Positions 1-64,000 of a DNA stretch of 64,000 bases are shown here, in pieces (the first letter of the stretch is position 1; every line of letters starts with the position of its first letter). The notes below the pieces were generated by a model, which was not told the origin of the DNA, made no database searches, and was given only the letters and a program-made list of their open reading frames with translations. Made by a program: the position numbers and the translations under genes. Source of the DNA: an uncultured Methanosarcinales archaeon (GTDB taxonomy: Archaea > Nanobdellota > Nanobdellia > Woesearchaeales > ARS49); the NCBI GenBank assembly GCA_964637115.1, contig CAZWVL010000003.1, positions 1-64,000 of the forward strand, in the 5' to 3' direction.

Positions 1-177
1 GTCAGACGGGGGTTTATAAACGTTTCTGTTTTCCAAGAGGTAAAAAGTATACTGCCGAGACTTAAATTTAATATTACTTGCAGTATATAAAGCGCTAAAA
101 AGACATTAGTACTGACTTCATTGATACGACTAAAGTTTAAGTAAGCATCGGGCCGTCTCTAGAAAAAAAAGAGTGAT

Positions 178-588
178 ATGATGAGATGGCTTGCAATACT
201 AATACTTGTTCTTCCGCTCGTACAGGCAAAAGCATACCTGGCATACCCATTGCCGTTCAATTTTGAATATGACAGCCCAAAAGACAGAATAAGCTTCCCG
301 CACATTTATCCAGGGCAGACTTTTGTTTCAGAAGAACGCTTTCTTGCAGAACCAATGAGACCCGGCACAAGCACAGTAAGATGGACAAGTGAAGCAGCGT
401 ATAGCATAGTTCTGGACAAAGTGCACTTGGAGCGCAAGGACTACGTGTTGATAATCAAAAGCAAGAAAGGACCCCAAATCAGAATGCTGCCATTTGAGAC
501 AACAAAAATTTATCTGGAGCCGGATTATTTTAAAATCAGGTATGATAAAGAAACGTCAACGATCTGGCTGGCGAAATATGCGCGATAG
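178..588 (+). CDS. Hypothetical secreted protein
   Basis: N-terminal hydrophobic signal peptide (MMRWLAILILVLPLVQA); no recognised domain. Confidence 0.65.
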   Translation: MMRWLAILILVLPLVQAKAYLAYPLPFNFEYDSPKDRISFPHIYPGQTFVSEERFLAEPMRPGTSTVRWTSEAAYSIVLDKVHLERKDYVLIIKSKKGPQIRMLPFETTKIYLEPDYFKIRYDKETSTIWLAKYAR

Positions 589-1470
589 TTATTCAAAAGA
601 ATATCTGGAAGGCAAAACTCTTGCCTGAAGCCCAATTGAGACTGCATGAACAGGATCGCTTTGTAGCATAATCGCCTGTTCAAGCGTAACTTCTATATGG
701 CCTACGAATTGTTTCTTGTGGGATTTTACCTTTCGCCAGCGCATCTGCTCTTCTTTCAACTCAACTTTAGGATACACGATGTTGAATGCACGAATAATCT
801 GGCGCCCCTGTTTTTCAACCAGCTCTAAGGAAGGCTGAGTTAATAACTCAAGCTCCACATATTCAAACCTGTTTTGACGCTGTTTCACATATGTTTTAGT
901 TTCAAAACAAACCGCAATCATATCTCTCAATAATCTTTTGTATTTTTCCTTCTTCCAAGGCGCCAATTTATCATAATTCTCAATTAAGTCAGTCAAGTAT
1001 TTAGGAAGTTCCGAGCCGTGTCGAGATTTCCGCGCTATATCGCTTCGTACGCCGTTGCTTGTAAAGAAGCCCATCAAAGATAACAGGCGAGCATAACTGC
1101 CCCCATTTGTGCCAAAATCTATGTCGTACCTTTTTTCCAAATTATCAGTTTTCTTTTCTTTCTTGGGAATTCTTTTTCTCAACTTCAAACCAAGTTCAGA
1201 TTCTATTATGCTGTCAATATCGTGCTGCTGCGTTCTTCCTTTTGAAATGGTTCCAGTATATTTATTTCCAGCATATGTTCTCAGAGAACCTGAAAAATAG
1301 ACATATAAACCAAGAACATTCAATCGTGATAATATTGGATTTCGATACGAAACAGGAAAGATGCCGTATTCATCAAGAACAGCTGCCCTTTTCTCGCCGA
1401 CACCTAGCTTTCCATAAGTATCTACAAACTCTTGTCTAGTGCAAATATTCATCTTTAATATTTCATCCAT
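589..1470 (-). CDS. Hypothetical basic protein, possibly a degenerate two-domain LAGLIDADG-fold DNA-binding protein
   Basis: 293-aa ORF with LGLYVYFSGSL ... YARLLSLMG ... RKS..GSELPKYL ... RDMIAVCFETK. Spacing recalls LAGLIDADG helices, but the catalytic acidic residues are absent. The fold call is pattern recognition only. Confidence 0.5.
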   Translation of the reverse strand: MDEILKMNICTRQEFVDTYGKLGVGEKRAAVLDEYGIFPVSYRNPILSRLNVLGLYVYFSGSLRTYAGNKYTGTISKGRTQQHDIDSIIESELGLKLRKRIPKKEKKTDNLEKRYDIDFGTNGGSYARLLSLMGFFTSNGVRSDIARKSRHGSELPKYLTDLIENYDKLAPWKKEKYKRLLRDMIAVCFETKTYVKQRQNRFEYVELELLTQPSLELVEKQGRQIIRAFNIVYPKVELKEEQMRWRKVKSHKKQFVGHIEVTLEQAIMLQSDPVHAVSIGLQARVLPSRYSFE

Positions 1471-1535
1471 GCGGTAAAAATAGAAATATGCATATATAAA
1501 CCTTGCGTACTTTAACTACTGTCTAGTAGTTTCAG

Positions 1536-3740
1536 TTAAACGCCGGCGCCCAGTTGCGCTGCAGTCAAGCCCTTTCTCTGAACGATCTGCTGGATAATTC
1601 TGGGCTGCAGTTCTGAAGGCAGCTTCTCAAAGTTCTGGTCAGCCAGCGAAGAAGTACCTCTTCCTGCAGTTGCAGAACGCAAGTCACTGCTCCAGCCAAG
1701 CATCTCTCCGACTGGAAGACGCGCTTTGACAATAGACAACGTACCTTCCTGTAATAATTCAAGAACCTGGCCGCGCTTGTTCATAACAAGCTTTGTCATC
1801 TCACCTGTGAATTCAATCGGAGCTTCAATCAAATGAGTTTGAACTGGCTCAAACATAACAGGACCAGCGCCCATCATGGCCAATCTCATACCTTCACGGA
1901 CACCAGGATACATTTGAGCAGGACCACGGTGAATTGCATCCTCGTGCAGTTTTGCATCAATCAAAATAACTTTGATGCCGAAACACGGTTCTCTGGCAAG
2001 CGGACCTTCATTCATGACTTGCTCAAAACCTTCCAAAATAAGCTCAATGGCTTCATTCAACTGGACAATACCTCTTGTAGCGTCAAGGAACATGTTGCCA
2101 TTGTAAATATGTTTAACAGACAAGGCCGTGTCGTTATCCCAGCCGGCAGCAACCAGCTTGTCACGCATAACCAAATCCTTCTTCTTGATACGACCTTCTG
2201 AAATGTCGCCATTCCTGATAAGTTCACGAATTTGAGGTTCAAGAGGCTCAACAACAAAGTATAACTTGTTGTGCTTGTTAGGAGTTTTTCCTTCAGCCAT
2301 CTGCGATTTCTTAGAGACAGTTTCTCTGTAAACGACAATAGGAGGAGAAGTCCTAATCTTGACGCCCTTTTCAGTAATAATTCTGTTCTCAATAATTTCT
2401 AAGTGCAGCTCGCCCATACCATGCAGCAAGTTCTCGCCAGTCTCCTGGTTGATTTCAATCTTGACAGACGGATCTTCCTTTGCGACCTTCTTCAAAACTT
2501 CAACCAGCTTTGACAAGTCCTGCGGTTTTTCAGGCTCGATAGCCTTGGTGATAACAGGCTCGAAAATGTGTTTGAGTTCTTCAAACGGATGTTCTGGCTC
2601 CAAAGTAATAGTTTCTCCTGCGTTGCCAGAAATACCAGCAATTGCAAGAACGTTGCCGGCAGGAACTTCCTCAAAAATTTCAGGCTTGATGCCTTGGTAC
2701 ATAAAAACTGTTGATAATCTCTGCTGCTGTTTTGCATTGTTTAACCAGACTTGCATGCCGTCACGCACAGTGCCAGAATACAATCTGCCTGCAGAAAGTT
2801 CCCTGCCAGACTTTGGCTCAATAAGAATTCTGGTAATAATAAAAGCGACCTTGCCATTTGGATTGCAAGTTAGCAAGTCCTTGCCCAACTGAGAGTCAAG
2901 ATCTCCTTTCCAGATTTTTGGAATACGGTAAACTTGAGCTTCCTTTGGAGTGGGAAGGTGCTTGATGACTATGTCGAGAATGACTTCGTGAAGAGGACAT
3001 TTTTCTCGGATAAATTTCTCTCTTTCTTCATCCTGCAATTCATAGATCTTGAGAATATCCTTGAAGTTAACACCTTTTTTCTGCATGAAAGGAAGAGATA
3101 AAGCCCAGTTGTCTCTCGCACTGCCAAATGCGACAGAGCCGTCCTGAATGTTAACCTTCCACTTCTGCTTGAACTCGGTTTCCGCAATCTGCTCCAGAAG
3201 CTTGTTGAATTCTGTGATGATTTCAACAAAACGCTTCTGCATCTGCTCAGGAGTATACTGCATTTCCTTGATAAGACGGTCAACCTTGTTGATGAACAAA
3301 ACAGGCTTGACACGCTCTCTTAACGCCTGCTTCATAACAGTTTCAGTCTGCGGCATGATGCCTTCAGAAGCGCACACAAGAACAACAGTGCCGTCGATGG
3401 CTCTCATAGCTCTTGTGACGTTTCCGCCAAAATCAACGTGACCAGGAGTGTCGATAAGATTAATTAGATATTCTGTGCCTTGGAACTCGTGAACCATTGA
3501 AACGTTTGCAGAGTCAACGGTCATCAAACGCTCCTGCTCATCAGCGTGCTGCCAAGTTGCCATGCCCTTTTCCAGTTCACCAGCTGCAGCTTCCGCCATA
3601 AATCCTGCTGCTGCCAAAAGATTATCAGTAAAAGCAGTTTTGCCGTGGTGGATGTGAGCAGATGTAGCGATGTTTCTAATCTTAGATTGGTCGTGCGACA
3701 TGCGCTTCATACGTGCTATTTTGTCTTCAGTAACTGCCAT
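1536..3740 (-). CDS. fusA: Archaeal translation elongation factor 2 (aEF-2)
   Basis: G1 AHIHHGKT, G3 DTPGH, G4 NKVD, diphthamide loop HEDAIHRGPAQ, 734 aa. Confidence 0.97.
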   Translation of the reverse strand: MAVTEDKIARMKRMSHDQSKIRNIATSAHIHHGKTAFTDNLLAAAGFMAEAAAGELEKGMATWQHADEQERLMTVDSANVSMVHEFQGTEYLINLIDTPGHVDFGGNVTRAMRAIDGTVVLVCASEGIMPQTETVMKQALRERVKPVLFINKVDRLIKEMQYTPEQMQKRFVEIITEFNKLLEQIAETEFKQKWKVNIQDGSVAFGSARDNWALSLPFMQKKGVNFKDILKIYELQDEEREKFIREKCPLHEVILDIVIKHLPTPKEAQVYRIPKIWKGDLDSQLGKDLLTCNPNGKVAFIITRILIEPKSGRELSAGRLYSGTVRDGMQVWLNNAKQQQRLSTVFMYQGIKPEIFEEVPAGNVLAIAGISGNAGETITLEPEHPFEELKHIFEPVITKAIEPEKPQDLSKLVEVLKKVAKEDPSVKIEINQETGENLLHGMGELHLEIIENRIITEKGVKIRTSPPIVVYRETVSKKSQMAEGKTPNKHNKLYFVVEPLEPQIRELIRNGDISEGRIKKKDLVMRDKLVAAGWDNDTALSVKHIYNGNMFLDATRGIVQLNEAIELILEGFEQVMNEGPLAREPCFGIKVILIDAKLHEDAIHRGPAQMYPGVREGMRLAMMGAGPVMFEPVQTHLIEAPIEFTGEMTKLVMNKRGQVLELLQEGTLSIVKARLPVGEMLGWSSDLRSATAGRGTSSLADQNFEKLPSELQPRIIQQIVQRKGLTAAQLGAGV

Positions 3741-3741
3741 T

Positions 3742-4317
3742 TCACTTCACTTTTCTGTAAAGCAACGCTTCATCCACGCGCTGATATGGATGAATTTCGT
3801 CTTTCATAAACCAAATAGCGATTTCGCGCTTTGCTGATTCAGAAGAATCGGACGCGTGGATGAGATTTTGGATTGGTCTGCCAGAAACGTCTGCCAGGCC
3901 GTAACTGTCAAATGAATAGTCTCCTCTTATTGTGCCAGGTGCTGCCTTACTGGGAGCAGTATCGCCAACAACAGTTCTCACCTTGTTGATGACATCGTGG
4001 CCTTCAAGAACAACTGCAACAGTCGGAGACATTGTGATGAAATCAATTAATTGCTGTCTGACGCGCTGGCCGATAGCTTTTGCCGAATCAGCAATCTTTT
4101 GGCCCTTTGCCTCGTATGCTTTTTTCATCTTTTCGCCAACACTTGTAAGCCAGGCCTCGTCATCAGCATAATGCTTGCCGGCAACATTTTTGGTAGCATA
4201 ACACATTTTCAAACCAATAATCTTGAAACCAGGACGTTCGAATCTTGAGAGAATTTCTCCGACCAATGCTCTTTGCACTGCATCCGGCTTAAGCAAGACA
4301 AGAGTTTTCTCAATCAT
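3742..4317 (-). CDS. ndk: Nucleoside diphosphate kinase
   Basis: [31 protein letters not shown] (catalytic His). Confidence 0.96.
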
Positions 4318-4499
4318 TTCTTCACCTCGCCCTTTTCATAAGACTTTGTCCACTTGGTGAAACGCGGCACACGCTTAAGCTTGAGCATGTTCTTCTCGCA
4401 TTTCATCGAGCAAAAGTTCAAAATAGTGCTGTCCTTTTTCACATACATTGTGCCAGTGCCAGGTTCAATAGATGATTTGCAGAATGTGCATTTCGTCAT
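4314..4499 (-). CDS. rpl24e: 50S ribosomal protein L24e
   Basis: CTFC..IEPGTG.MYV.KD...FCS.KC motif. Confidence 0.96.
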
Positions 4500-4804
4500 T
4501 ATCCACCGCCTCTGCCTGACTTGTTCAAAGGTCTTGCTTCAATTTCAGTTTCTCTAAGCATCAAAATGTCATCCTTCTGAATAGGGCCCTTGACGTTTCG
4601 TCTGAGAATCTTGTCCTTATCACGGCCGTCCAAAACACGGCACCTAACCTGAATGGCTTCTCCTCGAGTGCCGGTCCTGCCAATGACTTCTTCAACACGC
4701 GCAGGAACTGCATAACTAAAACTTGCTCCAGCAGTCTCCTGCTTTGGCTTCTGCTTTTGTTCAACAGGAGCTTCTTCCCTGACTGGTTTCTTTGGATCGC
4801 CCAT
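4499..4804 (-). CDS. rps28e: 30S ribosomal protein S28e with N-terminal extension
   Basis: [20 protein letters not shown]...RRNVKGP...LRETEIEAR core; ~30-aa charged N-terminal extension. Confidence 0.95.
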
Positions 4805-4808
4805 CTTC

Positions 4809-5132
4809 TCAACCCGTCTTCTTCAATTCTTCAATGATTTTTTTAGCATCGCCTTCAACAATGATTGCGACAGCGCCAGTAGGAACGCCAATGCCTGCTG
4901 CTGTTCCAAGCTCTTCCTTGCTGTTAACTTGGATGCACGGAATGCCTTTTTCTTTAGCAAGAACTGGCAAGTGCATTATAATTTCTGCCGGCTGCACGTC
5001 TTTTGCAAAGACAACTAATTTTGCAGTTCCTCTTTCCAATGCTTTTGTAGCTTCATTAGTTCCCTTCTTGATTTTACCGGTATTTTTAGCTACTTCAACA
5101 GCTTCTAATGCTTTTTGTATATCATCTGCCAT
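4809..5132 (-). CDS. rpl7ae: 50S ribosomal protein L7Ae
   Basis: KIKKGTNEATKALERGTAKLVVFAKDVQP..I..HLP. Start moved to ATG 5132, which follows a GGAGG SD. Confidence 0.96.
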   Translation of the reverse strand: MADDIQKALEAVEVAKNTGKIKKGTNEATKALERGTAKLVVFAKDVQPAEIIMHLPVLAKEKGIPCIQVNSKEELGTAAGIGVPTGAVAIIVEGDAKKIIEELKKTG

Positions 5133-5190
5133 ATGAATCCTCCAAGGAGAAAGACTCCTCATTCAGCCCATACGGGCTTCATCAATCATA
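5133..5190 (-). promoter_or_regulatory. rpl7ae 5' UTR with K-turn and SD-proximal hairpin
   Basis: Minus-strand RNA UAUGAUU-GAU-GA-AGCCC-GUAU-GGGCU-GA-AUGAGGAG-UCUUU-CUCCUU-GGAGG-AUUCAU-AUG: a 3-nt bulge ending in U, tandem GA/GA and a 5-bp stem. TATA-like CTTTATAAACC lies ~25-30 bp upstream. Confidence 0.7.
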
Positions 5191-5313
5191 GGTTAGTATT
5201 TGGTGTCTAGAGGTGGTTTATAAAGATATCGCTCACGTGAGCTGTTACCGTTACCAACTTTTCTGGAAATATTTATAACGGCGGGCTCAATAAATAATTT
5301 GTACGGAGACTAC

Positions 5314-6201
5314 ATGCAAAAAATAACACCATTCCTGTGGTTCGATGATCAGGCAGAAGAAGCGGTTAATTTTTACACCTCTATCTTCAAAAATTCAAAA
5401 ATTGGGAGCATTGCTCGCTATGACGAGGCAGGGGCAAAAGTCTCTGGAAGACCAAAAGGAACGGTAATGACTGTCGCGTTCCAGATCGAAGGGCAGGAAT
5501 TTACTGCACTTAATGGGGGCCCAATTTTCCAGTTCAGTCCTGCAATATCATTTTTCGTATATTGTAAAACAGAAAAAGAAATCAACGATCTGTTTGCAAA
5601 ACTATCTGCTGGCGGACAAGTGCGTATGGCATTAGATAAGTATTCATTTAGTGAAAGATACGCGTTCGTCAGTGACAAGTTTGGTGTATCGTGGCAGCTG
5701 ATGCTTTCGCCTGCACAACCCCATATCACTCCCTGCCTTCTCTTTGTCGGCAAGGACCTTGGCAAAGCCGAAGCAGCAGTACGGTTTTACACAACAGTAT
5801 TCAAGCACGCAAGCATCAGCCATATGTCGCATTACGAGAAGGGAGAACCCGGTCAAGCAGGCACAGTCAAGCACTCGTCATTTCTTCTTGAAGGGCAAGA
5901 ATTCATAGCAATGGATGGCACAGGACCACACAAATTTACATTCAACGAATCCATTTCGTTTGTTGTCAATTGCGAGACACAAGGCGAAGTTGATTACTAT
6001 TGGGAGAAGCTTTCGGAAGGTGGGAAAGAAGTGCAGTGCGGCTGGCTCAAAGACAAATATGGCGTGTCGTGGCAGGTCGTTCCCACTATTTTGGCAAGAC
6101 TGATTCAGGACAAAGACCCTGAGAAATCAAAAAGCGTCATGAAGGCAATGCTTCAAATGATTAAAATTGACATAAAACTTTTAAAGCAAGCGTATAGGTA
6201 A
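5314..6201 (+). CDS. VOC/PhnB-like protein (3-demethylubiquinone-9 3-methyltransferase family), two tandem domains
   Basis: MQKITPFLWFDDQAEEA..FY, ALNGGP.F.F.PAISF, CGWLKDKYGVSWQ, repeated twice. Confidence 0.9.
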   Translation: MQKITPFLWFDDQAEEAVNFYTSIFKNSKIGSIARYDEAGAKVSGRPKGTVMTVAFQIEGQEFTALNGGPIFQFSPAISFFVYCKTEKEINDLFAKLSAGGQVRMALDKYSFSERYAFVSDKFGVSWQLMLSPAQPHITPCLLFVGKDLGKAEAAVRFYTTVFKHASISHMSHYEKGEPGQAGTVKHSSFLLEGQEFIAMDGTGPHKFTFNESISFVVNCETQGEVDYYWEKLSEGGKEVQCGWLKDKYGVSWQVVPTILARLIQDKDPEKSKSVMKAMLQMIKIDIKLLKQAYR

Positions 6202-6235
6202 TAATAAAATGGCAAAAAGTAAAGGAGGAAACAAT

Positions 6236-6601
6236 ATGAGCTACGTCGATGGGTTTGTGTTAGTGGTGCCAAAGAAGAATTTCAAAGCGTACAAGGCCAT
6301 GGCCGCAAAAGCAGGAAAGATATGGAAAAAGCACGGCGCGCTCCAGTACCTTGAGTGCATTGGTGATGATTTACACCCTAAGTGGTGCAAGCTGCCTTTT
6401 ACCAAGCTAGTGAAGGCGAAGAAGAGTGATACAGTGTGGTACTCGTTTATCATCTATAAGAACAAGGCTCACCGCAACCGTGTCAACGCGAAAGTCATGA
6501 AAGACCCATTGATGAACGACCCGCAGTGGAAAGACAAGCCGATGCCCTTTGACATGAAGCGCATGGCGTACGGCGGCTTCAAAGCGATCGTTGAAGCCTA
6601 G
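6236..6601 (+). CDS. DUF1428 (YbaA-like) protein
   Basis: MSYVDGFVLVVPKK..Y..MA..AG.IWKKHGAL.Y.EC ... MPFDMKRMAYGGF; AGGAGG SD. Confidence 0.9.
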   Translation: MSYVDGFVLVVPKKNFKAYKAMAAKAGKIWKKHGALQYLECIGDDLHPKWCKLPFTKLVKAKKSDTVWYSFIIYKNKAHRNRVNAKVMKDPLMNDPQWKDKPMPFDMKRMAYGGFKAIVEA

Positions 6602-6639
6602 AAGATAAAATATTTAAACAGCAAGGAGATTGCAATAAT

Positions 6640-7023
6640 ATGAACTTCCGCAACAGATATCTGGTAATCACCATTCGAACTATATTTGGATTACTGTTGA
6701 TTTTCAGCGGCGTGACTGGTTTTCTTGCGGGCAAGTCGATGCAAGGAGTGCCGCCAGACATGGTTGAATCCACCAAGGTCCTTTGGAACACAGGCATATT
6801 CCAGATGATAAAAACAACTGAGATAGTGGCCGGTCTTATGCTTGTTATTGGCTTCCTGCCAGCGCTTGCAGCAATATTTGTCGCACCCATCGCCGTAGGA
6901 ATCATCGTGGTCAATTCAATGATTGCTCCAAACTTCGTGATTTCAGGAGTTATCGTCTGCCTGCTCAATGCATATCTAGGATATGCCTACTGGGACAAGT
7001 ACAAAGCCTTGTTTAAGCGCTAA
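6640..7023 (+). CDS. DoxX-family membrane protein
   Basis: Four hydrophobic segments; RTIFGLLLIFSG, EIVAGLMLVIG. Confidence 0.75.
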   Translation: MNFRNRYLVITIRTIFGLLLIFSGVTGFLAGKSMQGVPPDMVESTKVLWNTGIFQMIKTTEIVAGLMLVIGFLPALAAIFVAPIAVGIIVVNSMIAPNFVISGVIVCLLNAYLGYAYWDKYKALFKR

Positions 7024-7068
7024 TACGTTCTCGAAACTATTATAATATAGCAATACGCAGTTGATGGC

Positions 7069-7923
7069 ATGCTCGAATTAACACTTATCCTTGTCGCATT
7101 ATTTGTTCTAGTTGTTGCATCCTATGTCGACCTGCGCATATTGGAAGTGCCTGACTGGCTTAATTATGCAGGAGTTGCAGCAGGATTGGGCATACATTTG
7201 ATATTTAGTTTACAACAATTGAGCTGGTGGCCGATTGCATCAAGTGCAATAGGATTTGGAATAGCATTTGCGTTAGCATGCTTAATGTTTTACACAGGCC
7301 AATGGGGAGGAGGAGACGCAAAACTCCTGATGGCGCTTGGAGCAATAATCGGGTTTGAGCCTGAGAAATTCGGATTTGGAAGCAGTTTTCTGATTAATCT
7401 GGTGTTCATCGGCGGAGCGTGGGGAGTAATTTGGAGCGGACAACTTGCAGTTAGAAACTGGAAAGAATTCTGGAAGACATTTAGAACATTGTCGCATCAA
7501 CAACCGTATGCACGAATGAGAATAAGCGCCATGATAACAACAGCAATACTTGTCATAGCTGCGCTCATTTTATTGCAGTATCAGCTTGAATTAATCGGAC
7601 TTGCGCTCATCACGTATTTCATCTGCTATTCAATAATTTTTATCAAGAGCGTAGAGCTAAGCTGCATGCACAAATGGGTGACGCCAGACAAATTAACAGA
7701 AGGAGACTGGCTGGTAAGGCCTGTGAAGGTCGGCAAAACAGTTATTGAGCCGCCAAAATTAGGACTTGAAAAAAAACACGTGGCATACCTGCAGAAGATG
7801 TATAGTCAAAAGAAAATAGACAAAGTACTTGTAAAGTACGGAATACCGTTTGCGCCAGCATTCTTCTTTGCGTTTGTTGCGACGATGGCGTTGGGTAATA
7901 TAGTGCTTGCTGCGTTGTTCTGA
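7069..7923 (+). CDS. Prepilin/prearchaellin peptidase (A24 family, PibD/FlaK-like)
   Basis: SYVDLR (Asp1), WGGGDAKL (GxGD), multiple TM helices, C-terminal GIPFAPAF. Confidence 0.9.
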   Translation: MLELTLILVALFVLVVASYVDLRILEVPDWLNYAGVAAGLGIHLIFSLQQLSWWPIASSAIGFGIAFALACLMFYTGQWGGGDAKLLMALGAIIGFEPEKFGFGSSFLINLVFIGGAWGVIWSGQLAVRNWKEFWKTFRTLSHQQPYARMRISAMITTAILVIAALILLQYQLELIGLALITYFICYSIIFIKSVELSCMHKWVTPDKLTEGDWLVRPVKVGKTVIEPPKLGLEKKHVAYLQKMYSQKKIDKVLVKYGIPFAPAFFFAFVATMALGNIVLAALF

Positions 7924-7929
7924 TTTCAC

Positions 7930-8016
7930 GTTCGCCGTGGTCTTTGACTGACTTTTTCTCCCTCTTACAGGTACGAGGGAGAAAAAGTCATCTGAGCTTG
8001 CGCGGGCGCGGCGAAC
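7930..8016 (+). ncRNA. Structured intergenic element, copy 1 (putative ncRNA or non-autonomous palindromic element)
   Basis: Outer stem GTTCGCCGTG/CGCGGCGAAC, mini-hairpin GTC-TTT-GAC, perfect 16-bp stem 7949-7964/7975-7990; homologous to 18607-18696. Confidence 0.6.
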
Positions 8017-8081
8017 CGAAAAGGCCTTTTAACTCTCTTGTTACGACAAATCTTTAAAAGACAGCTGACTATTGCAAGCTT

Positions 8082-8186
8082 ATGGTATTAGAGACAGAAT
8101 TCCTGGTGATGATAGGTCTGCTGACGATGTTCTCAATAGTTGCAGTGATTTTGAAAACACTAAAAGCGAGAATTTTCAATATTTAG
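8082..8186 (+). CDS. Small single-pass membrane protein (34 aa), not in ORF track
   Basis: Hand translation MVLETEFLVMIGLLTMFSIVAVILKTLKARIFNI*; TATA-like TCTTTAAAAG ~25 bp upstream; stop overlaps the convergent HIT stop. Confidence 0.6.
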   Translation: MVLETEFLVMIGLLTMFSIVAVILKTLKARIFNI

Positions 8187-8695
8187 GGTATTCTGCGCAA
8201 ATGCTTAATCCGGTAATCTTCCTTTGGCACTTCTTTCAGCCTTTCGACTTCAATCGGCTTGGGCTTCTCGCGTTCAAACAAGCCAACACTTTTTGTTTCA
8301 TCCTTAATCTTGCTTTCCAAAGAAGATAATTCTCCCTCATCTGCGGGTTTTGGCTGCCAGCCAATCTGCAAATTATCATTTTCAAAACGCGGAATAACGT
8401 TCAACATTGCGTGAGTATTCTTCTGGCCAGCAGGTGGGCCGTTCTGGATAAGAAGATTTGTGCCCTGCGCGCCCAAAGCTTCAAACACTGCAACACCAAT
8501 CTTGTTTGCAACCTTGAACATATCTCCAACAACAAAATCAGGAACAGCTTCAATAATGGGCGAATGATCTTTTGGAATCACAACTATGTGGCCTGGAGCG
8601 ACCGGCTCTGGAGAAAGCATGGCGAAAATTTTTTCGTCCTCAAAAAGCACATTGATTTTTTTCTGAGCCAGCTGGCAGAAAGTGCAATCGCTCAT
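8183..8695 (-). CDS. HIT-family protein, degenerate histidine triad
   Basis: CTFC Zn site, P..PGHIVVIPKDH, AGQKNTHAMLNVIPR. Confidence 0.88.
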   Translation of the reverse strand: MSDCTFCQLAQKKINVLFEDEKIFAMLSPEPVAPGHIVVIPKDHSPIIEAVPDFVVGDMFKVANKIGVAVFEALGAQGTNLLIQNGPPAGQKNTHAMLNVIPRFENDNLQIGWQPKPADEGELSSLESKIKDETKSVGLFEREKPKPIEVERLKEVPKEDYRIKHLRRIP

Positions 8696-9309
8696 TTTCC
8701 ACCTGTCAAAAACTCAGTAATTTCGTCAAGCTTTGATGTTTTTTGTGCCGGTTCCTTTGGTTTCTCTTCCTTTTTCTCTATTTTTGGCGCAGGTAGCGCC
8801 GACTTCGTCGGCTGGTCTGCGCTCGCTCCTGCTCGCGCAGGCTTAACTTCCACTTTCTTTAGAGGCTCCTTGCCAAACTGTTTTCCGATAGCCGATGCAA
8901 GCTTGTCAAAGACAGCATTAGAAGTTTTCTGATCAATCTTCACAACAGGCGGCTGCAACGCAATATTATCATCAGCACTTCTTGGAATAACGTGAAGCAA
9001 GAAATGAGGCGCTCGCTGGCCGGCGGCAACGCCATTAGCAATAAAAATTGATGTGCCTTCAACTTTCAGGGCGCGGATCAAAGCATGGCTTAACTGCTTT
9101 CCAACCATTCCAAGATGCGCAACAAGGTCATCATTCATCTGAGGCATAATGGCAACGTGCTCTTTCGGAATGACGAGAACGTGTCCGGAAGCTCCGGGAT
9201 TAATGTCGAGCACGGCAGCTACTTTGTCATCCTCATACACCTTCTTTGCAGGAATCTTGCCAGAAGCGATATGGCAGAAAACACACTGCTGTTGCTCTTC
9301 GTCGGGCAT
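8692..9309 (-). CDS. HIT-family protein, degenerate triad, with K/P/A-rich tail
   Basis: CVFC..IASGKIP..KVYEDD...LDINP..GHVLVIPKEH, AGQRAPHFLLHVIPR. Confidence 0.9.
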   Translation of the reverse strand: MPDEEQQQCVFCHIASGKIPAKKVYEDDKVAAVLDINPGASGHVLVIPKEHVAIMPQMNDDLVAHLGMVGKQLSHALIRALKVEGTSIFIANGVAAGQRAPHFLLHVIPRSADDNIALQPPVVKIDQKTSNAVFDKLASAIGKQFGKEPLKKVEVKPARAGASADQPTKSALPAPKIEKKEEKPKEPAQKTSKLDEITEFLTGGK

Positions 9310-9394
9310 ACCATCTGCGAGATGGCTTATCTATTAAAAAGTTTGTACCAAAAACTATATAAATGCAATACGGCAATTTAAACTAAAAAAGAGG

Positions 9395-9443
9395 CATCGC
9401 TGAATGCGATTCAGCGGGTCTTCTTTTTTCGCGAAAAAAAGAA
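9395..9443. repeat. Two adjacent palindromes in the divergent HIT/pilin intergenic region; the first is a CATC-tagged variant
   Basis: CATC-GCTGAAT-gcg-ATTCAGC-GGG (9395-9418) and TTCTTTTTT-CGCG-AAAAAAAGAA (9421-9443). Confidence 0.55.
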
Positions 9444-9450
9444 GGTGATC

Positions 9451-9945
9451 ATGAGCTTATTTGATAATCGCAGAGGAATAACTCCACTTGTAGCAACAAT
9501 CCTTCTCGTGGCATTCTCAGTAGGCTTAGGAGCATTAGTTATGAGCTGGGGAGAAGATTACATAGAGCAAAAAGCAGAATTCGTCCAAGGGACAGCAGAA
9601 GTAAAATCGGGCTGTGACACAGCAACTATCAGCATAATCAAAATTAGCGGGCAGCAACAGGCGTGTTATGGACCGGATGGCATTCAATTATGGATTGACA
9701 ATGGACCAGACCAAGATCTTTTCAACATTCACGCACGCATTGCAGGAAATAACGGGATCGAAGTCAAAGAAAGCATTCTAACACAACCGCTTGTAAAATC
9801 AAACGCGGTGAAAGTAACCGTGCCTTTTGACAAAGCAATAGCGCCAATTCTGCAGATAAAACTGACACCAAAAATTTGGACAGGCTCAGCAGCAGTAACG
9901 TGCGCACAAAGCGCGGTTACGTTAGAAAGACTACAAGCCTGTTAA
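9451..9945 (+). CDS. Archaeal type IV pilin-like protein
   Basis: Class III signal peptide RRG|ITPLVATILLVAFSVGLGALVMSWG. Confidence 0.88.
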   Translation: MSLFDNRRGITPLVATILLVAFSVGLGALVMSWGEDYIEQKAEFVQGTAEVKSGCDTATISIIKISGQQQACYGPDGIQLWIDNGPDQDLFNIHARIAGNNGIEVKESILTQPLVKSNAVKVTVPFDKAIAPILQIKLTPKIWTGSAAVTCAQSAVTLERLQAC

Positions 9946-10574
9946 GTAAAAAGCGCCTTAAAATCGCCAAATACCCATTCGTAAAATTTCTGGGATGACT
10001 TTCTTCCAGTAAACTGATCAACAAGCCAGTTTTGCATCTGAGGAGCAGTTGTTTTTGGTTGGACGAACAAAACAACAGCGTTTCTTTGCTCATTGCAGAA
10101 GTTAATTGTGCAAAAGTCTCCCTCAACAAATTTGTTTGTCAGGGAAAGCACGTTATTTTCGCTTTCCATAATTTCGAACGGGGCAGTCAAGCTAACATCG
10201 TGGTTGAAAGTTGCACTGTCTTTTACAACAGTAAAGCGGGTGCCGATTTTGTTTTTGACAAGATGATTATCCTCCAAATAGATATTGGTTGAATTTCGCA
10301 CATAGAAACCCGTGTTGTAGTTGACAATGCGGCATTTGGAAACAGTAATATTTGATGCATGCTCGATAGAGATGCCCTTGCCGCCTTTCCAACTCTTCAG
10401 CACTGCACCATTGCAGTCAAGTTCGACATTTTCTCCAATGATTGAAATTCCTTTATCTAAATAATACACATCTGTGCATAATTGGACAGACTGATGTATT
10501 ACTGTGCCGTCTCTTGGCACTACACACCCCAGCACCACTGGCGCCAGCAGCAAAAACACTACGACCCATTTCAT
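9942..10574 (-). CDS. Secreted NosD/pectin-lyase-like right-handed beta-helix protein
   Basis: Signal peptide, LDCNGAVL, G(I/F)xI/V...NITV..C.I.NY..G repeats; paralog of 10640-11446. Confidence 0.75.
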   Translation of the reverse strand: MKWVVVFLLLAPVVLGCVVPRDGTVIHQSVQLCTDVYYLDKGISIIGENVELDCNGAVLKSWKGGKGISIEHASNITVSKCRIVNYNTGFYVRNSTNIYLEDNHLVKNKIGTRFTVVKDSATFNHDVSLTAPFEIMESENNVLSLTNKFVEGDFCTINFCNEQRNAVVLFVQPKTTAPQMQNWLVDQFTGRKSSQKFYEWVFGDFKALFT

Positions 10575-10629
10575 CTCTTTGTCAAAAATTTTTTAAAATC
10601 ATATTATGATACCCAAAATTTTTGATCAT

Positions 10630-10653
10630 CATCGGAAATTCACAATTTCCGAG
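10630..10653 (+). repeat. CATC...GAG-tagged palindrome overlapping a gene 3' end
   Basis: CATCGGAAATT-cac-AATTTCCGAG; same arms as 40598-40621. Confidence 0.75.
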
Positions 10654-11446
10654 ATTTTTTCACAACAACGATTATCGCTATGATTGCAATGATTGCGGCA
10701 AAAACATAAATGAAAATCCAAATCGGGGCAGACGTCTTTTTAACGACAGCCGTGGCATTATCCTGCGCCTGAATTTCAACTTCCTTCTTAGTCTGCTCTA
10801 TAATTTGCTCAACCTTCTCTGTTGCGTTCACTTTTTCAACAACCGGGGCGGGAGTCGGCTTTGCACAGTCAGCGTCAGTTTGAGGCGAGCATTTGCCACT
10901 GCAGTAAGAGTCGCCAGCTTCACACGGATTCATATCACGGAACTCATTGCACGCGTTAACCTCACAAAAAGCGCGCTCGATTTCCTTATTTCCAATAATT
11001 ACGACATTGTACTTGCTGTTGATGGCTGAAACAGCAAATTGAAAGCTCTTGTCATTATTGTCGCGAATTGTATTTTCGTAAGAATCAAGCATTCTGATCC
11101 CAATGCGGTTTTTTAGAATGGCATTATTCTCGATTAGAGAATTGGTGACGTTTTTCAGATAAATTCCTTGCGTGAATGTAAGAATATTACAGTTCTTTAT
11201 TGTGATATGGTCAACATTTTCTGCTTTGATGCCAATTTCGCTTTCGCCAACAACACCGCGCAAGACAGCAGTGCCGCAGTCTAATGTAACGTCATTTGCA
11301 CCTACTGTGATTCCATTTGGAACATCATACGTGCTGGAGCAGAAAAGAATGTTTTCCTTTATGGTCATACCGTCAGTCGGCTCGACGCATTCCGCGGCAG
11401 CTATAGGGAGCAATAGAAGTAATACTAAAATGACCTCTTTTTTCAT
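10640..11446 (-). CDS. Membrane-anchored NosD/beta-helix surface protein
   Basis: Signal peptide, LDCGTAVL, GIKAENVDHITIKNC, Cys-rich linker, C-terminal TM followed by KKSRK. Confidence 0.78.
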   Translation of the reverse strand: MKKEVILVLLLLLPIAAAECVEPTDGMTIKENILFCSSTYDVPNGITVGANDVTLDCGTAVLRGVVGESEIGIKAENVDHITIKNCNILTFTQGIYLKNVTNSLIENNAILKNRIGIRMLDSYENTIRDNNDKSFQFAVSAINSKYNVVIIGNKEIERAFCEVNACNEFRDMNPCEAGDSYCSGKCSPQTDADCAKPTPAPVVEKVNATEKVEQIIEQTKKEVEIQAQDNATAVVKKTSAPIWIFIYVFAAIIAIIAIIVVVKKSRKL

Positions 11447-11481
11447 AACTTGCATAAACCTCCGCGAGTTAAAAACATTTT

Positions 11482-12405
11482 CTATTCTACAAAACGTACA
11501 TCATCAACAATTCCGTCAGCATTCCTGTCAAGACCTTCAACTACCCTGGCAGGAATCTTGGCATCGACAGAATTGCCCTTGGCCAGCTCGCTGAAATATT
11601 TGATGAATGCCAAAGTAACTGCGCGAGTTCCGGCATATCTTTTGCCAGCAACAACAAGAATCCACTTTTTGGGATTAAAAGGATTCTTGGCTTTCACGAT
11701 AATGCCGCACTCGTCAGCGTGATAGACTTTATTTGAAATGTTGCTCTTAATGGCCCAGTTGGCATCCTTGTCAAACTTTAAAGGCAATTTATCGTTAACT
11801 TGCTGAGTAATGGTATTAACGACAGGGCCACCGATAAGTACGAGGTTTTTTTGCAAGTCTTCAGAACGAACTTCAGTGTCCAAGCGGACGCTTAAATCAT
11901 CCAAATGAGTGAGAAAAGTGCCCAGGAAGAGGGCGAGATCAATGCCATAATAGCCGTCTCTTGAACGAGTCATTTCAGGACCGTGAGGATCAGGAGAGCC
12001 CACTATAATTACACCGTTAAATTCATTGTTTTCAATTATTGGCGAGAGAAACTCATCAGGCCTAGTCTTGATGCCGGGAACTTTGTGAGCTTCTGAGAAT
12101 TCTTTCAGTGCAAAAACGAAAGCAGGGGCGGTAGGAGCATAGATGTTGGCCATGGTGCCGTGCACGTCCTGTTTTTTAGTGACTTCTACAAGATTGGCTT
12201 TTTCGAGCTTGCGAATATGATAATAGACCTTCTGTTCATGCACTTTCAAGCGCTTGGCAAGCTCTCGGGGGTACGTGGGAGATGAAGCGAGTTCTTTGAG
12301 TATCTTTTGAGCTAATGCAGAGCTGGCTGCACGGATCTGCCTCTCTGAGAAAGGTTTTGCCGGCAGGCTTACAAGAGCCTGTTTCTGGTCTTCGATGACT
12401 AGCAT
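11482..12405 (-). CDS. ArsR-like winged-HTH regulator fused to an S-layer-type alpha/beta domain
   Basis: ILKEL...YPRELAKRL.VHEQKVYYHIRKLEKANLVEV; C-terminal NLVLIGGPVVN and ILVVAG....GT motifs. Confidence 0.7.
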   Translation of the reverse strand: MLVIEDQKQALVSLPAKPFSERQIRAASSALAQKILKELASSPTYPRELAKRLKVHEQKVYYHIRKLEKANLVEVTKKQDVHGTMANIYAPTAPAFVFALKEFSEAHKVPGIKTRPDEFLSPIIENNEFNGVIIVGSPDPHGPEMTRSRDGYYGIDLALFLGTFLTHLDDLSVRLDTEVRSEDLQKNLVLIGGPVVNTITQQVNDKLPLKFDKDANWAIKSNISNKVYHADECGIIVKAKNPFNPKKWILVVAGKRYAGTRAVTLAFIKYFSELAKGNSVDAKIPARVVEGLDRNADGIVDDVRFVE

Positions 12406-12516
12406 AGTGTTATAATATTTTTATAATAGTATTACAAATATTTTAATAACCTTTATATATAAGCTTTTCGTTTACTTGCAGATGGAAGACACATATGAAG
12501 AGGCGGGTTGTTTCTA

Positions 12517-14253
12517 ATGTGCGGAATACTTGGTTATTTAGGACTACGAAACGGCACCCCCATAGTGCACGAAGGCCTAAAAGCGCTTGCCTACAGAGGC
12601 TATGACAGCTGGGGAATAGCAGTACATTCTGACAGTCACGTAACAATCCAGAAAGGCATAGGCGACATTTCAAAAACAGAACCAGTAGCACTGCACAGCA
12701 ACAGGGTAATTGGTCATACGCGCTGGGCAACACATGGCGGAGTAACGGAAGCTAACGCGCACCCGCACGCAAACATGGACAAAACCATTTCAGTTGTTCA
12801 CAACGGAATAATCGAAAATTATGATGAGTTGAGAGCGGAGTTGCAAAAAAACGGCTATGTTTTTGCTAGCCAGACAGACACTGAAGTAATACCACAACTC
12901 ATTGACTTTTACGTGCGACAGGGAAAAAACTTCACAGATGCATTCAAGGCAACGCTTGGAAAACTGGAAGGCAGTTATGCAATCCTTGCAACGCACGCAA
13001 ATGAGTCTGGAATATTGTTTGCGCGAAACGGAAGCCCGCTAGTTTTAGGACTTGGACAAAATGAGTATTTTGTCAGCTCAGACATTCCAAGCTTCTTGTC
13101 ACATACCAAAACCGTGGTGCACCTCGAGGATGGAGATTACGGTTCAATAACCAATAATGTAGAAATTTACAACAACGAGAAGAAAGTGGACAGGCAGCCA
13201 ACCACCGCACACTGGGATGTGGAAGTTGCAAAAAAAGGAAACTATCCGCACTTTATGATAAAGGAAGTCAATGAACAGCCATTGACCATCAGAAAAGCAT
13301 TGAACCAGCCAAAAGAACTCATCAAACAAACAGCATTACTGCTCCAGAACGCCTCAACTGTGTTTCTGGTAGGCTGTGGCACAAGCTTCAACGTTTGTGC
13401 CACTGCAGCCTACCAGTTCTCAAAAGCAGGAAAGCAAACAATTCCTGTACTTGGAAGCGAATTTTCCCAACAGATACCATTTATCGACAAGAAAACAGCA
13501 GTTATTGCAGTAAGTCAGAGTGGAGAGACGGCGGACATTATTGATGTCGTGAAAGCTTCCAGGCAAAAAGGAGCTGTAGTGATTGGCATTTGCAACGTGC
13601 CCAGCTCGACGCTTGCAAGAATGGCGGATATTGTCATACCAATGAACTGCGGACCAGAACTTTCTGTAATTAGCACGAAAACAACCACTGCTCCACTGTC
13701 TATACTTTTCATGCTGGCATTTGCGCTTCGGGGCAAAGACACCTCCGTCTTAACCGAGGCAGCAGATGCGGCATTACACGTTCTCAAGCAGCACCAGCAG
13801 ACAATGCCGGAACTGGCACAGAAAATTGCGAATGTGCAAAGCATGTTTACAATTGGACGTGGAACAATGTCGCCAATAGCACGCGAAGCAGCACTTAAGA
13901 TAAAGGAAGTTTCATACATCCACGCAGAAGGAATGCCGGCAGGAGAATTAAAACACGGCAGCATAGCCTTAATTGAACAAGGAATGCCGGTCATTGTGTT
14001 TGCAGACGATGAAACAAGAGCTTTGACAACATCAAATGCGATGGAAGTCAAAGCGCGCGGAGCATTTGTAATTGGCGTTGACAGCAAACCAAGCCCAGCA
14101 TACGATTATTACATACAAATTCCAGCACTTGATGACGCGACGGCACTACTTGCATTATTGCCGATACAATTATTGTCATACTATTTGGCAATCGAAAGAA
14201 GATGTGATCCGGACAAGCCGAGAAATTTGGCGAAAAGTGTGACGGTCAGATGA
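12517..14253 (+). CDS. glmS: Glutamine-fructose-6-phosphate aminotransferase (isomerizing)
   Basis: N-terminal MCGI, YRGYDS.G, GHTRWATHG, HNGIIEN, SQSGETAD, ELKHG, PRNLAKSVT. Confidence 0.96.
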   Translation: MCGILGYLGLRNGTPIVHEGLKALAYRGYDSWGIAVHSDSHVTIQKGIGDISKTEPVALHSNRVIGHTRWATHGGVTEANAHPHANMDKTISVVHNGIIENYDELRAELQKNGYVFASQTDTEVIPQLIDFYVRQGKNFTDAFKATLGKLEGSYAILATHANESGILFARNGSPLVLGLGQNEYFVSSDIPSFLSHTKTVVHLEDGDYGSITNNVEIYNNEKKVDRQPTTAHWDVEVAKKGNYPHFMIKEVNEQPLTIRKALNQPKELIKQTALLLQNASTVFLVGCGTSFNVCATAAYQFSKAGKQTIPVLGSEFSQQIPFIDKKTAVIAVSQSGETADIIDVVKASRQKGAVVIGICNVPSSTLARMADIVIPMNCGPELSVISTKTTTAPLSILFMLAFALRGKDTSVLTEAADAALHVLKQHQQTMPELAQKIANVQSMFTIGRGTMSPIAREAALKIKEVSYIHAEGMPAGELKHGSIALIEQGMPVIVFADDETRALTTSNAMEVKARGAFVIGVDSKPSPAYDYYIQIPALDDATALLALLPIQLLSYYLAIERRCDPDKPRNLAKSVTVR

Positions 14254-14304
14254 GCATAGAAAAGCTTATTTAACACAACTTCTAATCATGTGCTGGGTGG
14301 AAAA

Positions 14305-14952
14305 ATGCTAGAGCTTTATCTAATCAGGCACGCAGAAAGCGAAATAAACTATGATAAAACTCAGATAGGAGGAAGATCAAATCATGTTCAATTAACTGAA
14401 ACAGGCAGAGAACAAGCAAGATTACTCGCACAAAGATTGTTGAAAGAAGGAATTCAGTTTGACGAAACTTATACATCACCGGCAATAAGAGCAATTGATA
14501 CTGCAAAAATAGTCTGTTCAACTATTGGCGGATTGGACAAAATCGTAAAACGCGAAGACATCCAAGAACTGTCCGAAGGAGACTGGGAAGGCAAGCCACG
14601 GATTGAAATACATACAGAAGAAACTCTGGCACGAATAAATTCTAACAACTGGGAATTCCAGCCACCAAACGGAGAATCTCAAAGGCAAGTAGAAGAGAGA
14701 ATGTATGGATTTGTAGAAAGCTTAATGACAAAAGATGGCAAAATTGGAGTATTTGGACACGGCATGTCATTCAAATGCTTGCTAAGAGGCATTATGGGAT
14801 TTAGTCCAAGCATAACATACAAAATAGCCATAGATAAAACATCCATAACCAGGCTAAAATACGATAAACAAGGATGGCATTTGCTGTGCGTCAACGACAC
14901 GGCACATTTATTCGGCAGAGAAAAGATTTCTGATGACAAATACGGAAAATAA
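14305..14952 (+). CDS. Histidine phosphatase family protein
   Basis: LYLIRHAES, YTSP..RA..TA, E...GDWEG, NGES, FGHG. Confidence 0.9.
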   Translation: MLELYLIRHAESEINYDKTQIGGRSNHVQLTETGREQARLLAQRLLKEGIQFDETYTSPAIRAIDTAKIVCSTIGGLDKIVKREDIQELSEGDWEGKPRIEIHTEETLARINSNNWEFQPPNGESQRQVEERMYGFVESLMTKDGKIGVFGHGMSFKCLLRGIMGFSPSITYKIAIDKTSITRLKYDKQGWHLLCVNDTAHLFGREKISDDKYGK

Positions 14953-15015
14953 ATCCGTAAGATTTCCAACATTCTCGACGATGGATTAATTAAGGAGTTC
15001 ATCCTTACTAGTTTT

Positions 15016-15309
15016 ATGACAAAAGAGCTGACCCGAGAACAATTTGAATTTCGCGATAAGATATATAGTGTCATAATCTGGACTGGTCTGGCGTTAATAC
15101 TATTATGGTACATATTGAAATCTGTTGGCGTAATTAGTACGCCATTATGGATAGAACTACTTCCTGTGGGAATAGCAGTTTTCACAGCGGGAGTATTTGT
15201 CCAACAAATACGCACTGATATCAGAGACCTGCGCACTGATGTCAAAGGGCTTAAAATACGTGTGGGCCATCTCGAAAAAGACATGCACTACGTGAAAGCG
15301 CAGATGTAA
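15016..15309 (+). CDS. Small two-TM protein with coiled-coil tail
   Basis: Two hydrophobic segments followed by heptad IRTDIRDLRTDVKGLK. Confidence 0.7.
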   Translation: MTKELTREQFEFRDKIYSVIIWTGLALILLWYILKSVGVISTPLWIELLPVGIAVFTAGVFVQQIRTDIRDLRTDVKGLKIRVGHLEKDMHYVKAQM

Positions 15310-15633
15310 TTCTAAAACCCTTGCAGAAGGTAGGCAATTTACGACTGTCCGAAAAGAGCGAATTTCTGGGCATTTCTTATCAGCGCACTCGTCATTCAAA
15401 CATTGTGGTAGCCGCACGAAACCAGAAATGGTTATGATTATCTTACATACTGTCAACCTTTTTTGAAGCCCTTGCCGCACATTTCTTCAAACGTTTTTCC
15501 CTCTGGGATAACGTCACACATGACAAAATCACATTGATATTTTTCCGCGCTCTCGCAGGCTTCTTTTGTTGGATAGGATAGTGGCGCTTGTTTCAATTAC
15601 ACAGTTGTTTGGTTTAAAGAGAACTAACGGGTT

Positions 15634-15795
15634 TCACGCAGTTGACCCTTTTGGTCCGTTTTTATGTTTTGACATGCTGCTTCCTTTGCTGCGGAAGTAT
15701 TGGTCCAAGTCTTGTTTGCAGGGTATGCACATGCGGACGTGACTTTTAATAACTCCTTTCTTTTTCCAGCGGTGGCATTTTGGACAGGTACCCAT
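15634..15795 (-). CDS. Small basic CxxC...CxxC zinc-binding protein (53 aa), not in ORF track
   Basis: Hand translation MGTCPKCHRWKKKGVIKSHVRMCIPCKQDLDQYFRSKGSSMSKHKNGPKGSTA*. Confidence 0.55.
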   Translation of the reverse strand: MGTCPKCHRWKKKGVIKSHVRMCIPCKQDLDQYFRSKGSSMSKHKNGPKGSTA

Positions 15796-15946
15796 GGGTG
15801 ATGAGGATCTATATCCCTTTAATAGGCTTTCGAAAAGAAGTATAATGCCGTAAAAAGTCCGTGCATTGCTCTTTAAAAACTTAGTCTCACCTTTTCAGAT
15901 GGTTCTTTCGGATAGCTATTTAAATGACCTTTTGAATATTGGCTTT

Positions 15947-16720
15947 ATGCAAATAACTCTCAATCTCAAAAAGAAACTCGAACAATCAGCAAACGAGTAT
16001 TTTGAGAAAGCGAAAAAATCGCGCAAGAAAGCTGAAGGAGCAAGAGATATAGTTCTAAAGTTCACCAGAGAGCTGGAAGAATTAGAGAGAAAACAACAGA
16101 TAGTGCAGCAGAAAGAAACAGAGAAAAAACAGAAAGCGCCGCAGCAATGGTATGAGAAGTTCAGATGGTTCATAAGTTCTGAAGGATTCCTGTGCATAGG
16201 AGGAAGAGATGCGACTTCAAACGAAGTTGTTATCAAAAAGCATACTGATAAAGATGACATTGTCTTTCACACAGAAGCGCCAGGAAGCCCATTCTTTGTC
16301 ATAAAGACGGAAGGAAAGAAGCCAACAGACCTGACAATGCAGGAAGTGGCAGATGCAACTGCCTTTTTTTCAAAAGCCTGGAAAATTGGAGTCAGTACGT
16401 CAGAAGTGTTTGCAGTGAAACCAGACCAAGTCAGCAAACAGGCAGAATCAGGAGAGTACATGCCAAAAGGAGCATTCATGATAAGAGGCAAAAGAAATTT
16501 CTATCAAGGCAAGATGGTAGTAGCAGTTGGAAAACTTGAGGACGGAAGAGTAATGAGCGGATCGGAAAATGCAGTTAAAACGCACTGCAAAGAATATGCA
16601 ATTGTGCTGCAGGGAAGAGACAAGCCAAGCGACTGTGCAAAGAAAATTGCAAGAAAGATTAAGGCAGAAATAGATGACGTATTAAGGGTATTGCCGGCGG
16701 GAACATGTCAAGTAAAGTAA
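15947..16720 (+). CDS. NFACT RNA-binding domain protein (short Rqc2/FbpA-like)
   Basis: NA..YFEKAKK..KK coiled coil; WYEKFRWFISSEGFLCIGGRDA.SNE; VFH....GSPF; KQAESGEYMPKGAFMIRG. Confidence 0.88.
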   Translation: MQITLNLKKKLEQSANEYFEKAKKSRKKAEGARDIVLKFTRELEELERKQQIVQQKETEKKQKAPQQWYEKFRWFISSEGFLCIGGRDATSNEVVIKKHTDKDDIVFHTEAPGSPFFVIKTEGKKPTDLTMQEVADATAFFSKAWKIGVSTSEVFAVKPDQVSKQAESGEYMPKGAFMIRGKRNFYQGKMVVAVGKLEDGRVMSGSENAVKTHCKEYAIVLQGRDKPSDCAKKIARKIKAEIDDVLRVLPAGTCQVK

Positions 16721-16950
16721 ACCATCACGCATTGGATCCTGCAATAAGAATAGGAAAAGCAGGCATAACAGAGAATGTGGTAAAGCAAGTAATTCTATTG
16801 CTGAAGAAGAAAAAAGTCATTAAGGTCAAGTTTCTGGCAAGCGCGATTAAAGTTGACAAAAAAGAACTAGTGAAAGAATTGGTGGAAAGAACGCGTGCAA
16901 GAGTTATTCATAAGGTAGGATTTATAGTAGTATTAGAAAGAGTTAAATAA
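16705..16950 (+). CDS. YhbY/CRM-domain RNA-binding protein
   Basis: HALDPAIRIGKAGITENVVKQ...KKK.IKVKFL ... KVG...VL. Confidence 0.85.
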   Translation: MSSKVNHHALDPAIRIGKAGITENVVKQVILLLKKKKVIKVKFLASAIKVDKKELVKELVERTRARVIHKVGFIVVLERVK

Positions 16951-16972
16951 GCCTTTCTTTTAAAAGAGAACA

Positions 16973-18589
16973 ATGACAGATCTAAGCGAGAGTGCAAAGT
17001 TAGTTGCCTGCGGATTTGTAAAAAAAGGTGTTGACGATAAAAAGGTAGAAATCAAAGGCAAAACAATTAAAATCGATGGAAAAATAGCAAAAGACAAGTT
17101 TAATTCTATCCAAAAAGAGTTTAAAACTCTTAATGATGACGAGAAAAAAGAACTTAACAAAGCACTACGGGAAATGGCAGAACATGAATATGTTGAAGTG
17201 GCCAGAGACCAAATGGTCATGACTGACTACCCTAAAAGCATAAGCAGATACTACATGGGTGTGGAAAGCTGGCACCAAAGCATTGAGAATTATTATTATT
17301 GGTGTATGAACTTCTTAGGAGACATAGGCTTTCCAGTAATCCACAAGATAACTGATATCTTTACGGCAGCAGAACACAGCAGCTTCTACGGCGCAGCAGG
17401 ACAACGTCTAGGATTAGCACAAGACAAAGTCTCACAATATCTTGCTACAATAGGAAAAATGGTCAAAGACCTGTTCCAATTGGTAAGAGAACTTCGATGG
17501 ATTGATGAAAGACTGGAGATTTACAGGGCGGCATTGGCAGTAGACAAAGATGGCAAAAAAATAGAAGGCAAAATGCCAGAAAGAGGCGCAGAACAAGCGC
17601 TTAAAGGAATGTGGGTGGACCTGGTAGACGGCGTGGTTGGCGGGCAAAGAACAGGAAGCAATTTGTTTGTCATGGCGCAACAACTGCAATTTACTGCATT
17701 GCCTGACTTATTTTTCTCCATACACCCTCAAAAAATAGATGAAGTAGACAAAACAGTGGAAAAGGAAGCAGAGAAGTTCAATGAGCCTTTGCGCAACTTA
17801 TTGAAAAGAAAACTATCGCAATACGTCGCGTGGAAGAAGTCGACCTTTGATGAAATGAAAAACAGAAGACTCTTCACTCTAAGATATCTCAAACAGCACT
17901 ATGATGTTATAAGAATGTACATTCAATGGGCGAAGCCGTACATCAAGCATATTGAAAGGTTGTCTGGAGAGCAGAATTTACTTGACAATCCACGCTTGAT
18001 TGCCGCATTTGAAAGCAGTCTTGTCGAAATAGAAGTGCTGGCCATAAACAGACCAGAAGGCTCAAAAGAATCATATGCCTGCATACTAATGACGTTTGAA
18101 TACCACACCAAACCAAGCATGCAGTATCCAGGAGATGCAGGCTACCATCGGGGTCCTATTCATGTTGGTTCTACCAGAATAACGTGGAGAAGCTATGCGT
18201 GGAGTGAAGAGCAGGTAAAAGAGTATCTTGAAATGCGCCGCTGGCAGGATTTAGAAACATTGACCTCTATTGACGGATCGCTCAGGGCAGCAATGGACGC
18301 ATTAGGAAGTGACTTACTCAACTACATTGACGAAGCAGAAAAAACACACAAAGAAGAGAAAAAAGAAGAGCCGCAAAAAAAGCAGCCAATCAATGTCTTA
18401 GAGCCATTCACGGCAGTAGGCAAAGGAGTCAGGGAAGCTTTTGGAGGACTCATTCCTGACTTTGGAAAGATTACTTTTGGCAAAGGCGGAAAGCCGGAAA
18501 AAGAAGCGCCAAATGAAACAGCCGCCCGAAAAGCGTGTTGGCTGCATTATAACATTTTCAAGAAAGCACACGGTTTGTTGGCGTGGTAG
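16973..18589 (+). CDS. Hypothetical protein (538 aa, largely helical)
   Basis: Long ORF with host-like A-rich codon usage; no recognised motif. Confidence 0.8.
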   Translation: MTDLSESAKLVACGFVKKGVDDKKVEIKGKTIKIDGKIAKDKFNSIQKEFKTLNDDEKKELNKALREMAEHEYVEVARDQMVMTDYPKSISRYYMGVESWHQSIENYYYWCMNFLGDIGFPVIHKITDIFTAAEHSSFYGAAGQRLGLAQDKVSQYLATIGKMVKDLFQLVRELRWIDERLEIYRAALAVDKDGKKIEGKMPERGAEQALKGMWVDLVDGVVGGQRTGSNLFVMAQQLQFTALPDLFFSIHPQKIDEVDKTVEKEAEKFNEPLRNLLKRKLSQYVAWKKSTFDEMKNRRLFTLRYLKQHYDVIRMYIQWAKPYIKHIERLSGEQNLLDNPRLIAAFESSLVEIEVLAINRPEGSKESYACILMTFEYHTKPSMQYPGDAGYHRGPIHVGSTRITWRSYAWSEEQVKEYLEMRRWQDLETLTSIDGSLRAAMDALGSDLLNYIDEAEKTHKEEKKEEPQKKQPINVLEPFTAVGKGVREAFGGLIPDFGKITFGKGGKPEKEAPNETAARKACWLHYNIFKKAHGLLAW

Positions 18590-18606
18590 TATTTCTTTAG
18601 TTTTTT

Positions 18607-18696
18607 GTTCGTCGCGGTCGAGGACAATTTTTTCTCCCCTTGCTAGTACAGGGGAGAAAAAATTACATGAGCAGAGCTCAGGCGTGGCGGCATAAC
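18607..18696 (+). ncRNA. Structured intergenic element, copy 2
   Basis: Outer stem CGTCGCG/CGTGGCG with two G-U pairs, GTC-GAG-GAC, perfect 15-bp stem 18626-18640/18650-18664, hairpin TGAGC-AGA-GCTCA. Confidence 0.6.
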
Positions 18697-18727
18697 AATT
18701 ATAAAGCATTATTCTATCAACAAACAT

Positions 18728-19312
18728 ATGGGAACGGACTTTTCACCCTTCAAAGACATGACGCCACAAAGGCGCCTGAAAGAACTTCAAAAGCTACTTG
18801 ATACTTTAAAGAAAGAAATAGAAGACAGACAAGACGACATCAAAGCAGCAGCGCAAATGCTTTCATTAGCTGATGAGGAAGCACGACTTCTAGAACAAAT
18901 AGAAGTGCCGGAAACGCGAGCAATGCCGCGCAAGGCAAAAGAAATAGAAGAAAGAGTGGAAGTCAAGGAAGAAAAAAAAGGAAGAGTAACACGGGAAGAA
19001 CAATTAGAACTTGAAAAATTACTTGCAACAGCGCCGCCCAGAAGTCCGCAAGTATTGCATGAATTTGCACACCGAGAAGTCAGAGAACTTTACGGCGAAA
19101 CGAAAAGAATCTACGAAAGACAAAAAGAAACAGGCATTGAAACGCAGCAAGACAGAGAAATGATTTACGCCATCAGAAAAGGGCTGGAAATCAAAAAAGA
19201 AGAGGGATACAAACCAGCCGGAACAGCAAGACATTTGATGACGGCAGCAGAACAAATGGCGGAAAGTATGTACCAAACAGGCGCGGGAACGTACAAGAGA
19301 GCGCCGGGATGA
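18728..19312 (+). CDS. Hypothetical charged coiled-coil protein
   Basis: E/K-rich heptads; TATA-like ATTATAAAG ~25 bp upstream. Confidence 0.75.
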   Translation: MGTDFSPFKDMTPQRRLKELQKLLDTLKKEIEDRQDDIKAAAQMLSLADEEARLLEQIEVPETRAMPRKAKEIEERVEVKEEKKGRVTREEQLELEKLLATAPPRSPQVLHEFAHREVRELYGETKRIYERQKETGIETQQDREMIYAIRKGLEIKKEEGYKPAGTARHLMTAAEQMAESMYQTGAGTYKRAPG

Positions 19313-19398
19313 TTCTTGATTTAAAGCTTTGAACTAATATTTGAATAAACTACACGAAAAGGTGACTCTTGTTGAAGGTTCAAAACATTTATGTTTGA

Positions 19399-19614
19399 TT
19401 AGCTCTTTTGTTCTAATGTGGTGATACGATCATCACACTCTGATATTATTCTAGTTAAGATAGACATATAGTCTGCCAAAAGTTCCACGTTTTTAACAAG
19501 TGTACCAAGCTCTGCATTAGTTAATTTTCTTTCATAATCCTGCATCTTTCTAAGCGCGGCTATACTACTACTAAGGGCCTGTTCAATATCGCTAAGAGTC
19601 GTTTTGTTTACCAT
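19399..19614 (-). CDS. Small coiled-coil hypothetical protein
   Basis: 71-aa helical ORF with ATG start. Confidence 0.55.
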   Translation of the reverse strand: MVNKTTLSDIEQALSSSIAALRKMQDYERKLTNAELGTLVKNVELLADYMSILTRIISECDDRITTLEQKS

Positions 19615-19779
19615 CTAAAAAATCAGAACCACTCATATGTATAAATAACTTGTGGGATCTTCAGGTTTCCTAAAAACAACGGCTGGCAAACCCTAAGACT
19701 TCTTCTACTTTCTTGTTCGGTTCTGATGGACAAAATACACATAAACCTTTAAATAGTCCAGTAGCCAAAAAAGTATACT

Positions 19780-21828
19780 ATGGCCGAGTTCAGAATGGCG
19801 TATTACGGGCCGATGGACAGAGAATACCATCAGGCAATCTCAGAAGCACCTGCAGATACAGGGCCAAGCTTGGAAGCACCCATTGCGCCGATAAATGAAC
19901 TGGGAGAAACAGTTCCAGAACACGATCCATCAGGCAGATTCAAAAATATTATTCAAACAACACAGGCAGCCATCAGGGGAGGAGCAGGAACGCTGCAACT
20001 AGTTCTTATGACGCCGCATGAAAGCGCAATCGGCGGAAGACCAAAAGCATACGGCAAGGAAGTCAGAGAAACATTAAAAGAAGTTGCATTAGCAAGCAAA
20101 GTCAACATTGCAGGTGTGGAACTTCCAACCTCGCTCAACAACCTCGCAGGATTTGATTATCAAAATCAGGTTTTCTCAGATGAAAGAAGAAAACAAAGCT
20201 TGGATGAAGTCAGAGATGCAATAAAATTTGCAGCAGACGTCGGCAGAGGCGGCGGAGTAGACATTGTTTCCTGGGAGTTTCCAAGAGGAGTAAATGAAGC
20301 GGACTGGAACGCTCCAAAAGTACCTGGCAAAGAAGAAACAAAACCATTCAAACAAGAAGGAGAGGAGAGAAAAGGCTGGCTGGTAGACGACAGAACCGGC
20401 AGAACCATGCAAATCAGAAAAGACGAAGTACAGCATATTCCATATGATGTAGAAACTTTCAATCCATTGAGGCCAACCAAAGAAGAACTCGCAAAACTGG
20501 AAAGAGGAGAGATAAAAGAACTGCCACTCAGCGAGTTCAAATGGGAAGATTTCAAACGCTGGGCTGAGCACTCCAATGAGCAGATAAAAAAAGGAATTGA
20601 TCCAGAAACCAACAAGCCGTGGGGCATAGATCCAGAAACTGGCCAAGAATGGGCGGCAGACAGAGAAACAGTACAAGCAGAAAGAGAGCGCGCAAAGGAA
20701 ATTTATGATCAAAGAATCAAGGAAGGAAGGCTAATAACGGCTGATGAAAAGTACATTGAAGTCCAGCTCCAAGGACAGATCAATTCACTCGTCGGCTGGA
20801 GAACACACTATGCAAAACGCGCACAAGACGCACGCGAAGCAATGGATGCAGCTGAGCAAGAGGTGCGCGAAGCTGAAAGCGACGAGGCCCGAAGGGCGGC
20901 AGATCTCGATTTCAAAAGAGCGAAACATGAATATGAAGATTCCCTCCACACGTCACACGGACAACAACAGCAGATAGACGAGCTCAAAGAACGCTTCAGG
21001 CATATCAAACCAATCAAAGATTATGCATTAAAAAGAAGCGCGAGAACGTATGCAGAAGCAGGTGTAGAGGCAATGCGCACAGAGTTACAAGGAAGAGAAA
21101 AAGGAACAGTAGAAAGGCCGGTGCACGTTGGTCCAGAAATCGGATGGCCAGGATTCTACGGCAGCCACCCGGATGAATTCATAGAGCTTGTACAAAAATC
21201 ACGAAAAGAAATGGTAGAACTCCTTACAAAACCAATGATCAAGGATGTTAAAGGCGTGGATATGCAAAACCCATACTGTGATCCGACTATTGGCAAACAC
21301 AAAGCACAAGAACTTGCAGACAAGCATATCAAAGGATTGTTTGATACGAGCCATATGGGAATGTGGCTCGCACACTTTGAAGCGAAACCTGGTGAGACTG
21401 AAGAAAAGCGCATAGAACGCTTCAAAAAAGACTTCTACCTGCCAGCAGTCGAGAAAATAATTAAAGCAGGAGTAGTTGGAGGAATACAGCTGGTAGACAG
21501 CATGTCAGCAGCACATGGACATTTGCCTCCAGGAGAAGGCATCTTCCCGGTAATGGAAACTGCCAAGCTCTTCAAAGAAAGCGGCTTTACAGGCTTCATG
21601 GTCTCAGAAGGCCACGAAGAAGAAAAGTTCGGGGAAGGAAGAATCAGGACAAAGATGTGGCAGCATGCAGGAGCGAACGTAGGAGCAGGATACTTCTCAG
21701 GACCGCCGTTACGCTGGGGACAAGTACAACACGGTTATTTCGGCAAAACGTACTCGCCAATGTTCATGTTTGGAGGATACTCGCCAAGCAACGAGTTTAA
21801 GTTATGGAGTGAAGTTCCGTTAGAGTAA
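19780..21828 (+). CDS. Xylose-isomerase/AP-endonuclease-2-like TIM-barrel metalloprotein with large helical insertion
   Basis: Metal-ligand-style motifs GPEIGW, FDTSH, QLVD, HLPPGEG, VSEG; ~150-aa charged insertion. Confidence 0.7.
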   Translation: MAEFRMAYYGPMDREYHQAISEAPADTGPSLEAPIAPINELGETVPEHDPSGRFKNIIQTTQAAIRGGAGTLQLVLMTPHESAIGGRPKAYGKEVRETLKEVALASKVNIAGVELPTSLNNLAGFDYQNQVFSDERRKQSLDEVRDAIKFAADVGRGGGVDIVSWEFPRGVNEADWNAPKVPGKEETKPFKQEGEERKGWLVDDRTGRTMQIRKDEVQHIPYDVETFNPLRPTKEELAKLERGEIKELPLSEFKWEDFKRWAEHSNEQIKKGIDPETNKPWGIDPETGQEWAADRETVQAERERAKEIYDQRIKEGRLITADEKYIEVQLQGQINSLVGWRTHYAKRAQDAREAMDAAEQEVREAESDEARRAADLDFKRAKHEYEDSLHTSHGQQQQIDELKERFRHIKPIKDYALKRSARTYAEAGVEAMRTELQGREKGTVERPVHVGPEIGWPGFYGSHPDEFIELVQKSRKEMVELLTKPMIKDVKGVDMQNPYCDPTIGKHKAQELADKHIKGLFDTSHMGMWLAHFEAKPGETEEKRIERFKKDFYLPAVEKIIKAGVVGGIQLVDSMSAAHGHLPPGEGIFPVMETAKLFKESGFTGFMVSEGHEEEKFGEGRIRTKMWQHAGANVGAGYFSGPPLRWGQVQHGYFGKTYSPMFMFGGYSPSNEFKLWSEVPLE

Positions 21829-21896
21829 CTTAGAATTAGGCTCCGCAATCATATCAGAAGGGCTTTAACCGCCAGCCCCTCTTGAACTCCCCGCGG

Positions 21897-22247
21897 TCAA
21901 TAATTCGTTCTCTTCTTCCACCATTTGTCATCAGAAGGCAAGCTTTTGCCATATTTCTCAAAAATATCAACCAAAATAATCTGCTCGTTATCCTCATAAA
22001 CCATTGGTTTTAATTCGTGCTTAAGCTCAGTGCCAAGAATTATTTCCTGATGTTCTGGCTGATTGTATTCACCAGAAGCATTAGAAGGTTCGTCAACATA
22101 CGCCTGGTCCGGCTGGATGGAATGCAATTCATCAATCTGCTCTTCCACCAATTCCTCTAATGCAGGCTGCGAAATCTGCTCTTCAGGTCCAGGAGGTGGC
22201 TCGTCCAGCTCTTGCTTCTCTGTTGTTTCAGAAATAAACTCAACCAC
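21897..22247 (-). CDS. Acidic hypothetical protein
   Basis: E/P/Q-rich ORF ending KWWKKRTNY. Confidence 0.55.
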   Translation of the reverse strand: MVEFISETTEKQELDEPPPGPEEQISQPALEELVEEQIDELHSIQPDQAYVDEPSNASGEYNQPEHQEIILGTELKHELKPMVYEDNEQIILVDIFEKYGKSLPSDDKWWKKRTNY

Positions 22248-22260
22248 TTTTTTTCTTCAC

Positions 22261-22959
22261 TCAGTTAAATATTATTTTTCCTTCGTACATCAATTTCCAC
22301 ATGACTGGGGAAAGTATCTTGATAGAGTCCTTTAAGTATTTAATATTTGTGTCGATCAGCGCTTCAACAAAAGGATGATTGGTTTCAGATCCCTGCTTGA
22401 TACTTGCTACCATTTCCTGCGCTTCCTGCAAAAATTCGTGCTGGTAATCTGTCGTGCTTGTTATCGTGGCGCCTGTTTGGCTATTTTCTCCCTGCACCAT
22501 GTCGTAATATTTGCCTGCGTCATAGGATGAACTGCTGTAACCGGGCAGGTCAATTGAGTAAGAGGTGCTTTCAAAACTTTCAGGGTCCATCTGCTGTTCA
22601 ATAACCGGAGAAACAGTTTCAATGGCTTCTGCGTCCAACTTTTCAGTCAATTCAGACTCTTTTGCTGCGCTCAAGGCTGCTTCAAGCTCGTTGATGACCA
22701 GCTCTAGGTTACTTTCATTATATTTTCCCATTAATTTCCGCCGCGGTCTCTTCGAGACTCGATTTATCTCCCCTTCGCATGCGAGGGGAGATACAATCGA
22801 CCTTGGCTCTTGCCAAGGCGCGGCGTCATCGATGTCTATTTCTAGCAAATTCGCATCACTCAGAATCATTTCAAGAATTACAGACAGGAACTGCTTATTA
22901 AGATTTTCGGAAACACCGACTGATGACGAAACACAAGCTGCAGAATTAATTGTTTTCAT
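22261..22959 (-). CDS. Acidic hypothetical protein
   Basis: Start trimmed to ATG 22959 to avoid overlap with the divergent gene; the true start is uncertain. Confidence 0.55.
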   Translation of the reverse strand: MKTINSAACVSSSVGVSENLNKQFLSVILEMILSDANLLEIDIDDAAPWQEPRSIVSPLACEGEINRVSKRPRRKLMGKYNESNLELVINELEAALSAAKESELTEKLDAEAIETVSPVIEQQMDPESFESTSYSIDLPGYSSSSYDAGKYYDMVQGENSQTGATITSTTDYQHEFLQEAQEMVASIKQGSETNHPFVEALIDTNIKYLKDSIKILSPVMWKLMYEGKIIFN

Positions 22960-23008
22960 TGACAAGGAGTTGCGAATCTTTAAAATCGTACAGGGTGAAT
23001 AATCTCCC

Positions 23009-23818
23009 ATGCAGTTCAAAGTACACACTAAAACGCATCCCAATGTGCCAAAGTACGCCAGCACTGATTATGATTTTGCCAAAAAGTTTTCAGAACAGCT
23101 GCACAAGGAGCTTGGAGACTTTGTCAAGGCAATGGTATTATTTGGAAGCACGGCAAGAGAAGAGAAGCCGCTCTATGGAGAAAGGGACATTGACGTTCTT
23201 ATAATAATAAACGATTTGACTTTAATTTTAAGCAATGAAGTAATCGAGGCGTACAGAGTCATTGTGGAGAACACTGCGGCGAAGATAAGCAAACGATTGC
23301 ACATAACAACACTGAAAATGACCAGTTTCTGGGAATACGTAAGAATAGGAGACCCCATTGCGATAAATATGCTAAGAGACGGTGTCCCGCTTTATGATGC
23401 AGGATTCTTTGAGCCAGTGCAGCAATTATTGTTCCAAGGAAGAATAAGACCAACCAAAGAAGCAATTTGGACATACTTTGCACGCTCGCCAGCAACAATA
23501 CACAATGCAGACTGGCACGTTTTACAGGCGACTTTGGATTTGTATTGGGCAGTGTGCGACTGTGCACACGCTGCACTGATGAAAATGGGAGAAGTGCCCC
23601 CAACACCAAGCCACCTTGCAGAATTAATACATAAAAGACTGGTAAAGCCAGGACACGTGTCACAGAAATACGCAGACATGATGGACACGTTCTTCAAACT
23701 CCAAAAGAAAATAATTCACAGAGAAATACAGGAACTTACTGGAAAACAATTTGACGAATACAAAAGGCAGGCGCAGGACTTTGTACACGTAATGCAGAAA
23801 GTCGTAGAACAGAAATAA
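23009..23818 (+). CDS. Fused minimal nucleotidyltransferase (MNT) + HEPN-like protein
   Basis: LFGSTAR...DIDVL (Pol-beta superfamily GS-x-DxD); C-terminal LYWAV...AHAALM...P..P HEPN-type helices. Confidence 0.8.
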   Translation: MQFKVHTKTHPNVPKYASTDYDFAKKFSEQLHKELGDFVKAMVLFGSTAREEKPLYGERDIDVLIIINDLTLILSNEVIEAYRVIVENTAAKISKRLHITTLKMTSFWEYVRIGDPIAINMLRDGVPLYDAGFFEPVQQLLFQGRIRPTKEAIWTYFARSPATIHNADWHVLQATLDLYWAVCDCAHAALMKMGEVPPTPSHLAELIHKRLVKPGHVSQKYADMMDTFFKLQKKIIHREIQELTGKQFDEYKRQAQDFVHVMQKVVEQK

Positions 23819-24442
23819 TCAGAATTCTCTCAAGACGTCAGTCAAGTTATTAACTTTGTAATGAGCATCACATTCTCTGTGCTTTCTGCCAGGATGCACG
23901 TAGTGGTAATTAACTGTGCCAAGCATATCGTGAGGAGAATCGCCAATGGCAACGATGGAGTTGTACACCTGACCGTTCATGAAGTCTCTCAATGCTTGCT
24001 GTTTTGACTTGTTTTCATCAAGCGTTGCTATCGCGTGCTTGTCAGGGAAGAATCGGGTGAGGCCGACTGCCTTAAGGAAAAGCTCCAAAGTATTCTGATG
24101 CACTTGTGAAACAACAATCTGCGTATGCCTGAGAGCAAGAGTTTCAAGAACTTCAAGGGCATTGCGATTAGGTTTAATGTACTTGAGCATGACTTCAGGA
24201 TGTGCATTAAACTCGGCAACGCATTCGGCTTCTAACAACCGATATGTGGCTGATGGAAGTCCTGGCATCAGATGTGCAAAATATTCCCACCAATGTTTTC
24301 CTGTGTAAGCAGCTGCTTCCTGTTCTGTCAGACTGCTCTTATGGCCATGCCGCGCCAGAATTTTATTAGTAATTTCAATTACAGTACCATCATTTCCTTC
24401 TTCCAACACTCCATGAAAATCCCACACGAAAAGTTTCCCCAT
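23819..24442 (-). CDS. HAD-superfamily hydrolase, atypical motif I
   Basis: WDFHGVL (DxH instead of DxD), K, GDSPHD. Confidence 0.75.
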   Translation of the reverse strand: MGKLFVWDFHGVLEEGNDGTVIEITNKILARHGHKSSLTEQEAAAYTGKHWWEYFAHLMPGLPSATYRLLEAECVAEFNAHPEVMLKYIKPNRNALEVLETLALRHTQIVVSQVHQNTLELFLKAVGLTRFFPDKHAIATLDENKSKQQALRDFMNGQVYNSIVAIGDSPHDMLGTVNYHYVHPGRKHRECDAHYKVNNLTDVLREF

Positions 24443-24558
24443 GGTAATGCGGCGGACAGTACGGGTTTATTTTCTTTACTCTACTAAAGTTATATATTTT
24501 ATATAAAAACAGAAAGACTTAAATACCTACACGTCATTAATTGGCTTGTTGAGGCGTT

Positions 24559-24684
24559 ATGGAAACTAAAATGTTAAAGATGGTGCAGGACCCATGCTTT
24601 GGGAAAAAGTACGAAACTCACGTACAGTGTCCAAACTGCTGGATTAAGAAATCCTGCCTGATTTCTTTCAGGAACCGGAAATAA
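24559..24684 (+). CDS. Small Cys-rich protein (41 aa), not in ORF track
   Basis: Hand translation METKMLKMVQDPCFGKKYETHVQCPNCWIKKSCLISFRNRK*; GAGG SD at 24551-24554. Confidence 0.6.
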   Translation: METKMLKMVQDPCFGKKYETHVQCPNCWIKKSCLISFRNRK

Positions 24685-25501
24685 TTACTCTCAAAGTTGA
24701 CGTATAACTTCCCGGAATAGTGTTTGCAGGGATTCTCAAACTGATTGTTGATTTGTGTTCTGTTGATGGCAGAACAGTAAATTCTGTTTCATCTATCGTT
24801 ATGGCGCTTTTAGGAATGGTGTAATTCTTGTAATGGAGGTCATTGAAGACAAGCTTGATGCTAACAGCAGCTGCGCCGTTGTTTTTAATTGAGAGAATGC
24901 CTTCAGGCGCCAAATTGAGCGATTTTGAGACTTCAATGGAAGGAAGGGAGACGGTCACATTGGCAGTAACGGGCACAGGAATGCCATCCTGAAAGTCAGG
25001 AACAGTTTCTATGAAGTCCTGGATGTTGTCATCAGTATCCTTAGTTCTCAACAACGCCTTGCCAGAAGCAACCATGACTGCAGGAGAGCCTTCGAATAAA
25101 GAGATGTCAATTGCTTCTTTGTCGCCCCAGCCGACTGCGTCTACGACGGTTGTGTTTGATATTAAAGCGATACCACTGTCAGTATTGCCTAAAGTAAGCT
25201 TTTCCTCATAATCAGCAGACTTCCAGCTGGAATCATCTTTATTCGCACTCCAGCCCTCATCAGCAATGAGAAAAGTCGTGCCAGGCTGTAAGATTGTATT
25301 TGCAGGAAATGTTGCGTCAGCGGCAGAACTTTCAGTTTTCAGCACCCAGCCAGAAACGTCAACAGCGGAGGAGCCGTCGTTCTTGAGTTCAACAGCTTCC
25401 CCGCCGCTTTCTGTACCAACGGGGTCATAAAGAACCTGGTTAATAACAATACTTGCACTTGCGAGCTGTGCATACAATATCAGCCAAATTATCCATTTCA
25501 T
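24668..25501 (-). CDS. Secreted lamin-tail-domain (LTD) protein
   Basis: Signal peptide; IVINQVLYDP.G.E...EAVELKN......D.SGW.L; LGNTDSGIAL...VDAV.WG. Confidence 0.8.
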   Translation of the reverse strand: MKWIIWLILYAQLASASIVINQVLYDPVGTESGGEAVELKNDGSSAVDVSGWVLKTESSAADATFPANTILQPGTTFLIADEGWSANKDDSSWKSADYEEKLTLGNTDSGIALISNTTVVDAVGWGDKEAIDISLFEGSPAVMVASGKALLRTKDTDDNIQDFIETVPDFQDGIPVPVTANVTVSLPSIEVSKSLNLAPEGILSIKNNGAAAVSIKLVFNDLHYKNYTIPKSAITIDETEFTVLPSTEHKSTISLRIPANTIPGSYTSTLRVIISGS

Positions 25502-25629
25502 GTTGATCACCGCTTTCTATAGAAACAGAACTAGTTAAAGAGTTTATCGACGACAAAATTGGAAAGATTACGAGAAGAGTTGGAAGAATTACGAAAAATT
25601 AGAAAAAATCCGGAAAAAAGAAAAAATAA

Positions 25630-27012
25630 CTAATCGCGCTTCTTGCGAACCATCATGACAACAATCGCCACGATAGCAGCAGCAATCAACACGCTCAACA
25701 CTGCAAGCAATGCAACATATGCCTTGCTTTCTGTGAAGCTTGAAGATTTCTTCGGAGCAGCTTGCGCCTGACCTGAAGGAGTTACAGGAGCTTGTGGAAC
25801 AATAACAGTTGCCTGCTTCTTCGGCTCTTCGGTCGTTGTAACATCCGGTTCTTCTGCGCCACCACAGCTGCTGACTGTCAATTCGACAGAGCCTGAGTTG
25901 CTTGGTGCAGTGCCGTCAAAGTAGGTTTTAACGTCAACCCTGACAACGCCTGCTTTTGCATTCTTTGCAACTGGAATGTCGAATGTTGCTGATGTGCTGT
26001 CGTCCTTGTCAAGTTCGATGTTCTCGATTTTCTTGCTGAATGACAGGTCTGCAGCAGTCGTTTCAATTGCAATCTCATCCTCATCGCGCTTACCGCCGTT
26101 CAGGATGTTTGCTGAAAGCTTCACGCTTGAAGCTTCACAGTTTGAAACTGATGCAGGCGTCAGTGAAATCTGCCTGATTTGCACATCGTGGCTCAAACGC
26201 TCGATTTCCAAACGGAAGTCAAGCTGTTCACCATGCAATGCACCGTTGTCATCACGGCTTGATATTCTGACATCAATTGAGACTGAGCCATCATCAGCTT
26301 CATCATCAATTTCCATATCTGCAGTAATTGAATCTTCATCGCCTGCATCAAGGCCGTCAATGTCATCATCTTCATCTACATCAATGTCTGAATCAGATGA
26401 ATCGAGCTTGATATCGACGGTGTCGAATGAGACATCGCCAATCTTCTGGTTATTGGCATCGCTGTCGTCAAACAAGTTTTCGACTTCAACTTCCAATGAA
26501 CAGTCCATACCTGGCTTCAAGTTCTTGACACGGTCTCCATCGTCAACACTTTGGGACTTTGTATCGCAGTCAATTCTTGCTTTCTTGATTCTAAGCTGGT
26601 TAACAGCCTGCATCAAAATATCAGTTGAAGTGGTTTCAGTTGCACTGCCAACAGTGCCTGTTACTGATAAAGTTCCAATCTTGAGTGCTTTTTCTTCCAA
26701 AGAGGAAGCATCAACACCTGGGTGGTCGAGTGGAATTGTTCCATTAATCGTGTAGGCGACAGCTGAGTTTGCACCAATAGTAGTAGGACCTGAAATTGTC
26801 AAAGCATACTTGGTGTTTTCAGAGCCTCCGCCCAATGAGAATGTGACTCCTGACATTGCCACGCTGTTGTTGTTCGTAACTGTGAATGACGCAGCAACGT
26901 TCTTTATACGGTCCTGTTTATCGTTTCCGATAGTTGGACTCGATATCTGTATTGCACTTGCGCCAATAGCGAAAAGTGCGACCATCAATATTAACAATGC
27001 AATTTGTTTCAT
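25630..27012 (-). CDS. Membrane-anchored Ig-like/CARDB-type surface protein
   Basis: Signal peptide, beta-rich acidic domains, P/T linker, C-terminal TM followed by RKKR; paralog of 32978-35305. Confidence 0.75.
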   Translation of the reverse strand: MKQIALLILMVALFAIGASAIQISSPTIGNDKQDRIKNVAASFTVTNNNSVAMSGVTFSLGGGSENTKYALTISGPTTIGANSAVAYTINGTIPLDHPGVDASSLEEKALKIGTLSVTGTVGSATETTSTDILMQAVNQLRIKKARIDCDTKSQSVDDGDRVKNLKPGMDCSLEVEVENLFDDSDANNQKIGDVSFDTVDIKLDSSDSDIDVDEDDDIDGLDAGDEDSITADMEIDDEADDGSVSIDVRISSRDDNGALHGEQLDFRLEIERLSHDVQIRQISLTPASVSNCEASSVKLSANILNGGKRDEDEIAIETTAADLSFSKKIENIELDKDDSTSATFDIPVAKNAKAGVVRVDVKTYFDGTAPSNSGSVELTVSSCGGAEEPDVTTTEEPKKQATVIVPQAPVTPSGQAQAAPKKSSSFTESKAYVALLAVLSVLIAAAIVAIVVMMVRKKRD

Positions 27013-27103
27013 ACAATCCACCCCGAAGTGTTACTATAAGTCGACAGAAGAAAGGGTCCTATTTAAATATTTCGGTTTTGTTAGCATTGCGGAGTGGTAA
27101 AGA

Positions 27104-27547
27104 TTACTTTTTCTTTTTTGACTTCTGCACCTTCTCCGCTTCCTTTATTATATAGTCAGCGTCCTTTGCAGCGCAGTCAAGCTCTCCAATTTCGTGCATT
27201 GCATCCTTAACATCGCCCTTTTCAAGCTTGTGAACCTTGATGTCAAAGGCAATCTGCTCCTTAGTCTTAGTTGCAGACGCCTTTGATTTCTTGGCGTCTA
27301 TAATATTGTGTTTAGCGTTTTTTTGTTCTGCATTTGCCTCTTTGGAGAGCTCTTTTCTTGCACGTTCAGATGATTTTTCAATACTTTCTGCTTCACGCAT
27401 GAGCTTGTCAATCGGCTGGCCCGTACCCTTTGCACTCTCAACAATCTCTTTAGCGCGCTTCAAAGCTTCATCCATAGAAGCGGCAAGATGCAGTTCCTTC
27501 AATGATTTTGCTATTTGCTCAATACGCTCTTTTGCCTTCTTGTCCAT
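27104..27547 (-). CDS. Hypothetical K/E-rich helical protein
   Basis: 147-aa coiled-coil-like ORF. Confidence 0.7.
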   Translation of the reverse strand: MDKKAKERIEQIAKSLKELHLAASMDEALKRAKEIVESAKGTGQPIDKLMREAESIEKSSERARKELSKEANAEQKNAKHNIIDAKKSKASATKTKEQIAFDIKVHKLEKGDVKDAMHEIGELDCAAKDADYIIKEAEKVQKSKKKK

Positions 27548-27598
27548 AGTGCAAAGTGAAACAGAATACTATATTAATATTGCGTGCTGACTGTATGT

Positions 27599-27871
27599 AT
27601 GCTCACGCAAGAGAGAATAGACAAGATATTCGGCATTCTCAGGATAGTTCATACTTCTCATTGGAAAGCGCCAAAGCTGGAAGAAGTAGAAAGAGAGATT
27701 TCCCGAATTGGCGCTTATATATTTAGAGCAGGCAGGAATCCGTGGGTGGCAGATGTGAAAATTACTTCTGCTGGAGTGGAGTATGTTGTTAATTCTGAAC
27801 TGCCAGCAAGGATGAAAACGCACGCAGAAGGAATGAAGCAGAAGTTTTTGGAACTCATTGCAAGAATTTGA
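27599..27871 (+). CDS. Hypothetical protein
   Basis: ORF with ATG start; no recognised motif. Confidence 0.6.
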   Translation: MLTQERIDKIFGILRIVHTSHWKAPKLEEVEREISRIGAYIFRAGRNPWVADVKITSAGVEYVVNSELPARMKTHAEGMKQKFLELIARI

Positions 27872-27931
27872 TTCGGAAAGTTTCCAAGGTCGTACATAAT
27901 GTATTTATACAAAGAATGCTTCTTTATCTCC

Positions 27932-28135
27932 ATGCACAAAAAATATCATGTCTCAATCAGAAAAGGCGAAGACGGATTTTTCGTAGCCGAATGTTTAGAT
28001 CTTCCTGGCTGTATTTCACAGGGAAAAACCAAGGACGAAGCACGAAAAAACATACACGAAGCAATTCTTGTTTATTTAGAAACATTACGCGAGCACCACA
28101 TGCCTAAACCGCAGGTGGAGACTATCATTATCTGA
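27932..28135 (+). CDS. hicB: HicB-family antitoxin
   Basis: EDGFFVAECLDLPGC.SQGKT.DEA..NI.EAI..YLE. Confidence 0.9.
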   Translation: MHKKYHVSIRKGEDGFFVAECLDLPGCISQGKTKDEARKNIHEAILVYLETLREHHMPKPQVETIII

Positions 28136-28353
28136 CGCTACCTTTAATTTCTGGAGAACGCGTGATAAAAACCCTCACGCGATACTATGGATGGCAAGTA
28201 GACAGGCGTAAAGGAAGCCATGTCACGCTGATTAAGCACGGAAATCCTTTAATCATAACTGTTCCTCTGCACAACCAACTTGACAGAGGAATGCTCAGAG
28301 CAATTTTGAGAAAGGCAGGAATTGATGTTGAAGATTTTACTGAAAAGCTCTAA
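28132..28353 (+). CDS. hicA: HicA-family toxin, probable CTG start
   Basis: (M)TLPLISGERVIKTL..YYGW...RKGSHV.L ... VP.H..LDRG.L..IL..AG; the frame is open from CTG 28132, which overlaps the hicB TGA. Confidence 0.85.
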   Translation: MTLPLISGERVIKTLTRYYGWQVDRRKGSHVTLIKHGNPLIITVPLHNQLDRGMLRAILRKAGIDVEDFTEKL

Positions 28354-29433
28354 CTATTGCTCAAGTTTAACAAATTCGCCATTCTTTACTGTCTTGAAAA
28401 CGAATTTCTTATCAAAATTCCAGGTTTCTTTGTCAAAAGTCATACTGCCACCTGCGCCTGGATAATCTTTCAAATTCGTCACGAAATCAATCATGCATTG
28501 GGGATCGTACGTTGAGCAAGCATCAAGCGCTTTTGCCATAATCATCAAAGCATCATAAGAATCTACATGAACGATATTGGGCGATTCATTATATTTTGCC
28601 AAAAATTTGCGATGGAAATCAGTTTCTTCAGCAACTGGCAACGCATACACGACACCTTCAAGAGCAGGACCAGCAATACCTTTTGCTTCAGGTTTTTCAA
28701 TCTCCCACTCGCTCAAAAGAGGCAAATTAAGACCTACTTCGGCTGCTTGTTGGAAAAGTTCGCCACTCAGCGCATCTAGGATAACAACTGCATCAGGCTC
28801 AGCCTTCTTGATTTTAAGAAGCTGCGTCTTAACATCAAAATTTTCAGCCGTATAACTTTCAGCAACTGTCAACGAACCACCATGCTCTTCAAGATAGGAC
28901 TTTATAGAATCTCTATAGGCTTGTCCCCACTCATTATCATAATACAATATTCCGAGATTCTTGTATCCCTGCTTCACTGCATGTTCAGCAAGCAAGCTTG
29001 CTTCCTTGGTAATAAGATAACGCGTGTTGACCTTATATTTGCCGGTAAAGCCAAAATTGTCACCTGGTGAGATGATGAAGAGATTATTTTCCGTTGAAAA
29101 GTTGCCTGCAATAGTATTCTCACCGCCACAATATAGACCAACAACAGCCGCTACTTTGTCAATATCTTTGAACTTCTTAAGTGCCGAAATCATTCCCGGC
29201 AGATCAATGCACTTATCATCTTCGTAAATCAATTTTATCTTCTTACCATCAATACCACCAGCAGCATTGATTTCCTCGGCAGCCATGTCAAAACTTTCAC
29301 GCATATATTCTCCAAAACGCGCCACAAAGCCCGTGAATGGACCAATAACACCAACTTTGATCTCTTTTTCAGCCGGTGCACAACTAATAAGAAACAAGAA
29401 TAAAAATACTATTGATACCCGTAAACCACTCAT
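28354..29433 (-). CDS. ABC branched-chain amino-acid substrate-binding lipoprotein (LivK-like)
   Basis: Lipobox ISC; IKVGVIGPFTG..A.FG; EEINAAGGIDGKKI.L.YEDD.C. Confidence 0.88.
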   Translation of the reverse strand: MSGLRVSIVFLFLFLISCAPAEKEIKVGVIGPFTGFVARFGEYMRESFDMAAEEINAAGGIDGKKIKLIYEDDKCIDLPGMISALKKFKDIDKVAAVVGLYCGGENTIAGNFSTENNLFIISPGDNFGFTGKYKVNTRYLITKEASLLAEHAVKQGYKNLGILYYDNEWGQAYRDSIKSYLEEHGGSLTVAESYTAENFDVKTQLLKIKKAEPDAVVILDALSGELFQQAAEVGLNLPLLSEWEIEKPEAKGIAGPALEGVVYALPVAEETDFHRKFLAKYNESPNIVHVDSYDALMIMAKALDACSTYDPQCMIDFVTNLKDYPGAGGSMTFDKETWNFDKKFVFKTVKNGEFVKLEQ

Positions 29434-29483
29434 GGAGGAATATTGCTCGTTAGATTATTTAAAATTTTCTAAATTACTGTAAC

Positions 29484-30125
29484 TTACAAGCTGAGCAGCG
29501 CGGTAACGCGCTTATCATTCAAACTTTTCACAATCAAGTCGGCTTTTTTCAATTTTGAAGCAGGAAAACTGTTCAACACGGCAATGCACTTCATCTTCGC
29601 TCTTTTTGCTGCCGTAACGCCTGCAACTGAGTCCTCAATAACAACGCAGTCTTTTGGTTTAACTTTGAGTTTTTTGGCAAGCTTGAGATATAATTCAGGA
29701 CTTGGCTTGTGAGTTTTGACATCCTCACGGCCAAGAATAGCATTGAAGTATTTCTTAATTCCGAGCCTTTTGAGTACGATGTTAACTTCTTCATGGCTTG
29801 AAGAAGTGCCAATGCCAACTTTGAAATTCTTTGAGACACGCTTGACCAAGCTGATGGCATCAGAAAATGAAGGAATGGGGCGCTTTTTCAACAGATTGAC
29901 GACAATTTTTCTCTTTTCCCAGTATGACTTGCTAATATTGCACTTGATTCTTTTCTTTCTGCATAAATCACGGATGATGTCATCATCAAAACGTCCGAAA
30001 ATATCTTTCAGGTCAGACTTTGACAGCTTAATTCCCTTTTTACGAAAGAATATCTTAAACGCTTCAACGTGATGCGGCTCAGAATTTGACAAAACACCGT
30101 CCATATCAAATAAAACTGCCTTCAT
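29484..30125 (-). CDS. HAD phosphatase (beta-PGM/CbbY-like)
   Basis: FDMDGVL.NSE, KPSPE.Y, VIEDS..G..AAK.A. Confidence 0.9.
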   Translation of the reverse strand: MKAVLFDMDGVLSNSEPHHVEAFKIFFRKKGIKLSKSDLKDIFGRFDDDIIRDLCRKKRIKCNISKSYWEKRKIVVNLLKKRPIPSFSDAISLVKRVSKNFKVGIGTSSSHEEVNIVLKRLGIKKYFNAILGREDVKTHKPSPELYLKLAKKLKVKPKDCVVIEDSVAGVTAAKRAKMKCIAVLNSFPASKLKKADLIVKSLNDKRVTALLSL

Positions 30126-30892
30126 CTCCTGCGATGAGCCTCAATGTTGTAGCCGATAATTCCTACGACCATCAAGAACGCGAAAATAATTGTGGTAATG
30201 GCGTAAATGCTGACGCCAAGGAAACGCATGACGGGAATTAGATATGCGGTAGTCAAAGCAGCTGAAATAACCTCGATAAAGATAACTGCCGTCAACGCGT
30301 GCGATGCAATGCTGAGCATCTGCTTCCATTTCAAACGGAACTTGGACAATTCCATAATAATAAAGAAAAGAGTGCCGAAGACGAAAATAAGCAACAGGTA
30401 CTTCAGCCACATCCTGATGTAGAGCAGAATTGCGATGCCTGGCAGCAGCATAATCAGTATCATTGTCAGGAAGCCGCTCACTCTTGCCCTGTTTGCGCCA
30501 AAATCTTTCAACTGCTCACGAGGAATAGACTTGGTATTAAGGAAACGATACTGCACGTTGTTTTTGTCAATAACGAAAATTTCTTTTGTTAAAGTCAAGT
30601 TATTGTTCAAGTCAATTACAAGCCAAGGATTATGGCGCGGCACGGTAATCTTGTCAGTCTGCATTACATCACCATCAAGCTTGAAAGCGCTAAACTTTCC
30701 GAATTCCTCTTCCATAACGTCTTTCATCAGGAAAAGCTTAGGAATGTATAATAGACCGGCAAGAATGAAGGCGAGTAACAGAATCTTGCTCATATAGCCA
30801 AGACTCTTCCTGAAAGGCTTGTCGGCCAACTGCTTGTATCTTGGAGGGAAGAAAGACCAGACAACCTCTTTAATGAATTCTGGAACCTGCAT
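30122..30892 (-). CDS. Multi-pass membrane protein (DUF1189-like)
   Basis: P.RYKQLA....SL.Y motif, one N-terminal TM, soluble loop, several C-terminal TMs. Confidence 0.6.
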   Translation of the reverse strand: MQVPEFIKEVVWSFFPPRYKQLADKPFRKSLGYMSKILLLAFILAGLLYIPKLFLMKDVMEEEFGKFSAFKLDGDVMQTDKITVPRHNPWLVIDLNNNLTLTKEIFVIDKNNVQYRFLNTKSIPREQLKDFGANRARVSGFLTMILIMLLPGIAILLYIRMWLKYLLLIFVFGTLFFIIMELSKFRLKWKQMLSIASHALTAVIFIEVISAALTTAYLIPVMRFLGVSIYAITTIIFAFLMVVGIIGYNIEAHRRR

Positions 30893-30897
30893 GCGCT

Positions 30898-31392
30898 TTA
30901 GTTCTGTTTTGAGTTATTTAAAGCTTTTGAACAGAAAAATATTATGTCATGAGATTCCTCAACAATCTTAAACGGCCTGTGCTTCCTGATTTCAGCCTCG
31001 ATTGCCTTAAAGTTAACAGATTTCTTAAGAACCGAGATAACAATGTCCCTTTTTGCAACGCGGAACATCTCGGCAACAGCTTTTTTCGGATTTGCATGAT
31101 GGATGGCGGTCAATGAAATTACGATGTCAAAAGAATTGTCTGCGAATGGCAAAGCTTCCGCTGTACCTTGGATGACTGGAATCGTTGCTTGCTTGAGAAG
31201 TTCTTTTGACGGGTCGATGCCGGTTTTCTTGCACGGAAAGATTGAAAGATAAGAAGCAGTGCCGCATCCGACGTCGAGCAAAGAGTCAGTTGGCTTGATT
31301 TTCAAATTCTGCAGGATAATCTTTGCCTTCTGCAGTTGCTCCTCTCCGTGAAGTTTTTCGTAACTTGCAGCAATTTCATCGTAATAGGTCAT
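30898..31392 (-). CDS. Class I SAM-dependent methyltransferase
   Basis: LLDVGCGT, GIDPS..LL, GTAEALPFADNSFD.V. Confidence 0.88.
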   Translation of the reverse strand: MTYYDEIAASYEKLHGEEQLQKAKIILQNLKIKPTDSLLDVGCGTASYLSIFPCKKTGIDPSKELLKQATIPVIQGTAEALPFADNSFDIVISLTAIHHANPKKAVAEMFRVAKRDIVISVLKKSVNFKAIEAEIRKHRPFKIVEESHDIIFFCSKALNNSKQN

Positions 31393-31444
31393 ACTATCAA
31401 GTACATACACAACATTTAAAAAATGGTGCGACAAAACCAACCAC

Positions 31445-31870
31445 ATGGCATTACGTCAACCAGAATCAGTGGAAGAATGCGTTTACTTTACCAGACGCGC
31501 AGTAGATAAAGGATTTGTAATGTGCTGGGTTTTCAGGGAAAAGTGCCCAAAATGCGGCAAAGCAGAAATGGGCAAGCCAAGAGGCAGCGACGGCAAAGTA
31601 AAAATCAGGGCAAAAGAATACGTCTGCCCGGAATGCAATCATACAATTGAGAAAATGGAATATGAAGACACTTTAACTGCAAACATTTCTTACACGTGCC
31701 CGCACTGTTCCAACAAGGGAGAAACAACCATTCCATTCAAAAGAAAATCATTTGAAGGAGTCAAGGCACTTGTTTTCCAATGCGACAAGTGCAAAGGAAA
31801 AATACCAATCACGAAGAAAATGAAATCAGTCAGCAAAAAAGATGAAGCAGACGTGCCGGAAGACGAATAA
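31445..31870 (+). CDS. Multi-zinc-ribbon protein
   Basis: Four CxxC pairs (CPKC, CPEC, CPHC, CDKC) and an acidic tail. Confidence 0.8.
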   Translation: MALRQPESVEECVYFTRRAVDKGFVMCWVFREKCPKCGKAEMGKPRGSDGKVKIRAKEYVCPECNHTIEKMEYEDTLTANISYTCPHCSNKGETTIPFKRKSFEGVKALVFQCDKCKGKIPITKKMKSVSKKDEADVPEDE

Positions 31871-31873
31871 AAA

Positions 31874-32281
31874 TTAGAGTTTTTTTTGATTTTTCAAATG
31901 AATTATCAATGATTCTGGGGCAAAGGCACCTTTTACATACATTTCAAGCGTGACATCGTTTATTGAATCAGAGCAATAAATTGGCCTGCGGAGGGCATTT
32001 GCGTGTCCCATCTCAAAGACTGCGCTCTTTCCTGCATATCCGTTAGGACTCACGACATAGAGAAAATCTGAATTTGCTATTGCTTCCAGATGTCGATCTT
32101 CCAATTCTTTATTAGATGCTCCTTTAGGGTCCGATTCCAATAGGGCAAATTCTGCTCCTGGATTAATTATTCGTGACTTGCTTGGTGAAAGTACAACTAT
32201 TCCGTTCCTTTCAAATATCTCGTAGGCAGAACATATTTCCTGATAGAATTTCTTGAAACTGCCTGATATGGTTGCTTTCAT
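31874..32281 (-). CDS. Nucleoside 2-deoxyribosyltransferase-like (NDT-fold) protein
   Basis: ISGSF ... VLSP ... HLEAIANSDFLYVV...GY.G.S..FE.G.A.AL..PIY. Confidence 0.65.
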   Translation of the reverse strand: MKATISGSFKKFYQEICSAYEIFERNGIVVLSPSKSRIINPGAEFALLESDPKGASNKELEDRHLEAIANSDFLYVVSPNGYAGKSAVFEMGHANALRRPIYCSDSINDVTLEMYVKGAFAPESLIIHLKNQKKL

Positions 32282-32311
32282 GTCATCCCTAACTAATAAT
32301 GATCCTTTGCT

Positions 32312-32542
32312 TTATTTATTCAACTCATAGAGTCCGAGTACGCCCATTGTGTAACAGCTGCACTTTACCGCCTCAAGCGCAGCACAAGCAATAAAAGCAT
32401 TCCTCTTTTCTGCGGGAGTGTAATTTTTACTATTAAAGTCTTTGCGCATCTGAACAAAAGACCAAAAGGGAATCAAATCTTTCAAAGTTGTCTTGTAAGG
32501 AGATTCCTGTGCGCGTTGTTCAAGAGGTTTTTCTTCTGGCAT
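32312..32542 (-). CDS. Small membrane-associated hypothetical protein
   Basis: AGGTGA SD; hydrophobic C-terminus. Confidence 0.6.
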   Translation of the reverse strand: MPEEKPLEQRAQESPYKTTLKDLIPFWSFVQMRKDFNSKNYTPAEKRNAFIACAALEAVKCSCYTMGVLGLYELNK

Positions 32543-32545
32543 AAC

Positions 32546-32968
32546 TCACCTATGACGCGTTTTGTCTGATGGACTTGATTTATAAAGAAGGTGAATTTTT
32601 TCCAGACGGTAAAGTGGTCCTTGAATAGATGTAAGGTCAGGTTTCGGGAGATCTTTTAATTCGCGTTTTGAACTTTCATCACGCACATAAACTGCTCTGT
32701 GATCGGGAAGCAGTCCGCCAAAAGTATCAACAGCTTGAGATCTTACCAAAACTTCTTTATTGCCTTGAAGAACATATTCTATGCCTAACCTCTTATTCTC
32801 AAATTTATCAGCCTGCACTTTTTTAAACGCTTTTGATTCTTCAGGAGTCAAAGGCCCGCAAGGTATATCGCGAGAGTCTTTGTTAATCAAAAATCTCCAA
32901 CCTTGAGATGTGAGTCGCCATTCATCAATCATTTTGCCAATGTTGACAGGGTCAGAGTATTCTTTCAT
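32546..32968 (-). CDS. Hypothetical protein
   Basis: AGGTGA SD; no recognised motif. Confidence 0.6.
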   Translation of the reverse strand: MKEYSDPVNIGKMIDEWRLTSQGWRFLINKDSRDIPCGPLTPEESKAFKKVQADKFENKRLGIEYVLQGNKEVLVRSQAVDTFGGLLPDHRAVYVRDESSKRELKDLPKPDLTSIQGPLYRLEKIHLLYKSSPSDKTRHR

Positions 32969-32977
32969 TTTAATCAC

Positions 32978-35305
32978 CTAGTAATAGTCTTTAGATTTAA
33001 AGTCTTCTACAGGCTTGTCGTCTTCAAACTGCTCTGCCATAGGGTCTTTAGGTTTCTTGAAGTAGCCATAGCCCATAACGCCAAGAACTGTCAAAGCGAT
33101 CAGGTTAGCAAGTACAAGAATTGCAGTCAAGATTGCGCCAGTAGACCAGCCGCTTGAAGTTGTTGGTTCAGTTGCTGGAGTAATTATAATTTCATTCTGT
33201 GGAGGCTGCTGAACAACAGGTTGAGGTTCTGGTGCAGCTTCGGTGCATTTGGTTATCACAATATCGGCTGATTTTGACTGTGATGGAACAACATTGTCAT
33301 AGAATGACTTTGCAGTTCCCCTGAAACTGCCAATGGCTGAGTTTTCTTTAACAGGAACACTGAAAGTAACTTTCGCCTCTTCGTTCTGGTCAATTGACAA
33401 TTCATCAAATTTCTTGACAAAATTCAATCCGGGAACAGAAAGTTCAACAGCAACACTTTCCTCATCTTCGCGGCCAGTGTTTTCAACATAAACAGTAACG
33501 TCAACACGAGTATCTTGGCAGTTGTCAACCTTTACAGGGTTAACGGTAATCTTGGTAATTGGCAGGTCGTGCTTCAAACGCTCAATGTCGAGCTTGAAAG
33601 AGAACGTATCGCTATGAGACTTGCCATTTACGTCCTTGCCTTCTGTAGTAATAGTAATATCGACTTTTCCATCTTCTGCTTCTTCATCAATCTTTAATTC
33701 CAAAGTCTTTTCTTCCTCATCGCCGGAATCAAGACTTGAAATGTCGGCAGAATCGCCATCAACATCAGAGCTGTCTGTTTCAACTTCAATATCAATATCT
33801 TCCAAATCATTGTCGCCAACGTTCTCAACCTTGACAGTCAAGTAACACGTTTGGTCAGGACCAATGTTGTCAATGGTCTCGCCATCAGTAACAGTTTCCA
33901 AGGTTGTGCAAGTAAGCTTGACTTTCTCAATTACTAATGCATTCGCAACACCCTTTGCTTCCATGGTAACGGATGCAGATGCAGTTACAGTTGAAGGTGT
34001 GTTAGTTGTAGGCGTGCTGTTGTTTGATGGTGTGTTGTTGTTTGTTGGCGTACTGTTTGTCAAAACAGTCAAGTTTTTCGGACTGCCGTTCAACAGAGGA
34101 TTGTCGCCACTTGGAGAGTTAATCGCTAAAATATTGAACGTGTGATTCCTTGAAGTGTTCAAACTTGCAAGATCTGCAGCAGTGAAAGTATAACTAAATC
34201 CGTGGTTGCCTGAAACGTTCAAGCCAGTTTTAGGCTGGTTTGCTTCAAGCTGCTTCCAGAAAGTTCCATCAACCCAGACATGCACGCTAATTGAAGGTGC
34301 ATTGGCGTCGAAAGCCCAGCCGGACAAAGAAGTCCAGCTAAGGGATTCGAACGTTCCTATCGGGAGGGAATTTGTAGGAGTATGATCAATAGGCAAGTAG
34401 ACAACATACATAGAACCGCTATCTATAGCAGCACCTGTGTAAGAGAATGCTTCTGGAACGCCATCACAAGAGTGAGGACCAGTGCTTACTTTGCCCAAAA
34501 TAACGCCGCCAGTTGGAACTGTTTGAATTCCACCGCCACAAGCGTCTTCTGCAATGACAAGAATTAACTTGCCGTCTGCATTTGGATTGGTAAAGAAGCC
34601 CATCCATCCAGAGTCTGCTGAAGGAAGCTCAAGCAAATTGTCACATAAGCCAGGGCCTGTGTGTATCTTTCCACCATTTAACCAGTTGTTTGGAGGATTC
34701 TGAGACTGTTCGCCACAATCAGCTGCAACAGTGCTCACCCAGTAATCGTTTAACTTGTCAGAGTGCAATCTTGCCCAGCCAGCATCAACTGCGCCTTGCA
34801 AAGGTTGGTTAACCTGAATGTCGGTTTTCCAATCACAAGAGCCAGTGTGCCACTGACCAATAATTGAGCTGTTCAAAGCGGGAGTGTTTTCGCCGCAATC
34901 ATTCGCAGCGCTCATTCCAACAGGAATGACTACCAACTGAGGTGTCTGGTTTTGAGGAGGTGTTTGTGCAGCTGGAGTGCTTGCAGTAACAGTAACAGAG
35001 CCAATCTGCTTTTTGCCAGCAAAATCCTTAGGAACAAAGCCTTTGATGGTAACTATTGCAGAATTTCCTGGTGCAATAGAGGTTGGCTTGTTTTCAAAAG
35101 TAATCTTGTACTGTGAATCAGCATTTGAAGTTATAATAAAGTTTGACAAAACAACGTTATCGTTGTTTGTAATTGTAAAAGTTGCAGTAACGTTAGATTC
35201 TGGGTTTGCAACAGAACTGCCCAAAGCAGGGCTTGAAACCTGCAAAGCAGTAACAGTGCTAAGACAGAATGCAAATATCGTCCAAAGTATGAGTAATTTC
35301 CTCAT
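32978..35305 (-). CDS. Large membrane-anchored surface protein with inserted repeat and Ig-like modules
   Basis: Signal peptide; N- and C-terminal domains homologous to 25630-27012; ~330-aa insertion; C-terminal TM. Confidence 0.8.
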   Translation of the reverse strand: MRKLLILWTIFAFCLSTVTALQVSSPALGSSVANPESNVTATFTITNNDNVVLSNFIITSNADSQYKITFENKPTSIAPGNSAIVTIKGFVPKDFAGKKQIGSVTVTASTPAAQTPPQNQTPQLVVIPVGMSAANDCGENTPALNSSIIGQWHTGSCDWKTDIQVNQPLQGAVDAGWARLHSDKLNDYWVSTVAADCGEQSQNPPNNWLNGGKIHTGPGLCDNLLELPSADSGWMGFFTNPNADGKLILVIAEDACGGGIQTVPTGGVILGKVSTGPHSCDGVPEAFSYTGAAIDSGSMYVVYLPIDHTPTNSLPIGTFESLSWTSLSGWAFDANAPSISVHVWVDGTFWKQLEANQPKTGLNVSGNHGFSYTFTAADLASLNTSRNHTFNILAINSPSGDNPLLNGSPKNLTVLTNSTPTNNNTPSNNSTPTTNTPSTVTASASVTMEAKGVANALVIEKVKLTCTTLETVTDGETIDNIGPDQTCYLTVKVENVGDNDLEDIDIEVETDSSDVDGDSADISSLDSGDEEEKTLELKIDEEAEDGKVDITITTEGKDVNGKSHSDTFSFKLDIERLKHDLPITKITVNPVKVDNCQDTRVDVTVYVENTGREDEESVAVELSVPGLNFVKKFDELSIDQNEEAKVTFSVPVKENSAIGSFRGTAKSFYDNVVPSQSKSADIVITKCTEAAPEPQPVVQQPPQNEIIITPATEPTTSSGWSTGAILTAILVLANLIALTVLGVMGYGYFKKPKDPMAEQFEDDKPVEDFKSKDYY

Positions 35306-35453
35306 TGTAGTCACCTTTCAGTGATTATAATGGAGGAGATATATAAATGTTTCGCTTTGTAGTCACTATTAGGTGGCTACAAATTTGAGAGTGAGGTTAA
35401 TTATTTTCCATATTGCAGTAAAATTGATATAGAACAATGCGCTACAATACTAT

Positions 35454-35579
35454 ATGGTACACCTCGGCGACCCTGCAACAAAGCTCAGATGCCCAAAATG
35501 CAAATCAGTGCACATTGACACTGCTGAAGAGAACACGGTACTAATATGCCTGGAATGCGGGTATGAGGGGAAAATATAA
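35454..35579 (+). CDS. Small zinc-ribbon protein (41 aa), not in ORF track
   Basis: Hand translation MVHLGDPATKLRCPKCKSVHIDTAEENTVLICLECGYEGKI*. Confidence 0.65.
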   Translation: MVHLGDPATKLRCPKCKSVHIDTAEENTVLICLECGYEGKI

Positions 35580-35604
35580 AAGTATGACTCTTTCGCTCTT
35601 CTTT

Positions 35605-36711
35605 ATGTCTGAAAAGTTCTATTATATTGTCGCATTCGCACTGCTTCTGGCAGCCTGCAGCACGCCTCCCAGCACACCTGAAAAAAGCACCATGGCTATA
35701 GGATTTATCGGCCCGCTTACCGGCGACGCAGCTGTTTTCGGAATTGCAGAGAGAAACATCATTGAATTAGCAGTTGAAGAAATTAATTCAGCAGGCGGAA
35801 TCAACGGCACCCTTCTTAACGTAATTTATGAGGACGGAAAATGCACTGAAAAGGATGCCGTCACAGCCGCGCATAAGCTAATTGAAATAGACAACGTGCC
35901 GATTATTCTTGCATTCTGTTCAGCTGAAACCATACCTATCATTCCGCTTACAGAACCAAAAGGTATCATCGTATTTACTTCCTCTACAAATCCAGCAGTG
36001 TCAGAAATGGGCGAGAGTGTTTTCAGAAACTCATATTCCGACACGGATACGGCGCGCGCCGCTGCTGAAACAATCTACAGAAATTCTTCCAGCGTTGGTA
36101 TAATCTATGAACTCACCACATACCCCGTTGGACTCAAGGATGCTTTCACCAAAGAGTTCACTGCACTTGGCGGAACGGCATATGCAGAAGGATTCCCTCA
36201 GAATGACCACGATGTCAGAACACAGCTTACCAAACTTCTGGCAAAGAAACCAACGGCCATTTTTGTTGATCCAGACACACCCGCAACTGGAATTGCAGTA
36301 TTAGAACAGCTTTCTGACTTGCAATTCAATGGCACTATTTATGGGAATTATTTTGGAACAAGCAGCGATGTCATTCCACATCCTGAAGCAGAAGGACTTA
36401 TTTTCTTCGCAGACCCTGAGTTGCAAAATGACTCCAAAAAAAGTGAAGTCTTTGAGAAATACAAACAGCGCTATGGCACTGAGCCGCAATTCGAATACTA
36501 TGCAGCCACCATGTATGATTCGGTCTACATACTGAAAAAAGCCATAGAACACGCCGGCGAAAACGCCAGCAATGTTCGTGATTATCTATATGGCATGGAT
36601 AATTTTACTGGTCTATTAGGAACATATCATTTTGACAAAAACGGCGATGCAATCGGCATCCGTCCTGCGGTCAAACAGATAAGGAATAAACAGCTTATTC
36701 CCTACGGATAA
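35605..36711 (+). CDS. ABC branched-chain amino-acid substrate-binding lipoprotein (LivK-like)
   Basis: Lipobox LAAC; IGFIGPLTGDAA.FG; EEINSAGGINGT. Confidence 0.88.
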   Translation: MSEKFYYIVAFALLLAACSTPPSTPEKSTMAIGFIGPLTGDAAVFGIAERNIIELAVEEINSAGGINGTLLNVIYEDGKCTEKDAVTAAHKLIEIDNVPIILAFCSAETIPIIPLTEPKGIIVFTSSTNPAVSEMGESVFRNSYSDTDTARAAAETIYRNSSSVGIIYELTTYPVGLKDAFTKEFTALGGTAYAEGFPQNDHDVRTQLTKLLAKKPTAIFVDPDTPATGIAVLEQLSDLQFNGTIYGNYFGTSSDVIPHPEAEGLIFFADPELQNDSKKSEVFEKYKQRYGTEPQFEYYAATMYDSVYILKKAIEHAGENASNVRDYLYGMDNFTGLLGTYHFDKNGDAIGIRPAVKQIRNKQLIPYG

Positions 36712-36743
36712 GCTTTATATACGGTCCTTAATCGCTTTCTCCT

Positions 36744-38717
36744 ATGCCAAAAGAGACTTACTATATCACCACGCCGATATATTATCCAAATGCACCGCCG
36801 CATATCGGGACAGCATATACTGATATAATTGTAGATTTGTATGCAAGATGGCATTTTTTGCTTGGAGAAGATACTTTCTTTCTAACAGGAACAGATGAAC
36901 ACGGGCAAAAAATAGAGAAAACAGCAAAAGAAGCAGGCAAAACACCAAAACAATTTGTAGACGAAATGTCTGCCCACTTTGAAGAATTGTGCAAAAAATT
37001 GAACACATCCTATAATGAATTCATTAGAACAACTGACAAGAAACACGTCAAGACTGCAACGGAAATCTGGAATAAAGTATACGATAAAGGGCTGATCTAT
37101 AAGGGGTTATATTCAGGCCTGTACTGCACGGGCTGTGAGGCGTTCTACACTGAAAGAGATTTGGAAGGAGGGTTATGCCCCATACATCAAAAACCAGTTG
37201 AAACCCTGAGCGAGGAAAGCTATTTTTTCAAATTATCAGAATTTCAGCAACGCATAATTACCCATATTCAACAGCATCCTGATTTCATCCAGCCAGAATC
37301 ACGCAGAAACGAGATTCTAAACAGATTAAAAGAGCCGCTCAAAGATTTGAGCGTAAGCAGAACGTCATTCAAATGGGGAATACCAGTTCCACAAGACAAA
37401 AGCCACGTGATTTACGTATGGTTTGATGCGCTGATAAATTATCTCAGCGGAGTTTCATATCCCACGACAAAGTTCCAGAAGTACTGGCCGGCAAAATGCC
37501 ATGTCGTAGGGCGCGACATAACTTGGTTTCATTCCGTAATCTGGCCGGCCATATTATTTGCCGCAGATATACCGCCCCCCAAGACCATATTCAGCCACGG
37601 ATTTTTGACTGTCAACGGCCAAAAAATGTCAAAATCACTCGGTAACGTCATTGACCCGATACATGTTGTGGATACTTATGGAGCAGATCCATTACGCTAT
37701 GTACTGCTCAGAGACGTTCCTGCAGGCGAAGACGGCGACTTTTCAGAAGAAGCGCTTATACAACGGAACAACGGAGACCTCGCAGACGCTCTAGGCAATC
37801 TTTTGCAAAGAACATCAGTTTTAGTGCACAAAAACTTCCACGGCAACATTCCAGTGTGCGGGCAAGTGACCGACAAAGAAAAAGAACTTGAAACAGCAAT
37901 ACCTGATGTTGCAAAGCTGAATGAATTTCTGCAAAATTACAAATGGAATCACGCCGTTGAACAAATATGGAATTATGTCGGCAAGTGTAACAAATACGTT
38001 AACGACACAGAGCCCTGGAAACAAACAAACGATGCAAACAGGCTAGCCACAATATTGTACACGCTTGTTGAACACCTTCGCATAATTTCAATTCTTGTCT
38101 GGCCAATCATTCCTTCAAGCGCAGAAAAAATAGCTGTACAATTAGGACAAGAAATTGGCAAACTAAAAGACGCCAAATTCACGAAAAAGACAAAAGGAAT
38201 GCTCGCACAGCCGGAAATATTGTTCAAAAAATTAGAAAAGAAAGTAGAAGATCCTTTTTCAATATTGAACTTACGCGTGGCGCACATTGCAGAAGTTGTT
38301 CCACATCCAAATGCAGACAAATTATATGTTTTACAGCTGGATGTCGGAACTGACGAAAAAAGACAATTAGTTGCGGGAATGCGACCGTACTACACGCCAG
38401 AACAACTTAAAGGCAAACATATTGTTTTCATCTCAAATCTCAAGCCGGCAAACATCAGAGGAATGGAAAGCAATGGAATGATGCTGGCAGCAGAAAAAGA
38501 TGGGATAGTGAAGGTTCTTGAAGCGCCAGAAGCACACGCAGGAGACCAAGTCTTTGTAGAAGGAATAACACCAAAAACAGAACAAATCACCATTGAGGAC
38601 TTTCAGAAAATCAACTTGACAACTAAAAACAAAAATGCAGTATATAATAACAAACCTCTCAAAACGCACAAAGGCCCAGTTGTTGTAGACCAGCCGGACG
38701 GCGCCAAAATAAAATGA
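36744..38717 (+). CDS. metG: Methionyl-tRNA synthetase with C-terminal Trbp111-like tRNA-binding domain
   Basis: YYPNAPPHIGT (HIGH), GTDEHGQK, YVWFDAL.NY, KMSKS; C-terminal HPNADKLY...RQLVAG. Confidence 0.96.
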   Translation: MPKETYYITTPIYYPNAPPHIGTAYTDIIVDLYARWHFLLGEDTFFLTGTDEHGQKIEKTAKEAGKTPKQFVDEMSAHFEELCKKLNTSYNEFIRTTDKKHVKTATEIWNKVYDKGLIYKGLYSGLYCTGCEAFYTERDLEGGLCPIHQKPVETLSEESYFFKLSEFQQRIITHIQQHPDFIQPESRRNEILNRLKEPLKDLSVSRTSFKWGIPVPQDKSHVIYVWFDALINYLSGVSYPTTKFQKYWPAKCHVVGRDITWFHSVIWPAILFAADIPPPKTIFSHGFLTVNGQKMSKSLGNVIDPIHVVDTYGADPLRYVLLRDVPAGEDGDFSEEALIQRNNGDLADALGNLLQRTSVLVHKNFHGNIPVCGQVTDKEKELETAIPDVAKLNEFLQNYKWNHAVEQIWNYVGKCNKYVNDTEPWKQTNDANRLATILYTLVEHLRIISILVWPIIPSSAEKIAVQLGQEIGKLKDAKFTKKTKGMLAQPEILFKKLEKKVEDPFSILNLRVAHIAEVVPHPNADKLYVLQLDVGTDEKRQLVAGMRPYYTPEQLKGKHIVFISNLKPANIRGMESNGMMLAAEKDGIVKVLEAPEAHAGDQVFVEGITPKTEQITIEDFQKINLTTKNKNAVYNNKPLKTHKGPVVVDQPDGAKIK

Positions 38718-39250
38718 AGCTTGTAATAGGAATCATTCTCTTTCCATTCATGTGCATCTTGCTCAGCTTCTTTGTTCTAATTTCCGATACTTCTTTCACC
38801 TACCTATTATTAGACAATCCAGAAGCTGTTCAACCAACAAAACAGTTAACGCAGTATTTCTTTGGAAAAGTAGAAGTTCCGACAGTATTTTCATCAGATG
38901 AAAGAATGCATCTTGCAGATGTCAAACGACTAATATCATATGCGTATTACGTTCTCGAAATTCTTATTATAATTCTAGCGTATTGTATGCTTGAAAATTG
39001 GAGAAAAATCATTAAATGGGGAACAGGATTGCTCATTTTGCTGTTTTTAATGGCATTTTTAACGCCATTTGACAATTTTTTCACTTATTTCCATGAAATA
39101 TTCTTCCCACAAGGCAACTGGATGTTTGCGGCAGACAGCACAATGATAATGTTCTACCCGACGGCATTCTTCATGAATTATAGCATTGCAATTGCGATAC
39201 ACGCGTTAATTGTTGCAGGAATTTTCATAATCGTCTCAAGAAGGGGATGA
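38714..39250 (+). CDS. DUF1461/TIGR01906-like membrane protein
   Basis: E..HL.DVK.L and F..FH.IFFPQGNW.F..D..MI..YP..FF motifs. Confidence 0.75.
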   Translation: MKLVIGIILFPFMCILLSFFVLISDTSFTYLLLDNPEAVQPTKQLTQYFFGKVEVPTVFSSDERMHLADVKRLISYAYYVLEILIIILAYCMLENWRKIIKWGTGLLILLFLMAFLTPFDNFFTYFHEIFFPQGNWMFAADSTMIMFYPTAFFMNYSIAIAIHALIVAGIFIIVSRRG

Positions 39251-39362
39251 AACGACTTCTGCACCCAAGACTATATTTTTGACTACGTAAAAATTTAAAT
39301 ATGGTTTGAGTATCCGGGAATAGTAACAAACAGTATCCTACTAAAAACGGGGGTAGAAACCT

Positions 39363-40568
39363 ATGAACAAAATAGCAATCGTCGCACTTCTCGTAATCGT
39401 GCTTATTGGATGTGCTCCAGTAATGCCGGCGCGCAACCAAACGATGAACAAAACAGTTGAAAAACCAGTCGTGGAAAACAAAACAGTAGAAACAAACGTA
39501 ACTGTGCCTACAATTTCCACGAACGAAACAAAAATGGAAGAAAAGAAGCCGGTAGACACCAGAGACTTGCCGCGAAAGGAAGTAACTGAAGGCGACCTTG
39601 TCAGTTTCCCCAACCTCCGAGCAGTAGACCCAGATGGAGACCCTATCAAGTACACGTTCAGCGAGCCATTAGATGAAAAAGGAAAATGGCAGACAAAAGA
39701 AGGCGATGCAGGAGAAAAAGTAGTAACGATAACTGCATCAGATGGATCGAACACAGTATCTCAACAAGTATTGATTGTTATCAAGTCAAAGAACAGAGCA
39801 CCAGTAATAGAACTTGAACAACCAGTACAAGCAAAAGAAGGAGAAACACTTGTCCTCGAGCCAGCAATCACAGATCCAGAAGGCGACGAAGTAACGGTCG
39901 AGTATGCAGGCTGGATGAACAGCAGCACAAGAGAAGTAAGCCTTGATGATGCCGGAAACAAGAAAGTCATCATAACAGCAACAGACAGTAAAGGTGCAAG
40001 GACAGCTCTTGAAGTGATAATTGCAGTAGCAAAAACCAACCGTGCCCCAGAACTGGCAGACATTCCATCACAAACAATCAAGGAAGGCCAGAAAGTGGCT
40101 GTCAAGCCAAGCGCAAGAGATCCAGACGGCGACAGCATAACATACACCTTTGACTTCCCGCTAGACGAAAAAGGACAATGGGAATCAAAGATTGGAGATG
40201 CAGGAGACTATGAAGTCAAGGTAACTGCATCAGATGGAGAATCAAGCACAGAAAAAACTTTTGTGCTTACGGTACAAGCTGTAAACAAAGCGCCAGTCAT
40301 AGAGCTGGAAAGCCCAATTGAAGTCAACGAAGGCGAGATTATAACGCTTGAGCCGACAATCACTGACTCAGAAGGCGACGAAGTTCGCGTAACGTATTCA
40401 GGCTGGATGAACGCAAACACGAAAACAACCAGCTATGAAGACGAAGGCGAGCACATGGTAACTATAGTTGCACGTGACACGGCAGGCAATGAAGCCAAGC
40501 TTGAAGTCACTGTAAAGGTAGCAGACCAGAACAGACCGCCAATCTTTGGAGCAGGAAGCTTCAATTAA
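39363..40568 (+). CDS. Lipoprotein with four tandem cadherin/Ig-like repeats (ABAB)
   Basis: Lipobox LIGC; repeated DP(D/E)GD.. and N(R/K)AP motifs. Confidence 0.82.
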   Translation: MNKIAIVALLVIVLIGCAPVMPARNQTMNKTVEKPVVENKTVETNVTVPTISTNETKMEEKKPVDTRDLPRKEVTEGDLVSFPNLRAVDPDGDPIKYTFSEPLDEKGKWQTKEGDAGEKVVTITASDGSNTVSQQVLIVIKSKNRAPVIELEQPVQAKEGETLVLEPAITDPEGDEVTVEYAGWMNSSTREVSLDDAGNKKVIITATDSKGARTALEVIIAVAKTNRAPELADIPSQTIKEGQKVAVKPSARDPDGDSITYTFDFPLDEKGQWESKIGDAGDYEVKVTASDGESSTEKTFVLTVQAVNKAPVIELESPIEVNEGEIITLEPTITDSEGDEVRVTYSGWMNANTKTTSYEDEGEHMVTIVARDTAGNEAKLEVTVKVADQNRPPIFGAGSFN

Positions 40569-40569
40569 T

Positions 40570-40628
40570 CCGCGAAAATGCCGTGCATTTTCGGGACCAT
40601 CGGAAATTTTCAATTTCCGAGGTTTTTT
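40570..40628 (+). repeat. Doublet of tagged palindromes followed by a T-tract (REP-like and terminator-like)
   Basis: CGAAAATGC-cgt-GCATTTTCG (40573-40593), then CATCGGAAATT-ttc-AATTTCCGAG (40598-40621), then T7. Confidence 0.75.
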
Positions 40629-40702
40629 TATTTTATTTATTTGAATTCTTGGAAGAGAGATTATTGAATAAGATTTAAAAAAGGCAGACAAGAAGCAATA
40701 GC

Positions 40703-41239
40703 ATGTTCAATTTTGTACCTGGCGACCTGGAAGCAACACGCAAATTTCTTGCAGCACAACCTTCGAAGAATAATTCTTTCATATTGTTGAACGGTGAATA
40801 CCTTCTTACTCCCGAAGACAGAAAATTCTTCACGTGTGGAATCCATTATGTTTCTGCCATGGCGTGTCTTAGCAAAGACCGTAATTATGGTTTCTCATTC
40901 GGCATGTTTAGTCTACCTGAAAATGAAGAATTTCGAGGACTTGAAGAAGTTGTGCGCGGAGTAGACGTGCCTGCCGGATATGAATTGGTGCGTGTGGACA
41001 CGTCCAAAGACAGACCTGATAAAAGCACAGCAATAGTAGCCCATTACGGTCCCAAAAAACCAGTCAGCATTGATAATGTGCTAGCATTCGAATTTCATAT
41101 GCAATCCTTCTGCAATTACGCAGCTCAAGTACTGGAAGCAGCAATAAATTCCAGGGTTGAATGGCGTGTGCCAAGAAAAGACTTCTATTTCCTTGTCGGA
41201 AAACTTTCAATCTGGAATCCTGACAGCAAGGAGAAGTAA
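40703..41239 (+). CDS. Hypothetical protein
   Basis: 178-aa ORF; no recognised motif. Confidence 0.65.
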   Translation: MFNFVPGDLEATRKFLAAQPSKNNSFILLNGEYLLTPEDRKFFTCGIHYVSAMACLSKDRNYGFSFGMFSLPENEEFRGLEEVVRGVDVPAGYELVRVDTSKDRPDKSTAIVAHYGPKKPVSIDNVLAFEFHMQSFCNYAAQVLEAAINSRVEWRVPRKDFYFLVGKLSIWNPDSKEK

Positions 41240-41335
41240 ACGCTAGTATGCAATGTCTCAAGTCTTAATATTGTTACTACTGCTAAGTAATTAAAAATAG
41301 AAAGTTTTATAAAGCTGGATGCTTGTTTATCGTAT

Positions 41336-42097
41336 ATGAAACGTCAATTCATACTTGTCATGGTTGTACTGTTGCTTATCGTCCAAGCTGTACACGCTTA
41401 TGGTTTAGCACAATATCCCTGGATATTCGCAGACAAAGGCGCATTTGATGTTTATTTTGTCATCGGCGAACATGCACCGGCACTGGATGTCGTAAGCGCA
41501 ACTGAACTATCAAGCGCACTATCAAAATATCCTAAAATCAAGCAGCAAATAGGATCTGCGGTTCTTGACACAGAAATATCTAATATAGAAATGACAAATG
41601 CGATAGTAATCGGAAGCCCCTGTGAAAACAAAGTTGCAGCAGAACTCGAAGGCAATCCTTCGCAATGCGATGAAGGCTTAGAGGCAGGAAAAGGATATGT
41701 TAAATTCTTTGAAGATAGACGACGCGAATTCCAGCAAGGAGAAAAACACTACAACCAAATACTCATTACAGGCAAAACAGCAGAAGACAGACATAAAGCA
41801 GCAGTCTGGCTCGCCAACAAGCCAGACACCTGGTTCAGCAGCGAACACATTGTGATGGTTGAGAGAAAATTACCTAAAGAAAAACCAAAAGAAAAACAAA
41901 ACACGCCCGTATCCGCAACTTACGAAACGTGGAAAAAGCAGGAAGAAACGATAGCAACCAAGCCTGTTGAGAAGCAGCCGGATATGACTCAACAGCCAGT
42001 CGAGAAAACCGTATTAAAAACATATGAATTCAGCACGCCAAAAAAAGAAATCCTCGTCGTTAGAATGATGAGGAAATTCATTGACTTCTTCAACTAG
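41336..42097 (+). CDS. Secreted S-layer-family domain protein
   Basis: Signal peptide; V.G..A.A.DV..A..L, LD.EI, IVIGSPCENK, ILITG..A.D motifs. Confidence 0.72.
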   Translation: MKRQFILVMVVLLLIVQAVHAYGLAQYPWIFADKGAFDVYFVIGEHAPALDVVSATELSSALSKYPKIKQQIGSAVLDTEISNIEMTNAIVIGSPCENKVAAELEGNPSQCDEGLEAGKGYVKFFEDRRREFQQGEKHYNQILITGKTAEDRHKAAVWLANKPDTWFSSEHIVMVERKLPKEKPKEKQNTPVSATYETWKKQEETIATKPVEKQPDMTQQPVEKTVLKTYEFSTPKKEILVVRMMRKFIDFFN

Positions 42098-42749
42098 AAT
42101 TTTTTGCACTTATTCCCAAACTCTTAAGTTTTCTATGCAGCGTTTCAAACCTTAATCCAATTTTTCTCGCAGTCTTAGAAATATTACCATCATTTTCTGT
42201 CAAAGCCTTAGTGAAATATCTCGTTTCAAACTCCTTTTCAGCTTCTTTCAGGGTTTTTGGAGTTTCAGGCAATTCCTTGGTGATGTTTTTTGACAAAGAA
42301 GGAGCCTGCTTGTACAACGCTTCGTACTTTCTCGGATTCAATGAAGTCTTGTAGTGTTCCAAAGATTCCTGAATAATGTCCTGCACTGCCAACTGCTTTA
42401 CATACTCGCCTTTCTGCAAAATTTCCCTGAACTTCTGCACTTCAATCTTCATCTCTGCAACAATCCTGTGAATGCTTCTTCTATCTACAAATGCAATTTT
42501 TGCAACTTCTGCGACATTGCCAAAGTTCAATTGCAGCAGATGTGCAACATACTCTCTTTTGAATTTCTTTTTTGCATCCTTGAATTTCAATCTTGTGTCA
42601 ACCTCAAATTCCAATAAAGAAGATTTTTTCAGCCTGTCAGAAATGTCAGTTTCAAGCTCGCTGACTGTAATGCCGAGGTTTTTCTGCATAGCTTCCTCTA
42701 GCATGGGCTTGACTTTGCTTTCAATAAGCCTCTCTAATTCACCCGCCAT
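42090..42749 (-). CDS. Protein with two Fis-type HTH domains
   Basis: FKREYV..LL....GNV.EVAKIA.VDRRSIHR and FETRYF..AL....GNISKTARKIGLR.ETLHRKLK. Confidence 0.78.
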   Translation of the reverse strand: MAGELERLIESKVKPMLEEAMQKNLGITVSELETDISDRLKKSSLLEFEVDTRLKFKDAKKKFKREYVAHLLQLNFGNVAEVAKIAFVDRRSIHRIVAEMKIEVQKFREILQKGEYVKQLAVQDIIQESLEHYKTSLNPRKYEALYKQAPSLSKNITKELPETPKTLKEAEKEFETRYFTKALTENDGNISKTARKIGLRFETLHRKLKSLGISAKNSS

Positions 42750-42829
42750 ATGCCTTTTTTGTCATACTTTCTAGTATATAAATCTTATGATTTAAATGTC
42801 GTAGTTTTTGTGATGGGGTAGAATACGAA

Positions 42830-42901
42830 CGGGCCGTGTGGGATTTGAACCCACGACCACCCGATTAAGAGTCGGGTGCTCTACCGCTGAGCTAACGGCC
42901 C
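42830..42901 (-). tRNA. tRNA-Lys(CUU), intronless, no encoded CCA
   Basis: GGGCCGT-TA-GCTC-AGCGGTA-GAGC-A-CCCGA-CT-CTT-AA-TCGGG-TGGTC-GTGGG-TTCAAAT-CCCAC-ACGGCCC-G; all stems pair. Confidence 0.97.
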
Positions 42902-43001
42902 ATAGATTGCGGTATTAATAACTCGTTTAAAAAACATTCGTCGCAGGTACGGCTATCAGTACACAAACCTTATTACTGCCAAAAAGCACATAGTACAAAG
43001 G

Positions 43002-43018
43002 CATCGGCATAAGCCGAT
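43002..43018 (+). repeat. Short CATC-led hairpin (weak member of the palindrome family)
   Basis: CATCGGC-ataa-GCCGAT. Confidence 0.35.
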
Positions 43019-43041
43019 TCGCTAAAAGAGGTGATAATTAA

Positions 43042-43272
43042 ATGGCAAAAGATATGTCAATGCAATGCAGTCCTAAGTGCATTATCTTGGGATTAATAGC
43101 AGCAGCATTAGCAGCAGGAGGATTATGGATGATCGTAGCTGCAATAATGAAACAGTGGTCCGGCATGATGCCGTGGACAAACGTCTTCCTGTGGTATTTC
43201 GGCGGATTCATACTTTTCAGCATTGGAAAGATGATGAAGATGAAATGCTGCAATTTCTGCAAGATGGCGTAA
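43042..43272 (+). CDS. Small two-TM Cys-containing membrane protein
   Basis: GAGGTGA SD; two hydrophobic segments; terminal Cys residues. Confidence 0.7.
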   Translation: MAKDMSMQCSPKCIILGLIAAALAAGGLWMIVAAIMKQWSGMMPWTNVFLWYFGGFILFSIGKMMKMKCCNFCKMA

Positions 43273-43399
43273 GCCAGTGCAGATTTTTTTATTTTTTTTA
43301 AGTTTTAGATTTACTGATGTTCTAAATATTTAGATGAATAATGGTTTGAACTGGAAGAGAAGGTGAAGAATTTTATATGAGTCCGCTTTCCTTCAGTTC

Positions 43400-43609
43400 A
43401 TGAACCTCAAAAGAATAACAGCGTATGTTTTGCTTATTTTAGGATTTGTTGCAATCATCTTTCAAAGCGGGTTTGGTTGTCTGACAATGTGGCTGGGCAG
43501 ACCACATACGTATCTCGAGAGGTTAAGCATACCGTGCATAACCATCTCGGTGATAATCGGATTAGCGCTGATGTTTATAGGAACAACCATGCTTAAGAAA
43601 TCTACGTGA
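43400..43609 (+). CDS. Small two-TM membrane protein
   Basis: Two hydrophobic segments. Confidence 0.55.
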   Translation: MNLKRITAYVLLILGFVAIIFQSGFGCLTMWLGRPHTYLERLSIPCITISVIIGLALMFIGTTMLKKST

Positions 43610-43765
43610 TCAAGCATTCAATAATCCCTACCTTTCAGGATGGTCGATTCCAGCGTAACCTTTATAAATACCCTCTTCTTGGAAAATAATTGAGTGAGAA
43701 AAGGGAAAACACAAACAAAATACGTTTTTCTCACCTAATAATCCCAGTTAAGGGTGAAGGGGCAG

Positions 43766-44122
43766 ATGAAGGGTTTAAAACCATTATTACCGACATTAAA
43801 GGAAAAGAAGCGGTATTTAGCGTTTGAAATCATCTCAAAAAGCAAAATAAAGGCTTTTTCAGAGGTTTCCAAGGCAATATGGAACGCAACGCTATCTTTT
43901 GCAGGTACGAAAGGAGCTGCGAAGATGGGAATCTGGGTGTTTCCAGAGAAATACAACATGACAAAACAACGCGGATTAATCAGGGTAGAGCACAGAAGTT
44001 TAGATGAGATGAAAGCATCACTAACACTCATAAAAGAGATAGAAGAACAGCCAGTGGTTGTGCGCTCAATAGGCGCTTCAGGCATCATGGCAAAAGCAGA
44101 ACAAAAATATGTAGCGGGATAG
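43766..44122 (+). CDS. rnp2: RNase P protein component 2 (Pop5/Rpp14)
   Basis: PTLKEKKRYLAFEI ... G..G.AK ... G.IRV ... SG...KA. Confidence 0.9.
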   Translation: MKGLKPLLPTLKEKKRYLAFEIISKSKIKAFSEVSKAIWNATLSFAGTKGAAKMGIWVFPEKYNMTKQRGLIRVEHRSLDEMKASLTLIKEIEEQPVVVRSIGASGIMAKAEQKYVAG

Positions 44123-44134
44123 GAGGGACAAAAA

Positions 44135-44893
44135 ATGGTGAAACGAGACGATGATATGGGCGGACAACCAATGCCTCATCAACTTATGGGGTATGACAGA
44201 GCAATTACGATGTTTTCGCCAGACGGCAGACTCTTACAAGTTGAATACGCAAAAAAAACAGTCAGACAAGGAAGCACAGCCATAGGAATGGTATGCTCAG
44301 ATGGTGTATTGCTGGTAGCAGACAAAAGAATTATTGACAAGCTCGTCATTCCAGAAAGCGTTGAAAAAATATTCCAGATAGACGACCACATTGCAGCAAC
44401 AGCTTCAGGAATTCTTTCAGATGCAAGAGTGCTGATAGAAAGAGCACAAGTAAAAGCGCAGCAGCATAAAGTGACGTATGACACATCGATTGATACAGTA
44501 AGCGTGGTAAAGGACATCTGCGCACTAAAACAAATCTGCACGCAATCAGGCGGCTTAAGACCATTCGGCGTTTCTATAATATTGGCAGGAATAGACTCGG
44601 ATGGTCCGAAACTCTTTGAGACAGACCCGACTGGCATTTATTTCCAATTCAGAGCTACAGTAATAGGAGAAGGAGAAACAGAAATTGAAGAAGTTCTGGA
44701 CAAAGAATTCAACGATAAAATGACGATAGAGGAAGGCTTGAAGCTGGCAGTGGATGCTCTCAACAAAATACTCGACAAAAACTTCAACGTTGATAGAGTT
44801 GATGCAGCATACATCACAACTGCAGAAAAGAAGTTTGTCAAAGTCAAGAAAGACAAGCTCGAAAAAATCCTCAAAGAAGTCAAGAAGAAGTAA
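44135..44893 (+). CDS. psmA: Proteasome subunit alpha
   Basis: YDRAITMFSPDGRLLQVEYA, RPFGVS, ETDPTG. Confidence 0.97.
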   Translation: MVKRDDDMGGQPMPHQLMGYDRAITMFSPDGRLLQVEYAKKTVRQGSTAIGMVCSDGVLLVADKRIIDKLVIPESVEKIFQIDDHIAATASGILSDARVLIERAQVKAQQHKVTYDTSIDTVSVVKDICALKQICTQSGGLRPFGVSIILAGIDSDGPKLFETDPTGIYFQFRATVIGEGETEIEEVLDKEFNDKMTIEEGLKLAVDALNKILDKNFNVDRVDAAYITTAEKKFVKVKKDKLEKILKEVKKK

Positions 44894-44898
44894 AAATT

Positions 44899-45606
44899 AT
44901 GAGTGAAACGCTTAACCTTGCACGGCTCAAAAAAGCCTCAGACGTGTTTGAAATCGTGGTAAATCCGGACCAGGCTGTTTATTTTAGACACCATCCGGAA
45001 ACAAACATACGCGACGCGTTAGTATATCCTAAAATCTATTCAGACGTCAAAAAAGGACTTCTTGTACCAGAACAAAAACTGCGGGCGGTATTTGGCACAA
45101 TAGATCCGCTTGAGATTGCAAAACAGATAATCATCAAAGGAGACATTCAGGTTACAACAGAATACCGCCAGAGATTAATGGAACAGAAAAGAAAAAGAAT
45201 TATCGACATAGTTCACAAGCAAGGCGTAGACCCAAGAACAAACGCGCCTCATCCTTTGCAGCGCATAGAAGCAGCGCTAGAGCAATCAAGAGTAAGAATA
45301 GATGAATACAAAGCAGCAGAATTGCAAGTTCCTGAAATTTTGAAAGCATTAAGGCCGATTTTGCCAATAAAATTGGTTATGAAAGAACTAGACGTTGTTG
45401 TACCGGCAGAATACGCGCACAAAGTGCATCCAATAATCAAAGCATTCGGCAAAATACTCAAAGAAAGATGGGAATCAGACGGCAGCTGGAATGGAAAAAT
45501 CGAGATTCCGGGCGGACTTGAAACAGAATTTTACGACAAACTGAACAGCATGACACATGGCCATGCACAAACAACTCACGTTACTACGAAAGGTGAAGCA
45601 ACATGA
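44899..45606 (+). CDS. Ribosome maturation protein SBDS/Sdo1
   Basis: ARLKK....FEI.V.P, IY.D.KKG, DPRTNAPHP..RIE.A. Confidence 0.95.
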   Translation: MSETLNLARLKKASDVFEIVVNPDQAVYFRHHPETNIRDALVYPKIYSDVKKGLLVPEQKLRAVFGTIDPLEIAKQIIIKGDIQVTTEYRQRLMEQKRKRIIDIVHKQGVDPRTNAPHPLQRIEAALEQSRVRIDEYKAAELQVPEILKALRPILPIKLVMKELDVVVPAEYAHKVHPIIKAFGKILKERWESDGSWNGKIEIPGGLETEFYDKLNSMTHGHAQTTHVTTKGEAT

Positions 45607-46373
45607 AAGAAGAAATATTAGTACAAGACAAAGAAATAGTGGTTCCTGGAGAAACCATTGCCACAGGCATGAGTTTCCTACCGGGCAAAGGAGCCTATCG
45701 TGAAAACGACAAAATATTAGCCCAAAGATTAGGAATGGTAAGCGTGGAGGGCAAGGTAATCAAACTGATTCCCCTCGCAGGAAAGTACATTCCAAAGCTC
45801 AAAGATAGAATAGTCGGAAAAGTGTTTGACGTCCTGTTGAATGGATGGAGACTTGAAATAAACTCCCCATATTCAGCAGTAATGACTTTGAAAGACGCAA
45901 CTTCTGAGTTCATACCCAGAGGAGCAGACCTGACACAATACTACAGCCTTGACGAATATGTCGTGTGCCAAATTGTGAACGTCACCAGCCAAAAACTGAT
46001 AGACGTTTCCATGAAAGGACCAGGACTACGCAAGCTTAGAGGCGGAAGAATAATTGAAGTTAACTCGCAAAAAGTTCCGCGAATAATCGGCAAGGACGGT
46101 TCTATGGTAGGCATGATAAAACAAGCAACCGGCTGCAACATAATTGTCGGACAAAACGGCTGGATATGGCTTGACGGCGAACCACAAGGTGAAGTAACAG
46201 CAGTCAAGGCAATCAAAAAAATAGAAGAAGAAGCACACTTGGGCGGATTAACAGACAGAATGGCTGCATGGCTTGAAAAAGAAACGGGAGTAAAGGTAAG
46301 CCCGCAAGCAGCACCACAGGAACAACCAGCTGAAGAACCAAGTCACCAGCACCACTTTGGAGGATCACAATGA
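45603..46373 (+). CDS. rrp4: Exosome RNA-binding subunit Rrp4
   Basis: VVPGE, YIPK..D..VG.V (S1 domain), KVPRIIGK.GSM..MIK, VGQNG.IW (KH domain). Confidence 0.95.
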   Translation: MKEEILVQDKEIVVPGETIATGMSFLPGKGAYRENDKILAQRLGMVSVEGKVIKLIPLAGKYIPKLKDRIVGKVFDVLLNGWRLEINSPYSAVMTLKDATSEFIPRGADLTQYYSLDEYVVCQIVNVTSQKLIDVSMKGPGLRKLRGGRIIEVNSQKVPRIIGKDGSMVGMIKQATGCNIIVGQNGWIWLDGEPQGEVTAVKAIKKIEEEAHLGGLTDRMAAWLEKETGVKVSPQAAPQEQPAEEPSHQHHFGGSQ

Positions 46374-47068
46374 CTTACGCCAAAAGATTTGACGGAAGAG
46401 GAATGGATGAACTCAGACCAATGAGCGCAAAAGTAGGAATAATTCCAAGAGCAGACGGAAGCGCCATGTTCCAGATCGGAAAAACAATGGCATACTGCGC
46501 TGTTTACGGTCCACGCGATTTGCACCCAAAGTTCATGCAAAACCCAGAAACCGGGATTTTAAGAGTTAATTACAACATGATGCCATTCTCAGGCCACGGA
46601 GAAAGAGTAAGGCCTGGCGGCGGAAGAAGAAGCAAAGAAATCAGCATGGTAATGCAAAATGCATTATTGCCAGTATTGGATTTGAAAGACTATCCAAATG
46701 CAGTCGTTGACGTATTCGTCGAGCTGCCGCAAACAGACGCAGGAACAAGATGCGCAGCACTCTGCGCAGCAGCAATGGCACTTGCAGATGCAGGCCTTGA
46801 AATGAAAGACATGGTCTGCGCAGTTGCAACAGGACGCGTCGAGGACAAAATAGTGGTAGACCTAAACTACGATGAAGACTCACACGAAGACGGTACAGAC
46901 TTGCCTATTGCCATTCTGCCAAACTCAGGAAAAGTAACCCTGATGCAAATGGACGGCGAGATGACAAGAGAACAAGTCAACGAATGCGTCATTAAAGCAA
47001 GAGAAGCGTGCAAGAAAATCTATGAAGTGCAAAAAGCAGCACTCAAAGCACGCTTTAAGAGGCAGTAA
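46370..47068 (+). CDS. rrp41: Exosome subunit Rrp41
   Basis: R.DGR..DELRP, ADGSA, YGPR, RRSKEIS, DAGTRC, DL.Y.ED. Confidence 0.96.
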   Translation: MTYAKRFDGRGMDELRPMSAKVGIIPRADGSAMFQIGKTMAYCAVYGPRDLHPKFMQNPETGILRVNYNMMPFSGHGERVRPGGGRRSKEISMVMQNALLPVLDLKDYPNAVVDVFVELPQTDAGTRCAALCAAAMALADAGLEMKDMVCAVATGRVEDKIVVDLNYDEDSHEDGTDLPIAILPNSGKVTLMQMDGEMTREQVNECVIKAREACKKIYEVQKAALKARFKRQ

Positions 47069-47069
47069 A

Positions 47070-47846
47070 ATGAACCAAGAACTTAAAATACACCTGCTCA
47101 GAGCATTACAGAAAAACGTACGCTTTGACGGCAGAAAAAACCTCGAGTATAGGCCAATCACTGTTCAATACGGCGTATCGGCAAGCGCTGAAGGAAGCGC
47201 CATAGTAAAAATTGGCGGAACCGAAATAATGGCTGGAGTAAAGTTAGAAACAGGAAAACCCTACCCAGACACGCCAGACCAGGGAAATCTAATGGTTAAT
47301 GCGGAATTACTGCCATTGAGCAACCCGGCATTCGAATCAGGGCCTCCAGGCGAACAGGCAACTGAAATCGCCCGAGTCGTGGACAGAGCGATCAGAGAAA
47401 GCAAATCAATAGACGTGCACAAACTCGTGATTGAATCAGGAGAAAAAGTCTGGAGCGTCAGCATTGACATCTGCACCATAAATGATGAAGGAAACCTGCA
47501 GGATGCAGCATGCCTTGCAGTACTTGCAGCACTGAAAAACACCAAGATGCCTAAATTAAACGAGGACAAAGATGTCGACTATGATGCAGAGAAGACCAAA
47601 GAAGGACTTCCACTGACTAGAGAACCGGTTGAAGTCACTGTTGTCAAAGTCGGCGACCAGTTCTTGGTAGATTTGCTCTCAGAAGAAGAGAAAGCAATTG
47701 AAGCAAGATTAACGGTTGCAATCACGGAGAAAGGCACGGTCTGCGCCATGCAAAAAGGCGGAGCAACTCCTCTGTCTCCAGAAGACATAGACAAGATGAT
47801 AGAAATAGCACAAAAACTTGCGCCATCGTTGCGCAAGGCACTATAA
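47070..47846 (+). CDS. rrp42: Exosome subunit Rrp42
   Basis: RFDGRK..EYR, AEGSA.VK.G.T, PYPDTP..G, FESGPPGE..E.ARVVDR.IRES. Confidence 0.96.
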   Translation: MNQELKIHLLRALQKNVRFDGRKNLEYRPITVQYGVSASAEGSAIVKIGGTEIMAGVKLETGKPYPDTPDQGNLMVNAELLPLSNPAFESGPPGEQATEIARVVDRAIRESKSIDVHKLVIESGEKVWSVSIDICTINDEGNLQDAACLAVLAALKNTKMPKLNEDKDVDYDAEKTKEGLPLTREPVEVTVVKVGDQFLVDLLSEEEKAIEARLTVAITEKGTVCAMQKGGATPLSPEDIDKMIEIAQKLAPSLRKAL

Positions 47847-47856
47847 GGTGGTGGCA

Positions 47857-48078
47857 ATGGAAAAACATACAAAATACGAAATCGCACGAATGATAGGAAG
47901 CAGAGCACTGCAAATCAGCATGGGAGCACCATTCTTGGTAAAAATGACTGAGAAAGACCTCGAAGCAATCGGATTCAATCCAATCGAGATTGCCAAAAGA
48001 GAATACGAACAAGGCGTACTGCCAATCACTGTTCGCAGGCCTCTTCCAAAACGCGCAGAAAAAGCAGCTGCAGCGTAA
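47857..48078 (+). CDS. rpoK: DNA-directed RNA polymerase subunit K (Rpo6)
   Basis: TKYE.ARMIG.RALQISMGAP ... IA..E....LP.TV.R. Confidence 0.95.
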   Translation: MEKHTKYEIARMIGSRALQISMGAPFLVKMTEKDLEAIGFNPIEIAKREYEQGVLPITVRRPLPKRAEKAAAA

Positions 48079-48092
48079 ATTTTTTATTTTTT

Positions 48093-48144
48093 CCTCGAAA
48101 ATGCAAAGCATTTTCGATGGTCATCAAAAACCTACGTTTTTGAG
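48093..48144. repeat. Back-to-back doublet of CATC...GAG-tagged palindromes
   Basis: CCTC-GAAAATGC-aaa-GCATTTTC-GATG-gt-CATC-AAAAAC-ctac-GTTTTT-GAG. Confidence 0.8.
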
Positions 48145-48146
48145 AT

Positions 48147-48422
48147 ATGAATACGATAACTGATGAAAAACTGGACAAGTACTTCGACATTACTTCTCGG
48201 GCGCTGAAAAAAGTAAAAATAGTTACAGAGCACAAAAAACAAGCAGAAGACGCTTTGGATATGGCAAGACGCTATTTCTCAGACGCGCAGCACTTTCGTG
48301 CAAAAGGCGACTACATCAACGCTTTTGCAGCAGTAAATTATGCCCACGGATGGTTGGATGCTGGTGCAAGATTGGGGTTATTTGACGTCGGGCACGATTC
48401 AGAGTTGTTTACGGTGGATTAA
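48147..48422 (+). CDS. DUF357 protein
   Basis: MA..Y.SDA.HF...GD..NAFAA.NYAHGWLDAGARLG. Confidence 0.9.
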   Translation: MNTITDEKLDKYFDITSRALKKVKIVTEHKKQAEDALDMARRYFSDAQHFRAKGDYINAFAAVNYAHGWLDAGARLGLFDVGHDSELFTVD

Positions 48423-48450
48423 GCTGTCGTATCTTCTGGACTGGAATCGG

Positions 48451-48993
48451 CTAACTCGCCTTTCTGTGCGTGCCATCTTCTGGACTTGCATCAGCTGACT
48501 CTTCTGGACTTGAGTCAACTTCCTCTCCCTTCTGTGCGTAATAGTTTGCACGGGCAGAAAAGTATGCGGATAAATCCGAAGATTTCATTGCCACAAGACA
48601 ATCCTTTTCGGGAACGAATTTAATATAAGAAGGTGATTCTTCAGGTTTGAATTTTGACAGGTGTTTTTCGGGCAAGTGCAAGTATGTTTCAACAACAACA
48701 CGTTTGCCATTCAGCCAATAACCGAGATCAATTCTTCTCTCCCATTCCATGCCCATTGACACCCAGCGATATATCTTTGCAGGGTCGCATTTGGGATTTA
48801 TTCTTTCAGCATCGTTAAGCAAACGGTTGGCCACATTGCGCATGCCACGAGCAGTGCCCAGCAATATAAGTTCCATGCTTCCATGATCAAAATTCCTTAT
48901 GAAAATCTCATTATCAGGCAGATGTGCAGTGGCATTTCTAGGAATATACAAAGTATTCTTTCCCAGCAACATACCTGTGTAAAATTCTTGCAT
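48451..48993 (-). CDS. Hypothetical protein with apparently frameshifted C-terminal repeat
   Basis: 180-aa ORF; repeat unit AQKGE..DSSPE continues out of frame to a TAA at 48419-48421. Confidence 0.65.
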   Translation of the reverse strand: MQEFYTGMLLGKNTLYIPRNATAHLPDNEIFIRNFDHGSMELILLGTARGMRNVANRLLNDAERINPKCDPAKIYRWVSMGMEWERRIDLGYWLNGKRVVVETYLHLPEKHLSKFKPEESPSYIKFVPEKDCLVAMKSSDLSAYFSARANYYAQKGEEVDSSPEESADASPEDGTHRKAS

Positions 48994-49089
48994 GATGGTA
49001 GTTCTTATGTTTCAACTTAAAAACCTTTCTTTTTTGCCCCCTTGGAGTGGTTAAACTCTCTTATATAGGATTACTTTTAAAGATAAAGT

Positions 49090-49635
49090 ATGCGGCCGAT
49101 AGTAAAGGAAGACATTCTTGCAGTTCTGAAACAAGTAATTGATGCACTGAAAAAAGAAGACTACTCGGCACTTTCAGAACTAAGTAACCACACAATACAC
49201 GATGCGAGCATCTTCCAGGAAGACGACCCGTTGACATTGGCAGTGCTCATTTACTCATTATCGAAATGCATACAGCGCTGCATTGAGCGCAGACAGGCAT
49301 GCCCTGCAGTAATTCCTTCACTGCAAAAGGCACACGAAGCACTTTCAAATGACGATGACAACGCGTATAGGGCGGCCATCAAAAATTTGCTTAGAGAAAT
49401 CGGCGAAATGGACGCGCAGCTCAAATTATACATACAAGAAGTGGTTGAGAAAGCCAAAATAAAAAAAGCAAGCAAACTATACGAGCACGGAATTTCCATA
49501 GCAAGAACAGCAGAATTATTAGGAATCAGCCAGTGGGAGCTGCAAAATTACATCGGAAAAACAGTCACTGATGTACCGCACGACGGAATAAAAGTAGGAG
49601 AACGCTTGCGGCGAGCACGGGAGCTGTTCCGATGA
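49090..49635 (+). CDS. Helical protein with C-terminal UPF0175-like HTH (putative antitoxin)
   Basis: LYEHGISIARTAELLGISQWEL; ATGA overlap with the PIN gene. Confidence 0.65.
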   Translation: MRPIVKEDILAVLKQVIDALKKEDYSALSELSNHTIHDASIFQEDDPLTLAVLIYSLSKCIQRCIERRQACPAVIPSLQKAHEALSNDDDNAYRAAIKNLLREIGEMDAQLKLYIQEVVEKAKIKKASKLYEHGISIARTAELLGISQWELQNYIGKTVTDVPHDGIKVGERLRRARELFR

Positions 49636-50321
49636 AGACGTTAATCTTTGATTCAGGCCCGATAATCAGTCTATCAACAAGCAATTTACTCTGGCTGCTA
49701 GAAGTACTCAAGAAAAAATTCAACGGCAGTTTTGCAATGACTGAAGGAGTAAAAAGAGAGCTCGTTGACCGACCATTGGAAACACTGCGTTTTAAATTTG
49801 AAGCACTGCAAGTGCAGAGCCTAATAGAAAAAAGAGTTTTAGACGTCATCAAGGATGAAGCAGTAAAGAAAAAAGCTCATGAGCTGCTTACTTTAGCAAA
49901 TTCAATATTATCAGCACACGGACAAAATATCAAAATAGTGCAGACAGGCGAAATGGAAACACTTGCTGCAGCACTTTTGTACAAAGCAGAAACAATTGTT
50001 ATAGATGAACGAATAACCAGAACTTTGCTTGAGAATCCAAAAGGACTTCAATTGTTGATGGAAAAAAGACTCCACATGCAATTAAAGCTGAATGAAAGAG
50101 CGCTGAGTGAATTTGAAACGCAAACAAGGCAGGTAGTAGTCATTAGAAGCATAGAACTTGTCACAATTGCCTATGAACTTGGAATGCTTGATAATCTCGT
50201 TGTAGGCATACCAAATGCCAGACGCGAATTAATCGAAAGCATACTTTGGAGCGTAAAACTCAATGGCTGTTCAGTCACGGAAGACGAAATAAACACGATA
50301 GTCAGGGCGGAAAAGTTGTAA
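49632..50321 (+). CDS. PIN-domain protein (DUF3368-like)
   Basis: LIFDSGPIISL, V..EL, GE.E..A, IDER. Confidence 0.7.
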   Translation: MKTLIFDSGPIISLSTSNLLWLLEVLKKKFNGSFAMTEGVKRELVDRPLETLRFKFEALQVQSLIEKRVLDVIKDEAVKKKAHELLTLANSILSAHGQNIKIVQTGEMETLAAALLYKAETIVIDERITRTLLENPKGLQLLMEKRLHMQLKLNERALSEFETQTRQVVVIRSIELVTIAYELGMLDNLVVGIPNARRELIESILWSVKLNGCSVTEDEINTIVRAEKL

Positions 50322-50461
50322 AGTACTTACACAAAGTTTATAAGCAACTTCTGCGTGAATTTATTAAAATTTAAAAAAGGGTCTGAGAATAAGAGACAAA
50401 TGTTCAATTCTGGCGTTCTTTCTTCGCAGACGTACGTATCTGCAACGATGGTGATGTTTTA

Positions 50462-51109
50462 ATGGATTTCAAAGCAAAAGGCTTGGTCATTGGCTGTCCA
50501 CTGCCGCGAAGCTTCTTTGAAGCAACTGGGACTGGTGAAAGCGACCACCAAATACACGCTGGCAGCTATCATTACGCCATGCAGGCAGCAGGTGTTGAAC
50601 GGGCAAATTTAATTCCATACACCAGCATTCTCCCTTCCATTGCACGCAAGATAACTGTTCAGGAAGGCATGGCGCGCATCCAACACGGCGCAGAAATGAA
50701 AGTCATCCAAGCAGCAGCACATGTTGACATTGCTGCTGGGCAAAAAAGAGCAACTGCCGCCATTCTGTACGGTTGGTTGCGACCAAAAAACGACAAAACA
50801 GCACCACACGCCGGCGGCTTAGTATGCGAGTACAACGGTGATGGAACCGCAGAAGAAGCTTACCAAAACCTTTACGCCTGCTTACAGGGATTGTTCAATA
50901 ATCCTGACAGAAACGGCTACGTCTTCGCAGACCATTACATGCTTGATGTTCAGCCAATGCTCTCAGCAACAATTGAACCAAAGAAACGGTTCGGCACTGC
51001 ATTGTGCGCGCTTGCATTTGTAGACTACTTAATACCTGTTCTTGCCCACAATCTGAATGGAAAAGTAGTCGAGCTCGCCCAGACTGTAATGGTACAACGC
51101 GGCGTTTAA
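50462..51109 (+). CDS. pdaD: Pyruvoyl-dependent arginine decarboxylase
   Basis: GESD..IHAGSYH.A...AG.E..NL.PYTSILP (self-cleavage site), HGAE, GGLVCEY. Confidence 0.8.
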   Translation: MDFKAKGLVIGCPLPRSFFEATGTGESDHQIHAGSYHYAMQAAGVERANLIPYTSILPSIARKITVQEGMARIQHGAEMKVIQAAAHVDIAAGQKRATAAILYGWLRPKNDKTAPHAGGLVCEYNGDGTAEEAYQNLYACLQGLFNNPDRNGYVFADHYMLDVQPMLSATIEPKKRFGTALCALAFVDYLIPVLAHNLNGKVVELAQTVMVQRGV

Positions 51110-51603
51110 AGCTTCTCCATCGACAATTTAAACCACGGCGTATAATTCTGCGCATTCTTTTTGATGTCTTCCCTAAGCTCTTTCATAGAAATCCATTTCC
51201 AATTATTAGCTTCCTCTGGATTCAATTTTGGAACACCGTCATAAATGCCTTTGTAAACGTGCAAGAACTCGTGTTCGTGCATTCCCTTGTCAAGTGGCAC
51301 TTTGTAAATATAATCGAGCATCTTAGTCAAAGAACATTCAAAACCCATCTCTTCACGCAAACGGCGCTTCATGGCAGCCATTAAATCTTCTCCAGGCCTT
51401 GGATGGCCGCAGCACGCGTTTGTCCACAAGCCGCCGCCATGATATTTTGTCTTTGCTCTTAACTGCAGCATCATATCGCCTTTCGTGTTGTAAATAAGAA
51501 TTGAGAATGCGCGGTGAAGTTTTGCAAGACGATGCGTTTCCAGCTTTTCACCTATGCCGATCTGATTATCCTTCTCGTCCACCAAAATAACGTGCTCAAT
51601 CAT
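51106..51603 (-). CDS. idi: Isopentenyl-diphosphate delta-isomerase, type 1 (Nudix)
   Basis: ILVDE.D..IG..EKL..H....[28 protein letters not shown]. Confidence 0.93.
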
Positions 51604-52583
51604 TTTGCGAACGCCTTAGCAACAATCAACGGGAATAAAATAGTTACGTCTCCAAACACCTTGACGCTTCTCGCTTTTGGCAGGATTTTGCCCCAGCTGA
51701 CAGCTTCATCAGGACGTGCGCCACTGTCAGAACCGTCAAACTCCTGCGCGTTGTTGATGTAAACAGCGTAATCGCAGCCGTTTCTCATCATATTAGTGTT
51801 CAAAATGTGGTGTTTTACGACTCCGCTGCCAAGAATAATCAAGCCAGTTTTCTTTGCTTCAAACGTCAAATCGTTTAATCTCTTCATATCTCTTGCAATG
51901 TCAACAGCAAAGTCCGGATTTTTGAAGTTGAAAAAGTAAATCATGTCGCCCATACTTCCATCTGTAATTGCCGGGCAGAAAACAGGAATGTTGTTCTTAT
52001 GACACCAGTAATAAATTGATTCTTTGTTGTCAATTTCCTTGCCTAACCTGTCAACAAACTCGGATGGTGTGATTATTTTGCCGGTTTTCCGCTGCTCATC
52101 AGCCATTTTTTGCAATATTGGTGTCAGGAAATCCTCAAACTTGCAGTATCTGCTGTTTGGCACAAAAATATTGCCAGTCCTGTTGATTCCGCGTTTTCGC
52201 AAATCAGCGCCAGATGCTTCAAAATCGCCCAAAATAAAAGGTTCAATGCACTTGATAATGTCCTCTTCAACTCCGCCGGCAGTTGTTACTATAATGTCAA
52301 CCATTTTGTGCTCGGCAAGATAGCGGAAAACGTCTCTTAAGCCGGACGTGACCATGTTGGAAGTGTAGCCTAAGTAAATCGTGCACTTGTCCTTGCGCAT
52401 CTCCTTGATGAGCTCAATCGCCTTTGCTAAATGAGTTGCTTGGAAGCCGGTTGTTTGGAATGAATCAAGAATCTTGTCGTAGTCTACGCCCTGATTAAAA
52501 TCGTATCCCTGAATAGGTAAACCCTTCGGCTCATCGCTTTCGCGGAGCACGTTTTCATGTCCTTTTTTTAGTTTATCAGTCAT
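51600..52583 (-). CDS. dys: Deoxyhypusine synthase
   Basis: [42 protein letters not shown]. Confidence 0.96.
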
Positions 52584-52668
52584 AGAGAAAGAACTAGTAA
52601 GAAGCGATTTATGAACGACTTCTAACCGATTCCATACCGGCTGATTCGTATACTGCAGTATATAAATC

Positions 52669-52806
52669 TTATGGCAGTAATAGAGCCAGCAAGCCGGTCA
52701 GGATAAAGTACAAGCCGATAATCCAGCGGATCATTCCTGGAAATGCTATTACCAAAATACCAAATACGATGCTGATTATGGCTAAAACCACTTTTGCGGA
52801 TACCAT
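52669..52806 (-). CDS. Small two-TM protein (45 aa, DUF3096-like), in a different frame from the ORF-track call
   Basis: Hand translation [45 protein letters not shown]; strong GGAGGTGA SD. Confidence 0.75.
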
Positions 52807-52817
52807 GTGTCACCTCC

Positions 52818-53240
52818 TTACTTTTTTTCTTTGAAATCTAAAGCTAGCGAGTTAATGCAATATCTTTTGCCGGTCGGCTTTGGGCCGTCGTCAAACAAGT
52901 GCCCAAGATGTCCTTTACATTTCTTACAGACAACCTCAATACGGCGCATTCCTTCACTGAGATCTTCTTTTAACTCAACCGAGTCGCTCTTTTCAACGTC
53001 ATAAAAACTCGGCCAGCCAGTGCCGGACTCAAATTTCGTGCCAGAAGGGAATAATTCATTTCCGCAAGCTGCGCACACAAACATTCCTTTTCGTTTCTCG
53101 TGCAGCAGTTTTCCAGTGCCGGGAAATTCGGTCTGCTTCATGCGCAAAATGCGATATTGTTCTGGTGTCAGACAAGTCTTCCATTCTTTTTCTGATTTCT
53201 TTTCCACGAATATTTCATTGTTGGCAACCTTTAAATACAT
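52818..53240 (-). CDS. msrB: Peptide methionine sulfoxide reductase MsrB
   Basis: LTPEQY..., C..C...LF....KFESGTGWPSF, R.EV.C..C.GHLGHLFDDGP.PTG.RYCINS. Confidence 0.95.
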   Translation of the reverse strand: MYLKVANNEIFVEKKSEKEWKTCLTPEQYRILRMKQTEFPGTGKLLHEKRKGMFVCAACGNELFPSGTKFESGTGWPSFYDVEKSDSVELKEDLSEGMRRIEVVCKKCKGHLGHLFDDGPKPTGKRYCINSLALDFKEKK

Positions 53241-53259
53241 AACGCTTTGCCTTTATGAT

Positions 53260-53571
53260 ATGATACAATATAAGCAAAGATGCGCAATGTGCAAAAAGAA
53301 CATGGTGCTCATCACGGGCAGAAATCAATTCCCAATCTGCTATGATTGCCAGAAAAAAGAACTTTCAGGCGAAATAAAAGATCCGAAAATGAAAAAAATG
53401 TTTAACATTCCAGAAGAATATTACAAACAAAACGGTTTCTTAAGAGCAATAAAATCAAACTATCTCAAATTCGGCAAGCTAACAGACAAACAAATAGATG
53501 CGTTCAAAAAGACGGTGAAAGAGATGAAGGAAAAATGCGACTCCCCAAGCGATACGGACAGAGCCAGATAG
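53260..53571 (+). CDS. Small zinc-finger protein
   Basis: CAMC ... CYDC; start set to ATG 53260. Confidence 0.75.
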   Translation: MIQYKQRCAMCKKNMVLITGRNQFPICYDCQKKELSGEIKDPKMKKMFNIPEEYYKQNGFLRAIKSNYLKFGKLTDKQIDAFKKTVKEMKEKCDSPSDTDRAR

Positions 53572-53783
53572 CGAAATGCCCATTCTGCGGACAGCAAGCG
53601 ACAAGCACCAATTTACAAAAAGTACCGGTTTGCCTGAAGCACAAAGAAGCGTCGTTACAGAACTTAAAATGTGCGTGCGGAAGCTACCTTGATATGAAAA
53701 CGGGCAAATGGGGGCCATTCTTCATCTGCATCAACTGCGGGCCAATCAATATGAGGAAAGCGTTGGAAGTAAACCAGCTGTAA
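53535..53783 (+). CDS. Small multi-Cys/His zinc-binding protein
   Basis: CPFC..C..H..C.CG..GKWG.FF.C..CG. Confidence 0.75.
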   Translation: MRLPKRYGQSQIAKCPFCGQQATSTNLQKVPVCLKHKEASLQNLKCACGSYLDMKTGKWGPFFICINCGPINMRKALEVNQL

Positions 53784-53812
53784 TCATTTCTTGTTGTTGC
53801 ACAACAATCCCA

Positions 53813-54679
53813 TTATCCTTTTTCACGATGCCTGCCAAGCACGTCAAAGAACACGTCAAACACATTCTGGCCGGTATTTGAAGAATAGAACTGTGCGCCA
53901 GCCTCAGTGCATGCCTGCTGAAGTTTGTCAATATGCTCCTGCAGCATGCCTGAATATTGCTTGCGCGCAAAAGGATTAATAAAAGTTCTCAAAACTTCAT
54001 TAGTCTCTAAATCTTTCAGCTTGAAATCGCCTTCCAAGTCAAGATTTTTTTCAATCTTATCAAGAACTTGGATAAGCACTATTCTGTGATTCTTGAACAA
54101 GTACAACGCCTTTTTGATATCATCTACCGGGTAAAGGAAATCGCTGATGATAACCACATATGATCTTGAATTCAGCAGTTTCTTGTAACTCGAAAGAGAC
54201 TGCTCGAGCTTGCTCAAGCCTTTTGGCCTCTTGGTGTTCAGGAATTCAACCATTGAAGCCAGCTGGCCTCTTCCTTTTCTTGCCTTAAAAAACTCCAAAC
54301 TGTCTGAAAACGTGGAAAGAACGAATCTTTCATTATTCTTCAAGGCCAGATAAGCAAAACCAACGCCAACCATGCTGGCAAACTCTGCCTTAGTCATATT
54401 AGTTCCAAAACCCATACTCGCAGAAAAGTCAAGAATGATGTGCACGGCAAGATTGCGCTCTTCCTCATACCTTTTGACGTACAGCTTGTCAGTCCTGCCG
54501 AAAACACGCCAGTCAATACTTCTAAAATCCTCGCCAGGCGCGTAAATAGCGTGATCCTTGAAAATAAGACCACGGCCAGTTGCATGAGAGAATCTCTCGC
54601 CAACGTAGTTGGAAGTAATACGCTTATTGATAATCAAACTAAATCTATCCAGCTGGTGGAGAAACTCTTGGTCAATCAT
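53813..54679 (-). CDS. DUF58 protein (MoxR-associated vWA-like)
   Basis: F.DH..Y.PGED.R.IDWR..GRT.KLYVK.YEEE, LD.SASM, ISDF. Confidence 0.92.
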   Translation of the reverse strand: MIDQEFLHQLDRFSLIINKRITSNYVGERFSHATGRGLIFKDHAIYAPGEDFRSIDWRVFGRTDKLYVKRYEEERNLAVHIILDFSASMGFGTNMTKAEFASMVGVGFAYLALKNNERFVLSTFSDSLEFFKARKGRGQLASMVEFLNTKRPKGLSKLEQSLSSYKKLLNSRSYVVIISDFLYPVDDIKKALYLFKNHRIVLIQVLDKIEKNLDLEGDFKLKDLETNEVLRTFINPFARKQYSGMLQEHIDKLQQACTEAGAQFYSSNTGQNVFDVFFDVLGRHREKG

Positions 54680-55611
54680 TTCAGGAGCGTCTTAATAACA
54701 TCGTCAGCATGCAAACCCTGTCTTTCCGCCTCAAAACTTAAAATAATGCGGTGGCGCATAACTGGAAATGCCATCTTGTTAATATCGTCCTTACTTACGT
54801 ACTTACGGCCCTCAATCAATGCGCGAGCTTTTGATGCAAGAATCAAACCAATACTTGCTCTCGGAGAAGCGCCAAACTCAATCAAATTCTTCTTCTGACG
54901 AGTAGAAGTAACGAGCTGCACGGCATACTTCTTGATGTCATTCGCAATAGGAATCATCCTTGTCATATTCTGCAAATACACCAAACTGTCCTTGTTCAGA
55001 ACAGGCTTCAAAGCGACCTTCTTGTGCTCTTCAGCAAACCTGTTAACAATCTCAACCTCCTCATCAAAAGTAGGATAATCAACCTTGATCTTCAGCAGGA
55101 AACGGTCTGCCTGAGCTTCAGGCAAAGGATAAGTGCCCTCCTGTTCAATCGGGTTCTGAGTTGCAAGCACGAAAAACGGTTCCTCCAACTTGAATGTAGT
55201 ATTACCTACAGTAACTTGATGTTCCTGCATAGCCTCAAGCATAGCAGACTGCGTTTTTGGAGTTGCACGGTTGATTTCATCTGCCAGCACAATATTGGCG
55301 AAAACAGGACCTGGCTGGAACTTGAAATTACGCTTTCCACCAGAAGTTTCCTCAATAATGTAAGTTCCTGTAATGTCCGACGGCATAAGATCGGGCGTGT
55401 TTTGAATACGCGAAAACTTCAAATCCAACAACTGCGCAAGAGTCTTTATGGTCAAAGTCTTTGCCAGCCCAGGATAACCTTCCAGCAATGCGTGAGAATC
55501 AGCCAATAATGCAACGCTGACCTCTTTAAGAACCTCTGTCTGGCCAACGACAACCTTGTTCAACTCGCTGAAAATGTAATCAAACGTTTTTTTCGCATCC
55601 TCTATTTTCAT
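54676..55611 (-). CDS. MoxR-family AAA+ ATPase
   Basis: LLEG.PGLAKT, RIQ.TPDL.PSDI.G, LADEINRA.PKTQSA.LEAMQE, ATQNP.EQEGTYPLPEAQ.DRF. Confidence 0.95.
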   Translation of the reverse strand: MKIEDAKKTFDYIFSELNKVVVGQTEVLKEVSVALLADSHALLEGYPGLAKTLTIKTLAQLLDLKFSRIQNTPDLMPSDITGTYIIEETSGGKRNFKFQPGPVFANIVLADEINRATPKTQSAMLEAMQEHQVTVGNTTFKLEEPFFVLATQNPIEQEGTYPLPEAQADRFLLKIKVDYPTFDEEVEIVNRFAEEHKKVALKPVLNKDSLVYLQNMTRMIPIANDIKKYAVQLVTSTRQKKNLIEFGASPRASIGLILASKARALIEGRKYVSKDDINKMAFPVMRHRIILSFEAERQGLHADDVIKTLLK

Positions 55612-55653
55612 ATACAACACCTCGTGCTTTTTGGTATTTAATCTTTATGCTTC

Positions 55654-56439
55654 TTACGACTTCGTAATTTCCTTAAAGTATGTCTTAACTATTCTTTGAT
55701 ACTGCTTTGGGATGTTCTCCTCAAAGCTCACGTCTGTAGTAGCTTTAATATCAGAAGGCGCAACTTCCCTGAAAGTACGCTCTTCTGGCGGCTTGTACTT
55801 GCCAATCAACACATCACTCATAATCGGATTCAATTCAAGGTCAAGCTGCTGCTGGCCGAGCTCAGTAATACTCTTGTCACCCAAAATATCACTTAAGTTC
55901 TGGGACTCCTCATATTCAAGCAATTCCTGATTAACATCATATTCCTGGAACGGCTTAAACTCCCTGATTTCCTTCACAGCCTCCTTCAAATCAAGGAATT
56001 TCACGTTAAACGCGGCAGAGCCGATGATGATAAACGAAACAACAGCCATAACTGCAATTTCTCTAGTCAACTTGCCAAAATTCAAAAAAGAAGAAGTTTT
56101 GATTTCCTTCATCTTCTGCAAGACTTCCTGATTCAACGCATCAATAATCTCATTCTGCTCCTTCCAATTATCAGCAACAGTAATAAGCTGCTCTTTCAAG
56201 GCAGGAAATTTCTCCTCGATAGCTGCAAAGTGAACGTCCTTGATGTTGCCATACGTATGAATGACTGCATACGCTGCTGCAGGAACAAGCGCCCACCACC
56301 CGGGCAAGGACAACAATGTGCACGCCAACAACAATAAAATGTACGCTACTAAAATATCGATTATGCTGTTGAATAACACAACCTGCAAAACTGCTCTTTT
56401 TGCTTCTCTCAACGCTGATGTTATAGGTTTTACGGGCAT
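55654..56439 (-). CDS. Membrane protein of the MoxR-vWA cluster
   Basis: Two N-terminal TMs, L.E.L.T..D, one further TM, C-terminal Y...V..YF motif. Confidence 0.7.
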   Translation of the reverse strand: MPVKPITSALREAKRAVLQVVLFNSIIDILVAYILLLLACTLLSLPGWWALVPAAAYAVIHTYGNIKDVHFAAIEEKFPALKEQLITVADNWKEQNEIIDALNQEVLQKMKEIKTSSFLNFGKLTREIAVMAVVSFIIIGSAAFNVKFLDLKEAVKEIREFKPFQEYDVNQELLEYEESQNLSDILGDKSITELGQQQLDLELNPIMSDVLIGKYKPPEERTFREVAPSDIKATTDVSFEENIPKQYQRIVKTYFKEITKS

Positions 56440-56951
56440 GTGCACAACGCCTTTGCAGTCAAACAATTGTCTTTATCTCTCTTGTAATTATCACGCTGGT
56501 CTCCACAAACGTCAAGCTGTGAAGACAACTTGTCATTCTCTCCAGTTAAGGTAGTAACAAGATCTTTTTTAGCTTCAAGCTCAGACTGAGTTGAACGCAA
56601 TGAAGACTCTGTTGTTTCCAATTCGCTTTCCAACTGCTCTTTGGAACGCTCAAGCGCAACTTTCTGAGTTTCCAGCTGTTCTTTTGTAGTCTTGACTTCA
56701 GTGAACTTCTCGCCCAACTGCTCCTCACGCTCAGTCTTAACAGTCAATTCTGCCTTAATCTTGTCCAACAACGCCTGCTGAGTCTGTAAGTCCTTTGAAA
56801 TCAACTGCAGCTGCTGCACTTTCTGATTGTACTCAGTGTTAATCTTCTCAAAATTCATCTGGAAGAAAACAGTCGCGCCAACCAAAGATGCAGCACTCAA
56901 CATAATCAAAAACAGCAAAATCATATTCGCATTTTTTGTAATAAAGCCCAT
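56430..56951 (-). CDS. Single-TM long coiled-coil protein
   Basis: N-terminal TM, ~120 aa of heptads, Cys-rich end. Confidence 0.75.
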   Translation of the reverse strand: MGFITKNANMILLFLIMLSAASLVGATVFFQMNFEKINTEYNQKVQQLQLISKDLQTQQALLDKIKAELTVKTEREEQLGEKFTEVKTTKEQLETQKVALERSKEQLESELETTESSLRSTQSELEAKKDLVTTLTGENDKLSSQLDVCGDQRDNYKRDKDNCLTAKALCTCP

Positions 56952-56957
56952 TCTACA

Positions 56958-59345
56958 TCACTCCTTACGCACAAGTCTTCTTATAAATATTTCGACGAGG
57001 AACAAGATAACTGCAAGCATGATAAACGGCCAGCGAATATAATCTCTCGAGCTTATGACGCGCTTTGCCGTTGTCCTTGCGTGCTCAACAATTCCATTAA
57101 TGTCATTCGGATCAAACACCTTGCCTCCGGTTGAACCAGTAATCTTTTCCAATTCAGGATTCAAGCCAAGGTTTCCAAATTCTGTTTCATAATTCACGGC
57201 AAATTCTGCTCCGGCAGCGGACTGGAAGCCAACAGAAGTCGGCAAGATGCTGCCAGTATAAGTATCTTCATCAATCTTATAGAATACAACTCCTTCAGCT
57301 GTAGGCGGAATCGAACTTTTAATAGTAATTTCAGCAGGTTCGTTGATTCTGGTATCCTTTGCATCAATAAATGAAGCGCTCTTTCGCTCAGGGTCGCCGA
57401 TAGCCCAGTTCATTGTTCTCGCGATCAATCTTGAATTTCCTGACATCAACAATGAACCAGCCCACTTGCTGCCATCATCAACAGAGAAAGCAGCAACACG
57501 GCCAAGACCGAGGCGCCAGATGGTCAAAACAGGCTCGCCTGTAGATGTTGTTGCAAGCAATCTTGCAGCACTTTTTGGAGACACTTGATTATAACCATAT
57601 AACGTAGCGTTTGGATCAAAGTTTTCAGTAATAAAGTGATTCTTGTTCAAAATGACCAACTCCATCTGTCCTGACTTTGCCGCCTGCTCATCAGTAGGAC
57701 CAAACAAGATGTTAAGCTTGCTTTCATCAGTTGCCCTGAAATAAATACCGTTGCTGATTTCAGCCAAATCCATCATCGTCTTCTCATCAGTAGTAGGACC
57801 GACGCCAATCGTGTAAATCTTGATTCCATTGTTTGACGCGTATTTAGCAGCCTCATACGCCGAAGCAGGAGACTGTGTCTTTCCGTCGCTCAGAATGATT
57901 ATATTTTTGCTGCCGCCAAACTCACTTAACACGCTGATAGCTTTCAAAAGACCAGCGCCGATATTTGTGCCGCCGCCCCATTTGATGCGACTGATTATGT
58001 CCGGCAAGTCCTGTTTTGAAAACACCGGGCTTAATGCGCTAATCAGATATGCCTGGTTATTGAACGCAATAACTGACACTAAAGTATCAATTTTTACACT
58101 CTGAAGAATGCCAATAGCTGCTGCCTTCTCAAAATCAGCAGTGCTGGCAAACCTTCCAAATGGTGCTCCGGCGCTGCCTGAGATATCAATCACAATTGCC
58201 AGCGCCAAATCGCCTTCCTTCTTTTCAGGCTGGCCAACAAGAACAGGCAGCATTGTTTCAAAGATTGAATTGCGATAATTTCCCTTGTCAAATGAATTCT
58301 CTCCTCCAAACACCACAAGACCATTGCCATCTGCAACAAAATCGTTCAATATGTCTGTAGAAGTGTCTATATGGTCTGCAGGAATGTCATTCACGACAAC
58401 CGTATAATAATCAGTTAATTTTGGTGGAATGCTTGTGGCAGTATCAACAATGTACAACTGCTTCAGCAAAGTTTCCATTGGAGTAGACTTTTCGCTCAAA
58501 AGCAACACTTTTGGCTGAGGAACAACCTTGACAGTCTTGAAAAAGACATTATTGTTCGGGAAAAAGTCCTGCGCATCAATCTTTGCAGTAATCTTATGAG
58601 TTCCTTTGGGCAGCTGCCTTGTAAACTGATATGATTTGTCATTCGTCAGCTGGTCGTAAATAACCTCGCCATCGAGCGTGACTGTAAGTCTCACGCCCTG
58701 AATATTGCCAACACGATTAATGAAAACAGAAAATGTGTTTTCAGAATTTTCCAACGTCTTAGATGGGCCGAAAATCTCAACACTTGCATCATTCCTAATT
58801 GATTTCAGCTTGACGGCATTAATTGTCGCGTTTAATTTAGTCGCAAATAATGCAACATCGCCAAGATTGGCTCCGGAGTTCACGTTGCCATCTGACAGCA
58901 ATAAAATACTGCCGTGCGGTTCAAGATTATTAAGAACTGAATCGCCAATGTTTGAAATCGTATCAGAACCAACAACCTTGACTTCAGTGTTCAACTTTTT
59001 CTCAAGTTTGACAGCAAGCTGCTGAGAAATATCTTCAAACACTGCCATAGAAGTGCTATTGTCGACCAATAACTGCACAAACGCGTCTCCCTCGATAATC
59101 TTTTCCTTGTGGACGTATGGCGACGACAATGCAAGAAGCACGAGAATAACCAAAATACTGCGCGTGAAGAACATCAATCTTCTAACTCGCTTTTTCTGCA
59201 ATTTGACAATAAGCTCTTCCTTGAAAATGATGAACTCATGGCGCAAAATCCACCATATAAGCGGAATCAAGATGATTACGAGCAGCAATACCCAAGGATA
59301 TTCCATATGCGCGTATGCCCACTTCAATATGTCGGTAACGCTCAT
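56958..59345 (-). CDS. Membrane-anchored multi-vWA protein
   Basis: MIDAS-type VDNSTS and IDISGS, GGGT, LSDG; N- and C-terminal TMs. Confidence 0.85.
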   Translation of the reverse strand: MSVTDILKWAYAHMEYPWVLLLVIILIPLIWWILRHEFIIFKEELIVKLQKKRVRRLMFFTRSILVILVLLALSSPYVHKEKIIEGDAFVQLLVDNSTSMAVFEDISQQLAVKLEKKLNTEVKVVGSDTISNIGDSVLNNLEPHGSILLLSDGNVNSGANLGDVALFATKLNATINAVKLKSIRNDASVEIFGPSKTLENSENTFSVFINRVGNIQGVRLTVTLDGEVIYDQLTNDKSYQFTRQLPKGTHKITAKIDAQDFFPNNNVFFKTVKVVPQPKVLLLSEKSTPMETLLKQLYIVDTATSIPPKLTDYYTVVVNDIPADHIDTSTDILNDFVADGNGLVVFGGENSFDKGNYRNSIFETMLPVLVGQPEKKEGDLALAIVIDISGSAGAPFGRFASTADFEKAAAIGILQSVKIDTLVSVIAFNNQAYLISALSPVFSKQDLPDIISRIKWGGGTNIGAGLLKAISVLSEFGGSKNIIILSDGKTQSPASAYEAAKYASNNGIKIYTIGVGPTTDEKTMMDLAEISNGIYFRATDESKLNILFGPTDEQAAKSGQMELVILNKNHFITENFDPNATLYGYNQVSPKSAARLLATTSTGEPVLTIWRLGLGRVAAFSVDDGSKWAGSLLMSGNSRLIARTMNWAIGDPERKSASFIDAKDTRINEPAEITIKSSIPPTAEGVVFYKIDEDTYTGSILPTSVGFQSAAGAEFAVNYETEFGNLGLNPELEKITGSTGGKVFDPNDINGIVEHARTTAKRVISSRDYIRWPFIMLAVILFLVEIFIRRLVRKE

Positions 59346-61150
59346 AAGTCGCCTCTATATTTCACAAAAAATACTTCAAAGATGAGCAATACAAGAGCAA
59401 TAGTCAAAAGCATAATCTCCCAGTGGTATTCTCTTGTTTCCTTAACCGGCTTTAATTCATAATCAACGCTCCTTGTACCGATCTTTTTATCCAGATTAAT
59501 GTTTGATTCCATTTCATCAACAAGATTTACAGCAATAATCCTGTCTTCCAGCTCGTACAAACCCTGCTCATCAAGGATTAATGCCGCTCTTTTCAGAACT
59601 CTGGTGGGAGTCTTGATTTTTTGCTCTTCATTCAGGATTAATGTCTCTCCGGCCTTGGAGTTCAAGTTCTTCACGTCCTGCTGTTCCGTAACGAACTTAA
59701 TTAATTCAGTCCAGAAAATCGGGAAATGAGGAGAATACTTGAAATCGCTTGATTCGGGAATACCGTAATAAACTAGCTTTCCGGCGCCAAGCTGCTTGAC
59801 TGTTATTGCTGGGATTTCATTTACAGTTGCGATAACAGTCTGGTCTCCAATAACTTCTGCCTTCAAAGCATAATCAGCCTTGCCAAAGTCAATATTTTTT
59901 GTAAACCTGTTCAGCTGTTCTACAGTTATAAATCCGCCATCGCTCCTTCCACCGAGCTTAACCGGCAGAAGACCTTTGTAATCGAGTTTTTCAGAATTAT
60001 CCTGCACTGCAACGATAACAGTTGCGCCTTTCTCAGCCTTTTGCTTGACATCCTCAAAAGTGCCAGGCAACAATTGTTTCAAATCAACATTATTAATTAT
60101 GATAACGTCGAAATCACCCTGAGCAATAACGGGAGGCTCTGTAATTGCAACGTCAAATTCTCCGGAGGCAAGCAAAGCATTCTTCAAGAAAATGCTTGCA
60201 TTGTTTGCAATCAACATAACCTTTGCCTTGCCGCCAGCAGGCGCGCTCAAGAAAGCAACATTATCGACTGGGAAATCATCATTTGCAGAAATCTCAAGCT
60301 TTGTCGCGCCAGGAGGAGTCTTGAAAGAATACGTTTCAATGCCTTTCGGCGAAACGGTCAATGTTGTCTGTGTTGTGCCAATCTTCAAAGGCACTGATTT
60401 CTGGACAGCATCATAATTTTTCACGTAAACAGTAGTCTGGTCGCTTCCGACATCTAACTGGATAATGCCCACGTTGCTTCTTGGAGGCCCTGCAATGTTA
60501 ATGAAATCAACCACCAAGCCTTTGCTTTGCAAGACTGCCTTCGCAATATCCGGATCCTGACCTCCTGTGTTAATGAAATCGCTGATGACAACAACTCTTC
60601 CTTCACCTAATGTCTCTCCGGCAAGAATAACTGCTTCGCCGATCTTGGAAACAGTCTCTCTTGGCTTCAAACTGTTAAGGAATTTTGACGTTTCAGCAGC
60701 AGAAGCGTCCTGCAACGCTATAAAAGGAACATCTTTCGCAAGAATAATGGTGTTCTTGTTTCCCAGAACTTTCTTGGCCTGGGCAACAGCCAAATCAAAA
60801 CGAGTTTTGCTGCCTTCCTCAACCTGCGAAGAAGCGCTAACGTCCAAAACAATCACCGTGTTTGACGCAGTAACGTCGTGCTGGTATTTTGTGTAAGGAT
60901 GTGCAAAGGTCAAAGCAAGCCCTAATAGTAGTAAAAGTTGGATTAAAAAAAGCCAGTCGTGCGTTATTTGTTTCAGGAAACTTGTCAGTTTTCTCGCGCC
61001 AGAAGACTTCAGGAAAAACATCAAACTCGGAATCGGCAAAACTTTAGGTTTTGGCCTTATGAGATAGAGAATGATGAGTGGAATTAACGCTAAAAGAGCC
61101 CAAAGGCCGGAAGGGTTCCCTACACTAATCGGTCCTAATGACAATGCCAT
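59342..61150 (-). CDS. BatA-domain + vWA membrane protein
   Basis: NP..LWALLALIPLIILYLIRP.P...IPSL.F (BatA), LDVSAS (MIDAS), ISDF, C-terminal TM. Confidence 0.88.
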   Translation of the reverse strand: MALSLGPISVGNPSGLWALLALIPLIILYLIRPKPKVLPIPSLMFFLKSSGARKLTSFLKQITHDWLFLIQLLLLLGLALTFAHPYTKYQHDVTASNTVIVLDVSASSQVEEGSKTRFDLAVAQAKKVLGNKNTIILAKDVPFIALQDASAAETSKFLNSLKPRETVSKIGEAVILAGETLGEGRVVVISDFINTGGQDPDIAKAVLQSKGLVVDFINIAGPPRSNVGIIQLDVGSDQTTVYVKNYDAVQKSVPLKIGTTQTTLTVSPKGIETYSFKTPPGATKLEISANDDFPVDNVAFLSAPAGGKAKVMLIANNASIFLKNALLASGEFDVAITEPPVIAQGDFDVIIINNVDLKQLLPGTFEDVKQKAEKGATVIVAVQDNSEKLDYKGLLPVKLGGRSDGGFITVEQLNRFTKNIDFGKADYALKAEVIGDQTVIATVNEIPAITVKQLGAGKLVYYGIPESSDFKYSPHFPIFWTELIKFVTEQQDVKNLNSKAGETLILNEEQKIKTPTRVLKRAALILDEQGLYELEDRIIAVNLVDEMESNINLDKKIGTRSVDYELKPVKETREYHWEIMLLTIALVLLIFEVFFVKYRGDL

Positions 61151-61213
61151 GGCGTATTACAACTCAGTGTACCTTTTAGTATACTGATTTAAATAGTTTG
61201 TGCAACAGCGGAA

Positions 61214-61624
61214 TTATTGAAGCTTTATTCGCTTAATCTCACTTATCTTCTCAAAATCAGAATCGTCTGTAATGAGACTTTCAGCTTTAACTTCAATACA
61301 GGAGGCTGCGTGCAAGGCATCACGAGGGTTTATTTGATGACGCTGCATAAGGTTCAATGAGCGCAAAGAAATGGATGTTATTAGCGGTACAAAACGTATC
61401 GGCAGTTGGTGCAGACGCAACCCTTGTTGGATGGCTGTTTTCCTATCGCCCTTTTTTCGTATTACTGCCCAAATGAGTTCGTCAATAGTGATTAAAGAAG
61501 TATATGCAATTTCTTTTCCTTCGCTAACTCTAATTATGAGGTCTTTTGCTTTTTTTGTGCGGGGGTCGCTATCGTCGCCAAAACCAGCAAAAAAGAACAC
61601 ATTGGTATCAAGATAGACGCTCAT
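61214..61624 (-). CDS. vapC: VapC PIN-domain toxin
   Basis: YLDTNVF, T..EL.W, DALHAA, L.TDDSDF. Confidence 0.9.
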   Translation of the reverse strand: MSVYLDTNVFFFAGFGDDSDPRTKKAKDLIIRVSEGKEIAYTSLITIDELIWAVIRKKGDRKTAIQQGLRLHQLPIRFVPLITSISLRSLNLMQRHQINPRDALHAASCIEVKAESLITDDSDFEKISEIKRIKLQ

Positions 61625-61863
61625 TGTGGAGAACAGAGCTCATCCCAGTCGACCTTTTCAGGCAGGTTGATCTTGTCTTTTACGGCCGTGAAAAATTCCA
61701 AACAAACCTGTCTCGGATCCTTTTTTTCTAAAATGATTTTGTCTTCCTGCACAGAAAAAACAACCTCGCTACCTGGAGAAATGTTGAATAAATCTCTAAC
61801 TGGCTTTGGAATGACAACCTGGCCCTTCTCGCCAACGCCTGCTATGAGCTTAAGTTCTACCAT
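61621..61863 (-). CDS. vapB: AbrB/MazE-type antitoxin (VapB)
   Basis: VGEKGQVVIPK.VR..FNI.PG.EV.F. Confidence 0.9.
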   Translation of the reverse strand: MVELKLIAGVGEKGQVVIPKPVRDLFNISPGSEVVFSVQEDKIILEKKDPRQVCLEFFTAVKDKINLPEKVDWDELCSPQ

Positions 61864-61981
61864 TGAGTATGACTAAGTAATACTCATATATAATACTTTC
61901 TATGGGTGTTTGTTGTCACTGCTAAGTGACTATAAAACGAAAGGTTTATATAGTTGGACGTCTCAAGAAAGCGTATAGAGG

Positions 61982-62410
61982 GGTGAACTAAAATGAACAA
62001 ACTCGAAACCACGTTGGCAACTTTGGCAATATATTCTGCTCCATTGATAGATGCATTTATGCAAGTCTTGAAGCCGTATTTGTCCTCGCAAGAAGAGGAG
62101 AAAGAATTCAGGCAAGCAAAAGAATTTGACGAGGCAGTAAAGACTCACGAACTAGGAACCCTGGTAAGGGGCCTGGCAAGTTTGAGCTCAAATTATGAAA
62201 AAGGTGCGCGAATTGGCAAAGTGCCCGAAGGCTCAAGTGGAAATGAATGGCACTCTCCATCCGAGAGCGCCAGTATTTTAAGAGACATCATGCAAGAACG
62301 TCTTGCCAAGATAACTGATAATGCGTATCAGTCTCTGCCACCTGTTCTGAAAGCAGTTGTTGATAGGAGCAAGGAAATAGCCTATAGGAAGGTGAACTAA
62401 AATGAACAAA
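61982..62410 (+). repeat. Identical 20-bp direct repeats at two gene starts (61982-62001, 62391-62410)
   Basis: GGTGAACTAAAATGAACAAA occurs twice. Confidence 0.85.
61993..62400 (+). CDS. Hypothetical protein
   Basis: GGTGA SD; helical; no recognised motif. Confidence 0.7.
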   Translation: MNKLETTLATLAIYSAPLIDAFMQVLKPYLSSQEEEKEFRQAKEFDEAVKTHELGTLVRGLASLSSNYEKGARIGKVPEGSSGNEWHSPSESASILRDIMQERLAKITDNAYQSLPPVLKAVVDRSKEIAYRKVN

Positions 62411-62929
62411 ACACCATATCAAAAAAATCTTGAAGCAAAGGGCACATTAATGGGAAAAGCAGCCATTGCAGGCGGCTGGACACCAGAAATGAAAGAAGAA
62501 TTTGATTATTTGAACGCATGCTGGGGCGAACTTTTAGCGCCATCAGGCACTTTTACAGGAAAGCCAAACCCTGCACGAGAGCAGGAACTAGGCGACCTTA
62601 TGGAAGCTGGCGTTTACCGCTCACTTTACAACCTTGAAACACACGGCACCGAAGGGGATGCTATTTTCAAGCAGATGCAGATGCAAATCGAAGCTGCAAA
62701 AACAATGAAAGACCCTGTTCTAAGAAAATCACTTGAACAGCTGCTCAGAATCGGCCAGCGTCTTGGAATGACTGTTGAAGAACAACTCCAAGGCACTGGA
62801 TTTAGTCGTCCTCAGATCTACAGATTGGCATTTGATTCGGCGGAGCACTACATTGCTAATGATTTTCATCTCGGAGATCGATATTTAAAAGCAGCACTGC
62901 CGGCTGGCAAAGACAGCTCAGCAGCTTAA
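62402..62929 (+). CDS. Hypothetical protein
   Basis: GGTGA SD; helical; no recognised motif. Confidence 0.7.
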   Translation: MNKTPYQKNLEAKGTLMGKAAIAGGWTPEMKEEFDYLNACWGELLAPSGTFTGKPNPAREQELGDLMEAGVYRSLYNLETHGTEGDAIFKQMQMQIEAAKTMKDPVLRKSLEQLLRIGQRLGMTVEEQLQGTGFSRPQIYRLAFDSAEHYIANDFHLGDRYLKAALPAGKDSSAA

Positions 62930-62961
62930 TTTTTTTTTAATTTAAATTAATAAAAAAAATT
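62928..62961. terminator. AT-only palindrome between convergent genes (bidirectional terminator candidate)
   Basis: AATTTTTTTTT-AATTTAAATT-AATAAAAAAAATT; core TTAATTTAAATTAA at 62937-62950. Confidence 0.55.
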
Positions 62962-64000
62962 CTAACCAACTATTGACGCCCAGAGCCTTCTGAAGAAGCC
63001 CTGTTCTCCTGCAGTTCCTGCAGTCATTGCCTGGCCTTCAGCCTGCCCGCAATCCTGCATGCATTTTGCTTTTTCACCCATGCAGGTTTCTCTGTCAATG
63101 CCTGATCGGATGCATTTTTCAGAACGTGCAATGCATTCTTCGGCACAGTTGGGCGCTTTTGCCTCAGGCTTGCAGCGTTTCATACAGGCACCAACTTTCA
63201 TCGCACAAGACGCTTCATCAATGCCTGCCTCAAGACAATCAACTTTTATTTTAATGCAGACGTCCTCACATTTGCCTGAAAAAGGCAAGACTTTGCACTT
63301 TTTAATACAGCCTTCAGACATCTCGCCACACCTTTCCTTTCCATTGCCAGCATCAAGGCACTCCTTTTCAGCAGAAACGCATCCTTCTTCACAAGGGTGC
63401 ACAACAGGCATGCCAGGCATGCACTTGTCAAGACAATCCCCAATCATATTCCTGCAATTAGCCATCATTGTCTGCTGTTCTTCAGGATTATCAATTAAAT
63501 TAGCCTTGCGCATACAGCCGTAATAATCCTTTGAACAATCGATCTCACAACCGCCAGACGGAGGACATTCAGGCTTGCATTGGCGTTTGCATTCATCAAT
63601 CTTCATCTGACAAGAGCGCGGATCAATATTGGCATCCATGCAATCTTTCCTAATCATCTCGCACCTGCCCTCGCAGCTCATAGGCTTTGGAGCACACTGT
63701 ATCATGCAATTCTTGCGGTTGCTGTCGCATGCAGTCTTTATGCCTTCAGCGCTGAATCCTACAGTCTTTTCTAAGCAAATTTGGTGCTCTTTATCACATC
63801 CCTGCTCGCAAGTTTCTGGCTTTTCACATTGATCCTGCACGCATTCATTGTGTAATTTTTCACACGCAGATCTTATACTTTCGATGTTTATTCCTACAGT
63901 TGTTTTCAAACATTCGTTAAGTTTTTTGCCACAACCCTGCTCACAAGTTTCAGGAGGGTGGCCGCACTTGTCCTGCAGACAGTTGTTGCGAACATTCTCG
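62962..64000 (-). CDS. Cys-rich helical-repeat protein, 5'-truncated by the window edge
   Basis: The frame is open to 64000 (ENVRNNCLQDKCGHPPETC...); repeated C-x3-C-x6-C-x9-C-x6-C-x3-C. Confidence 0.8.
   Translation of the reverse strand, partial: ENVRNNCLQDKCGHPPETCEQGCGKKLNECLKTTVGINIESIRSACEKLHNECVQDQCEKPETCEQGCDKEHQICLEKTVGFSAEGIKTACDSNRKNCMIQCAPKPMSCEGRCEMIRKDCMDANIDPRSCQMKIDECKRQCKPECPPSGGCEIDCSKDYYGCMRKANLIDNPEEQQTMMANCRNMIGDCLDKCMPGMPVVHPCEEGCVSAEKECLDAGNGKERCGEMSEGCIKKCKVLPFSGKCEDVCIKIKVDCLEAGIDEASCAMKVGACMKRCKPEAKAPNCAEECIARSEKCIRSGIDRETCMGEKAKCMQDCGQAEGQAMTAGTAGEQGFFRRLWASIVG

Follow-up and report, generated by a model that had tools for sequence, protein, structure and literature searches.

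The window, i.e. the whole stretch of 64,000 nucleotides analyzed here, corresponds to positions 1-64000 of contig C3 of genome G000, an assembly of 1.27 Mb in 27 contigs. A gene of the type IV prepilin peptidase family (7069-7923; Pfam PF01478, E 8e-14) is followed by a small palindromic element, copy 1 (7930-8016), which begins 7 nt past the stop codon at 7921-7923; the peptidase gene itself lies outside the element. Further downstream, the TATA box TTTAAAAG (8054-8061) precedes a gene with its ATG at 8084. These features and all parts of the three copies described below are located on the + strand. Copy 1 consists of an outer stem (7930-7939/8007-8016), a mini-hairpin GTC-TTT-GAC (7940-7948), a long hairpin with arms at 7949-7964 and 7975-7990 around a loop at 7965-7974, and a third hairpin (7991-8006), which is decayed and reads CTGAGC...GCGCGG where ...GCTCAG would be expected. 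The predicted fold has an energy of -46.5 kcal/mol (z -5.8), and 0 of 200 dinucleotide shuffles were as stable; extended pairing lengthens the outer stem by TTTC..GAAA. A covariance model built from six copies matched positions 7927-8019 with 90.1 bits (E 1e-18).

Copy 2 (18607-18692; model match 18604-18695, 80.8 bits) starts 18 nt past the + strand stop codon at 18587-18589. It shows an outer stem with two G-U pairs (18610-18616/18683-18689), a mini-hairpin (18617-18625), a long hairpin (18626-18639/18651-18664), and a third hairpin (18668-18680); the stability of its fold (-36.2 kcal/mol, z -4.6) was again reached by 0 of 200 dinucleotide shuffles, and the TATA box of the gene at 18728 begins 8 nt past the outer stem. 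The initial annotation had described these two loci as copies of an element with a common order of motifs, located after a + strand stop codon and differing by compensatory changes. Order and position are present as claimed, and so are the differences: the base of the long stem reads TGAC/GTCA in copy 1 and AATT/AATT in copy 2, and the loop of the mini-hairpin TTT and GAG, respectively. The long-stem pattern TTTTTCTCCC-N6-20-GGGAGAAAAA was found twice in the window as compared to 0 expected occurrences. The element is real, but it is not a pair, because the covariance model identified 15 copies in the 1.27-Mb genome including a third one in the window. This copy 3 (22733-22831; 55.7 bits, E 3e-10) comprises an outer stem (22738-22745/22819-22825), a mini-hairpin of 5 bp (22746-22758), a long hairpin of a TTTAT variant with a compensating change (22760-22773/22785-22799), and a third hairpin (22801-22818). 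Two other palindromic stretches of the window (40570-40621 and 48094-48144) were rejected as family members; they form different, shorter hairpins (CGAAAATG..CATTTTCG and CGGAAATTTTCAATTTCCG) which are unrelated by eye.

A scan of the whole G000 assembly revealed a dozen loci carrying the long stem, and the whole architecture was common to them. It is a four-way junction. The outer stem is GC-rich (CGCCGCG/CGCGGCG or variants) and measures 7-14 bp throughout the copies; the hairpins are a mini-hairpin GTC-NNN-GAC, a 15-bp long hairpin with a T-rich and an A-rich arm (TGAATTTTTCTCCCC-loop-GGGGAGAAAAATTCA), and a third one of the CCTTGG-N3-5-CCAAGG type. About 9 of 12 copies have this junction as their minimum-free-energy structure. 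The initial annotation had recognised no tRNA, C/D sRNA, or ribozyme consensus, and this agrees with the searches: Rfam 15 at gathering score gave no match to the element in the window, and ARAGORN detected no tRNA there, the only one in the window being a tRNA-Lys at 42829. With Rfam at an E-value threshold, five copies gave nothing better than E 0.4 and ten loci with terminal inverted repeats (TIRs) nothing relevant.

When 75 copies were aligned to the model, standard pairs occupied 95.6% of the cells, as compared to 77.9% in shuffles and 40-54% with slid partners, and double (compensatory) changes occurred at 31 of the 33 pairs. The covariation score was 0.547 against 0.209 for shuffles (0 of 500 reached 0.547) and 0.07-0.13 for slid controls, in an alignment that was fitted to the model and whose copies are related to one another. 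Several pairs are occupied by three or four Watson-Crick types at near-equal frequency, e.g. CG 33/UA 25/GC 12. Near-invariance is confined to three U-A pairs in the center of the long stem, and both strands therefore carry a T-run: runs of at least 4 were present on both strands in 64 of 94 copies, and runs of at least 5 in 25 of 94 copies as compared to 0.2% of shuffles. Hence, the pairing that the initial annotation had seen to be kept between two copies is borne out by strong covariation among many homologues; it is the fold, not the sequence, which is kept in this element.

Of 14 congeners, 10 contain matches to the covariance model, and so do two other genera of this taxonomic family; 41 other families, represented by one genome each, gave none. 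Matches per genome among the congeners varied from none or 1 to 2 and up to at least 42, and congener G006 contains at least 55 paired units in 0.9 Mb. Across the clade, the copies number in the hundreds. When 185,579 species genomes were scanned with a pattern, model-confirmed matches were obtained only in MAGs labelled Woesearchaeota, Nanoarchaeota, or "uncultured archaeon", with two exceptions, namely one MAG labelled Methanosarcinales and one weak match in an "uncultured bacterium" MAG. Viral carriage was rejected, since of two pattern matches in viral contigs (IMG/VR) neither was confirmed by the covariance model. Three of the genomes used, G010, G059, and G114, are unpublished: G010 provides one of the eight empty sites described below and one count row, G059 and G114 enter only the tally of G006-type ends, and no conclusion rests on these three. 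As a separate observation, the public MAG CAYUHB01..., labelled "uncultured Methanosarcinales archaeon", contains many copies of the Woesearchaeota-specific element, and its label looks wrong.

Comparison of orthologous loci revealed that the insert of copy 1 is missing from eight congeners (G014, G006, G001, G009, G007, G012, G010, and G002). In these genomes the stop codon of the upstream gene is directly followed by the next promoter, the TATA box at 8054-8061 being kept, and G000 has about 100 extra bases. The whole inserted unit therefore probably spans 7924-8023 (about 100 bp). Alignment with the empty sites points to a target-site duplication with a probable left copy TTGTTCTGA (7915-7923), in which the upstream gene still has its final codons and its stop, and a probable right copy GCCTTTTAA (8024-8032), which is identical at 7 of 9 positions to the single CTCTTTTAA of the empty site in G014. 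Left of the insert, G000 reads GCG-TTG-TTC-TGA and the single site of G014 reads GCA-CTC-TTT-TAA, both encoding A-L-F-stop, and the decayed second target copy lies to the right of the insert. Thus, the target was probably duplicated upon insertion of copy 1, and judging from these sequences the left copy has been maintained by selection on the protein. Copy 1 now provides the sequence right past the stop codon of the peptidase gene.

At the same site, G008 carries a copy of its own with a different sequence, which is flanked by a perfect 15-bp direct repeat; this 15-mer occurs once in the near relative G002, and the G008 copy represents an independent insertion. Copy 2 is missing from the orthologous site in G005, and so is copy 3, whose flanks are 12 nt apart in G005 as compared to 147 nt in G000. 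Empty sites thus exist for all three window copies. Furthermore, direct repeats of at least 9 nt flank 24 of 94 copies from nine genomes, whereas 1.6 were expected from mismatched flank pairs. Outside G006 the lengths of these duplications vary (9, 10, 15, 16), most old copies have no detectable duplication, the stretch that separates duplication and core varies among copies, and no flanks are common to the copies except for orthologous copies common to species. Empty orthologous sites, target-site duplications, and copy numbers that differ widely between congeners support one proposal of the initial annotation, a mobile palindromic, non-autonomous element. In G013 (contig C48), the site orthologous to 7924-8023 holds a different insert of about 90 nt with two other hairpins, GAAAACGACA...TGTCGTTTTC and AAAAGACG...CGTCTTTT; palindromic inserts have a hot spot here.

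The same annotation had also considered an independent ncRNA or a strand-specific RNA in the 3'UTR. The covariation, which is very strong in all four helices, would also suit a cis-acting structured RNA (a 3'UTR stabiliser, terminator, or insulator) or a family of small RNA genes in which the RNA fold is selected and mobility is secondary. Many copies are indeed located 3-20 nt past stop codons and some between convergent genes, the T-runs on both strands would fit a terminator, and the model strand is more stable than its complement in 7 of 9 clear copies. However, orientation relative to the neighboring genes shows no preference: among 35 copies with 3-kb context and crude ORF calls, 11 were tandem-same, 9 tandem-opposite, 8 convergent, and 7 divergent, the latter lying in divergent promoter regions. 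Flanks, promoters included, are not conserved between copies of one genome, so that there is no common external promoter, and presence or absence of the element differs between sister species at housekeeping loci.

The initial annotation had furthermore inferred from outer-stem mismatches, all G-U on the + strand, that structure is selected in one orientation. This holds for the two copies from which it was drawn, but not in general, because over 94 copies 92 G-U cells are opposed by 64 A-C cells. The slight G-U excess, although it would favor an RNA, lies far below that of real RNAs and is as expected from random transitions in a once-perfect palindrome. Additionally, apical loops occur in both orientations (TTGC..TGCA and TGCA..GCAA), the loop TTAGCTTGCGC of G003 corresponds to the G008-type loops GCAAGCTAA in reverse complement, and in G006 the entire three-hairpin core points either way while the outer ends stay the same. 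Palindromes are known to mutate by flipping of this kind between their inverted arms. With no Rfam match either, and since a two-way terminator arising as a side effect fits mobile DNA equally well, we regard a cis-acting RNA or small RNA gene as unlikely.

A young subfamily of the mobile element is present in G006. Here, inverted repeats GGTGCTGTCAACTTAATGGTG...CACCAGAGAGTTGACTTAACC enclose the core; they are imperfect, about 20 bp long, and contain two 3x3 mismatched loops. The units begin with GGTGCTGTCAACTTAA and end with TTGACTTAACC, giving terminal inverted repeats 5'-GGT...ACC-3'. Within 0.9 Mb, about 50-70 occurrences of the end motifs were counted. Fifty-five units of 121-142 bp could be paired, and in 44 of them a 9-bp duplication with at most one mismatch abuts the inverted-repeat ends. 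Outward from the unit ends, the 9 bp of the duplication are followed by 5 bp, mostly xAACx, and by a TATA-like octamer (TTTATAAA, TTTTTAAA). An ATG is located 43-48 nt from the unit end at 10 of 12 promoter-side ends examined and 62-66 nt from the other two; these octamers therefore belong to promoters, mostly of leaderless genes, which fire away from the element. With a strict pattern, an octamer starting at offset 11-15 was detected at endB (GGTGCTG...) in 37 of 55 units, at endA in 17 of 55, and at both ends in 9, which leaves 28 endB-only against 8 endA-only units. The offset was exactly 14 in 28 cases, with almost none outside 12-16, and further TATA-like octamers are visible at the same offset where the strict pattern misses several. 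In this subfamily, the element end lies 14 bp upstream of the TATA box, i.e. the 9-bp duplication plus the 5-bp BRE position, and the site is the narrow gap between the end of one gene and the next promoter.

The promoter existed in a genome without the insert. Upstream of the ATG at 19780, G000 reads aaacc-TTTAAATA-gtccagtagcc; the orthologous site of G006 reads aaaca-TTTATAAA-gtccagtagcc and is preceded by the duplication TAAACGCAT and then by the element, so BRE and TATA box are present in G000 though the site is empty. G006-type ends with the 14-bp TATA spacing also occur at low copy in four other genera (G034, G053, G037, and G058), where they bound small elements of 157-435 bp with other cores. 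In G000, a single remnant of such ends was found: the copy at C4:61864-61959 (end at 61853) retains TTGACTTACACC followed by 9 bp, AAATA, and TTTATAAA. Furthermore, the duplication is flush with BRE/TATA in 4 of 24 tests on copies of G004, G007, and G015 as compared to 0.1 expected. The three window copies carry neither G006-type ends nor the flush TATA geometry, and in copy 1 about 21 nt separate the right duplication from the TATA box at 8054; they are older, partly decayed members of the family. On the far side of the G006 inserts, the gap to the stop codon is only 0-11 nt, and survivorship in tiny intergenic spacers could account for some of the placement at promoter edges. A real target choice is favored, however, by the constant spacing towards the promoter and by the bias between the two ends.

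Ten Pfam families of transposases, recombinases, and reverse transcriptases (RT) were searched and found to be absent or not to track copy number. PF01609 (DDE_Tnp_1), PF00872 (IS256), PF07282 (TnpB), and PF01867 (Cas1) gave no match in the genomes tested, PF03400 (IS1) and PF12762 (IS1595) are absent from all 15 congeners, and PF00665 (rve) was found only in G008. These negatives carry little weight, because the genomes are MAGs, in which repeated IS copies often remain unassembled. The G006 end presumably resembles the inverted repeat of IS1, an IS which makes 9-bp duplications; this lead was rejected since neither PF03400 nor PF12762 is present in the congeners. A tyrosine recombinase was rejected as well: PF00589 proteins of 430-445 aa are encoded in the three highest-copy genomes, but also in the low-copy genomes G003 and G009, where the gene is beside or near an RT, and G000, estimated to be 98% complete, has no PF00589 (Xer-type) match. 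Neither PF00589 nor PF00078 (RT) follows the copy number of the element. As a side observation, an RT gene lies 1.5 kb from a gene for a tyrosine recombinase of 430-435 aa in G002 (C72:16720-19330) and G009 (C3:836-3466); this pair, absent from G000, is possibly a mobile or diversity-generating cassette.

No long element bounded by G006 ends, i.e. no autonomous IS, was detected. The unpaired G006 end at C2:39136 was considered as an autonomous partner and rejected, being a truncated copy beside the S17e and Alba genes (ORFs by reading). ORFs at solo ends in other genera, coding for a 454-aa protein without Pfam match, a DUF1385 protein, and a radical-SAM protein, were likewise rejected as transposases. 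The 454-aa ORF (L293:1482-2846; G034, contig C13) has HD-like motifs, HDIGK and HEGYG, by eye as well as its own TATA box, and lies about 200 nt inside a solo G006-type end.

The initial annotation had named an HUH/IS200-IS605 or RT-based system as mobiliser, and neither fits these data. Neither system produces 9-bp target duplications, and most carrier genomes, G000 included, lack Y1_Tnp, TnpB, and RT. HUH (Y1) enzymes such as those of IS200/IS605 or RAYT identify their substrates by hairpins and not by sequence, and a REP/PATE-type element moved by them as single-stranded DNA would explain why structure is conserved and sequence varies, why many old copies have no detectable duplication, and why ends are not conserved outside G006. 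Transposition by these enzymes makes no target duplication, as established for IS200/IS605, whereas clear 9-bp target duplications are present here. Moreover, among five carrier genomes tested Y1_Tnp (PF01797) was found only in G015 and TnpB in none, and no conserved 5' tetranucleotide adjoins the element; we therefore consider movement by an HUH enzyme very unlikely. Even less probable, and largely refuted, is a SINE-like retro-element, i.e. a tRNA-like cloverleaf RNA copied by target-primed reverse transcription. The fold does resemble a cloverleaf in its architecture and the direct repeats outside G006 vary between 9 and 16 nt, but RT was detected in only 3 of 15 congeners (G002, G008, and G009) and is absent from G000, G004, and G006. 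There is no A-tail and no tRNA match by ARAGORN or Rfam, the core occurs in both orientations inside fixed inverted ends, and the duplication is fixed at 9 bp in the young subfamily.

Two further known systems were rejected. Integron attC sites are characterized by R''/R' core sites (RYYYAAC...GTTRRRY), cassette arrays, and an IntI integrase; here, GTTCG...CGAAC is a feature of copy 1 alone, which the rest of the family does not conserve, the copies are dispersed among housekeeping genes, and G000 lacks PF00589. Casposons depend on a Cas1 casposase and produce duplications of 14-15 bp; PF01867 was absent from five carriers, and the modal duplication is 9 bp.

Very probably, the elements form a family of non-autonomous, MITE-like foldback transposable elements of about 90-140 bp, which contain no ORF and are confined to one Woesearchaeota clade. 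They share the defining features of MITEs: a size of 90-142 bp, many dispersed copies, terminal inverted repeats, a duplication fixed at 9 bp in G006, and insertion polymorphism. A related autonomous IS with the same ends was not found in the genomes searched, so that by its defining features the element is a MITE except for a known autonomous partner. The 9-bp target-site duplications of the young copies are the signature of a DDE-type, staggered-cut transposase. Against this assignment stand ends that are not conserved outside G006, which is unusual for a transposase reading conserved ends, and a core whose conservation exceeds that of the ends, whereas typical MITEs show the opposite.

MITEs are known from archaea, e.g. 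the SM elements of Sulfolobus and the MITEs of Haloquadratum and Halobacterium. Like prokaryotic MITEs in general, the present elements are small, non-coding, multi-copy, intergenic, polymorphic, and taxon-restricted, carry TIRs and a duplication, and depend on a transposase in trans. In contrast to those, conservation, with heavy covariation, resides here in the internal three-hairpin core instead of the ends, the searches revealed neither a related IS nor a related transposase, and the young subfamily is fixed relative to TATA boxes. In a bulk census, a woesearchaeal genome with about 105 MITEs per Mb ranked among the most MITE-dense archaea (PMC11602168). With REP/BIME-RAYT elements and the IS200/IS605-derived PATEs, the family has in common that dispersed extragenic palindromes, often at gene 3' ends, keep their pairing despite drift; those elements move as single-stranded DNA via HUH enzymes and leave no duplication, whereas here 9-bp duplications occur and most carriers lack Y1 and TnpB. 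ERIC, Correia/NEMIS, RUP, and BOX are bacterial MITE-like repeats acting on mRNA. They too are mobile inserts, and their stably folding transcripts can end or stabilise neighboring mRNAs; in contrast, they are single long hairpins of bacteria, and the archaeal element forms a four-way junction with oligo-T on both strands.

For yeast Ty3 and Dictyostelium TRE5-A, TFIIIB mediates integration at a set distance from Pol III promoters. As a works-like comparison only, the precise placement by a promoter of the TBP/TFB(Brf) type, sparing genes in a compact genome, resembles the pattern in G006; Ty3 and TRE5-A belong to the LTR or non-LTR retroelements and encode an integrase or RT of their own, whereas the element described here is a tiny DNA element. 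No description of the four-way family or its fold was found in the literature searched. New are the heavily covarying four-way core that the copies have in common, its flip-flop isomers, the duplication of 9 bp, the precise promoter-edge placement of the young subfamily, and the fact that no known transposase was found.

The unit is a long imperfect palindrome, with terminal inverted repeats running into a GC-rich outer stem that bears three hairpins; therefore, either single strand can fold into the four-way junction. The enzyme would act in trans from outside the assembled genomes and may be unbinned, lost, or of unknown family, and stem pairing may be kept because mobility or tolerance by the host needs a folded or symmetrical structure. 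Oligo-T tracts are archaeal termination signals. The T-run/A-run of the long hairpin places oligo-T on both strands, by which the insert may also act as a two-way transcription stop. Tentatively, and with more doubt than confidence, we propose an unrecognised archaeal transposition system which would read promoter architecture and integrate with a 9-bp stagger at the upstream BRE/TATA edge, 14 bp from the TATA box, guided by DNA that TBP/TFB has bound or bent, in the way Ty3 and TRE5-A depend on TFIIIB, or by the BRE-TATA sequence; the enzyme would recognise the four-way junction, which would double as a two-way terminator. If so, a genome with hardly any spare DNA would take no harm from the insert owing to the terminator role of the junction. 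Should the promoter-edge placement reflect enzymatic targeting, it would be the archaeal counterpart of the safe-haven strategy of yeast and Dictyostelium retrotransposons, and promoter occupancy in archaea could be probed with it naturally.

In DPANN archaea, genomes are very small and densely packed, and few mobile elements have been recognised in them, yet G006 holds at least 55 copies in 0.9 Mb, and despite these copies its assembly contains no known transposase. With the covariance model of the family, true copies can be told from background and insertion polymorphisms detected by comparing species. For annotation, the inserts call for caution, as they mimic structured RNAs and can shift apparent gene ends.

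Two observations concern the surroundings of the elements. Promoters of this lineage (window 8084 and 19780, and the G006 flanks) follow the layout xAA(C/A/G)x-TTTAWAAA, with the ATG after about 22-24 nt, which suggests mostly leaderless mRNAs and a promoter consensus usable for annotation. In the window, about 70 nt (21830-21899) have no counterpart at the orthologous site of G005, which leaves only 3 nt between the flanks. They do not match the four-way covariance model, resemble stretches elsewhere in G014 (C129) and G012 (C92), and probably represent a second, unrelated small mobile repeat.
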